From the NCBI GenBank assembly GCA_964016885.1, contig OZ024740.1, positions 382,912,001-382,976,000 of the forward strand: 64,000 bases of DNA. Direction: 5' to 3'. Under the pieces are notes generated by a model. It was not told the DNA's origin, did not search any database, and was given only the letters and a program-made list of their open reading frames with translations. Origin of the DNA: Eledone cirrhosa (lineage: Eukaryota). Positions within the stretch are counted from its first letter, which is position 1; every line of letters starts with the position of its first letter. Of this stretch, positions 1 to 64,000 are shown piece after piece. Position numbers and translations under genes: made by a program.

Positions 1-937
1 CGTCAAACGGATGGACAGGAGAAATGACATTGGGTTTGTATATTGGACGGTGGAATCTCAGATCACAGAGAACCATGTCATGATCAGAGAGTAGAGTTTT
101 CTCCACTGCAATATTGTGGATATTGTCAGTGTGATTGCTGAAAATTAAGTCTAGGACGTTTTTGTGGCACCTCGTTGGTTCGAGAACTAGTTGGGATAGG
201 AAGAAATCATCCATGAAGTCAAGAAGCGATTCCACAGCTTCCCTGTCAGAGGTTGAGGCAGAAGAACCTGGTGGCAGGGTGTTTGTGGACCAGTCAACTC
301 CGGGGAGGTTGAAGTCCCCCATCATTAATATGTTGTCAGGGTGACACTCTTGGATGAAACACTTTATGCTGTTGAGGCATTCCTTGAAGCATGGTACAGG
401 CGTTTGGGGTGGCCTATAGAGCCCAACTACTAATAGGTTGTTGGTTTGACTGAATACAGTGACTGCCTCACAGTATCCATTAGTGAATATGTTCATAGCC
501 TCTGTTGAGAAAGAATTATGGACATAAATGGCAGTTCCGCCCTTTCTTCTGCCAGCGCGATCAGCACGGATGGCTTTGAAATTTTTCACTTTCACCTCGG
601 CTTCCAAGTGGAGGTTACTGAGATGGGTTTCAGTGAGGACGAAGAAAGGGATGTGGTTTGGATGGACATCAATCCAGTCCTCCAGGAATTTGATCTTCCA
701 TTTTTGAGTATTGGTGGAAGGGCTGATGCCTTGGGCGTTAAGCAAAAATGTAGAGGCGAGAGTGGATGGTTTTAATTGTTTTGGTGTGTTGTTAATTTGT
801 TTGTTTGTTAATGGCAGCAATGGGAGTTTGTGCAGTGGGGTGATAGTGGAGGGTGGTGCTGGGTGATAGCTCGAATGTTTTTTTCCAGTTCTTTTGCCAG
901 ATTCATTATGGCTAAAAAAGAGGAAGAAGTTTCCTGT
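1..937 (-). CDS. LINE ORF2 N-terminal apurinic-like (APE/EEP) endonuclease domain, partial, with no initiator AUG
   Basis: Manual translation, open from 937 to base 1: LLNAQG...FVLTETH...RADRAGRRKGGTAIYV...GLYRPP...MGDFNLPGVDW...EPTR..NVLDLIFSN...LSDHDMV. It is absent from the ORF track because the stop lies outside the window. Confidence 0.93.
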
Positions 938-1965
938 TTAGAAGACTGTTGGTGACTGTGGTAGTGGTTATTTTTATGTAGGTTATGGTTTTTGTTTTTG
1001 CTTTTATTTTTAATTTTATTTTCATTTATCCGACGGGTCCCCGGGAGATGGGTAAAGGGACAATCCCGGTCTAAACACAATCTGTCTCGCAGGGAAAAAC
1101 GGCAGATTTGTGGATTCCTTGTTTGAGTTATTGGTGGTTGTGTTGGTGTTAAATTAGAGTATGTATTATGGTGGTGGCTGTTTGTGGGGATAGATCGTTT
1201 TGTCCTAGGTAAATGGGTGAATTTGCAGCCACTATCCGTACATATTCTATAGCGTAGAGAGTAGCGGCAAATGATGGGGTTTCGAGTGGGTGGGTATGTG
1301 GGTGTGGGTGTTGTGAGAGGTGTAGATGATGGTTTGGGTAGGATTTGACGACCTTTGTGGACTGTGGGAGGGAGAGTTCTTGTTCTGGTATTAGAAGGTA
1401 AATTCCTTGACATAGCAGTAGACAAAAATGTTGTAGTAGTAGTAGTAGTAGTAGGCAGAGATGTTGGCAGTGGTGATGATTGGACTGCTGGGCCAGAGAA
1501 AGGATGTGGCGTTTCATGCTGTGAGACAGAGGCTACTGGGGGGTCAATAGTTTCATTTAGTAGATCGGCCATTGTTGATGAATCAAGGAGTGGTTCACAC
1601 TGTTGTTGTCGTTGTTGTTGTTGTTGTTGCTGTTGTTGTTGTTGTAGCTGTTGTTGTTGTTGTTGTTGTTGCTGTTGTAGCTGCTGTTGTTGTTGTTGCT
1701 GCTGCTGGACAGCATTCGAAGAGAAAACACACCGTAGTTTATCCAAATGTTTATTGATTAATTTAAAAGCAATTTCGATTTGCTTTAATTTATTTTGAAT
1801 CTGTTGTTCAGATCGAGTTTTCAAAAATTGAACTGTACGTTTAGCAATGTCGTTCAGAGATGAAGCATCTATATTTTCTGTTTGGGAAAGGCAATGCCAT
1901 GTGTTTATTAGAATGTCGATTTCATTATCAGACCAGTTCTGTTTGGATTTTTGCTGGTTAGCCAT
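808..1965 (-). CDS. LINE ORF1 protein (385 aa): Myb/SANT-like N-terminus, polyQ, P/T-rich linker, two CCCH zinc fingers
   Basis: N-terminus WSDNEIDILINTW...RSEQQIQNKLKQI. Fingers CRYSLRYRICTDSGCKFTH and CRFSLRDRLCLDRDCPFTH (C-x8-C-x4-C-x3-H). It lies directly upstream of the endonuclease. Confidence 0.85.
   Translation of the reverse strand: MANQQKSKQNWSDNEIDILINTWHCLSQTENIDASSLNDIAKRTVQFLKTRSEQQIQNKLKQIEIAFKLINKHLDKLRCVFSSNAVQQQQQQQQQLQQQQQQQQQQLQQQQQQQQQQQRQQQCEPLLDSSTMADLLNETIDPPVASVSQHETPHPFSGPAVQSSPLPTSLPTTTTTTTTFLSTAMSRNLPSNTRTRTLPPTVHKGRQILPKPSSTPLTTPTPTYPPTRNPIICRYSLRYRICTDSGCKFTHLPRTKRSIPTNSHHHNTYSNLTPTQPPITQTRNPQICRFSLRDRLCLDRDCPFTHLPGTRRINENKIKNKSKNKNHNLHKNNHYHSHQQSSKQETSSSFLAIMNLAKELEKNIRAITQHHPPLSPHCTNSHCCH
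1601..1707 (-). repeat. (CAA/CAG)n trinucleotide repeat encoding polyQ in ORF1
   Basis: (TGT/TGC)n on the + strand. Confidence 0.95.
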
Positions 1966-2086
1966 TCTAGTTTTGAGTGTGTGTGTGTTTTAGTTAAGTA
2001 TTTCAATATATATATATTTTTTTTTTTTTAAATTTATTTTTGATTTATTTTTGTTTTTTGTTTTTCTTGTGTGTGAGTGAGAAGCG

Positions 2087-3259
<1,173 letters not shown>

Positions 3260-3333
3260 GTTTAATATAGACATGGCGTCTACGGAACTAGAACTGTTTC
3301 ATTCAAAAAACATCACCAGAAAGCGTTAAACTA

Positions 3334-3387
<54 letters not shown>

Positions 3388-3876
3388 ATGTGTGTGTGTA
3401 TGAGAGAGAGTGTGTATGTAAAAATGGTATGTTTGTCTGCGTAAATTATAAATAAAATGTGTTTATGTACACATTTCACGAGGCTTTGGTTAAGAACGTG
3501 CACTACTTGTAAAGGTATGAAATGATAGTATACTTTAAATATATATAAGCTTTAAATCCATGCAAAGAGTTTTCTGCTTTTCTGCTCTATCTCATGGGAT
3601 TGTTTTGGGATTGGTGTATTGGTTATGAATGTGGTGGTTACATTTTTATGAAGATCTCAACATATATCGAATGCAAGTAAAGCTGTTCATATTTTTCAAG
3701 CTACAGAAATATACATAAATATGACACGTTTTCTCTTTTCAGCATACACACTTTTGTATTTACCTCCAATTTTTCACAGTTTCGATTAAAAAAAAGGTAA
3801 TGTTTTAGATATATGAAAATGTAATATATGTTTAACGCACAAATTAGTTTACATAAATGTGCGTGTATGTATATGC

Positions 3877-3977
<101 letters not shown>

Positions 3978-4534
3978 GTTTTATATATAAATACATATAC
4001 ATGTATGTACATGCGCACTGATATATCTATGAATATTTGTGTATGTTTGTGTATATATATAGGGATTTATCAAGAGATAGAGAGATAGTCAGGTAGCCTT
4101 CTTGGGCCATGAAAATAAATGGTTATAATTTCACTCTTTTTCTTCTCAGTTATATTACTCTAGCAACAAAATATCCGTCAAGGATATTGCTCGCTATTAA
4201 TAAAAAAAATATATCAATGAACGACTGCTGAAACCCAGTAGCAAACATATCTTCATTAGGCGTCTATAAAACATTCAATATATTACATTAGGCGATGATT
4301 ATTTTTTACTTCCATCACATATTTAATACACATATGTATACTGACGCAAACATACGATAAGTACACACATAAAATCATATATGCAAACGCATTTTCATTT
4401 TTATTTGAAAAGTGACGAATCAATGACTTCAAGCATACGAAATAATTATGGGATAGGTCTATCGATTTATAATAATTATTGGGATATTTACTTGAATATT
4501 TTTATATTTCCTTCTCTATTCTCACGATGTATCC

Positions 4535-4668
<134 letters not shown>

Positions 4669-4895
4669 GTTTACATATACTCAGGGAGTGTAATGTGAAG
4701 TTACTGTAGGTTCACCCAGTTGAGCAGTCGATGTTTAGGTTCTGAAGTCAGTGGCATGGTGTAGAGCTAAACTGAGTAAAATACAAAACAAGGACTATTT
4801 GTTAAGCCTTCATTATGTTTATTGATTGGTGACGCAAGTTTCGGTATTGATATATATATTGATATATATATATACACAATATATATATATACACA

Positions 4896-4965
<70 letters not shown>

Positions 4966-5308
4966 GTGTGTGTGTGTGTGTGTGCCTATGCACATGATGT
5001 ATATATTTATGTAGGCGTACATGTGTATGTTCGCTTATTAAGAATGAAGTGTGATAGTGCTGTCCTTATTAGAGTTTCTTGTCACGTTGTATGATCATCT
5101 AGGATCTTAGAGACATTTACACACTCTTCATATATATATATCTTAGGTTTCTATAGGGTATTAAGGAGATGTGGGTTTGAGTCTCAAACAATTGAAGATT
5201 GTTGATCCTATGTAGTAGGGATACGTGTATCTCTCAGTACTAATGTTTGGTGCCAGTCCTTCCTTTATAATCTTCCCACTTCTGTATCTCCCCGCGTATA
5301 TTATACAT

Positions 5309-5386
<78 letters not shown>

Positions 5387-5408
5387 TTATGACGAGTTCC
5401 GTCAACGG

Positions 5409-5505
<97 letters not shown>

Positions 5506-5736
5506 TTGACGGAACTCGTATAGGTATCACTGTTAGGACCGGTTGCATATATATGTCAACTTACGAAGTAATGAACTAAGGAACGGCCTCTTGGAACGTA
5601 ACTCGTTTGTAAATTGGGGATTTACTATATAAAGAAAAGTCTGCATTATACAGTCACACATGCCCACCCCATATATATATATATATATATATGTGTGTTT
5701 GTAAATGTGTATATGTGTATATATATATATATGTGT

Positions 5737-5775
<39 letters not shown>

Positions 5776-5991
5776 CTGCATACTTTCATTTGCTCCGGCA
5801 GCTGAATTGTAGCTAGATAAGTCTCTCCTTGTGCCTCACCTTCATTTGCCAAACTGTTCACTGAACTATCAGTATGTCAACTTCTCCATTCATTTTAACA
5901 CTATGTTGTTGCCATAGTTTTAAGCAATAGCAGCGACGATTTAAAGTAATACCACCCAAATTGGTTTCTCTGTGTGAATATTTGTGTGTGC

Positions 5992-5993
<2 letters not shown>

Positions 5994-6066
<73 letters not shown>

Positions 6067-6100
6067 TGTGTGTGTGTGCATGTATGTGTGTGTGTGTGTG
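5994..6100. repeat. compound (GA)n(TG)n microsatellite
   Basis: Direct reading. Confidence 0.95.
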
Positions 6101-7695
6101 CCCGTCTTGATGTGTTTTCTCATTTGCCTACTAATGAAACTGAAACTCAATTTTTCCCAATTAGTTGAATATAAATCAAATTTGCTTGAATAGTCCTATC
6201 TAACAGCACATTAGTAAATGTTACGCGTGTAAAAACTGTAGTGTTTTTATTTGAACTAATTTAGCTGCTAGTAAAACTTGACTGATGAAGTAATTCCCCG
6301 TAGAATAACAACTATCTATAATAGGTCTCTCTAATTCACTAACACTTTTACATATATATGATTTGTATTTCTGAATTTGTTTCTACAAGTACTTCTTTCA
6401 AACATAAGTCATAACTGTCCACTGATTCCGGATAAATTTGTAGGAAACCACATTAATCTTACTTTCATTTAGATTCAATTAAAATCAACTTTCACCTACC
6501 TATGATGATAAAGAATACAATCTAAATATTGTTTTCTTACCCGTCATGATGTTATGCTTCAAATCACTATACATCTTTCAATATGACAGTTTTTTTTCTG
6601 AAAGAGAATTCTATTCTTAACAAGATCGTATTCAAAGACACGAATGTGACTGATTGTTAACTTCAATTACAACCCACTTCTATAGCATTAATCTTGTAGA
6701 AATATTTAAAAAAAAACATGAAAAGAAGCAAGATAACTGAATAACCATCAATTGTATCATTTATTAAATTATCTGACTTTTGCTTTAGAATGCACATTGT
6801 TTTCGCCGTGTAAGAATCTACACAAAAAGGTGCCATGTATCTATTTTTGTATCTCCGTATTTTGTTTAATATAACGCATTATATCCTAATCTGATTTCAT
6901 TCACCGTTGAAGAAAGCAAATGCCATTATCGAATACATGGTCCTATGAATTCTAATTTAATGTTTTCAACGTCTGAAAGCGTTATGTTTTCGGATATACG
7001 CAACAGACGAAAGCCTAATAAAATTTCAAATGAAAAATAAAAATTAAACACCATTCTAATATTGTGTTAGAAATATGATAAATAGATGCGAAAACACATT
7101 TCTAAAGTATAACAATTGCTACCAGTAACCGATTTCGAATAGCCATGCAGCGGAGTAAAACATTAACTTTCAATATGTCAGTGTTGTTTAACAAATGGTC
7201 TTCTCTGATAAACAATACGTGGCTCCGTTCTAGTGACATAGGAATAGATTTGATATTGCCCATGTTTCCAGCATACAGTTTGGGGGAGATTGATCTGCTC
7301 TTTTCTGCATATCAGGTAACTGCAGACATAATCCTTTGCTGGCTAGCATTCAATGGATATTGGTAAATGAATGGTAGACACTTGATGAAATGATGCTTTA
7401 AAATTAGTGCATTTATTAAAAGAAAACGGTAGTAGAATATGGACTGTAGAAGCGGAAGAAAAGCGTAATATAAGGAGTTTGAGTGTATACTAAATATGTG
7501 TCCATACTTTATTGGACAATATGGTTAAATTTCGGAGTAGAGTTTTATTTGGCTAAGGACAATTCACAACCATCCAAAGGTCTGACCACTGATATAGTAC
7601 TGGATATTTTAAAATTAAGATTATATATATATATATATAAAATAACTAAGTCAAATATGTAAAATTAGGCTTCGTTTATTATAATTTATAGATAT

Positions 7696-7750
7696 ACAGC
7701 TATATATATTTCGGTGACAGCCATCATTGGCTGTGACCTCTTCAGGCAGT
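7696..7750 (-). ncRNA. Type I minimal hammerhead ribozyme, family A
   Basis: ACUGC CUGAAGA GGUCACAGCCA AUGA UGGCUGUCACC GAAA UAUAUA UA GCUGU. Confidence 0.8.
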
Positions 7751-7851
7751 CCGAATTGGTGTAGGAATGACAGGTAGTCATATTGTTGAACTGTGTTTTA
7801 CTCCAACACACTTCAACAACATGTGTACCTCTCTTTCCCACACCAATTCGG

Positions 7852-7906
7852 ACTGCCTGAAGAGGTCACAGCCAATGATGGCTGTCACCGAAATATATAT
7901 AGCTGT
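7852..7906 (+). ncRNA. Type I minimal hammerhead ribozyme, family A
   Basis: Same motif on the + strand; stem I has one U.U mismatch. Confidence 0.8.
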
Positions 7907-8054
7907 ATATCTATAATTTATAATAAACGAAGCCTAATTTTACATATTTGACTTAATTATCTTACATTACTCCGGAGTAAACAAACCAACCTGCGTACTT
8001 CGTCGAGTGCTCCAATCTGCATACTGAAGAGGTATCGGTAAACAACCAACATAT

Positions 8055-8143
<89 letters not shown>

Positions 8144-8306
8144 GTATTTTTAACCGGTGGTCAATCAATGACAAATATTGATTGCCGAATAAATTAACTA
8201 TGGAGATATAAAAGATACAGAAGCGAAAACCAACAAAAAACAACCAGTGAGTGTATTCTGTTATTATTGCTGTCAATATTATAACAATATGACCCTCCCC
8301 GAGTAT

Positions 8307-8368
<62 letters not shown>

Positions 8369-8369
8369 A

Positions 8370-8435
<66 letters not shown>

Positions 8436-9430
8436 TACGAAATCATTTGTTTCGAATATATTGAATATATTAAGGGAAATAAGTACAGGGAGGTAGCTTG
8501 ATATATATAATTGTGTAGATTGAGAGCCAATTCAGTAATCAATAAACAAGGAAACCATTGGCAAGCTATAAATCGGCAAATAACATTATTCCATGGTAAC
8601 TCATTTAATCTTGTTGTCGTGAGTGTTACCTGCCACAACGGGAGCCCTCTGAAATCAACTTCTTAGTGAATTTATATTTTTCAAATCAAACAACTTTGTA
8701 TGTAGGTGAGGGTTAATTTGCATTATTCATACGTTTTAAAAAAGAAATAAGTAATAAACTAACGATTTCACTATAAAATAGGATTTCAATTATATTTTGA
8801 ACCAATATATTACAATAGTATTTCAAAATTGATCATAGCAAAGGCATGAAGTTTGTATGACTAATAATTTATCAGTATTTCTTTCCTTCCTTTGTAATAG
8901 CACGATTTCTGTTATACATATTTCATTGAAGCTGAAATTTATGCTGGTAATTACCTTAAGAACTGCCTGGTAATACATTGTTATTTTAATTAATTTCTCT
9001 ACTTGTAATTCAAATTGACCTTTTCAGAGCATTTTCAGAAGACAGTATCTGTGGCCTATCAATAGTCATGCTTTGGTCAATCGAAGGACACTGCATGCAC
9101 CATTTTTCTACCTTGCATACACCATATTATACATTAATATCCTTTGGAATCAAGTTGTAACATATTTATGTAGGAGGTTGACATATACCATGTCTTCATG
9201 TATTACATTACTTTTGGGTTTTGCAAATAATCAATGATCGTGTTAGATAGTATTTGACTGACCAGTTTATATAATACTTGTATGCAAGTGACTGGTCAAT
9301 ATTTATATAACTATATATATGTTATGCATTGCATATAGCGTTTTATTGTTCTGTGTCATTAAGAAATCTCTTTAACTTATATTTATAATTCACGGGATTC
9401 ATTTCAGCCAGATTGATATAGTTTATCAAT

Positions 9431-9471
<41 letters not shown>

Positions 9472-9609
9472 GAGAGAGAGAGAGAAATAGAGAGAGAGAG
9501 AGATAAAACAATAAAACTATGCATATATCAGATAAGTAGCACTCAACAGTGGGTAAAACTGGCGTATATATATAGAAGAAATTAAAAGATGGTTAAAAAA
9601 GTTCCATAC

Positions 9610-9677
9610 ATTTTATTATGCGCATTTCGAAAACAACATCATCCTGGGACAAACATTCTGTTCTCATCAGATAAAAT
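9610..9677 (-). ncRNA. Type I minimal hammerhead ribozyme, family B (intact core)
   Basis: AUUUUAU CUGAUGA GAACA...UGUUUUC GAAA UGCGCA UA AUAAAAU; 7-bp stem I and palindromic stem III. Confidence 0.8.
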
Positions 9678-10052
9678 AAGGTAACATGATATGAGGCCTA
9701 AAAACACTTGTGAACAAGAAAGGTGTACAGCTACATATGACAAAAATATAAGAGAAGAGAAAAAGTTGGAAAAATGAAGAAAAGGAAAGAAGAAGGAAAA
9801 GGAAAAATAAATAGAAGAGAAAAAAAGAAAGATAGAAGGAGGAGAGAGGAATCGAAAGGAGAGAGAGAGATACTTCTGATCGGGAAAGCTGTCAAAAATG
9901 ATGGGGTGAATGGGCTAATATTACAAATAGTAGATGTCTACTAGAATATAGAAACTGGGTATATTATTTAATATTGAGTTTTAATATTTTGTCATATGTT
10001 GAATGGACACTTTCTTGTTCATAAGTGTGTTTAGGCCTCAGATCATGTTACC

Positions 10053-10120
10053 ATATTTTATCTGATGAGAACACAATTTTATCCCAGGATGATGTTTTCA
10101 AAATGCGCATAATAAAATAT
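10053..10120 (+). ncRNA. Hammerhead ribozyme, family B, core-mutated copy (GAAA to AAAA)
   Basis: Inverted partner of 9610-9677; CpG-type loss of G12. Confidence 0.6.
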
Positions 10121-10180
10121 ATGGGAACTTTTTTAACCATCTTTTAATTTCTTCTTTATATATATATATAATATATATAT

Positions 10181-10399
10181 AGCGAGGGAAAAGTGGTAAG
10201 GAACCAGGTGGACCATAACGCACCAAAGTACTCAATACTTAGGGTAGTAGAGTGGGGTAATAGGAGTAAGTAAGACCCCGACGGCTGAGCTCAAGCCGTT
10301 TCGACGGCTAATTCTGTACAGAATTAGCCGTCGAATTGGTACAGAATTAGCCGTCGAAAACGGCTTGAGCTCGGCCGTCGGGGTCTTACTTACTCCTAT
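10181..10399 (-). mobile_element. Fold-back repeat family P (palindrome 10260-10399) carrying only the 3' half of a hammerhead
   Basis: GAAAC GGC UUGAGCUCA GCC GUC GGGG-like sequence on both arms. Homologous to 41668-41856 and 46290-46482. Confidence 0.75.
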
Positions 10400-10554
10400 A
10401 TATATATATATTATATATATATTATATATATATTATTATATTTATATATAATATATATGTATTGAAATTTCCGTTGGAAACAGAAAAGGTCATAGAAATG
10501 AAGAGTGCTCTATGTAAGGATCAGCAGCAAAATTTAATGTTTAAAATCAATACA

Positions 10555-10632
10555 ATTACCTCATTACCAGAGGTTTCCCGAATAAGGCGAATACGAAATA
10601 AACGACTTCATTCGTTCGTCAGACGAGGCAAT
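10555..10632 (-). ncRNA. Type I hammerhead ribozyme in the PLE pseudo-LTR (family C)
   Basis: AUUGCCUCGU CUGACGA ACGAAUGA...UUAUUCGG GAAAC CUCUG GUA AUGAGGUAAU; 10-bp stem I, extended stem II, GUA cleavage triplet. Confidence 0.85.
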
Positions 10633-11419
10633 ATAAAACATGGGCAAATACTTAGAAAAACACATCAAGAAAATCAAAAAGAATATATAGATAAATGAAA
10701 TAGAAATTGAAATATATAAAATCTATCAAGAAAAATAGTTAGGTGTGTGTATGTGTATGTATATACGCTCACAGATATGCATATATGTATATATGCACAT
10801 AGAAATGTATAGTTAGAAAGTGTGCGTAATTATAAAATTTAGGGCAAATGTATCTATATGTCTGTATTATACAGACAGAAATGGTTACATCGTAAATATA
10901 AGAATATAAAGTCGCGCGCATAAAAACGCCTGGACACTCGTACACTTAGATGTGGAAAGAAGGGAGGTAAAGATCGTATAATAATTAAAAGAAAAGTATC
11001 TGTCTCGATATATTTATAAAAATATAGTAACGATAAATTAGAAAGAAAAGATAGAAAGAAAAAATTTAAAGAAAACAAAAAAAGAGGGGGGTACATACAT
11101 ACACAGACACGCGTGTCTCACAAAAGAATGTAAAAAATAATTATGCTATATACACACACGCACTTACACTTCCATACGTTCGATACGTACATACACACAC
11201 ACACACACACACATACTTATACCCGCGCATATAAACCTGTATGCATACCCACGTATGAAACTGAGTAAGTAACAAAAGGGGGAGGGGGGGGAGAAGAAAA
11301 AAGGAACAAAAACATAAAACCGAAATGTCAAAAACACGGATATAAAGACACTTACATATACGCATAATATATACATACGCACACGCACAACACCTTGTAC
11401 ACACACACATACATACACG

Positions 11420-11454
<35 letters not shown>

Positions 11455-11882
11455 TATATATATAATATATATATATACATATACATACAGGCACGCGCGC
11501 GCACATACGTAGTCACTCATATACATATATAAAAAGTATACGCACATTAAGGCGTTCAGCCATATTGAAAATGTGGATAAATAAGTACAAATATAAAATT
11601 GTAAGATAGGCTGCGCAAAAATAAAAATAAAAATAAAAATGAAAAATATATCTGGATTGAAAAACACAAAAGACAAGTATAATCAGTTAGTGGAAGAAAA
11701 AGGGAAGTAAAAGAAGGGGAAGTAAAAAATAGAAAATAGGAAGTGGATCGGAGAATAAAGGGGGGGGGGGGGGGGGGGGGGTTGAAGTAAAAATAAATAA
11801 AAGTGAAAATAAATGAAATTATTGACAAGGAAAAGAATGAAAGTAAGTCAGAAAGGGTAATTAAAAAGAGAATAATAAGAGT

Positions 11883-14047
11883 TTATGGAGGATAAGTATC
11901 TGAAAGTGTGTTAAGTTTATATGAGCTGGAAAGCAGGTGTGATTTCATGTGTGGGCAACTGGTAAAAATTTCCGTCTTTGTGTTCAGGCAGGTCTTCGGT
12001 GATTTAAGATTTTGCAATAACCAAAATTTTTCATTTATGCAGAGCGTGCATTTTCTTGATCCTCTAGCATATTTTTTTAGAATTGGTTCAAAATTGACCA
12101 ATCTAGTTTATATTGGATGCCTTGGTCTTTCAAATCCCAGATTCTGCTAGCCAGAGCTGTTGTAAATCTTTTTTCTGGATGTCGAAAGGATGCGACATGT
12201 GAGTAATAACGCGTTTGAATCTGTCTTGCGTCATACCCACATATCGTTCACTGGTGACGGATGGTTATTGCTGATGGTTGTCACATTAGCCGCATATACA
12301 ATGGCTTTGGTGTGTTGCATTTACCTTGTAATGGGCATTCACTTTTGATTCTACAGGAGCAAGTTTGACTTTCTCTAGTGTGATGTTTTGTTGAGGATAT
12401 AGGACTTAATGGGGGGACCGCAGGAATAGCTAATTTTAACACAGTTTCTGTTAAAGATCTTATAGTATCTATGTGTTCTAGGGAAATGTTTATCTAGGAG
12501 TTCTAGGAATTTTTTTGCCTACATTAGTTTTAACTGCTAGAGAGTTTGGGGGGGGGGGGGGGGGGGGGGGACCAGATTATTTTTCTTTTCCTATTTTTAT
12601 GTTTAAATAGAGTTAGTGTAGTTAGGTATGTATTTAATCGGTTCGCTAAAGCCGCTATTTTGGAGGGCTTTATTATAGTAGGGGGGGATGCCTTATTGAA
12701 AATAGCTTCTGATGAAGAGAGGGTGGAGATCCTACGGCCTAATATTAGGGATAAGGTTTTTAAAAACTATAGGTGGATGGCAAGATCCTTTATTTATATA
12801 TTTTAAGTTTTCATTAGGTTTATGGTATGGTTTATAAGAAGCAGTAGGCAAATCTAAGTTTTATATCTAGGAAATCTACGTTGGAAAGGTTAGTATCAAT
12901 AGTAATTTTAAGATTAAAACTAGCAAAGGTTTTTATTAAGTCTTTCCTTAATCTATCTAAGTTATGGCCTATGGTGGTATGGGAAAGTATTAGACCATCA
13001 TCACGATAAAGCCCAAAAATATGGTTAGGAAATTTTTCTTTAAGTGTATGTAAGAGGAATAGGCCGACCAGATCACAAACCTCGGCACTGTCTATAAGAG
13101 CCCATTGAGACATCGAATGGGTTCTCTGGGTTAGATATTTTTACCCAAGTGTCATTATCATTAAAAAGTACAGTGTTCCTAGCATGCAAGATTACATCTT
13201 CTTCAATATCGGAGATATTAGTAAACCCTCAAGCGAAATTTAAAGCTTTCACTAAAAGGGTCTGAGTAATAGATGGGTAGAAATCTACGATATCGAATTG
13301 GGTGAATCTAGAACTGATTTTATTTTTAATATTATTAAACCAATGTACTACGGAAGAGCTATTTATCCATTGGAGTAATTTAGACTTACTTCTAATGTGT
13401 GTATTTAATTTATTTAAAAAATGTTTACTGGCAAGACCAATATCAGTCTTAGCAGGGTTGATTAATCTACAACTAGGGCGATTAATAAAGTCGGGTTTAT
13501 GATATTTAAGGGTGATGTACGCAGAACGTTTAGCAAGTTTTTCTGTCCTATTATCTATTTTTAAAGAAACAGCTAATTCTTTAGCTTCCTTATTTATATT
13601 ATGGTACGTATTTATATTAGCTATTTGGTATTTAGAGGTGATATTATCTATTAATAGTTGGTCGTGTAAATTATTATTAACTTCATATAGGTTTTTTAGT
13701 TTTATCTGAGAAGATGAACTTATTATTAGAAGATTTGAAAGTAGAAATATCATTAGATAATTTGGATTGAAAGGGGTTAGGAGTACTTACGAAAAATGAT
13801 GTTGTTGATAAGGTTAACTAGGTCTAATTAAAAGGAGGTCATATCTTTTACTCTTTGCGGGTATTTGTGAGTTTTGATGTCAAAATATTCCGTAGAATCC
13901 GTGTTAAATTGACCATCGAGAATCAAAGCTTTCCATCTCATTCTTTTAACAACCTTCTCTACTTTGTCTATCAGTATTTTCGTGTAGAGAGTGTTAGAAG
14001 GTGTTGGGATATTCTTTAACAGAGTAGTCCAAAGGGTATTTGTCCAT
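11883..14047 (-). pseudogene. PLE reverse transcriptase/GIY-YIG endonuclease ORF with several frameshifts
   Basis: MDKYPLDYS/LKNIPTPS...KVVKRMRWKA; CRLINPAKT; FDIVDFYPSI; AEVCDLVGL; GLYRDDGL; VDFLDI; YVGMTQDRFKTRYYSH; CTLCINEK; CPH. Confidence 0.9.
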
Positions 14048-14263
14048 ATTCGGTATTGGTTTAAAATCCTATGACTGAAGAGTGCTCGACTTAAAGAGGG
14101 CTGGAAGGTGCCAATCTCATAACGATGTAGAATATGCTACGATCATTTCCCTTGGGAGCTTTATAAGTATTGAAATTTCCGTTGGAAACCGAAAAGGTCC
14201 ATAGAAATGAAGAGGTGCTCTATGTAAGTATCAGAGCAAAATTTAATGTATAAAATCAATACA

Positions 14264-14335
14264 ATTACCTCATTACCAGAGGTTTCCCGAATGAGGCGAA
14301 TACGAAATAAACGACTTCATTCGTTCGTCAGACGA
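14264..14335 (-). ncRNA. Hammerhead ribozyme family C, 5' pseudo-LTR copy truncated in stem I at the inversion junction
   Basis: Same core as 10555-10632. Confidence 0.75.
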
Positions 14336-14339
14336 TAAG

Positions 14340-14917
14340 ATATTTAACAGAAACTGTGTTAAAATTAGCTATTCCTGCGGTCCCCCCATTAAGTCCTATA
14401 TCCTCAACAAAACATCACCTAGAGAAAGTCAAACTTGCTCCTGTAGAATCAAAAGTGGAATGCCAATTACAAGGTAAATGCAACACCAAAGCCATTGTAT
14501 ATGCGGCTAATGTGACAACCATCAGCAATAACCATCCAGTCAACCAGTGAACGATATGTGGGTATGACGCAAGACAGATTCAAAACGCGTTATTACTCAC
14601 ATGTCGCATCCTTTCGACATCCAGAAAAAAGATTTACAACAGCTCTGGCTAGCAGAATCTGGGATTTGAAAGACCAAGGCATCCAATATAAACTAGATTG
14701 GTCAATTTTGAACCAATCTAAAAAATATGCTAGAGGATCAAGAAAATGCACGGCTCTGCATAAATGAAAAAAATTTGGTTATTGCAAAATCTTAAATCAC
14801 CGAAGACCTGCCTGAACACAAAGGACGGAAATTTTTACCAGTTGCCCACACATGAAATCACACCTGCTTTCCAGCTCATATAAACTTAACACACTTTCAG
14901 ATACTTATCCTCCATAA
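14340..14917 (+). pseudogene. Inverted duplicate of the PLE GIY-YIG endonuclease region
   Basis: AIVYAANV...MGMTQDRFKTRYYSHVASFRHPEKRFTTALASRIWDLK; reverse complement of 11883-12460. Confidence 0.88.
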
Positions 14918-16132
14918 ACTCTTATTATTCTCTTTTTAAATTACCCTTTCTGACTTACTTTCATTCTTTTCCTTGTCAATAATTTCATTTATTTTCACTT
15001 TTATTTATTACCCCCCCCCCCCCTTTATTCTCCGATCCACTTCCTATTTTCTATTTTTTACTTCCCCTTCTTTTACTTCCCTTTTTCCTCCACTAACTGA
15101 TTATACTTGTCTTTTGTGTTTTTCCAACCAGATATATTCTTCATTTTTATTTTTATTTTATTTTTGCGCAGCCTATCTTACAATTTTATATTTGTACTTA
15201 TTTATCCACATTTCAATATGGCTGAACGCCTTAATGTGCGTATACTTTTTATATATGTATATGAGTGACTACGTATGTGCGCGCGCGTGCCTGTATGTAT
15301 ATGTATATGTATATTATATAATATATATATATGCGTGTATGTATGTGTGTGTGTGTACAGGTGTTTGTGCGTGTGCGTATGTATATATTATGCGTATATG
15401 TAAGTGTTTTTATATCCGTGTTTTTCACATTTCGGTTTTATGTTTTTGTTCCTTTTTTCTTCTACCCCCCCCCCCCCTTCCCCCTTTTGTTACTTACTCA
15501 GTTTCATACGTGGGCATGCATACAGGTTTATATGCGCGGGTATAAGTATGTGTGTGTGTGTGTGTGTGTGTGTATGTACGTATCGAACGTATGGAAGTGT
15601 AAGTGCGTGTGTGTATATAAGCATAATTATTTTTACATTTCTTTTGTGAGACACGCGTGTCTGTGTATGTACCCCCCTCTTTTTTTGTTTTCTTTAAATT
15701 TTTTCTTTCTATCTTTTCTTTCTAATTTATCGTTACTATATATTTATAAATATATCGAGACAGATACTTTTCTTTTAATTATTATACGATCTTTACCTCC
15801 CTTCTTTCCACATCTAAGTGTACGAGTGTCCAGGCGTTTTTATGCGCGCGACTTTATATTCTTATATTTACGATGTAACCATTTCTGTCTGTATAATACA
15901 GACATATAGATACATTTGCCCTAAATTTTTATAATTACGCACACTTTCTAACTATACATTTCTATGTGCATATATACATATATGCATATCTGTGAGCGTA
16001 TATACATACACATACACACACCTAACTATTTTTCTTGATAGATTTTTATATATTTCAATTTCTATTTCATTTATCTATATATTCTTTTTGATTTTCTTGA
16101 TGTGTTTTTCTAAGTATTTGCCCATGTTTTAT

Positions 16133-16209
16133 ATTGCCTCGTCTGACGACGAATGAAGTCGTTTATTTCGTATTCGCCTCATTCGGGAAACCTCTGGTAA
16201 TGAGGTAAT
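16133..16209 (+). ncRNA. Hammerhead ribozyme family C in the inverted PLE copy
   Basis: ATTGCCTCGT CTGACGA CGAATGA...TCATTCGG GAAAC CTCTG GTA ATGAGGTAAT. Confidence 0.8.
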
Positions 16210-16225
16210 TGTATTGATTTTATAC

Positions 16226-16294
<69 letters not shown>

Positions 16295-16848
16295 CGCTTT
16301 GAATCGCATTCGCCTATTGTTTTTTTCCTCCATTTCTCTCTAAAATCTCAAACTGTTATTATGGGTCTGAATACGAATAACTATTTGGCATTTCATGGTT
16401 TCAGGAACATTTTAGTTTGGGTAACTATATGGAATTCACCAATGATACTACTTAATACAATAATTGCTTAATGCATCAATTGGAAACTACACCTTCAGAA
16501 AAAAATAAAATAAAATGCGTAGACTATCTCAAAATGTAGTCACCGGGAGAAATATTACTTGTTGATTTAATATAGTGATTTTAGATCCGATTGACTCAGT
16601 GAAAGGAATCAAATATAGACACGTCATGAAATCTACTGGATTCAATATCCCACATTAGCAATGCCACCTGTCAATAATGAGTATTCTGAAACGTTTCTGC
16701 GCTGAAATGGTAATAGTTAAACTTGTGGCATTAACAAAACTTCCAGTAATGCTTAACAGTATAAAACGGAAAAAAGATAAAAATAACAACAACAATAAAA
16801 ACACTAAATGTTCTCTATTTGATCATAGCAAACGGTTCCCAATATATA

Positions 16849-17095
16849 CGAGATGCGTTCACAAAGTAGCCGACCATTTCACACAAGTTCCACTCCCGAC
16901 TCAAATCGCTTACCTTTCGGCGTATTTCTCAGATTGGACAAGAACCATAAGTCACATTGAGGCAAGTCCTGATAGTGGGGAGTCTGTCGAACAAGCGGTG
17001 AGTTGTACTTGACCGGGAAATCATTGATTATTTGGATGGAATAGGCCGCCATATTGTTGTTGAGAGGGTGCAAATTCCTCGCCACCCAGAAGACG
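16849..17095 (-). mobile_element. Degenerate mariner (Tc1/mariner) transposase 3' fragment with a terminal-inverted-repeat-like end
   Basis: LHPLNNNMAAYS...PLVRQTPHYQDLPQCDLWFLSNLRNTPKGKRFES resembles the mariner HDNA.AH...PYSPDLAPCDFWLF..LK..LKG.RF motif. TA|CGAGATGCGTTCACAAAGT end. Confidence 0.7.
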
Positions 17096-17671
17096 AAAAG
17101 CAAGAAAAAATATGGAATACCAGAAGTCAATATCGCGTGGATGTGTAGAATTGGTTCACAGGTTACAGGGCAATGAATAAGAGAAGTGTACATAAGATGG
17201 CGGCTATAAATAATCAAGTTTTCACAATCAATTATATAAATAATGAAAAAAAGATATAAATTGACAGCAAATGAACAGAGGAAGGTGGAAGAGGTCGTTG
17301 GATGTAAATAGAACTCATTCGGTTGTCGCCAACACACACGCACAAAACTAAATTACGCTCGGATGCAATCAATTATACTAAGTAATATGTATGTTATTGA
17401 TAATTATGATAAGAAACGCCAATGAGAATATTAAATACAACAGATATCGAAATAAAAATAAAAGCCATTGTCCTGAAATCAGCCAATGTAATTACATTCC
17501 GCGCACCCACCCAATATGTCCGTTTACTATTCCGTTTCATTTTTTCCCCCTTTCCTCTTCATATTGTTCTGCCCATTTCTCCTCTCTGTGTCTTGAAAAT
17601 TCGATAACTTCTGAAGAGACTTATAGATGCCATTAGCCGAATGCATGGGAGATCGCATTCGAATCAGCACC

Positions 17672-17730
17672 TCATTAATATACTTACACCGCATCAGCAC
17701 ATCGTTAATATACTTACACCGCATCACACC
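17672..17730. repeat. 30-bp tandem duplication
   Basis: atcagcac.tc.ttaatatacttacaccgc x2. Confidence 0.85.
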
Positions 17731-17781
17731 TAATTTGTGCTGTTTTTCCGCAAACACCTAATCTATATATCTATGTCTCTA

Positions 17782-18715
17782 TGGGCGCCTGGCACCTCGA
17801 GTGCCTTCAGGCGCTCGCAGCCCTCTACCAAGCGGAAACGGCAATCAGCGGAGATTCCAGTTCGAGATTCTATAGATGATTAGTGGAGGACGAACTGACC
17901 AGTCTGTTCGGTAGGACTTTCCGTCCAGGGCCTATGGATAACTTCCAGAGGTCTCTGGACTGGCAGTGCTACCTAGGAGCTCTACCAGTTTGAGACAAAA
18001 TCTACAGGCACGGACACCCTGGTAGAGATTCTGTCGAAAGGACATGTCTAAGATCCGAGCAGGACATCGAAACCGTTCTGCACGCAATTGTTCAGTGCCC
18101 AGGGGTGACCGGCCTGTGGAATTATGCCGAACAGCTACTGTCACGTGTGGGACGCATCCAGTTGCCAGCTGAGTCCATCGCGAGGATAACCCCGTCGCCT
18201 TCATTTAAGAATGAAGTAGAGGCGGTTTTCCTCTTCATGGTGGCTATAGCGAAAGAGGTAATATGGTGGACGAGGTTAAAAGGACTGAGGGCAAACACCT
18301 TTCTCTCCGGACAACAACTTATCCCCTTCTTTAAGTACCACTTCAGAAGGAAGGTGAGAGAGGAGAGAGAGATGCTATACACCAGTAAATTCGCTGAAAG
18401 GTGGGTGAATGTGGCGAAATGGCCCGAGTGAATGGGCCTTCTCTATATTAAAACCTGTAGGTTGGGGGAGAAAAACAGAGAGAAGACGGCAACACCTACA
18501 AAACGTCTTCCTGGTGTTGAGGGTTGTTCTATCCACGGGGTGTAAAACAACCATGCAGTAACGTTCCCCACTATTGAGGATTTCAATTGTTATTTTATTA
18601 TATATAGTTTACTGTTATTTATTAATGTTAAAGTTATATCATTTTCGTGTAAAACTCCCGCCGTAACGTTTTGTAATGTTTCATTTTTGTACGCCCCTGT
18701 GGCAAATAAAGAAAG
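17782..18715 (+). mobile_element. 5'-truncated Tx1/L1-group LINE (C-terminal zinc-finger region and 3'UTR)
   Basis: WQCYLGALPV*DKIY...TCLRSEQDIETVLHAIVQCP...AKEVIWWTR...FAERW; AATAAA followed by (TA)n at the 3' end. Confidence 0.85.
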
Positions 18716-18730
18716 ATATATATATATATA

Positions 18731-19408
18731 TAAATGGAAAAGAATGAAATGAAATTTCATTTCTCACTCTTAGTACGGCTGATACTTAAATATAAGTATG
18801 TATACGTACATACATATATGTATACAGACGTACAGTAGTATGTACATATATATACATACATGCACACATACATATATGTCCGTATGGGTTTACCGAACAT
18901 TTATTATAATGTTCGGTTTGTTTGTAACCAAACAGCCCGAATTAAGCCGTACGGTGTTCGGCAACCATCGTTGCCCTTTGGTTCAACACTGACAAAGGAA
19001 CGATGAACTAGTTTCAAGCTTATTAGCTATCGTCAGCATCGTATACCTTCCTGTCAGATGATTGAACGTTTGAAAGTATATACTTTCCTTATGTATATTA
19101 ACGGCTGAGCAGCCTAATTTGCATATCGAGTGAGTTAGTCTGCCGGGCGTACCGAAAATTATAAATGGAAAAGAATGAAATGAAATTTCATTTCTCACCC
19201 TTAGTACGGCTGATACTTATATATAAGTATGTATACGTAACGATGGTTGCCGAACACTGTGCGGCTTAATTCGGGATGTTTGTTTACAAGCAAACCGAAC
19301 ATTATAATAAATGTTCGGTAAACCCATACGTACATATATATTTATGTGTGCATGTCTGTATATATATATACATACTACTGTACGTCTGTATACATATATG
19401 TATGTATG
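18731..19408 (-). mobile_element. Retrozyme-like non-coding element, family D: 431-bp unit, partial tandem copy (19162-19238) and inverted segment (19239-19408)
   Basis: 18731-18808 repeats at 19162-19238. 19239-19408 is the reverse complement of ~18805-18972. One HHR per unit. Confidence 0.85.
19000..19042 (-). ncRNA. Type I minimal hammerhead ribozyme, family D
   Basis: ACGAUG CUGACGA U AGCU AAUA AGCU U GAAA CUAG UU CAUCGU; perfect 6-bp stem I and ACUAGU palindrome. Confidence 0.85.
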
Positions 19409-20489
19409 AAAGGTGTTTGCCCTCAGTCCTTTTAACTTCGTCCACCATATTACCTTTTTTGCTATAGTATAAGCAGAGTATAAATATTTAAATATAGAAA
19501 TGGCTTCTGTCGGACTAGATCTGTTTCATTCGGGAGAAATCATCATAAAAAATATATATATATATATATAATTTACATTCATTGCTCTCACATGTACTTT
19601 GCCCACGTTTTGTATCTAGTATTGATGTTTTATGATTTTATTATGTAATAAAGTGTTTAGTATGACACTTGAAATCTTGTGGGATAGAAGATTGAATGTC
19701 TTTGTTAAAGTTTTCTCAGGAAGTCACAATGTTTAAGAAATTATTTATTATACGATATAGTTTATTGTTCTACATGTCGGACAGCAAAATACAAGTAATT
19801 CGTTATTGTCAAACTCCGATTAGAGCTGGTTATTACTCAATAGTGGCATACCCTTTCACTTATACGCTCTTTCTTACACAGATATGTGCACACACTCGTC
19901 GGAGAAATGGAAATTTAATAAAAGGAGACAGATTTAATGAGGTATAAGGCGAAAATCTAAATATGGTAAAAAGAAAATATATTTACAGAGGAAAAAAATA
20001 TGCTGTACAAAATGTCTATATTAATAGAGAAATTAAAATGCATATAGCGAGAGATAGAGAACGGGTGCATATATTCTGTTGTATTTGTGGCTGATGACCT
20101 GAGTAAAGCTATATTTATGCACGTTTATATCGGTGAGTCACTAAAACCAAACTGAAAATGCATTTCAATAAAAGCAATACACACATTGTTTTCAGGAGTC
20201 GGTACCTAGAGCTTCCCCCTCTACGCTATCTTGAGATGAAAGGATAACATATCACTTCCATGGAAGAAAGCTGGATGGTATATTTATGTCTTTTAGAAAT
20301 CCATTATCAATCACGTTTTGATGCAGTAGCATCAAATATGGCTAGCTATCCTAATAGTCTGTAGATGTAAGTTACATGAAAAGAAAGTGTAGTTACCGAT
20401 CGACGAATATTCATTGCTGACGACTCCTTTACATACAGAAAAGGTTGTACACGTTTAATGGATATTTCACACACACACACACACACACA

Positions 20490-20537
<48 letters not shown>

Positions 20538-20539
<2 letters not shown>

Positions 20540-20988
20540 TAGACCTGAAACATGCGCAAGCTCAAAAGAACCACAGAATGTTATAATAAACCTTCAAAAG
20601 TGTGGGACTAGAGTTGATGCTCAAAAATATTGTAATCATTATCTATCGTACACTCTGTGGCAACCTTTTCTGAAAAAGAGACTCATAACGAACTCAGGAC
20701 GACACGTTAATTATTTAAGCTAATATTATATTCAATATCTTATATTAGATGTTTAGTAATGATTAATACGAAATGCACTTACACCGAATTCTATATTATA
20801 AATTCACTTAAATAATTATCTTGTCGTCTTGAGTTCGTTATGAGTCTCTTTCTTATAAAAGGATGCCACAGAGTGTACGATGGATAATGATTACAATATT
20901 TTTCAGAAACAACTCTAGTCCCACACTTTTGAAGGTTTATTATAACATTCTGACACTCTTTTGAGCTTGCGCATTTTTCAGGTCTAGT
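20538..20988. repeat. ~180-bp imperfect inverted repeat (20538-20719 / 20807-20988) next to (TA)n
   Basis: Arms begin ACTAGACCTGAAA and end TTTCAGGTCTAGT; no HHR core recognised. Confidence 0.85.
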
Positions 20989-21674
20989 TTAATATCTTTT
21001 TAAGGCAACGCTTCTAGTTAAACATGATATATATTAATAATAAATTATCGTTGTAATGTAATTAGATTATATAATTGTTATCTTATAAATGATCTTATAA
21101 GATGTATAAAAGTATTTTCAGACTTTTAATATAAACAACTACAAAAAAACAATCAATATTAAATAAATATATTTTACATAATAATTGTTATAGTTGAATT
21201 AATAAGAATTAAATATTACATTCAAATAGACTAAAATAATAATATAAAAAATAATCTAACATAATAACAATAAAATAATCTAATATAAAGCGAACAATAA
21301 TATGGACAAATATACAAGTAAATATGATACAGCCAATATTAAAAGCTTGTTATTACGAACTGAAAAAAAATAGTTAATATAAATTTAAAAAATCATATAT
21401 AAATTAACAATATAACTTACCAAAACGAGAAAAATATTTTGATGATAAAAAAAGAAATACAGGAAGAAGATTCGTTGCTTTTGAGAAACAGTTACTCTCA
21501 TTGGTTGATAAGCCGATAAGACGATGAATTAGTCAATAAGACGATACATTACAAAACATGTTTGGCAGCGATGACCACGGCCGGTGACACCCCTTGGATT
21601 TTTTATTCAGAAGCTACGCATATATGTCAGACACTGACTTAAAACATTCTGTTGTTATTCACTGCGTGTCTAAC

Positions 21675-21737
<63 letters not shown>

Positions 21738-21819
21738 TTAGCATAAATCAATATATTTGATAAACACAAATATCCTCATATTTATGTTTGTATTGTAAAT
21801 GTATATATATATATAAATG

Positions 21820-21970
<151 letters not shown>

Positions 21971-21973
21971 ATA

Positions 21974-22018
<45 letters not shown>

Positions 22019-22239
22019 TTACACTTAAAAGCATTATCATGTGTATGACGAATATATTCATGAATATACTTTAAGTGTAGAAGCATTTGTGACGATGTTC
22101 CTTATATAAGAGCATGCATTAGCTGGTGCATAAACGCATTTCAAACAGTAACATTATGTTTTAACCAATACCTTTATAAGGAATTTAAGTATAATGATTT
22201 TTTGCTATACCCTGTGAATTTCGTTATAACGGAATTTCA

Positions 22240-22321
<82 letters not shown>

Positions 22322-22540
22322 GTTATATTTAATTTGTTGGAATACAACAAGCAAAATAGTATATATAAAGGAGCAAAAGCTCACCTACAAACGTTTCACA
22401 GATGGTAGGCTCAGGATCCAGATTAGTGCTATAGACCCGACTCCAGCCCTGATCATTTCATCAACTATAACGCTAATATGATTCCTGAACCACCTATCCT
22501 CAGATCGTTCTTAACTGAACCTAATCAATAAAAACCATAG

Positions 22541-22648
22541 CGTAATACGAGAAAAAGCACTCGACGTTATGCAACCCATCCATCTTCAACATTGAATCAT
22601 GTTGGTGCTGCGGGAAAGGAATGAATCTATTATAAAGTGAAATGACAC
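22541..22648 (-). mobile_element. 3' fragment of HHR-module family F
   Basis: Aligns by eye to 28324-28430 and 50340-50440 (agcactcgacgttatgcaac). Confidence 0.7.
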
Positions 22649-22649
22649 T

Positions 22650-23060
22650 TTGCTATAGCGTACAATCCTAATAACGTTCCTCGTTAAATCACAAATCTAC
22701 TTAATCACGGGTCAGAGTTAGCAGCACTACTACTACCACACATAATTCTAAGAACAACATGAACATCAACAACACAGAGCTTGCATGTCTATGGAAACTC
22801 GTAGTATATAAACTGAGTGGCGCATGCGTAGGTAACTGCAAAGTGAAAGCTTCCCGACAGAGTGAAGGAACACTTTAGGAAGACAACACTAGCGAGTGCA
22901 GTGATCAAATACAAGCAGTGAGGCGAAAGAAACCCAACAACGTAAGTAATGGCAGTGCAATCAGATGCAATCAGCCTCTGAATAATGGAAGCGCATTTCA
23001 GTAGGAAGTAAATATCAACCCAGAATCGTCGGAGTGACTTGGATACTTGAAATAATCTGT
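22650..23060 (+). pseudogene. Degenerate PLE GIY-YIG endonuclease relic
   Basis: LVVYKL...KLPDRVKEHFRKTTLASAV...SL*IMEAHF resembles the R..EH...SAV..H...EA motifs; contains stops. Confidence 0.5.
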
Positions 23061-23525
23061 ATACTTAGTCTGACATTTAAAGGATTTCCTAAAACGAATT
23101 GAGTGCAATGAAAGATTTAACATCCGAAAGTGCTAACTAGCCTTACATACACAGGAACAAGCCTCTTAAGCTGTAGTCACGTACCAGCCCACAGGAAACA
23201 TACTAAACTTTTACTAATCCTTATCATAATTCCCCCTCTCTACTCATGTTATTTTTTTTTTCATCATTTCTTAATCTTATGAAAAATAAATCATAAAACA
23301 CAAATCAATTATCCTCTTTATTCTCTCACTCTTCCTTCTTCTATCTTGCTCCCAATCCCCCTATAGCTTATTCATCCCACGTCTAGCTTGCCCCTCAATC
23401 CACACTTACCTTACAGTACCAGGAATAAACGCAACTACAACGTCCACTAAACTACAACTACAACGTGTGCATAAACACATACTCTCACTTTCTCTCTTCT
23501 CTCTCTCTCCCCCCTCTCTCTCTCT

Positions 23526-23599
<74 letters not shown>

Positions 23600-23966
23600 G
23601 TTTACATAAACATAAATACATGTAATGGAGAAAACTAATTATATATTTACAACGACTCTATATTCCATTAGAAGTTAGCTAAGATTGTAATGTCTCGGAT
23701 ATTATATTAGATGATATACAATGTTAATCTTAGAGAGAAAAGTATTAGGAATGGTTGTCTCAAATTGGTGTTGATAATATAAATATGTAGTCTGTATTTC
23801 AAATTTAGAATTAAGAGACGGACACTTTATGAGCTGGTTAGATATAGTACATAATTTGTCAACATGGTTCGTCAGTTAGCTACGAGCATGTTAGCAATCT
23901 GAAATAATTGTGTATATGAAGTAAATATATGTAATAATTGATGTTGATAGTATATATATATATATA

Positions 23967-24908
23967 CATAATTACATAAACGGAGAAAGCTATTAGCGAT
24001 ACTCCGACCAATTTCCAACTCACTCAACAAACATTAGGAAATACCGGAGTATATTCCAAATTAAACGTTTGGAGTGCTAACTTTATTGTATTGTGTGGAT
24101 AATTGGCTGTGTTATTTTATATGAGATATATTAAAGATCTCATTCCCCAAACGATCGTTTCATTATAACATTTCTAGATGGTGGGTGAAATTATAGCAAG
24201 TTATGTAGAAACTTGTGTAAGATCAATGGATTCTTATGCAAGTGGGCTCTTATAAATCTTTAGTGGGTGCCCAATAATATTAATATTAATAACTAAATCA
24301 ACATCAATATTTAGCGATAATCACCATCAGTGCTAGAAGAAACTGTTAGGTTGTAAGTCCAGCAGTTCTAAAGAAAATCTCACACTGTGACCAAAATGGG
24401 AGGAGGAGGTTACCGTGAAAAAATAATATACACGCAGGTCATTGAACTCTGACAAGTATTCAAGCCTCGTGCGAAGAACTCAATTGGATATGAAAAAATA
24501 AATATATGTGTGCACTATTTAAGGACACATAGAGATATTTTCTCAGGAAAAATAACAGATACGAGATACAGGAACCAACAATCAATATTCATATAAAAAA
24601 TAAACAAAGAGAGGAGGATTTATAAGAGCCCACTTGCATAAGAATCCATTGATCTTACACAAGCTTCTACATAACTTGCTATAATTTCATCCACCATGTA
24701 GACATCTTATAATGAAACGATCGTTTGGGGAATGAGATCTTTAATATATCTCATATAAAATAACAGCCAATTATCCACACAATACAATATAGTTAGCACC
24801 CCAAACGGTTAATTGGGAATAAACTCCGGTATTTCCTAATGTTTGTGGAGTGAGTTGGAAATTGGTCGGAATATCGCTAATTGCTTTCTCCGTTTATGTA
24901 ATTATGTA
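23967..24908. mobile_element. HHR module family E, inverted pair (arms ~23967-24258 and ~24618-24908)
   Basis: ~290-bp inverted repeat, homologous to the 722-bp tandem unit at 57507-58850. The - strand HHR at 24146-24267 has a mutated CUAAAGA core. Confidence 0.85.
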
Positions 24909-25006
24909 TTATACTCTTGGATCACCAGACATGAACTTTCCCGATATAAGGTATGACTCTCTTTGTTTATTTTTTTATATGAATATTGATTGTTTGTTTC
25001 TGTATC

Positions 25007-25250
<244 letters not shown>

Positions 25251-25339
25251 CCACCCAACCAGGAAGTGGGCATATCAAAGTATTGACAAAATTATACACC
25301 TCAGCAACATATCTACTTGTCTATACCACACTAGTTCGG

Positions 25340-25394
25340 ACTGCCTGAAGAGGTCACAGCCAAAGATGGCTGTCACCGAAATATATATAGCAGT
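25340..25394 (+). ncRNA. Type I minimal hammerhead ribozyme, family A (best-formed copy), in a solo module 25249-25425
   Basis: ACUGC CUGAAGA GGUCACAGCCA AAGA UGGCUGUCACC GAAA UAUAUA UA GCAGU; perfect stem I. Confidence 0.88.
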
Positions 25395-25429
25395 AATAAA
25401 CGTAGCTAAATTTTAAACATTTGACTTTT

Positions 25430-25479
<50 letters not shown>

Positions 25480-25857
25480 AAGGGGCTTATATCGAGATGT
25501 ATGTGGCATTTGCATGTACATTAGACGTATGAGAGCCTCTTATGTGTTTATTGTATATATATATATACCATATGTAGTCATAAACATCCCTCTTATGCAC
25601 AATGCTAACCTAGTGCCACGACCAATACATAAGTCTATATATCTATGTATATATCATAAAAACACTTCATTTACCTTATTTAATCCTCCTACAAATAGAA
25701 AATATTAGATCAGACAAAGCTAACATTCCTACTATTTGGCAAGGTCAGAAATCTACCGCCAATATTTCTTTGCTTAAACTTTAATCTGTCATTTTAATAA
25801 ATGTATATATATATGTACTTCATGTGAGAAAAACCACAGACACTCCATCTCAACTCA

Positions 25858-25895
25858 TCTTTTGAAAAGCAGAAGAACTGCGAAACCGGTAAAGG
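25858..25895 (+). ncRNA. Minimal hammerhead-like motif with a U3/A8 core variant
   Basis: UCUU UUGAAAA GCAG AAGAA CUGC GAAA CCGG UA AAGG. Confidence 0.55.
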
Positions 25896-25963
25896 AACCA
25901 AATAAATATATATATTTAAAAAAAAAATAAGACTCCAGTTGCATTTTCGATTTCATCTCTTTT

Positions 25964-26036
<73 letters not shown>

Positions 26037-26494
26037 CGGAACTGAAAAAAAATGGAAATCTTTAAAAAATATATTGAAGTTAAATACGAAACATTAGGTG
26101 ATCCTATATGTATTCTCCTTTTAGAATGAAATTGCATCGGAATCATATCACAGATTTTAAACTTGAAGACTAGAATATGTGTCATTAAAAGGAAACAGAG
26201 AACAATAAAAATACAGGATGAAAGGCATCAGCTGAATGTAAAAAATGCATTGAATAATCAAGAACGTGCAACTACATTTAAATCAGTAAGAAAAGAGGTC
26301 TAAGGTTCCGGACATAATACATCGTTAAATATTTTGCAATATTAGTTGCTGACGTTTCTATTTTATTCTAAATCGTGAAATAATTTTTCAACATTATTCA
26401 GTCAAACAGCAGCAAAGACTCAAGAATGTTTAATACTATGAGCAAAAATAATGAATTTTATTTGAGGCATGGTACTCCTCAATGTGTGAGGGCA

Positions 26495-26642
26495 TTAGTG
26501 ATAAGCGATTAAATCGACCGCAGTACATACATTATTTTAATGATATAGAGAGGACTAATACTAAAGTTAATATCCACATGGTTGAAATCAGGACGTAGAG
26601 AGCCGGAACAAATGCTGCAAACCATTTGCCGGCGCTCTAACA
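26495..26642 (-). mobile_element. Degenerate tRNA-derived SINE
   Basis: Diverged match to the copies at 43550-43975 and 61745-61872. Confidence 0.55.
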
Positions 26643-27107
26643 GAAAAATAATCTCAGAGTGGTGCGAGCTACCGCCGTCATATTAAATATAAGTGAAAAA
26701 AACTCTATTTCTGGGAGTATAAGCCAGACAAAATCCCCAAATTCAGTCTATCTCACTCATATATCTATCTCCCTACCACGAGTTAATTCGTGGAAAAGTC
26801 CAATATTTGAAGAATTCAGGAATTCATTAGGGAAGTATTTTTCAATTTAAAGATACCATATTTATCATGGAATTCTACATAGCAGTTGCCGATCAAGCAT
26901 GCTACACATAAACACGTTGTGTAATTGAATCGTTGCATGAATACATGTCTCTTAATATTAAGCTTTGTGACAAGCTTATAATACCACTAGAAATAGCGGC
27001 CAAAAGAGCGTCTGCCAGCTCAACAAATCAGGAGCCGCTTATAAATAATTATCATTTTAACGTTTGAGAGTTAACCTTTTAACATCACAAATGAAAGTGG
27101 TAATATT

Positions 27108-27217
27108 AAATAATTGTTTCTACTTTAGGCACAAGGCCAGCAATTACCCAGTCCATTACTGGTACTTTATTTTATCAATCCCGTAAGGATGAAAGGCAAA
27201 GTCAACCTCGGCGGGAT
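27108..27217 (-). mobile_element. tRNA-derived SINE fragment (octopus-type)
   Basis: ggcacaaggccagcaatt...tttattttatcaatcccgtaaggatgaaaggcaaagtcaacctcggcggga. Confidence 0.8.
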
Positions 27218-27665
27218 ATGGATAATTAAGTCTTTATATTCAGATCCTAAGATTATTTCACCTGAATTACTCTAAAGGCAACCAAAGCAAGTTCCTTTTT
27301 TTTTATAACGCGCTGTTAATTAGTGTAATACATTATGTTGATTTTGATAAAAATAATCATATTCATTGTGGTTATTGTTTTTGTTGTTGAGTTTATGATG
27401 AGGTTAATGGTACATGTATTAGTGTAACATCATACACAGAAAAATGTCGATGATATGAAATTAAAGGAGTACCATTTAAATAATGCATCAAAACACTCAT
27501 AAAATGATATTCAAAATTACTTAATTCCAATTCACGTCCACATTTGCTTGTATTATTTCTTGCGCAGTTTGAGGTGTTTCCTTGCGTAATGCTTCCCACA
27601 CAGACAGGCTCGTACATAGAAGCATGGAAAGACACAGCCACATGGAAACACACATACACACGCAG

Positions 27666-27696
<31 letters not shown>

Positions 27697-28321
27697 GATA
27701 GGTAGATAGATAGATAGATAGATGGAGAGAGAGAGAGGGGCGGGGAGAATGAGTTCTCTTTTTTGTCTATAGCACAATCACATAGAAATTATGTTTGTTT
27801 TAGATATGGCTTTGTGTGCTGGCACTTATATCATTTGCTGAAACTATATTAAACGAAATATTTGTAATAACAGAATTATTTCCTCAAGGGAAACAAAAAA
27901 AATGAAATATTATAAAATATAAGTTTGAAAACAATCACTTCCACTATTAATTCGAAACATTTATAGACTATAATAATTAAGATAAACAATATAGAAAAAT
28001 GTTTTGAACCATAACACATATATACATACATGAACGCACATGTGTTAGAAGACACACATGTATTCTTCCTACTTTAAATATATTTACATAACTCTTTTGA
28101 ATATTTAGATATAATTTTCCGCTGTCTCTATATGGGAGGCATGTTATTTATTTGCTAAAAATATCTTTATTATAGAATTTAACTATAAGGACCAAACGGT
28201 AGGTTTGGTAGAGCAGTAAATTAATAAATTACGTCGATGCAATATATAAATATATATATACATACGTTTAAATTTGCTGGTTTACCACTTTGTAGAATTG
28301 GTCATTCTGCAATGTTAACCG

Positions 28322-28698
28322 CACGTAATATGAGAAAAGCACTCGACGTTATGCAACTCATCCCTCTTCAATGTTGAATCATGTTGGTGGTGCGGGAAAG
28401 GAGGAAATGTATTATAAAGTGAAATGACAGGAGGCCAAATTGTTGAATTTACTAATGTTTTTGACCTAGAGACGGATGTAATAGCATTCTGCCACATTAG
28501 CCGCCCGCCACTGATGTAATAGTTGTAGTAGATGTATACCAACCTTTCGTTGTACTACATCTATTACGCAATGTATACCTGATGAGGTCACCGGGTTCTT
28601 AGGCAACCTGGCCACTGAAATGTGCATAGTGTTTACAGTAATAAGCAAATTAAGGAAATTCAACATATTTGGCCTCCTGTCAGTTCACTTTATAATAT
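28322..28698. mobile_element. HHR module family F, inverted pair (~28408-28455 / ~28648-28698)
   Basis: Short inverted arms, + strand HHR, shared 3' motif. Confidence 0.75.
28575..28632 (+). ncRNA. Type I minimal hammerhead ribozyme, family F
   Basis: AUAC CUGAUGA GGUCACCGGGUU CUUAGGC AACCUGGCCACU GAAA UGUGCA UA GUGU. Confidence 0.75.
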
Positions 28699-31269
28699 AT
28701 ATTTATTATAAAAACAGATTAATGTTTAAGCAAGGAGGAAATCGGTGATTTTCCCCTTAGCGCCATCTTCTGAAACTAAAAAAAAACAATCCATATATTT
28801 GGGTGTTTGTGTCTGTATGTGTGAATGTATGGGTGGGCGTGTGTGGAACAGCTTATTTTAACATATTGGAATAATCACATTATTGGTTCAGTTTAATTAT
28901 AAGAACATTCATATTGCTATATCAGCGTTTTATGATTCATCATGAAAAACAATGTTCCTTAACTCATTATCATTGAAGACCTACGTTTCATTAATACAAT
29001 TGAATGATAGTAGATATTTTTTATTCATTCGTTTTCACAACAAATGATAGGTATGCTGTTATTATAACTTGAAAGAATCATCACCACCATATTTATAATT
29101 GTCTACCGTTACTTCTTCGCTGATTCAATGTTTCATGTGTGTTCAATGTTTATATTATTTTACGTTAGTCTTCACTTTTTTATGTATATCTCTATAAAAT
29201 AGTATTTTTATATAGTTTCACACTTATATAAATAACATTACAAATAAAAAAGATGTTAAAGTTATACAATGATGGAAATATGAAAAAGAAAGATAAAAAC
29301 AAATTTAAGTAATATATTATTTAATTTGATTTATAGCTCTTTACATAGCCACCAAATAAATTATCCTATTAGTGCATTTCATGTAAAAGTTTCAGCCATT
29401 AATTCTGCAATGTTCATGATTGCATTGGAAATATTGTAGTACCTTGTTTGACTAAAATACCTTTCTGTTGCCTGCAAGTCTGTGATGGCGTTTTAGTGAG
29501 AAAGATTTATTTTTTTTTAAATTCTACCCGGGTTATATTAACTCCAATTGTTCAACATATCAACCTTCATTTCTATGATGTTTAGAATGCTGATCACAAG
29601 AATCTAAACTATGTTCGACATATTTAAAGGAAGAACAGTCCTCTAATATATTTTCATATGACATTTCAGTTCTGCACCAAATGGTTAGCAGTAGTTTAAT
29701 CTATATGTAAACATTTGAGTGGATATATCCTACATAATTTGAAGTAAACATTTGAGTAACCTGATTAGTGTAACTGTTTATTAAGACAACAGTAAATTCT
29801 AGTGTGAATATACTTAAATTCCATTCTCTTGATGGGAAATAATAATTAAATTGCTTCATGTTAGCATAATTTCTTTTCAATGTTATCATCTGAACGAATG
29901 CTTTCTGTACATTTTTACTGACATAGAAATCCCACAACACGTAAAAAGCAATTATGATTCAACAATTAGTCACAGCATATCTAATTTCAACTATGTGAAG
30001 TAAAGGAACATGAGCAGTCTGTTAGGTGAAAAATCACATGCTCAAGAAATATCATGATTTTAAAAATTATTTCAGTGTTACTAAAAGTTTCCTGTGAAAT
30101 AGATTAGATTTTTAAAACGTAAATTTAAAGAAAATGATAGCGTCACGCAGATTGTGTCGGCTAAAGGGTGATCAGTGAAAAATGTATTAGCAGTATATGT
30201 TTAATTTATAAAAGGCAACATATATTTAAATCAGTAAGTTGCCGGAACACTTGCATAATTTATACTAGCACCCAGCTACTATGCAGAGTGAAGTAAGTAA
30301 TAATATACTTAACGTTACGAGTAGCATAACTATAATCTTAACTATGTATAACATACTGAAATATGTTGGAAATAGGATAGTCAAATTGTATTGAATGCCG
30401 AGATACATTTAATAAACGTTTCTGCATGTGGCTCTCGATAACGCATTTCAATTACAGATTGTACATGAATTAAGAGCAAATTATATAATGCGGTTATGTT
30501 TCACAAATACATCTAACATTTGTAAAACAGGCTGCAATGCAAACGAACTGACATATTCATTTTATGATTGGGTTTGCAGTTGTCTACGATTATACCTGCA
30601 TAAATTGTTGCCAATATATCTTCATTTCTCTGTAAAATCTGAGCTTTTTAACAAATGGAAATTTATTTATTCAAGCTGAAGTAGAATGTATTATATCTTG
30701 ATTTCCAGGTGTCTTCGCTACATCACAACGCATTGCAAGTGGTACAAAACATTTTATATTTCAAGAAACTTACAGAAATATTTCGACATTTATCCATAAT
30801 TTTGATTACATATAAAGAGCGAAAATAAGCAATCAATGCATTATGTGGCTTCAAATGTCTCCTAAAGACGAAATTGATACGTGCTATTTTGTCAGGTCAT
30901 TATTAGGTTTTACTTGTATATATGGTAAGGTTGAAGGAAGTAAATAGTTTAAAATACTCTTGAACTTCTCAGCAATAAAGCAGGGACTGTGAATCTGAAA
31001 TAAAAGCATAAATGAATTTGAATTAAATCCTCATTTGAAGCAAACCAGTATATATTCCTCAATTGTATTCATAAGTAAATTTACCCAAGTCAATGCATGC
31101 TACTTTATTTTCTCACCGAAGGAAACATATTGATTGTTTACAATCTGAACATGAAACAAATCAAACACATTCAACTACCAGCAACACTAAAACACGCATT
31201 CCCACCATATAACATATATACTGCTGTGAAAGCTCGATACAATGAAATAAATTATATTTGCTATTTATA

Positions 31270-31342
<73 letters not shown>

Positions 31343-32130
31343 AGGCCGGGTAAAATTCCCGAGATTCATGGACGAGTTCTCTCCAGCGGTCTCTGTCCTT
31401 GATCATTGCCGCCCTGTCCTGCGTCTCCCATAGACCTATGTCTGTCCCTACGGCATCAACCTAAGTAAACATCGGTCACCCTCTTCTAGTGTGGCCGTGT
31501 AGGGGCTCCGACAGGAGCACTGAGTGTAGTATCAATTCTGAATGTCTGTGAGCATGTCCCGCTAACCTCAGTCTCCTCTGTGTTACTTTCGAGCTGACAT
31601 TTGGGAGGCTCCTGTACAGCTCTTAGTTCTTGATCCTCAATGTACACTAGTTAATGTTCAGAGTCATCATCAGCATTCTCGTGTAGCACTCATCCACCAT
31701 CTGAGTGAGGTTTTTGGTCAATGTGCAAGCCTAGGACCCGTATAGTAGCACAGACTCCACTGTAGAAGCGAGGAGACGGAGTGTAAGGTCTTTACGAAGG
31801 TCCGACTTCCACACTGTCGCAAGCCACCCATGCTTTGCTCGTTCTTACAACCACATAATTTTCTATGCTTCCAATCTTTGCTCCCAGATACAGAAAGTCG
31901 TCACCCAATTCTAGCGTCTTCCCGCCTACATACAAATTCTTATCTGGCTTCTTAATATTCTCTATCAGATACTTCGTCTTAACCTCATTCATCCTCAGAC
32001 CCAGACTCATCGACACAGACTCCACCTTCTGCATCACATCCTCTTCCTCCTTCACTGTGTCGTCAGCAGATTCAGCATCTCATATCTTGTTTGCCTTAAC
32101 TCTCCTGCTCCGAACCAGTGCTACAGTAAA
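31343..32130 (-). mobile_element. 5'-truncated RTE-clade LINE (degenerate RT C-terminal half)
   Basis: SADD...SLGLRMNEVKTKY...DDFLYLG...SKAWVAC...STVESVLLYG...CYTRML...RRLRLAGH...RRG; 3' end at (TA)n. Confidence 0.85.
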
Positions 32131-33235
32131 TGTATATATATATACATATATATATAATGTTGTGTGTGTATGTGTGTGTGCATATGTGTGTGTGTATACA
32201 CATTTTAAATTGTTTACATTTGTAAACTGCATGGACAATATTTCTAGCATTTCAATGTGTCCCTGTGATATACCGCTGTTTATCATGTACATACTAAAAA
32301 GAAAGAACCTTGGAAATGTTTTCAAACATATATAGTGACGTTTCGATATATATTAAATCATAAAAAACATGTATTAATGTTCTATCTATATCTACAACAT
32401 TATATTATTGCAATTTGAAAACTATAACCTCTATTCGTTGATAAAATATATATATATATGGTGTAGTTTATTGTACGTTCTAAACGAAACATTTAAAAAG
32501 ATATATAAAGGACATTTACATTGTCTGTTTAACTTATTTAAGCCGGCATATACCAAATTGCTTTCATGCATCAAACGCTGTAAATCTTGTTTGTATAGAT
32601 CTGGTTAAAACTTGAATATTAGACGCAAACTATTTGGCTATCAGACAGTGATATCGCCATTGCTCAAACTACATTACCGGATTTAAGTGTGTAGAATTTA
32701 TCAGTCAAACATATATTTGCAATACATAATTTATTTCATTTTTTTTTGCATATAATTGTGACAACCCTCCTTACTTTCCGTTAAAGGTGGATCTTATTTA
32801 ATACCCCGTCCCATTCATTGCAATGCACTGAATATGAACTGACACATAATATTCTGGTATATTCAATATATTTCATGTGAGTTGAACATTGATTTTAAGT
32901 TATATGATATAATTTTATTTTGAGGTTATATGTCAATAACTTCTGATTTTATGTAGCAGTTTAGAGGTTCTCTTTTGCGAAGTCTTACTATTTCTTATTG
33001 TACTTAAGAAGTGGAATTTATTCGACAACGTGTTCATATTTGATAACAAAAAAAATCAAATTATACACACGCACAGAGACGATAGGAAAATTGTTTTCCG
33101 TACTCTTAGCTGCCCTCTGTTACTCATTCAACAAAGGATGTTTCGAAGGGGCGGATGCGATCAAAAGACTCTGAGTGCTTACCAAATGTATATTTGTAAA
33201 GGAAGAGTAGCACTAATATATATATATATATATTA

Positions 33236-33328
<93 letters not shown>

Positions 33329-33509
33329 CATGTGTGTGTGTGTGCAGCTTAGTTGTACACAGGGGAGAAATAAAGTACGTGCATTAAAAGATATGACTAG
33401 TTTGTGAAATGTAGAGTAGAAAAATATGCGATGTACTTATGCAAATGTACATAAGCGTTTTTAGTCACGAAATTCCTGTCAGTCAAGCTATATATCGAAA
33501 TACATACAT

Positions 33510-33573
<64 letters not shown>

Positions 33574-34970
33574 AGGACCTCAGCGGCTTGGCGCCCGCCG
33601 TTTCGACCGCTAGACCAATAGCATGAAACATAGAACAAATAATGATACATTGTTCTTGAAACAAGGTATAAGTCCGTGACCAGATATGATAGTTAAAATA
33701 TTTGACTTTTGGTATTGTGTGTCAAATTTTGTCAAGCTACAATACGAAAAGGTTTACGTTACATGATGATGCTGCCAAAAAAAAGAAAAGAAACATTCTT
33801 ATGAAGTATATTTTATGCTTAATCATTATATTTAATATCCTTGTACTAAATATATATACATATATATATAAATAACCACTCGTATATTTTTACTAGCCGT
33901 ATCTCCAATTGAATAAACACTCAAATGTGTATTATTACCGAACTAAGAAACCTTTCACGATACATGTAAACCATAATCAAGTAATATTCCTTTTGCTAAA
34001 AGTGTAGTCCATATTGGTGATGATACACATATGTTATGCTAGATCTCTGGAGCAGTTACATTTATTTTATAAACGTCGTTGCTTTTTCTCGATTGCAATC
34101 ATTTTTCTTATTTTTATAGACTCAAAGAGAAAGTGATGTTCAAAATTTGTGATAGACGTACCTAAAATGTGATCTCTCGATTATTTTATATTTCATTATC
34201 AATAAACCAAGAAAAACGCAAATGCTTCTATTCAAAAGTTATTTCTATTTGATAAAATAATTTAAATGGCCAATTGGCATTATTTTCCATATATAATTTC
34301 ATTACGTCGTATGATGCTCCTCTTGATTTTGATTATATATGGAGCTTCAATGTAGAAATGTACGACTGAAATATGATGATATTTTTTATAAATTGCATTG
34401 GATCTATTCATTGATATTTGTCATCATAATATCTATGGAAAATAGAAATCGTTTTCCAAATGCTTAACTAAAAGTTTACTTTGATATTTTACATAACTCT
34501 ACATGACACCTAAAATAACATGTATAAGATTCAGTTAAAACGCTAGTTTATCTTTATTATGTATAATGTATATTATGTATAATGTATATTATGATTATTG
34601 AATAGATATATGTAGGAACATTTGATAGATTTGTATGTTTTTGTGTAGTGTTCATTAAATTTCACTAAAGCGATTACATGCTGTCAGAAGGATCCACCAT
34701 TATTAACTGAAGGAAGGAAACTCGAGATAGTTGATTATGCTTGCACTCCCTTTTGCATTTAATGCACATATTATGTATATACATTTTATGAATGTGTTTT
34801 ATATATTAAGATCAATTTGATTAACTACTTGATAGATTGCATAAATAATATTTGGTGCAAATGTAGGACTGATTTTTCAGTATCTAGGACAAAAAGAAAC
34901 AGCAATAAAATACAACTTTATAAAAGAAAAATCAGCTGTGCATTTGCACTAAATATTATTATGAATCTAC

Positions 34971-35032
<62 letters not shown>

Positions 35033-36639
35033 TATATTGTTCAAGTTAAAACATAATTAATGGAGATTTCTTTTCATATGTTGTATTTAATGCATACATG
35101 CATTAAACTATGCAATATAATCAAGCATTTATGTATTTCTCCTTTTTATCATATTACTATATATGTATGGAATGAAAGAAGTGGGTAGTTATTTAAGGCT
35201 TACTATAAAATGTAGATATTGGATAATCAAATACTAGATGGTTTATGGAATATCAACTAAAAGAATTCTATGAATTATAAATGATGTCATTCCTTTACAC
35301 AGACCGCATGGAATTTTGTCTATGCATTCATATGCATGCTGTAATGAATCAATTTATTTTATAAAAATGAGGTCATCTTTCAATTGCGCACTACAGCTAC
35401 CTCTCTCCGCTTCACTTACTGAGTAGAACAGCAGCAGCTAACTACAGACACAAATGCTTTTAAATATCTTTAAATTTCACTCAAAAATGTGATTCTTAAT
35501 CGCTTCAGATAATCCTCTGTATTCTTCAGAAGACTCAAAACGGAGGTCTTTATGAACAACCATCTCAAAACTCATACAAATAATTTTACTGGGCAGTCTG
35601 TTTCTCAGCGTCGAGAAATCCTCTTTATATCTAATACCCAAGTTTCGAATTTACAGTATATAAGTAAGAACTGAGAAGGTTCAGTCATATAGCACGCATG
35701 TTGTATAACACATGCTCTTGCCCAGATGCACTATGGTCATGTCCGGTCTAGAGGACCCAACAAGTAGTGTAAAGATTAGATAAAATTCATATTATGCAGA
35801 GTAATTTCATCCATTCATGAGTGGCAAACAATGCTAACAACATGTCGTTTTGGCTTTCTCATTGTGGATTAAGTGTATGGTTCAGAAACGTACTTATGAC
35901 TAACAGGAGACGTGAGAAATGTGTCATACTAGCAGATAGCCACATTGCCTCTCCAACAATATAGTAACACGTTATTTGAGTAGACGAAACTGCACATCAA
36001 ATATTGGGATGTACACTCCCAAAAGTATCAAGATTTGAAGAATATGGACATCATCTTAGGCATATATATAGCAGATGGAGGTATCAGGGAGAGAATAAGT
36101 GTCGTGGGATAGCTGTGACATGAACATATCATAACATATTTGTAGCTTGAATCTTGTATGTTTATTATACTCACACGCGCAGACAAACTCATACACCAGC
36201 AGTCACACACCCACCTATACATACACACACACATGCATATATATGTGTGATGAGTAGAGAAAAGGGAAACAAAAGAACACAAGGCAGGATATATAGTTAC
36301 ACTAAAATCTCAACAAATACTCTCGCTTCACTAACATAGACACTAAACATACAGACAATACATAGAACGAACAAGCATATTGCATATGCGTATTTGAGTA
36401 TACACTCTCTGCTTCTAGAAAAATAACGCACATTGGAAAAGCGCATGCCTATGCATCATATCCCACGTCCTTATTTATATACAGAAGAAATCTCCCCTCC
36501 ATTTATACATTATTAATTAAAACATAACTGTTACTTTTGTTTTTGAAAATCTGTTAGGACGATGATTTAGTACGGTTTCGGTTACATGTATGTTTATACT
36601 TACATAAGGTCCATTACGACTAAGACTTCTTGGAGAAAC

Positions 36640-36922
36640 GGGCGAAGGATTCAGGAATACCAGCTTTGTCCATCTTCACGTCGATTCAATTTGGATTGCC
36701 TCAGGAACATAACTTGATTATGTAAGAAGCTGTCTGATGATGTCACAGCACTGGGTACACGGAAGCGTGTGGCCACTGTCGTCATTGAAATATGTATCAC
36801 ATCATTATCATTCTAACATCTGAGACTACTTCGCATTTTCTTATTTAAATATACTTCGTCACTTCTATGTGGAAAAGTTACGTTGAGTTCTTAAATTGAA
36901 TTGCATCAATGTTTACCTTACG

Positions 36923-36923
<1 letters not shown>
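36640..36923 (+). mobile_element. HHR module family G
   Basis: HHR followed by a 3' tail that is also found alone at 46661-46732; ends in (TA)n. Confidence 0.7.
36729..36803 (+). ncRNA. Type I minimal hammerhead ribozyme, family G, extended stem II
   Basis: GCUGU CUGAUGA UGUCACAG..UGG.UACACG GAAG CGUGUG.CCA CUGU..UCAUU GAAA UAUGUA UC ACAUC. Confidence 0.75.
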
Positions 36924-36953
<30 letters not shown>

Positions 36954-37030
36954 TTGAAAACAACAGAGCAAAATGATACAGTACAAGGAAAATATATATT
37001 AGTTTACTGCCTGTTATATATATATATATA

Positions 37031-37445
37031 AAGAATTAGGAATTTGCTTCAAACATAGCATTATACAATATGTATAGAAATTTCGTATTTAGAAAGAAAT
37101 ACGATTTTAGGAAGCCGTAGCTACCGCCCTCTGGTGTTGTCCAGCAGAAGCAAGGGGGACAACCATCTTTGCATTTCAGGCTTGACTGGCCATCGTCAGG
37201 ACGATCCCTCCCACTGTTGTGCGACTGCTGGACTTGAAAACAGCCGAGAATATATAGTTTTCTCGTCTGTGTAAATGAGGTGATTAATCTCATTTGCATA
37301 TGAAGTTGCATAAGTTGGCTCAACTTATAATAGAAAAGAAATAGAATTTCGCTTCAAGCATACCTTTATACAATATGTATAGAAATTTCGTATTTCGAAA
37401 GAAATATGATTTTAGGAAGCCGTAGCTATGCGACCACCAGTGGTA
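37031..37445 (-). mobile_element. Retrozyme-like non-coding element, family H: 305-bp unit with partial tandem copy
   Basis: 37031-37123 repeats at 37336-37428 (period 305); HHR within the unit; adjacent to (TA)n. Confidence 0.78.
37162..37205 (-). ncRNA. Minimal hammerhead ribozyme, family H (U16.1 mutated to A)
   Basis: AUCGUC CUGACGA U GGC CAGUCAA GCC U GAAA UGCA AA GAUGGU. Confidence 0.65.
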
Positions 37446-38819
37446 AACCATAGGCCATTCATGAAGTATACGAAACTGTATCCAATAGAGAGACGGCTAA
37501 TGTTCATTACCTTGTGTTCTTTCTTTGTTTTTATTTTCTTTGTTTTTATTTTCATAGTACTCCCAGTTTGGGAATTTAGAGTTTGGCAGGTCTGGTTGTT
37601 GACCACGTCAGCGATTTCTCTCATCAAAACTACGCCAGTGATTTTTTTTTTATGTCAGTATTTACGCAAATTTTTAATTAAATGATATTGTATTTTAATT
37701 ATTGATCCTTAAAACAGGTTTTTGTGTATTTTGTATATAAAATTGACATGGCCATCCCCACAAATTGTAACATTCATATTTTAATTTTCCTTCTGTGCAC
37801 GATCACCAGGTAATTAGAGGGTCTGACGAAATTTATTGCGCTCTTTGCTCCCGGTCATTAGGATTTTAGAAAAAAATTCTCCCGCCGCAAAATTCGTATT
37901 ACATTCAATAAAGTCAAATACTGGAGTCTATATAATTGTCTCAGATTGCCACCTAAAACTCATTCTCTAGCCGTCTGCCTCTGCTAGAAATGATTACTAT
38001 AATTTTTTTAAGTATCCTATTTGTGATTATTTATTTCTTAGTACAGATTTCAAGTTTCTCTTTGATATGTTATAATAACAAAGAAAAAGGAAAATCATTA
38101 ACTCGATATATCGTGTTTGTTTGTCTATGAGAGTCTCAGTGTTTATATGCGTCACTGTGAATGTGAGCGAAGTGGAGCCTATTTCATGAAGCTGACACCT
38201 TCAACTTCTGAATATTAATCTCATTCTATTTAATCATTTCACCAAGGGAATATTAAATATTTGTTCGTTTCATTATGTTTGTGCTACTCATTTTATTAAA
38301 TCTTGTGAAAATTTCTTTCAAACAAAATAAGGACGAAACGTGTTAACTGACAGTTCGAAAGATTAGTCGTCCCGATTTGTACGGCATGAATTCATGATGA
38401 TATATTTTAATGTTTAAATGATTTATTTTAATATTTAAATTTTATAATTTCATTGATCAGTTTACTCTATATATCTCGAACTTTATTTAGTAAATTCTCA
38501 AATCCTGAAAATCATCAGAATTAGAAATTATTGATAAGAGCATTGAACATATTTCTTTGACTCAGTGATGATTCGAAGTTTGTGTAACCATCATCGCTTG
38601 CCTTCAGGAAAAAAGAATTAGGATATAGATTGTCAACTTCTGCTGCAGGCTAGACAGTGATGGACGAGGCAAGCAACACCGACCACTCTGGCTAATACAA
38701 ATCAATTAATGTTTATTGTTTTGTATCACAGTGATATCTTTCCTCTCCCATCTTCTATTGTAAAATGAATCAGATGTGTGAATGTTATGACTTGGCCGCG
38801 TGATCGGAGTCTATATTAG

Positions 38820-39950
38820 TTCAATGATGATGGTCAATGACACCGAGATTAAAGGTTTTTTTTTCAGAAGTGCTTGTGCATATTCTTCGATGTTTCTATC
38901 ACGCGTTGAGTTGCCTAGTGACTTGTTCTGTCCAGCTATACTGTGTATTTTGTAGCAGGGCACCTATGCTAATGGACTCTATCGTATTCGAAACTTCAAT
39001 GCTGATTACACATTCACCCCATGAAATGTTGGTTACGTTCTATACATGGTGATATTGTTGTTGCCCACTCTGGGATGTATTCCGTACTAGATAATTGTTT
39101 CATTCGCGCCAAATGAACTGTTTGGTTTTTCAAGTTTGTTTCTATCACTTTGTCGATCCTGGCTTCTGACAACTTGTTTCTTTCTTCTGTTTTATCTCAC
39201 CGATGTGCAGTCGTTTACATTAAGTCTCCGCTGGAGTGGAGCCTCTGTCATCTTCAATCTGAACAACCAACAACATTTGTTTAAACAGATGGACATACCT
39301 GTGATATCAAATGTAGACACTTTCCTCATCTACGTCTTACGAGCACAATGTTAAAGAATGTGAAGCGACTCAGCGTGACCACACAATTCTCTTTTTCATC
39401 GATTCTATTTGGAAGAGTTCTGAGAGTTAGTTTTCGTGTTTCGCTTGACCACTCTGTGTTTCATGTAGCTCGACGAGTATGCCGACATGATATGTAGCGC
39501 ATTCTGGTCTTTCCATGATTTACAACGTAATTTTCTTGTTCAGATAATTGGACATTTTATCAATAATGATTTTCTTGGAGTCATTCTACTGTTAAATATT
39601 ATACTCTTGAGGAGTAATCAATAATTTATCGTTCCTTCGATGTAATGCTGCGTTTACAGAATTTGGAGCATTTGCTCGCACCTATTCTTGCATAAATTGA
39701 TGCTGACTACGTCTGGGATATTCTATACTAATTTACCATGTTTCCAGCAGAACTAAAATAATAAATGGTATTTGATGAACGAGGCTGAGTCCCTGTTTTC
39801 CCAAATCTCTTCGATTTCCTCAACTGTTACTGCCTTTACAGTAAATTGAAGCAGTGATTAAAAGGTCGCCGCATCCCTCGTTATCGAACATTCTTTCAAG
39901 GCTTATTACACATATTACAATGGTTGAAGTCAGAGTTGTATCTTTGTGCT
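38820..39950 (-). pseudogene. Possible highly degraded RTE-like LINE RT relic
   Basis: Higher GC than the flanks; fragment LSRFTFFNIVL resembles RT motif LSP.LFN..L; no continuous frame. Confidence 0.3.
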
Positions 39951-40332
39951 AGCTGCACAAACTATCGATCATGTTATTTCGACAGCTACTCGCTCGTGTT
40001 ATGCATAATGCTTTGTGAACACGGGGTAACCTAACAGGAGTGTTAAGTAGGACAAAAAGTTCCAACATCGTCCGTCAACATTTCATAGTAATAAGTACCC
40101 ATAACAATGGGCTTTCATATGCGATATTTTGAGTTGAAAACCTGTGTAGCTGGAAACACCCATGAGACTAATGAACAAGCTTACTTCTGGGTGTATCGAA
40201 TAAAGAAGATAACCAGCAATTTTGGAGAATTAAGAAAATTCAGTAGAACATAGGATATGGCTGTAAGCAACTTATATGTGTTGGCCTTATTAACCCTCAT
40301 CAGTTGGAAAGATTACGAGAGACCTGCACATG

Positions 40333-40449
<117 letters not shown>

Positions 40450-41667
40450 AATGCATTAAAGCTGATTGTAATTATCAGTAGTCTGGCTGAGTGGCAAGTG
40501 TTTCTTAGGTGCGCGTTCTGCTTATTATATAAGAGGATGGCAGAGTTAAAATATGCTGCTCACCTATTCCCGTCTATGACTGTAAGTAACTGTTCTTTGT
40601 TTATATCACTAAAACTAGAATATCGAATTAGCTTACTTTTTATTACATACAAACTTACTGAACATTCTACAAATCGCAATGTCCTCTCGTATTACAAAGT
40701 AGAATCACTAAAATATAATTTCCTTACAAAACGACAACATAGTCGTCGTTAGGACACCTTTGACTGGTTTATTACATTGATACTATTCTAGACGAAAAAA
40801 GAGTTGAACTTATTTTTTAAAAGTTCCTTCTCTTTAAGAAACCAAAATACAAACTGTAAAATTCGCGATTTGTGTTTCGTTCACAGATACAAGTTGACAG
40901 ATACAAGTTGAAAAGTAAATTATTCTGAACACTAATTATAAACTTCCGCACAAACACTTTGCGAAATTCAATTTACATTAAGGCGGCCACACACGCCCAC
41001 AATTATACTATTTAATAATTTATTAATTTCCATAATTTGGCAATTTCCCCTTTCACATATACTAATAATACAATAATTGTAACAAAGTGATGAACTACTT
41101 CCTTGCACCTGCATAATAATAAAAGTAAATAATAACAGCAGTAACAGGGAATGATGTAAAGAAAATAAACTGAGCTACTTCTAACATTACTGGGGTTTTT
41201 TCTCACACATTTATTTATGTGCACGATCTTTCATTATTATTGAAACACAATTTTATGGAAATTATTTTCTCAGATTTTAATAATACAAACGGAATACATA
41301 CAAGTTTATATAAACTTTGAAACGGGATTAATATTTTCAAATAGCAAATATTGCGTGAGATTCTGATATTTGTAAATGAAATATCAAATGGTTTTTTGAA
41401 ACTGAAAAGAAAAAAGGGACATTTTAAATCTAATTATTGTTATTACTCCGTTAACATTGAAGAAATGTTTTGAGAAGTGTGCTATAATAAATGTAACGTA
41501 TTAAAAATCGTTATAACATCAGAGTACCTTGCATTCTTTGTTCCCTCTCTGTGTGCTGTGAGTTCAAATCACGAAGATAGCTTTGCCTTCATCATCCTTT
41601 CTAGTCAGAGACCTACAATCAATCTCTCTCTCTCTATATATATATATATACATATATATAACAACGG

Positions 41668-41851
41668 AATTGTGGTAAGGAACCAAATGGACCATAACAC
41701 ACCAGAGTACTCAATACTTAGGGTAGTAGAGTGGGAAATAGGAAAACGTATAATCCCGACGGCAGAGCTCAAGCCGTTTCGACGGCTATTTCTGGAGTCC
41801 AGAAATAGCCTTCGAAACGGCTTGAGCTCTGCCGTCGGAATCATACTTTTT

Positions 41852-41856
<5 letters not shown>
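41668..41856 (-). mobile_element. Fold-back repeat family P (palindrome 41738-41856)
   Basis: Homologous to 10181-10399; lies between (TA)n tracts. Confidence 0.75.
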
Positions 41857-41930
<74 letters not shown>

Positions 41931-41955
41931 ACAAATATATATATATATATAACAA

Positions 41956-41986
<31 letters not shown>

Positions 41987-42078
41987 ATATATATGTATAT
42001 ATATATATGTATATATATATGTATATATATATGTATATATGTATATATACATGTATATATACATGTATGTATACATAT

Positions 42079-42685
42079 GTCAGGTCACCAGTTGGTGCTA
42101 CTGGTAACATGTATCCCAGTACAACCTGTCTCATGGTCGGGTCGTTGGCGACTAAACTGGCAACCCCACCAAGGTTTCTTGGTGAGGAGGGTGACTTTGG
42201 ACATCCTGCAGGACTAAAAACAAAACTTGTCAAAGGGCAAAGGAGCTCTTAACAGTCAATGGCCATCCAAAATCACCGGGAGAGATGACCCCTTAGCCTT
42301 TGTCAAGGCAGAATTCTAGGAGAAGGAAAACTCTGATATAACCACTGCAACCCTGATGGTATCCAATGATGTTGACTTGTTCTTCTTTTTGGTAAATATC
42401 ATCTTGGTTAAGAGAGTGGGACTGGCTTTGTGCAGTGCCTTTGCTCACTATAAAAACTTCACGGCACAGGCATTGCTTTATATCTGGAGATCTCTCTGCA
42501 CTTGTCCTCACATGGTACCATGGGCCTAGCAATATGTGTCAATAATTGTCACAAGTGTAGTGTTTGTACCAGAGTTTTCAAGTCGCTGGCTGGACTAAAA
42601 AGTCACTCGTTGACGCTTCGGTAAGGGTTCTCCTACATGGATATAAAGTAGTGGCCGTACTCGAAAACGAGTTGGCAGACACCAT

Positions 42686-42686
<1 letters not shown>
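42079..42686 (+). mobile_element. Short internally deleted RTE-derived non-autonomous element, copy 1
   Basis: RTE-like 5'UTR motifs (gtcgttggcgactaaa; gaaggaaaactctga), terminal C2H2-like [17 protein letters not shown], 3' stem-loop actcgaaaacgagt, then (TA)n. Confidence 0.7.
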
Positions 42687-43203
<517 letters not shown>

Positions 43204-43547
43204 CGTGATACAGATAGAAGTATTCGAGAACTACGACATATTTCTAAAATTTACTTCACCACGTTCGATTCTTGCTTGTGCTGGACTACAGAGTATGTTT
43301 ATTATATAGAATTAGGATCTAATAAAACTTATAAATCGATAAGTTTTCACTTAATCAGATTGAAAACAAATATGTTTCTTACCAATTGAATGAAGATATT
43401 CTTAAGCATCAGATCAATAGCAGATTTTTCATACCGAGGTTTAGATGCAAAGAATATGAACACGAATATGAATTCAAATACGTATGATTATAAATTATTA
43501 AGGTGCTATTTTGTCTATAATTGAAAATATAACTATTTATTTCGTCA

Positions 43548-43760
43548 CTAATTAGTTTCTGATTTAGAAACAAGGCCAACATTTTTTTGTGGGCAGGGGA
43601 GTCGATTAAATCGACCCCAGTGCGATACTGGTCTTTTATTTTATCGACTCCGTAAGGATGAACAGAAAAGTTAACCCCGACGGGATTTAAACCCAGAACG
43701 TACGACAGCGTAATTCTATGCCGCAAAGCATGTAGTCCGGCGCTCTACTGATCCACCACA
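43548..43760 (-). mobile_element. tRNA-derived SINE
   Basis: gtcgattaaatcgaccccagt...ttttatcgactccgtaaggatgaac...gggatttaaacccagaacg; B-box-like sequence on the - strand. Confidence 0.8.
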
Positions 43761-43774
43761 CTTATTTCTTCATT

Positions 43775-43978
43775 AATAATGGTTTCTAATTTTGACACAA
43801 AGCCAACAATTTGAGAGGAGCGGTAAGTCGATTAAGTCGACCCCAGTACATTACCTGTGCTTTATTTTATCGATCCCGTAAGGCTGAAAGGCAAAGTTAA
43901 AATCGCTGCGATTCAAACTCAGAAAGTAAATTCTATGACACAAATCATGAAATCCGGCGCTCTACCGATCCACGGCTC
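43775..43978 (-). mobile_element. tRNA-derived SINE (second adjacent copy)
   Basis: Same family motifs. Confidence 0.78.
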
Positions 43979-46289
43979 TTATTTCTTCGTTCATAATGAA
44001 AGCATAACATATTTTCTCCGAATTTATATATGCATTTATTGATAGACGTTGATGAAATTCCACGCTATTTCGTTTACGCATGTTTTATGTATAATTAGAA
44101 TGACCATCATGAAAGAACTGAAGCAATTCAATTCCTCTAGTGATTGTCATTAGAGACTCATTGATGCAGAATATGATGGAATTATTGATGCAAACGAATT
44201 ACCTAAACAATCGTTTTAATTACTTAATGCTTATGTGAATCTTTAATATATAATTAGAATATCGATATCTACTGACATCATTACCTTACAAATAATGACC
44301 AAGAAGATATATTTAGCTACGCTATAATTTGTTGTAAATAACTTCCAGCGTTTCGTGTCATTTTTGTTTTTATATTGAGTTTTCCCAATTGAATTGACTA
44401 TATAAGTGAGTATATATCATGTTGACACATGACTGCGTGTTAATGGAAGAAAGTTATTATTCTATGTTCATGTATATTTCAACAGGTCTTGGTTTATAAA
44501 TGACTTAGAGAAGGAAACAGGGAGATGGCCTGGGCTCAAAGCAGCAAGGAATTTATCCATAGACTAACAACTAGCGTGATTGCTTGCAATAGGAAGAGAT
44601 AGTCCTATTTATTTGGATAACGGATTTTGTCTACCATTCCATAAATGAAATATCAATAATTTTCTTCAATCATGTTTTACACACTCCGTTTTAGTTGTAT
44701 TAAAGCTGTGGTAGAATCTGCCCAAGACATGCTGACTGAGATGTAATATGAATCTATAGGAAATTGCGAAGTGTCTTTCTTGAACATACATATGCTGAAT
44801 TAGTGCAATATCATTTCATATTTATATCTTTTTTTCAATTGATAATTTATTCATATACGTGGGCCTTATTTCGGCCTTCATTGAATTAATTTAAGATAAG
44901 TGAATAGACAAGGCATGAAAATGAACATTTGACGTTGCTAATTGAATATTTGCTCAAGCATATATTGAGTTTAGGTTAGTAGACGGAGGCAACAAGTTTT
45001 GATTTTTTTTTTTTAGATGGAAGAAAGTTTAAGCCAGTAAACGATAGCTATGCAGTTCAATCCCCTCTAGTGTGTGTATTTTTTATTTTTGGTTCAATTT
45101 ATTTTTTTTCTCCCTTCCACTTTGTCTTACACCCTTTTTATTTATTCATCTATCTTTCTACTTTTAGCTAAATAATTACTAAGTCGCATCTAAGTTTTTT
45201 AAAAACTATTTGGTGCCCCTCATGAAGAGTAAAGAATCTATTCATGTAGTTTATTTGAAAAATTACCCTATACTAATATACGGACGACTATTTCTGTCAT
45301 TGATATACAATTTCTCACATTGTGAGATTGCCAAAAATTAGTAGAGAATATTGATAATTGATTGATTTCCCCTAAGACATGACAACTACTTATTTTCCGA
45401 CTTCGGTAGGAATGGTTATAATTCATAATTAATCAATGTATAATTTTTCTCCAGTTTCACAAACAGACTAATTATACCGATGTTCAATTTTAACATTAGT
45501 TATAGGAAGCGAATTTTGTTAGAACTATATGTGTATTATAATATTTGGATATAACGAAAACTTTGGTTTAATGTAAGATACAGCTATCGTGATTAAGAAC
45601 AAGCTCACACTTATCCAGAATGGTATGATCAATGGCTTTCCACCTATGGGTATATTCATTTTTGTCGTATTTGTAGAATTACATGCTAAAATGTGTTAAA
45701 TTTAGTATCTAAAGGCGTTACGCAAAAGACCAGGGGATACTGAATTGTAGATTGTAAATTAATTCAAACCCGACGTCATGTTTTTTCGGCATGATTTCGG
45801 ATTTCTCTGAAAATGGCGTTCATAACGGGAAGATAAACAAAATTAAACATAAAGTATTTAGGTTTTATGTATTTTGCAATGAGATCTTATTCAACACAGA
45901 CAACAGTTGTTAGTAACAGAATTAAATAAGACCATGACAATATATATGATGCTTAAAGCCTAATCTTGCTTCAAGACTACATTCAGTGAGCCGCACATAG
46001 AAATTATCTTATTGCTTTCTCTACCCGAGAAAACGACATTTCCAATGACATCTGTACAAATCAGGGACGATAGCACTAACAAACAGGGGGAAGAGTAGGT
46101 TAAGATCGAGATAAGAAAATAAGTAAATAGATGTACGTGAACTACATTGATATTTTATAGGTTCTTTTTCTCACCTATTTCTCATCTATGTATAGGTGTG
46201 GATAAAAGCACACACACACTGATATCTATACCCCCACACACGCATATATGTATGTATATATATATATACATATATATACATAACAAAGA

Positions 46290-46482
46290 AAGTGTGGTAA
46301 GGAAACAGGTGGACCGTGACGCACCATAATACTCGATACTTAGGGTAGTAGAGTGGGTAATAGGAAAATAGTCACGACCCCCGACGGCTGAGCTCCGGCC
46401 GTTTCGACAGCTAGATCTGAACCTCAGATCTAGCTGTCAAAACGGCCGGAGCTTAGCCGTCGGGGTCGTGACTTTTCCCCTA
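46290..46482 (-). mobile_element. Fold-back repeat family P (palindrome 46361-46482)
   Basis: Homologous to 10181-10399 and 41668-41856. Confidence 0.75.
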
Positions 46483-46483
46483 C

Positions 46484-46541
<58 letters not shown>

Positions 46542-46542
46542 A

Positions 46543-46647
46543 TACATTATCGGAGAAAGCTTTTAGCGATACTCCGGCCAAATTCCAACTCACTCAACAA
46601 ACATTAGGAAATACGTGAGTATATTCTTAATTAAACGTTCGGGCTGA
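46543..46647 (-). mobile_element. 3' fragment of family E
   Basis: Matches 23975-24078. Confidence 0.75.
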
Positions 46648-46660
46648 TATATATATATAT

Positions 46661-46732
46661 TACTCCGTCACTCCTATGTGAAATAAGTACGTTGAGTGCT
46701 TGAATTGAATTGCATCAATGTTTACCCTAAGT
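46661..46732 (+). mobile_element. 3' fragment of family G
   Basis: Matches 36852-36923. Confidence 0.75.
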
Positions 46733-46929
46733 ATATATATATATATATATATAAATATAAAAGAGAACTTTTTTCGCTCTACATGGCTGAATACGATAAA
46801 TGTAATCTGAGTTTTTCGAATATTAATAACATTCGATTCGTTTGCAATTATGCAAACAGGCCTCAATTGTATAGCCATGCCAGTAGAATGAATCCTTCAT
46901 TCCTGCTCTTGTGTTGGTATGTGAGCAGA

Positions 46930-46976
46930 ACTTCAGACACTAATGTTTCTGGGTATAACCCTTCATCAGTACAGCT
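46930..46976 (-). ncRNA. Type I hammerhead ribozyme, family I
   Basis: GCUGUA CUGAUGA A GGGU UAU ACCC A GAAAC AUUAGU GUC UGAAGU. The inverted partner at 47191-47240 has GAAA mutated to UAAA. Confidence 0.75.
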
Positions 46977-47049
46977 TAGTGTTCACCTGCCAAACTGTCA
47001 GAGCTAGTGAAAATATATACTATTTTCAAAATTACACAGTGACTGATTG

Positions 47050-47145
47050 ACCTGATTTGCATATTAGCAGACTGCCTGATCAGTCAGATCTGCATATTAG
47101 CAGATCCACTGATCAGCCAGATTTGCATATCAGCAGACTGGCCAG
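47050..47145. promoter_or_regulatory. Three 33-bp repeats, each with an octamer(-like) ATTTGCAT site
   Basis: ATTTGCAT at 47055 and 47121, ATCTGCAT at 47088; function inferred only. Confidence 0.45.
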
Positions 47146-47372
47146 TCATTTTCCTGTATACGAGCGATAAATGGCCGACAGGAGAACAGTGAGCTGTGCT
47201 GATGAAGGGTGATACCCATAAATATTAGTGTCTGGAGTTCTGTTCACATGCCAACACAAGAGCAAGATTGAAGGGTTCATTCTACTGACATGGCTATACA
47301 ATTGACGCTTGTTTGCATAATTGCAAACGAATCATATGTTAATATTCGAAAAACTCAGATTACATTTATATA

Positions 47373-47462
<90 letters not shown>

Positions 47463-47511
47463 TAACAGATTAAAGTTTAAGCAAAGAATCAGTGCTTAAA
47501 TTTATTATTAT

Positions 47512-47555
<44 letters not shown>

Positions 47556-47980
47556 CTCTATATTACTCTACACAGAAACACGTACATTTGTGTGCGTGCG
47601 TGTGTTCAAACGGGTGTGTGTGTATACGTAAGCATTATTAGTAAATGTAGAACATCTCGAATTCACCAAATTACTGTGAAGTTGGTCGCTTTAAATAATA
47701 GCTTAAGAAATCGGGTAAATTACGCATGTCGAGATATCAACCTGCCAGATGTAATATTTCAGTTACAAATGCTATAGATAAAGGCTGATTAATTGCCGTC
47801 AAGACTGGTTCAGCTTAATGTTACGGAGCACACTCTCGGACTTTGAAAGGAAAAGATCTTGATATTCTGTAGCCGCTGCTGGCCTGTATATTCTTTAAAT
47901 AAGGGTATTTGCCCAGTATTCTTAGTTATTATTTCCTCCTGGGAATTTATCATTCATCTCTCCCCCTCTCTCTCTCTATT

Positions 47981-48025
<45 letters not shown>

Positions 48026-48029
48026 ATAT

Positions 48030-48605
48030 ATGTATCCCAGTACAACCTGTCTCATGGTCGGGTCGTTGGCGACTAAACTGGCAACCCCACCAAGGTTTCT
48101 TGGTGAGGAGGGTGACTTTGGACATCCTGCAGGACTAAAAACAAAACCTGTCAAAGGGCAAAGGAGCTCTTAAGAGTCAATGGCCATCCAAAATCACCGG
48201 GAGAGATGACCCCTTAGCCTTTGTCAAGGCAGAATTCTAGGAGAAGGAAAACTCTGATATAACACCTGCAACCCTGATGGTATCCAATGATGTTGACTTG
48301 TTCTTCTTTTTGGTAAATATCATCTTGGTTAAGAGAGTGGGACTGGCTTTGTGCAGTGCCTTTGCTCACTATAAAAGCTTCACGGCACAGGCATTGCTTT
48401 ATATCTGGAGATCTCTCTGCACTTGTCGTCACATGGTACCATGGGCCCAACACTATGTGTCAATAATTGTCACAAGTGTAGTCTTTGTACCAGAGTTTTC
48501 AAGTCGCTGGCTGGACTAAAAAGTCACTCGTTCAGCGCATCAGTAGGGGTTCTCCTACATGGATATAAAGTAGTGGCCGTACTCGAAAACGAGTTGGCAG
48601 CCACC

Positions 48606-48607
<2 letters not shown>
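48030..48607 (+). mobile_element. Short RTE-derived non-autonomous element, copy 2
   Basis: Near-identical to 42110-42686; flanked by microsatellites. Confidence 0.75.
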
Positions 48608-48651
<44 letters not shown>

Positions 48652-48674
48652 ATATATGTATATTTATATATATG

Positions 48675-48705
<31 letters not shown>

Positions 48706-48722
48706 GTACATTTATATATATG

Positions 48723-48767
<45 letters not shown>

Positions 48768-48882
48768 GTATTATATATATATATATTATATATATATTAT
48801 ATATATATATATTATATATATATTATATGTATATATATATATATTATTATATATATATTATATATATATATAATATATATAT

Positions 48883-48914
<32 letters not shown>

Positions 48915-48941
48915 ATATTATATATATATTATATATATATA

Positions 48942-49013
<72 letters not shown>
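48608..49013. repeat. (TA)n/(TTA) compound microsatellite
   Basis: Direct reading. Confidence 0.97.
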
Positions 49014-49015
<2 letters not shown>

Positions 49016-49135
49016 CGGCCAGTATTGACCCAGGCCATATCTAAATTAATACCACAATCCGAAGTCTTTCAAATCAGGATTTGGACACCATGGCCCTCTC
49101 AAGTAGACAGTTATTATTTACGTAGACATATCCGG
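49013..49135. repeat. Dispersed repeat fragment, also at ~54880-54978
   Basis: Shared ggccat.tctaa...gtctttcaaatcag.atttg.acaccatggccc.ctcaa; both copies directly follow (TA)n. Confidence 0.7.
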
Positions 49136-50009
49136 AAGTTTGTTCGCGATTTCTTGCAGGAATGTGTATGTATGTATGGATAAATGGATGGATGAATGTA
49201 TCTCTGTGTTTTATGTGTATCCGTATGTAGTATGCCTTATGTATACTTAGTTGTACATGCGTGTCTTTGTATGATTTTCCATGTGCATGTCTTTCTTGTG
49301 AACGCATGCAGCATACTTCGTTTTGTTTTACCATTCATATTTATAATGAATGCGCATTAAAATGCGAACATATTTTCGCTGATATAAAGGAATAGAGGTG
49401 GGGGAAATGAAAGCTATTACTGAGAGCATTGAAAGAAAGAGAAATAAAGTCAATCGAAGTAAAACGGAGTTGATAGGTATGTCATTGGAAATATAGATTG
49501 AAGTAGAGAAAGCGGCTGATATATAATTCTAGCAAAGATGTGTAACAGGTGAAGGAGGATATGATAAAATGGGAATGATACTGAATGGGAGTAAATGGTA
49601 GAAAATGTGTAGATGTATATATGAAACAAGATTGAATTAGTGTTTGTAGCGAATAAAATAAAGCACTGATAGAGACAAATACACAAACGGAGAGATTGAT
49701 ATAGAGATGTGCAATTAGACTTTGGGAGAGAGGAATAGTATTCAAACATGTTATATAGAAAAGTATATACTATTTTTTTCGTGTGCAGAAATGGATATCT
49801 CGTACGTTCTCTTTGGAACAGCGTGATTACGGCTTCCGTACCTTCAACTAATGTTTTACTGTAAGACCGAGTTATAAAATACATTATGAGTAAAAATTGC
49901 TCAACTAAAATTGTGAGGAAGCCAGACATAAATATATATATATATATACACATATATGTGTGTGTATATATATATATATATAAATATATATATACATAAT
50001 ACCCCCCCC

Positions 50010-50046
<37 letters not shown>

Positions 50047-50339
50047 TATATTGTTGGTGCACTGAAAACTTATAGGCTAATATTGATCATTTACTATCAC
50101 AACCGCTATCTCAGTGTATTTCCCCCAGAAACACCACAGTGTGCTTCACTTTCATTTTCAGCATGACCAATGTAACTCTAATGGAATTTGTCTTCTCGAT
50201 GCTATGCTGAATTATAGTTTCAAAAAAGTGTTTTGAATTTTACCTTGATTTTGTCCGTTGCCTTGTCTTCTCTTTGTTAATTTTCTCAAGTTTATATATA
50301 TATATATATGTATGAATCATTACGTATAGTCAACCTCGA

Positions 50340-50592
50340 TGTAATATTAGGGAGAGCACTCGACGTAATGCAACTCACCCGTCTTCGTTTGTGTTGTTGG
50401 TGGTGCGAGTTCGGAGTTAATTATTATAAAATAACAGGATGCCGGACTGGTATAATTCGTTAAAGGTTTATTATACTATGAACATTTCAATGACAGGGTT
50501 CAGTATGAATCTGGTGACATCATCAGGTATTTGAAATGTTCATAGTATAATAAAACTTTAAGGAATCACACCAGTCCAGTCTTCTGTTATTT
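50340..50592. mobile_element. HHR module family F variant, inverted pair (~50428-50490 / 50531-50592)
   Basis: The inversion junction lies a few bases upstream of the HHR core, and the second arm starts at ttGAAA. Confidence 0.78.
50473..50530 (-). ncRNA. Type I minimal hammerhead ribozyme, family F variant
   Basis: AUAC CUGAUGA UGUCACCAGAUUCA UAC UGAACCCUGUCAUU GAAA UGUUCA UA GUAU. Confidence 0.75.
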
Positions 50593-50597
50593 TCTTT

Positions 50598-50655
<58 letters not shown>

Positions 50656-50667
50656 CATACATACATA

Positions 50668-50697
<30 letters not shown>

Positions 50698-50698
<1 letters not shown>

Positions 50699-51629
50699 CT
50701 ATATATAAACTGTGGTTGTCTGTCTGTCTATCGATTTTTGGCACACATCTCCTCTTAGAATCTCTCACAAAATTGCTATACTTGTACATTGAGCCCTAGC
50801 GAAAACATCGGAAAAAAATATTTCAAATTGACCCACCCTATGTGACGAAATCGAATATAATGTATCGATTTTTGAGCGTAAGTTATCAGTTATTTCCCTT
50901 TGTTCTGCTTACATTGAGCGTCTTACGTAAAAAATTACTCTGGCTTTCTCAGCGTTTAAAATGACATTAAGACAATACACGAACAGTTGTCGAGCCAGCA
51001 AAATATTGACCTGCAAAATTCATCAGTTCGAACACTAAGCTTCCGTTTTGCTTCATTTCCATTTAAAAGCATTTTAAAACAATATTTTTACTTGAAAACA
51101 AGTCTATTTAAAGACTACGTAAAACAAGCAAATATTTCGTCGTTAGGCGTGCAGACAGACAGTCGTGCAGACAGACAGTCGTGCAGAGAGGTGATATACG
51201 CGTGCAGACAGATAGTCGTGCAGAGAGGTGATATAGGCGTGCAGACATACAGTCGTGCAGAGAGGTGATATAGGCGTGCAGACAGACAGTCGTGCAGAGA
51301 GGTGATATAGGCGTGCAGGCAGACATAACTGATAATTTGGTTACGCTAATGTTTTTCTCTGCGTTGCAGTGTTTACATTTTCGATCTTTGTTAATAAATA
51401 ACCAGTGCAGTTTCTATCCCCAGCATCCTCTTTTGTTATAACATTCGGGTTATCGTTATGTTTTCTTAACTTCATAAGGCATATTGTTGGTTGAGGGAAT
51501 ATTAATCAGAAACACCACATGCAAGTCTGCACAGTAGACACTACAGTTTTTAAGCCAAGAAAGAAACTTAACATTGTAACTTTAACACAGCTACTGAGCG
51601 ACCCCGAGCAACGCCGGGCTTTACTGCTA

Positions 51630-51630
<1 letters not shown>
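50698..51630 (+). mobile_element. Non-autonomous Helitron
   Basis: 5' A|TCTATATATAAA start, GTCT repeats, 3' hairpin CCCGAGCAACGCCGGG and CTAG|T end. Confidence 0.85.
51146..51323. repeat. 37-bp minisatellite inside the Helitron (~4.5 copies)
   Basis: gcgtgcagacagacagtcgtgcagagaggtgatatag. Confidence 0.9.
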
Positions 51631-51688
<58 letters not shown>

Positions 51689-51714
51689 TTTTTAGAATAT
51701 TAATAATTGTTTAT

Positions 51715-51885
51715 ATTATAGCACAAGGCCAGCAATTATATCAGTGTATTACTGGTATTTCATTTTATCGACCCCGTAAGGGTAAAAGGCAAAGTTAACC
51801 ACGGCGGGATTTGAACTCATACCATAAAGGGCCGTAACACTTTGCTGCAAAGAATGGCGTCAGACCCTCGACCCATACTGCCAAA
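51715..51885 (-). mobile_element. tRNA-derived SINE
   Basis: ttttatcgaccccgtaagggtaaaaggcaaagttaaccacggcgggatttgaactca. Confidence 0.8.
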
Positions 51886-52220
51886 ATAATATTCGATTCG
51901 TTTTGCAATTATGCAGACGGGCTATTTAAGCCATGTCAGTAGAATGACCCCGCCATTCTTACACTTGTATTGGTATATAAACAGAAAGACAGGCTCTAAT
52001 GTTTCTGGGTGATTACCGTTCGTCGGTACCGTATACTGCTTACCGGCCAACTGTCAAAGCTAGTGAAAATATATATTTTGACAGAGTGACAGATCGGCCT
52101 TATTTACATTTAAGCCCACTGCCTGGTCAGTCAGATCTGCATATTAGCAAACCCACGGATCAGCCAGATTTGCATATAAGCCAGTCAGTTTTATGTATAT
52201 GAGCGATTAATGACCGGCTT
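51886..52220 (-). mobile_element. Diverged copy of HHR module family I (degenerate ribozyme, CCGACGA core)
   Basis: Aligns to 46825-47178, including the octamer repeats. Confidence 0.75.
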
Positions 52221-52329
52221 TGCCAAACTGAAATAACAAACAAATAGTTTTATCGCTCTACAGACCCAGGGAAAGATCACCCTATAGTACGCAACGGGAA
52301 GCCCACATTAGCCACACGGGGGTCGACCA

Positions 52330-52700
52330 CCGCCAGCAAATGCAGAACCCCCATATTATTCCCCCTTAGTAATGAATGCCTCACGAAGAACTTAGTATAC
52401 GGATGTAGAGTAAAAACCCCCAACTCTGAGCACCTTTACATAGGAGCCACATCAACGAGCTTCAAAGACAGATGGTATAACCATCGCCATTCCTTTAATA
52501 GGGAGGAAAAAAGGAAACATACGGCTCTTTCCGAACTGATCTGGAAGCTGAAGCTGGACAAGACCCGTACTGACTGGTCTGGTCCAAAATCAGGAAAGTA
52601 CCACCTGATAGAGGGAGATCTGGTATCTGAAACCTATGTCTGAGCGAGACCCTCGAGATACCCAGTGGTGGCCGTAGCCTAATCAAACTCAACGCCGGAC
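52330..52700 (+). pseudogene. Degenerate PLE GIY-YIG endonuclease fragment
   Basis: PLSNECLTKNLVYGCRV...LYIGATSTSFKDRWYNHRHSF...HTALSELIWKLK...NLCLSE. Confidence 0.85.
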
Positions 52701-53969
52701 CTTCCTCAAGCTATATGGATAATAACAACACATTGGGAGAGGAACTTCCCTCAAGCTATAGCGACAGTAGCCCCGCCAAAACGAGCCCAAGGTAAATCAC
52801 CCCCTACATACTCCCCACCCCTACTCCCGCCTCGATCGACTCCTATAGCAACACACCTACCTAGCAGCTAAAACCATGCCTCACACCGCTGTGGTCAACA
52901 CGTCTCTCTCACTTGCTTAACCAGAACTCAAGTTAGCTGACACTAGATAATATAAATAGACTAAGAACGTCGGTGGAGTCCTATCCACTGTGCAGACAGG
53001 AACCCCAAGATCCGACCAATGGGCCCCAACGCCCAAACCTGGCCTGTGACCAGAACACCTGGAGGATATCCTGCCTCGAACCCGACCTCCCTCGCACGCA
53101 TGAGTCAGGAATAAATACCACAAGTAAAAATGACGCGCCGATTACTACCACTTACCCCTCTCCCCACCTCCAAGGGGAACTTTGACACTGTGTCCGTGTC
53201 GGTGTATCCACATGTGAGCGTATATGGAGCTCTCTGTATGTGTACAAGTATGAGTGTGTGTGACTGTTATGGCGTAATATGGGAATGCGCCTGAGCCTGT
53301 GTTTGTGCGTGTGTGCTTGCCGTGGTGTGCGTTAATATACAGGCATATGTACTTTATGCCGAAATAAGAATTGTAGTCCTTTGCACTTCTGGATTTTGAC
53401 AGAGGTTTTTGGTATTTTACACTCCACTTTTGCCTCATTTGTTTTTAAAACGCTCCACTCTATGATAAAATAAGAATTGTAATTCTTTACACTTTTTTAT
53501 TCCGACACACATATTTTCTATTTCAGTTTATAATTTTCAAAATTGTTTATATTGGTTGTAGCATTTTTTATTTGTTTGGCACCCCCCACCACGTGAAATA
53601 GCGTCAGGATAGATGCCAGCCTACACACATAAATTCTTCAGACCATAGCAGCAGCATACTGAATATGACACCTTAATACCACTACCAACACAATGGATTA
53701 GGTCAGCTGTACTTAAACATTCTGACAAAAACAACTATAAGGGCTGACTTGCCCCAGAAGAATTTCTATAGACTTTTGGCTGAGGAATGTTCTCACAGCT
53801 GACCAATGGGATACGAGCGTGTTCTATGACGCTGACGTTTGTTTTAGCACATATGATTCCAGTTCCTCGGAGGAATAAGAACACACCCAGCATCTGGACA
53901 TATCGATGTATTGACGGAGTAAAACACACTTCAACAACATGTGTACCTGTCTTTTCAACACCAATTCGG

Positions 53970-54019
53970 ACTGACTGAAGAGGTCACAGCCAATGATGTC
54001 TGACACCGAAATATATATA
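53970..54019 (+). ncRNA. Hammerhead ribozyme, family A, diverged copy
   Basis: CUGAAGA GGUCACAGCCAAUGAUGUCUGACACC GAAA UAUAUAUA; 53920-54019 matches 7804-7901; stem I 3' strand degenerate. Confidence 0.6.
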
Positions 54020-54663
54020 CATTAAAAACATATAAGTAATCTTATTAACTCAATTAATTTAATTTAACTTAATTTAATTACTTAACTAAATATAAACTAG
54101 TATCACTCATAATTTATCATCTATAACATGATATACCCATCTATCCACTCATATATCTATCCTTATATCTATCCTTATATCTATATTTTCTCCTATGCTT
54201 CTACTTTATATATACTTATTTTAAATCTATTTTTACTATATTTTAATATATCTTTATATTTATTTTTTCTATATATCTAATTTTCTATATACTTATAATA
54301 GTAAATAAATATTTATTATAATAGAATTCTAACAATTATTAGTAAATATACGTAACATAAAGAAGTAACATAAACATAAGACTTATTTACGTTATATGAA
54401 CTCATCCTCGGATAAGCTTATTTCTTCTCTCTTTATTCACTCTATTTCTACATATATCCCTTAATAGTAATATTTTACTTTTCTCTCTCTTCTTCCCACA
54501 GCGTAATTTTAATAAACGATTGATTTTTCAATGTTTCGGACCTTCATTTGCATATTCACACATAACTTTGAATTACCCTTAATATATTTTCACTATCCAG
54601 CGAATTTTAAACCGTCAAGGTTGTTTTCCATGGTTATGTCACTATTTATAAAACAAATGCTGT

Positions 54664-54726
54664 ATTTTATCTGATGAAAGCGCACCAAGATTGGCTTGGT
54701 AGCCCTTGAAATATATATGATAAAAT
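54664..54726 (+). ncRNA. Minimal hammerhead ribozyme, family J (G at the cleavage position, probably inactive)
   Basis: AUUUUAU CUGAUGA AAG.GC ACCAAG AUUGG CUUGGU AGC.CUU GAAA UAUAUA UG AUAAAAU. Confidence 0.7.
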
Positions 54727-54767
54727 AATTATGGTTTTATAAATATAGTTTCCACTTATTAATATAT

Positions 54768-54842
<75 letters not shown>

Positions 54843-55091
54843 TTATATATATATATATGTTCGGTATGTATCGGCCATGTCTAACCTAACAACACCAACT
54901 GACGGAGTCTTTCAAATCAGTATTTGTACACCATGGCCCACTCAAATAAAGAGTTATTTTTTACGGAGACATATACTTGTTCAGGAGGTATATCTGGGAT
55001 TTCTTGGAGGAGTTTTACCAAAGACGTTTGGAATGTTCTTTATCTGTTTCTGTTTGAATTTATTTTGGTGTAATGTTAAAGAGAGCGTGAT

Positions 55092-57502
<2,411 letters not shown>

Positions 57503-57689
57503 TATATAATTTAATACATTAACAGAGAAAGCTTTAAGCAATATTCCCACCGGCTCCTTCTCACTCAACAAACATTAGGATATAACTTAGTATGATCCCA
57601 ATTATACGTTTGGGGTGCTAACTATAAGTATTTTGCGGATAGCCAGTTGTATTATTTTATATGAGACATAATTAAAATACATCTCTCTT

Positions 57690-57812
57690 TCCAAACGATC
57701 GTTTCATTATAAGTTTTCTACAAATTGGGAAAATAATGTCCAGGTTATGTAGAAGCCTGACACATAGTCCGTAGGAATATATGTAGGTGGCCATTTGTAA
57801 ATCATCAGTGGA
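57690..57812 (-). ncRNA. Type I hammerhead ribozyme, family E, with ~95-nt stem II domain
   Basis: UCCA CUGAUGA UUUACAA...UUAUAAU GAAAC GAUC GUU UGGA. Confidence 0.75.
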
Positions 57813-58411
57813 TGCCCGACAAATATCGATAAAAAAATCCTTACCGATATTAATGTTCAGCGATGGTACCTCTCCGTGCCAGAATGACCGCCAAATTTGA
57901 AATCCCAGCAGTCTCACAATGAGAAATCTCAAACTGCCATCAAGCGGAAAGGGGAGGTCATCGCAAAACATTAAAAAAATAAAATAATATGCACGCGGGT
58001 CAATTCATTCTTTCAATAATTTTAACCATGCGTAAAGAACTCAATTGGATATAAAAAAAATAAATATATGCATGTATCATTTATACACACATATAGGTAT
58101 TTTCTTAGGCTAAACACAGAGATAAGATACCGGAAGTACAATCAATATTTCATACAAAGAATAAATACGGAAAGTCATACCTAAAAAGTATCTGGAAATA
58201 TTCATCCCTGGCCAAATCAAGAGTATAATATTTAATACATTAACAGAGAAAGCTTTAAGCAATACTCCGACCGGCTTCCGTCTCACTCAACAAACATTAG
58301 GATATAACTTAGTATAATCCCAATTATACGTTTGGGGTGCTAACTATACGTATTTTGCGGATAGCCAGTTGTATTATTTTATATGAGACATAATTAAAAT
58401 ACATCTCTCTT

Positions 58412-58534
58412 TCCAAACGATCGTTTCATTATAAGTTTTCTACACATTGGGAAAATAATGCCCAGGTTATGTAGAAGCCTTACACATAGTCCGTAGGATT
58501 ATATGTAGGTGGGCCCTTATGAATCATCAGTGGA
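58412..58534 (-). ncRNA. Type I hammerhead ribozyme, family E, second unit
   Basis: UCCA CUGAUGA UUCAUAAG...CUUAUAAU GAAAC GAUC GUU UGGA. Confidence 0.78.
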
Positions 58535-58872
58535 TGCCCGACAAATATCGATAAAAAAAACCTTACAGATATTAATGTTCAGCGATGCTACCCCTCCGTG
58601 CCAGAATGACCGCCAAATTTGAAATTCCAGCAGTCTCACAATGAGAAATCTCACACTGCCATCAAGAGAAAAGGGGAGGTCATTGCAAAAAATAAAAAAA
58701 TAAAATAATAGGCACGTGGATCAATTAATTCTTTCAATAATTTTAACCATGCGTGAAGAACTCAATTGGATATAAAATAATAAATATATGCATGTATTAT
58801 TTATACACGCATATAGGTATTTTCTTAGGCTAAAAACAGAGATAAGATATACATATATATAAATATATATAA

Positions 58873-58954
<82 letters not shown>

Positions 58955-59358
58955 TGTTATACTTTGGGAGGGTCATGTTGCCAATAAGAAACACACGCAC
59001 CCAGTGCTTTCACTTCAATTTATTATAATAAATTTAGGAATTTATAAATTTATAAATTTCTCGTTGGTTGTTTGGTTCCACAACCAGATAGTTGTTTATA
59101 TATTGTCAAAGTTCTTTTGTCACACATTCTGTGACCTCTTCAGTGACTGGGGATTCTTTTCTTTGTTTTTGTGCCTCTCCTTTGTTCTGTCCTGCGCCAT
59201 TTTGTATCTGTGTGTGTGTTGTGTGCTCAGTCTGCGCATGCGCCACATCCGGGTGTCTGTGTGTGTTTATATTCGTTTATTTATTTGTTTATTTACATGT
59301 TACCGGTTGGTTGTTTGTTCTATGTGCGTGTGTGTTTTCATTCAGAAGCGAAATATAT

Positions 59359-59478
<120 letters not shown>

Positions 59479-59914
59479 TAAAAAGAACAGAAAGAACAAC
59501 AAAAACAACGCGGAGAGGCAGTATAAAGTGTTAATATTAGGTTCACGCTTGAGAGTGAGGGGGGGGGGGGCGTTTCGAGCATAAGCCTTTCATCAGGGGA
59601 AATTTGGGCAGGAAAAGAGTTCCGAGGTGTGAGGGGGAGTGTGGAAAGACATTAAAAGGGGGGTTTAGAGGGGAAAAAAAATTAAATGAAACAAGGGGTG
59701 AAAGAGTGTGAGGCGTGTAAGGGTAGAGGGGGGAGATTTGACAGGGGGTCCGAGCGGGGAGTGCGGAAGGTGGAATACGTGTGTATGTGTAGGTGTACGT
59801 GTGTGTGTGTGTGGATGTGAATGTGAATAATTTCAAACCTACTCGCTGTTTCGAAAATATTCTTACTTGACATTACAGTCGCTAAGTTTATAGCTTCTAA
59901 TTTGAATGGAAAAA

Positions 59915-59990
59915 GACAGGTGTTGGTGTAAATGGTAACACAGTGGTCCGGATAACCAAAGATGTGAGTTCAACTCCCATGTACGTCAAT
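59915..59990 (+). other. tRNA-like Pol III A/B-box segment within a 265-bp directly repeated unit
   Basis: TGGTGTAAATGGTA...GAGTTCAACTCCC; flanked by ~36-bp direct repeats at ~59827 and ~60092. Confidence 0.5.
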
Positions 59991-60275
59991 ATTCATCTTT
60001 TTCCATTTCTCCGAGGGTTCTTAACCCCACTATCAGGCTAAATAATTTCTTTAATATCTTTAGTCAATATACGGCGATAGCTTACATTTCTAATAATTTC
60101 AAACCCACTCGCTGTTTCGAAAATATTTTTCCATTATATATATATATACCTATATAACAATAATAATAAAAAGGCTGAGGTGTTAAATCTCCATTACATT
60201 TATTGAAGTGAGACGCGCATTTCACGATTGTTCAACTCAAATTTCGTATAGGAAAATCTGCTTCGTATAATCGAG

Positions 60276-60368
60276 ACGTATCCGAGGACCGCGCGATTTC
60301 AGAGTCAGGTTTGATCACCACATCGATCATGCCTCGAGCTGGTCGCCTGAGAAACAATTGTAATATGT
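60276..60368 (+). ncRNA. Hammerhead-like motif, family K, long stem II, CCGAGGA core variant
   Basis: ACGUAU CCGAGGA ...GCGA...UCGC... GAAAC AAUU GUA AUAUGU; followed by CATCGAGTGCT and (TA)n. Confidence 0.6.
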
Positions 60369-60610
60369 CCAATAAATTCCTTTCGTCGCAATACTGATTC
60401 TCTCTTTTCTGTGATATGAGGGCATCGAGTGCTCATACGGCCTACCGTATACGGACGCTTTAAGCATCCAACACCAATTATATATATAAATATATATATA
60501 TATATATACAGATATATAATGATGTTTTACAAAGAGAGGTGGGTGAATTGGTAACGAAATAGACATACTCTAAATCGATCTCTTTCGGGATAGACAACGC
60601 ACACACACAG

Positions 60611-60676
<66 letters not shown>

Positions 60677-61742
60677 TTGTTTGTGCGCATATGCACAACT
60701 TGAACGGAATTAACAAACCAATATTAATAAAAAGTATAGTGCAATGGAGAAATATATGAGTTTAACGCTTGATAAATCGGCAAAGCGTATCAATTTTTTA
60801 GTCTCTCGTCCTTCATCGGAATTCAGAATGAGAAATAAAAGTTAAAAGAGAAAGATAGACAATGAGAAGAGGAATGAATGGAATACATTTTGGGTGAGAA
60901 AAAGCGCTTGTGGTTTCTGTCAGCCATAAATCGTTTATTTCCCCTCTTAAATGATGTTAAAATAAACTGTATTTCTTTTACATAATCAGTTTATGTGTAT
61001 GGAACACGGGGATAACCAGAGGCTTTCTGTAATGAAATTCCTCTACTTGTTTTGACTCAATGATTTAGCTGACAATCAGAAACATAATAAATAGGCTCAG
61101 GAGTTAATACTTCTTTATTTATATTTTTGCGGAAAAAAATAAAATGTATAATGTATTAGCAACAGAGAGAGATAAATGGCTTGTGTTTGTACGGAAGATG
61201 TTGAATGACTGAAACCTAGGGTGAGAAATAAAAAGAGGGGAGGTGAGAGGTTCTTATTGTTATTTTCCTTCAGTTGAAACTAGTTCAGTAAACACTTATC
61301 AAAGTTATTCCATCTATAGCCATTTCACTGTTATCTTTAGGATAAATTAACTAATTTGAGGGAGGTTTTGGTTACTATCTCTGAATGATTTAATGACTAC
61401 ATAGCAACACCCACGTCATGGGAGAAAGAAAATGAATAAGCTCATGTATGGTAATGAGAGATGTTTGATGAATAAGAGAGAAAGTGATAAAAGCGAGCTT
61501 GGGTATGGGGAAGTAATACGGATAAGAGAGGGCGATGAGAGATAGTGAGAGAGGGAGGGGATAGGAACACAAATATTGTTTGTATCTCTGTATGTGTCAC
61601 GGTGGAAAGAAGTGCGTCTCGTGGAAACAATTTGTAAAAGAGGTAGTATTAATCCTATTAGTAGTGTTTAACATAGAGTAGTAGTAGTAATTGCACCAAC
61701 AGTAGTATTTGTAGGCGGAGAAGGTGTCAATGTGTAGGAGTT

Positions 61743-61872
61743 AAAATAATTGTTTCTACTTTAGGCAAAAGGCCAGCAATTAACCAGTGCATTACTGGTA
61801 CTTTATTTTATCGACCCCGTAAGGATGAAAGGCAAAGTCAACCTCGGTGGGATTTGAACTCAGATCGTAAAG
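61743..61872 (-). mobile_element. tRNA-derived SINE fragment
   Basis: tttattttatcgaccccgtaaggatgaaaggcaaagtcaacctcggtgggatttgaactcag. Confidence 0.85.
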
Positions 61873-62779
61873 TAGGAGTTAAATTATTAAACGACTCTAT
61901 AACGTGAGTGAGTGAGAGGAAAGAGAAACACAAATATTAAAAAAGAATAAATACTTTGAATGGATGTGTTTTTGTGTACATCAGCGTGCGTACATGTTTT
62001 CATTGATGTATATGTATGCACGCTTATTTGTGGTTGTGTGTTCGTATATACCAGTGAGCAAATGTATATATGTGCTAGTGTGAACGTATCTTTTTTTTCT
62101 TTCAGTTTGTTTGTAGATTTCTGAATTGGAGTTTGTGTATGCGAATTAGTTGATGCATCTGTGTATTGGCTTCGTGTGTGAAAATAATTTAATGAGAGAG
62201 GGGAAAGAGAGAATATAAAAAAGCAACCCGGAAATGGGATGAGGGTAGGTTGAAAAAAGCAGTGTGTTTTCAAAGCATGCGATGTCACAAAAGAAGTAGG
62301 AGTTACAATAGAGAATTTAAAAGAAAATAAAGAGAAAGAAAAGCTGAAACACAAAAAAAAACAAAAAAAAAACTTATTGGGTGATGAGTTAGTGGGGGCT
62401 GGGGTGATAAAAAGGAACAGGAGTGAGGTAGAAGTATAATGTTGAAGTAGTTCTTAGCCTAACCCAGTAGGAAGGGAGGTGTAAACAAATGTTGAAGATA
62501 GCTGAAGTTGAGATGAGTGGGTGAGAATGAATTAACAGAACGTGTATAGAAAGACAGTCGTAGAAGATTGACGTTGATGAAGTAGTTTGAAAAAGAGTCG
62601 GGGAGAGAGGTACAAAGAAATAGAGGGAGCGTGGAAGACAGACACAATTCGTGAACTACTCAATGATAAATAACACGCACTTATTTGTATTTTAAATTGA
62701 CATTAAAATGTTTTTCCTAGACCGAAAAACCGCCCTGCTCTTCTCTCTCGTTCGTACACAGATACATATTCACACACGC

Positions 62780-62782
<3 letters not shown>

Positions 62783-62834
<52 letters not shown>

Positions 62835-62843
62835 CACACACAC

Positions 62844-62923
<80 letters not shown>
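62783..62923. repeat. (CA)n microsatellite
   Basis: Direct reading. Confidence 0.97.
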
Positions 62924-62929
<6 letters not shown>

Positions 62930-63214
62930 GTGTATATATATGTATATATATATAATTAAATCTTAGACAGGAACAAAAACAGAGAGGCAGTACAAATATG
63001 AGTTTATTAGGTTCACGCTTGTGAGAGTGGGGGAGGGTGGCGTGGAAGTTGACGGGACTAGCATGAGTTAATATGAATAATATACTCTGCTTTTGTGTGG
63101 AGCACGTATTCTTTGATATATTTCCTATAGAGGTAAAATTTGTCAGCACCAACATGTAGAGCCACAATTATAGCTATATTTATACTTGGATGCCAAATAT
63201 AAAGAAGGACAAAT

Positions 63215-63370
63215 TTGATTAAATCAACCCAACTACTTGTCCATCACATTATTACATAGACACCGGAAGAATGAAAGGCAAGACATTGGTGTTATTTTGA
63301 ACTCAGGACGTAATTAGCCAGAACAAATACAGCAATTGCAATTCATCCAAAACTCTTTCAATCTACCACC
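63215..63370 (-). mobile_element. Degenerate tRNA-derived SINE
   Basis: ccggaagaatgaaaggcaag...ttttgaactcaggacgta. Confidence 0.6.
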
Positions 63371-64000
63371 CTTTAATTAATTAACATTAATGAAGAGCAG
63401 GGTAGTTGTGATCATTAGAAATACAGTAACAAGGCTGAACATGTTTTAGTGTTATTGGTATTCCTCATATGTGTCTTCATACAGAAAATTTCCATGTAAT
63501 TTCTAATCATTCTAAGATCTGCAATAACAGCTGGGCGACTACAATAAAATCTCAACATATCCTCAATTTTCCACTTAATGCTGACTTTCCACTACATTGT
63601 ATTTTACTATTGTATTTTACTTCTGTGTTCGATTCCTGGTCCTTCTTCTTTTTATCAGAAGTAGAAATCCCGAAATTTAAAATAATTATAATTTCTTATG
63701 TATGGCATGTATGGTAGCGAATGAAAGGCGCCCGTGTGTATTTTCCGTGTAGTATTAGTTTAAGTTTGTATAATGGGAAAGATACTGTCATTGCTACAAT
63801 CATCAGTTCTGCTAAAGCTGATAATAATCATGGAAAATTGAGGAATGTAACTAATGCGTCAATCTAAAAAGTTATAAATGGCAGAAATTCTGAGAAAACA
63901 ATATAAACTATACGAAATAATACAAAACTTGAGAAACAATAGCAGCTACATCAATGGCAAGAGAACGTACACTCAGTAACACTTACACACGCACTCTGTC

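What the first reader, a model, noticed from the sequence alone, without database searches (positions are those of the whole stretch)
808..940. AUG-less LINE ORF2 overlaps ORF1 in the -1 frame across two canonical slippery heptamers
Seen (- strand): the endonuclease frame opens after a TAA at 940-938 and overlaps the last ~43 codons of ORF1. Its first in-frame AUG (496) lies inside the endonuclease, after the essential N and E motifs. The overlap contains U_UUU_UUA (919-913) and A_AAA_AAC (883-877), both correctly phased in ORF1. Known: these are the HIV-1 gag-pol and MMTV gag-pro -1 frameshift heptamers, whereas characterised LINEs (L1, SART1) use reinitiation or translational coupling. Inference: ORF2 is made as an ORF1-ORF2 fusion by programmed -1 frameshifting. 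I saw no strong downstream stimulatory hairpin.
Basis: partly seen in the sequence, partly recalled or inferred. Interest (0 to 1): 0.8.

Follow-up and report, generated by a model that had tools for sequence, protein, structure and literature searches.

The report
HIV-type frameshift site in animal LINEs
This young, abundant jumping gene (a LINE) has no start codon for its second gene, and it and its distant relatives all keep the same seven-letter slippery sequence that HIV uses, so the second protein is likely made when ribosomes slip back one base, a route that the reviews I read do not list for animal LINEs.

Summary
ORF2 opens after TAA 940-938, overlaps ORF1 by 43 codons in the -1 frame, and its first AUG (496) lies past the endonuclease's N and E motifs. 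It is no indel: 599 genomic copies carry the site and only 6 have a fusing extra T. The first heptamer, U_UUU_UUA (919-913), is the real signal. It is in phase and invariant in 8 of 8 related families (endonucleases 32-68% identical), 0-7 codons after the ORF2-frame stop in 7 of 8. Among 145 further ORF1 proteins with the FL motif, none has a residue before F that forbids the heptamer (background 26%). The second heptamer, A_AAA_AAC, is kept only in this lineage. This copy has no 3' stimulator; three relatives have a hairpin at 7-8 nt. Best reading: low-level programmed -1 frameshifting giving an ORF1-ORF2 fusion (about 0.8, untested). Rivals: non-AUG reinitiation, polymerase slippage, splicing. 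The closest statement in print is a review legend on Dictyostelium TRE5-A/TRE3-A. This scan already noted similar sites on other DNA (e1-9568866, e1-8041403).

The parts
1966..2158 (-). 5' UTR of the element, AT-rich; two other copies extend some 25 or more bases further 5'
808..1965 (-). ORF1, 385 aa: weak Myb/SANT-like N-terminus (below the Pfam cut-off), poly-Q, two C-x-C-x-C-x3-H fingers, FL motif and amphipathic tail
1213..1269 (-). first CCCH-type finger of ORF1
   Evidence: sequence
1048..1104 (-). second CCCH-type finger of ORF1, aligned to the clade's last finger
   Evidence: (zf-C3H1, E 0.83)
938..940 (-). TAA closing the ORF2 frame, 6 codons before the slippery site
   Evidence: kept in older subfamily copies
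913..919 (-). U_UUU_UUA slippery heptamer in ORF1 phase (reads F-L in ORF1), followed by G at 912; predicted -1 frameshift site
904..906 (-). AUG in the ORF1 frame, not the ORF2 frame; reads AUA in the related family of run X10
877..883 (-). A_AAA_AAC heptamer in ORF1 phase; kept within this lineage only; possible secondary shift site
808..810 (-). ORF1 stop TAA, 71 nt before the endonuclease N motif
761..912 (-). [quoted passage not shown]
629..748 (-). first endonuclease motifs (FLLNAQG to TE), upstream of the first AUG and under purifying selection in the ORF2 frame
494..496 (-). first in-frame AUG of ORF2, codon 148, inside the endonuclease
2..937 (-). ORF2 frame (APE endonuclease here; RT beyond the window edge; 1045 codons in all, intact; 3' tail of a 10-base unit then TA repeat)
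2160..3330 (.). (TA)n microsatellite flanking the 5' end; a like tract flanks the 3' end

Best explanation
The LINE's ORF2 has no AUG before its endonuclease and is likely made by programmed -1 ribosomal frameshifting at the U_UUU_UUA at 919-913. Shown: layout, phase, conservation of the heptamer, selection on the AUG-less part of ORF2. Inferred: most ribosomes read ORF1 to its stop at 808 (385 aa); a small share slip back one base on the heptamer, skip ORF1's 34-residue tail, read a flexible linker and go on into endonuclease and RT, giving a fusion of about 1390 aa that carries ORF1's zinc fingers. This would set a high ORF1 to ORF2 ratio, as Gag to Gag-Pol. With no 3' structure in this family the rate is predicted to be low; the lineage's second heptamer may add to it.
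For: Heptamer in ORF1 phase in 8 of 8 CCCH-ORF1 families: this one, a second family in the same genome, and 6 from 7 metagenome loci. They form one clade (96/89) with endonucleases 32-68% identical. TTTTTTAG is the only invariant block in 72 aligned columns. Codon choice xxT TTT TTA has a joint chance of 10^-13.7 from each element's codon use, families treated as independent, which they are not fully; 0 in-phase TTTTTTA in 2607 other ORF1 codons. The ORF2 frame closes 6, 2, 35, 0, 1, 0, 7 and 2 codons before the heptamer and stays open 34-89 codons after it; joint chance 10^-8.4 when ORF1's amino acids are held fixed. Of the best 150 of 2555 ORF1 clusters, 145 have FL plus helix; 0 of 145 have E, Q, K, M or W before F (linker background 25.8%), with D 39/E 0, H 20/Q 0, N 15/K 0, a bias absent one residue earlier. 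Hairpins of 32 nt start 8, 8 and 7 nt after the heptamer in L068, L070, L074, within the 5-9 nt spacer given in PMC5009743. 8 of 10 displayed changes in run X10 between the ORF1 stop and the first AUG are silent in the ORF2 frame (read by hand).
Against: No stimulator in this family or in 4 other families of the 8; the hairpin gives no consensus fold over the four-family subclade and only 67% of cells pair. For this family alone an open overlap is unremarkable (P 0.25). In run X10 the 6 changes inside the overlap favour ORF1's frame (3 silent in ORF1, 1 silent in ORF2, 2 in neither), so selection on the linker peptide is not shown, and the heptamers escaping 6 changes is not significant. 3 of 8 families have an AUG in the linker, one as a UGAUG stop-start (L070). 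The ORF1 stop lies 8-23 nt before the endonuclease N motif in 7 of 8 families, which also suits reinitiation. The protein test shows a pyrimidine-ending codon, not T, and the search profile already held S, N, D at that column. No RNA, ribosome-profiling or peptide evidence.
Confidence: 0.8

Rival explanations
1. Ribosomes finish ORF1 at 808 and reinitiate at a near-cognate codon in the ORF2 frame (for example AUU 14 nt on, or CUG/UUG just before the stop), as described for L1 and SART1; FL is kept for the protein's sake.
For: ORF1 stops lie close to the endonuclease start in 7 of 8 families, near-cognate codons are nearby in most, and L070 has UGAUG. Reinitiation is the route the reviews give for L1 and SART1 (PMC2881922; PMC3894237). 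A scan note describes a UUGA junction in a Naegleria LINE (e1-677439, unchecked).
Against: It does not explain the fixed codons, the pre-F bias in 145 proteins, the ORF2 frame opening right at the heptamer or the hairpins. No start codon is shared among families; L068 has none between -30 and +30 nt. Stops in ORF1's frame need L, I, V or M codons in ORF2's, which first become common at the endonuclease's first strand, so their clustering needs no reinitiation (inference).
Confidence: 0.11
2. The frame change happens in the RNA: RNA polymerase II adds a U on the T6 run in a small share of transcripts, which then encode the fusion.
For: 6 of 599 copies have T7, as would follow if slipped RNA or RT slippage were copied. 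PMC5009743 notes that polymerase and ribosomal slippage are hard to tell apart.
Against: The T7 copies are individually diverged, not a subfamily, and may be assembly errors. Cis preference (recalled) should enrich fused copies far above 1% if only slipped RNAs made ORF2. The run is exactly six T plus A in all 8 families, not a longer run; hairpins sit at ribosomal spacing.
Confidence: 0.04
3. TTTTTTAG is a 3' splice acceptor and ORF2 is read from a spliced or trans-spliced mRNA.
For: The invariant block includes the G in 8 of 8 families and in L101 and L111; 132 of 145 proteins have a G-starting codon after L; the ORF2 frame need not be open upstream of an acceptor.
Against: 13 of 145 proteins cannot have AG there. 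Several families have purines and other AGs just upstream. No spliced retrocopy: two pattern searches found 3 copies, two with a point change and one 5'-truncated, against 599 unspliced. No joint at 911/912 among the rows shown for run X10.
Confidence: 0.03
4. The overlap is an indel or assembly error in one copy, or a dead element.
For: The site is a homopolymer run.
Against: 40 of 40 scored copies identical over 600-1100; 599 exact copies; intact 1045-codon ORF2; the same layout in an older subfamily, in run X10 and in 7 other families.
Confidence: 0.01

Closest known systems
HIV-1 gag-pol -1 frameshift signal
   Same: Identical heptamer U_UUU_UUA (PMC5009743), in phase with the upstream RNA-binding protein, AUG-less enzyme gene in the -1 frame; 3' stem-loop at 7-8 nt in three relatives.
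   Different: The host element is a non-LTR retrotransposon with no protease domain found, so the fusion would stay whole; this family has no 3' structure; nothing is tested.
Dictyostelium TRE5-A / TRE3-A (APE-type non-LTR retrotransposons)
   Same: A review legend says both need a -1 frameshift to translate ORF2 (PMC5911963, Fig. 1 legend, passage read; primary papers not read).
   Different: Amoebozoan, tRNA-gene targeting, ORF2 ends in a zinc finger; the passage names no heptamer or experiment. Here the site is conserved over a wide animal-type clade.
L1 and SART1 ORF2 translation
   Same: Bicistronic LINE RNA, ORF2 made at low level and dependent on ORF1 translation (PMC2881922; PMC3894237).
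   Different: They reinitiate or couple at or after the ORF1 stop (UAAUG in SART1) and give a separate ORF2 protein; here the ORFs overlap by 43 codons and a fusion is predicted.
CR1/L2 lineages of the Jockey superfamily, possibly CR1 subgroup 2 (type V ORF1 with PHD) of Metcalfe and Casane 2014
   Same: APE plus RT, no RNase H found, short tandem 3' tail; relatives have a PHD-like finger in ORF1. The paper lists an 11-member CR1 subgroup with a PHD and under 10% of ORF1 explained (PMC4120745).
   Different: The paper's main text has no 'CCCH', 'frameshift' or 'overlap'; this family has lost the PHD and has a Myb-like start. Identity with that subgroup was not tested; its supplements were not opened.
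Paramecium LINE groups 1-3 and Drosophila HeT-A
   Same: Recoding proposed in non-LTR elements (PMC5405496; PMC5009743).
   Different: +1 shift, reinitiation or readthrough in Paramecium; a shift within gag in HeT-A, which has no RT.

Membership tests
Programmed -1 ribosomal frameshift cassette | X XXY YYZ heptamer in phase with the upstream ORF | tested here: met
Programmed -1 ribosomal frameshift cassette | Downstream ORF in the -1 frame, open from the heptamer on, with no start of its own | tested here: met
   5 of 8 families AUG-less before the endonuclease
Programmed -1 ribosomal frameshift cassette | Heptamer conserved beyond protein-level need | tested here: met
   first heptamer; second heptamer not clade-wide
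Programmed -1 ribosomal frameshift cassette | 3' stimulatory stem-loop or pseudoknot 5-9 nt downstream (usual, not universal per PMC5009743) | tested here: not met
   absent in this family; predicted in 3 of 8 families; covariation weak
Programmed -1 ribosomal frameshift cassette | Measured shift above background, trans-frame peptide | not testable with these tools
   no RNA holder listed; needs reporter, ribosome profiling or mass spectrometry
APE-type non-LTR retrotransposon (LINE) | ORF2 with APE endonuclease and RT | tested here: met
   PF14529 and PF00078 above cut-off
APE-type non-LTR retrotransposon (LINE) | Dispersed copies, 5' truncation, simple 3' tail, no LTR | tested here: met
   (2 of 5 fetched copies 5'-truncated; no dedicated LTR search was run)
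CR1 lineage of the Jockey superfamily | RT phylogeny groups with named CR1 references | not tested
   no named reference LINEs were held; the tree has unnamed endonucleases only; assignment is from recalled resemblance
SART1-type UAAUG coupling | ORF1 stop overlapping an ORF2 AUG | tested here: not met
   no AUG near the ORF1 stop in this family; UGAUG in 1 of 8 families
3' splice acceptor | Obligatory AG, pyrimidine tract, spliced products | tested here: inconclusive
   AG in 8 of 8 DNA junctions but impossible in 13 of 145 proteins; 0 spliced retrocopies; no RNA

The most novel reading that the evidence does not exclude
A large, old clade of animal LINEs (over 2500 ORF1 clusters at 50% identity match its profile) expresses ORF2 as an uncleaved ORF1-ORF2 fusion by HIV-type -1 frameshifting, some with a retrovirus-like hairpin and some with a bare heptamer; slippery sites in neighbouring lineages with other ORF1 types suggest frameshifting is a general third route of LINE ORF2 translation.
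Probability: 0.7. Interest if true: 0.85.

Novelty: new variant of a known kind. Interest (0 to 1): 0.72.

Why it matters
How LINEs translate ORF2 is described in the reviews read as an open question, answered only by reinitiation or coupling in L1 and SART1. A seven-base site conserved across a wide clade makes a different answer testable with one reporter. If true, many AUG-less ORF2 annotations in such LINEs are N-terminally wrong, the working enzyme carries ORF1's RNA-binding fingers (a simple route to cis preference), and the Gag/Gag-Pol way of setting protein ratios is shared by LINEs, not confined to LTR elements and viruses. The family is very young here (hundreds of identical copies), so it is a practical model.

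Tried and rejected
ORF1 homologue search by shared words: 0 of 39 candidates scored; the profile search then found 2555 clusters. Viral contigs: nothing. Prokaryote genome contigs: 39 pattern hits, 0 of 39 related. Sequencing runs: no RNA holder listed, which says nothing on expression; of 7 runs laid only X10 held a related family (X6, X7, X11 low-depth pieces; X9, X16 short or low-complexity matches; X13 none). My first estimate that the overlap stays open by chance at 10^-20 was inflated by composition and is replaced by 10^-8.4. A '+1 class with AUG' as a control was dropped: L117 is identical to L114 in the endonuclease yet shows the other frame relation, so some are indels. Decay rates in old copies do not separate the heptamers from the rest of the overlap (12%, 17%, 18%), as expected for dead copies. 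The AUG at 906 is in ORF1's frame and changed in run X10, so rejected as ORF2's start. A clade-wide stimulator was not supported. One first-pass pick (P0071) was a wrong FL and was corrected by a helix filter. Cluster look-up gave no names or organisms. The SART1 and L1 primary papers were not held.

Full report
The element. The window's first 2.2 kb hold the 5' half of an intact LINE on the minus strand, set in TA microsatellite. ORF1 runs 1965-808 (385 aa). The ORF2 frame opens at 937 and runs 1045 codons beyond the window, with an APE endonuclease and an RT above Pfam cut-offs. The family is very young: 40 of 40 scored copies, the best of 1190 candidates, are identical over 600-1100, and 599 places carry the exact 32 bases that start at the heptamer.

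The observation. Every coordinate is right. ORF2 overlaps ORF1 by 43 codons in the -1 frame; U_UUU_UUA (919-913) and A_AAA_AAC (883-877) are the only in-phase heptamers in ORF1. The first ORF2 AUG (496) comes after the ETHL motif that aligns with solved LINE endonucleases (the roles of these residues as catalytic are recalled). The AUG-less stretch must be translated: in a related family in run X10, 8 of the 10 displayed changes between 808 and 496 are silent in the ORF2 frame (which showed 40 of 121 rows; read by hand). It is not an indel: of 65 loci aligned (some are the same place fetched twice), 62 span both heptamers, none alters the first and 2 alter the second; 6 of 599 copies have a seventh T and each is separately diverged.

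Relatives. A metagenome scan with an endonuclease alignment gave 65 loci. Seven carry an ORF1 with tandem CCCH fingers (the profile was built from six of them plus L142, so this counts members, it does not discover them), which are 6 families. A second such family lies in the same genome (the site is present in 30 of 30 loci). With this element that makes 8 families in one clade (96/89; endonucleases 32-68% identical). All 8 overlap ORF2 in the -1 frame and read xxT TTT TTA G in ORF1 phase; these eight bases are the only invariant block in a 72-column alignment. The ORF2 frame closes 0-7 codons before the heptamer in 7 of 8 and 35 in the other, the usual mark of a shift site. Codon choice has a joint chance of 10^-13.7 and no in-phase TTTTTTA occurs in 2607 other ORF1 codons; the open overlap has a joint chance of 10^-8.4 with ORF1's residues fixed, though 0.25 for this family alone. 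These products treat families as independent and overstate the case.

A wider test without DNA. The ORF1 profile matches 2555 clusters at 50% identity. In the best 150, 145 have FL followed by a helix. The heptamer needs the codon before F to end in T, which rules out E, Q, K, M and W: 0 of 145 have one, against 25.8% in the linker, and the pairs split D 39/E 0, H 20/Q 0, N 15/K 0, while one residue earlier they are 19/13, 2/22 and 24/6. Helix capping could favour S, D, N, T (recalled) but not H over Q. Limits: the profile held S, N and D there, the test cannot tell T from C, and 2405 clusters were not seen. Five proteins lacked the motif; one of them, P0145, runs from the fingers into the endonuclease in one frame and then ends, probably a decayed copy.

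The second heptamer. It is absent from the overlaps of the other 7 families. It persists in an older, roughly 78% identical subfamily in this genome and shows no change in run X10, but with 6 changes in 130 bases that is not significant. It may be a lineage-specific helper or just K-N in ORF1's tail.

Stimulator. None is predicted here. L068, L070 and L074 have 32-nt hairpins 8, 8 and 7 nt after the heptamer (-11.9, -13.6, -17.0 kcal/mol; z -1.6, -1.8, -2.4), matching the 5-9 nt spacer in PMC5009743. On four sequences the named structure has 3 of 12 pairs with two-sided change and 67% of cells paired, and no consensus fold emerges. This is a hint for one subclade only. The same review describes shift sites with no 3' structure.

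Other lineages. Among the other 58 loci, 12 LINE loci have about 150 or more ORF1 codons in the -1 relation: 9 have an in-phase heptamer in the overlap (U_UUU_UUA in L101, L102, L111; U_UUA_AAC in L077; A_AAA_AAC in L085, L107, L114; G_GGA_AAC in L114, L115; A_AAU_UUU in L097) and 3 have none (L079, L098, L112); L128 looked bacterial and was left out; the rest have broken, cut or differently framed junctions. Single long overlaps can hold a heptamer by chance, so these are leads.

Mechanism and rivals. The most likely reading (0.8) is low-level -1 frameshifting at 919-913, giving a fusion of 1388 aa in which ORF1's helical tail is replaced by a linker. Reinitiation (0.11) stays alive because ORF1 stops sit 8-23 nt before the endonuclease N motif in 7 of 8 families, 3 of 8 have an AUG in the linker and one has UGAUG, but it leaves the heptamer unexplained. 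TTTTTTAG also looks like a splice acceptor (0.03); against it, 13 of 145 proteins cannot have the AG and no spliced retrocopy turned up against 599 unspliced. Polymerase slippage (0.04) cannot be excluded without RNA.

What is known. Nine literature searches plus one on ORF1 types found no report of a conserved slippery heptamer in animal LINEs; the library lacks most subscription papers and Repbase Reports, so prior mention is possible. I read passages of PMC5009743 (first 300,000 of 449,034 characters held), PMC5911963, PMC5405496, PMC2881922, PMC4120745, PMC7175516, PMC2699510, PMC5006619, and parts 1-2 of 3 of PMC3894237; no supplements. The nearest statement is a legend that Dictyostelium TRE5-A and TRE3-A need a -1 frameshift. 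The MMTV source of A_AAA_AAC is recalled; one search lists it among the most shift-prone heptamers. The clade name CR1 is a recalled resemblance, not tested. This scan's own unchecked notes report the same kind of site in two other genomes; I had reached this reading before seeing them and do not count them as support.

Verdict. Real, conserved and probably functional; a known recoding device in a class of element where the reviews I read give other routes. New variant of a known kind; interest 0.72.

Noticed in passing
window 54923-57168 (-): Decayed 3' part of another related LINE, 49-68% amino-acid identity to this ORF2's RT region, broken by a TA tract.
   Followed up: no
L131-L160, e.g. 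L142:778-3242: A second, older CCCH/PHD-ORF1 LINE family in the same genome, 34 matches, with the same slippery site and an AUG-less ORF2.
   Followed up: yes
L031-L035 ends; window 2160-3330: All 5 fetched copies end in a 10-base unit repeated 1-3 times and run into (TA)n; the family may target or seed TA microsatellites.
   Followed up: no
window 884-878 (-): The A run also forms A_AAA_AAA in ORF2 phase, so a ribosome already shifted could slip again into a closed frame.
   Followed up: no
window 870-950 (-): The heptamer itself can pair with downstream purines in a long hairpin (-14.3 kcal/mol, z -1.4); not in stimulator position.
   Followed up: partly
L070 near 2311: Has the slippery site with hairpin and also a UGAUG stop-start at the endonuclease start: two possible routes in one element.
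   Followed up: partly
L077:905, L114:2083, L115:2219, L101:992, L111:1221: In-phase heptamers in LINEs with other ORF1 types (esterase-like, PHD-like and others by eye); G_GGA_AAC is shared by L114 and L115.
   Followed up: partly
window 1744-1941 (-): This ORF1 has a weak Myb/SANT-like start (E 0.002) where relatives have a PHD-like finger: an ORF1 N-terminal swap that left the 3' junction intact.
   Followed up: no
protein P0145: ORF1 fingers and endonuclease start in one frame, ending early.
   Followed up: partly
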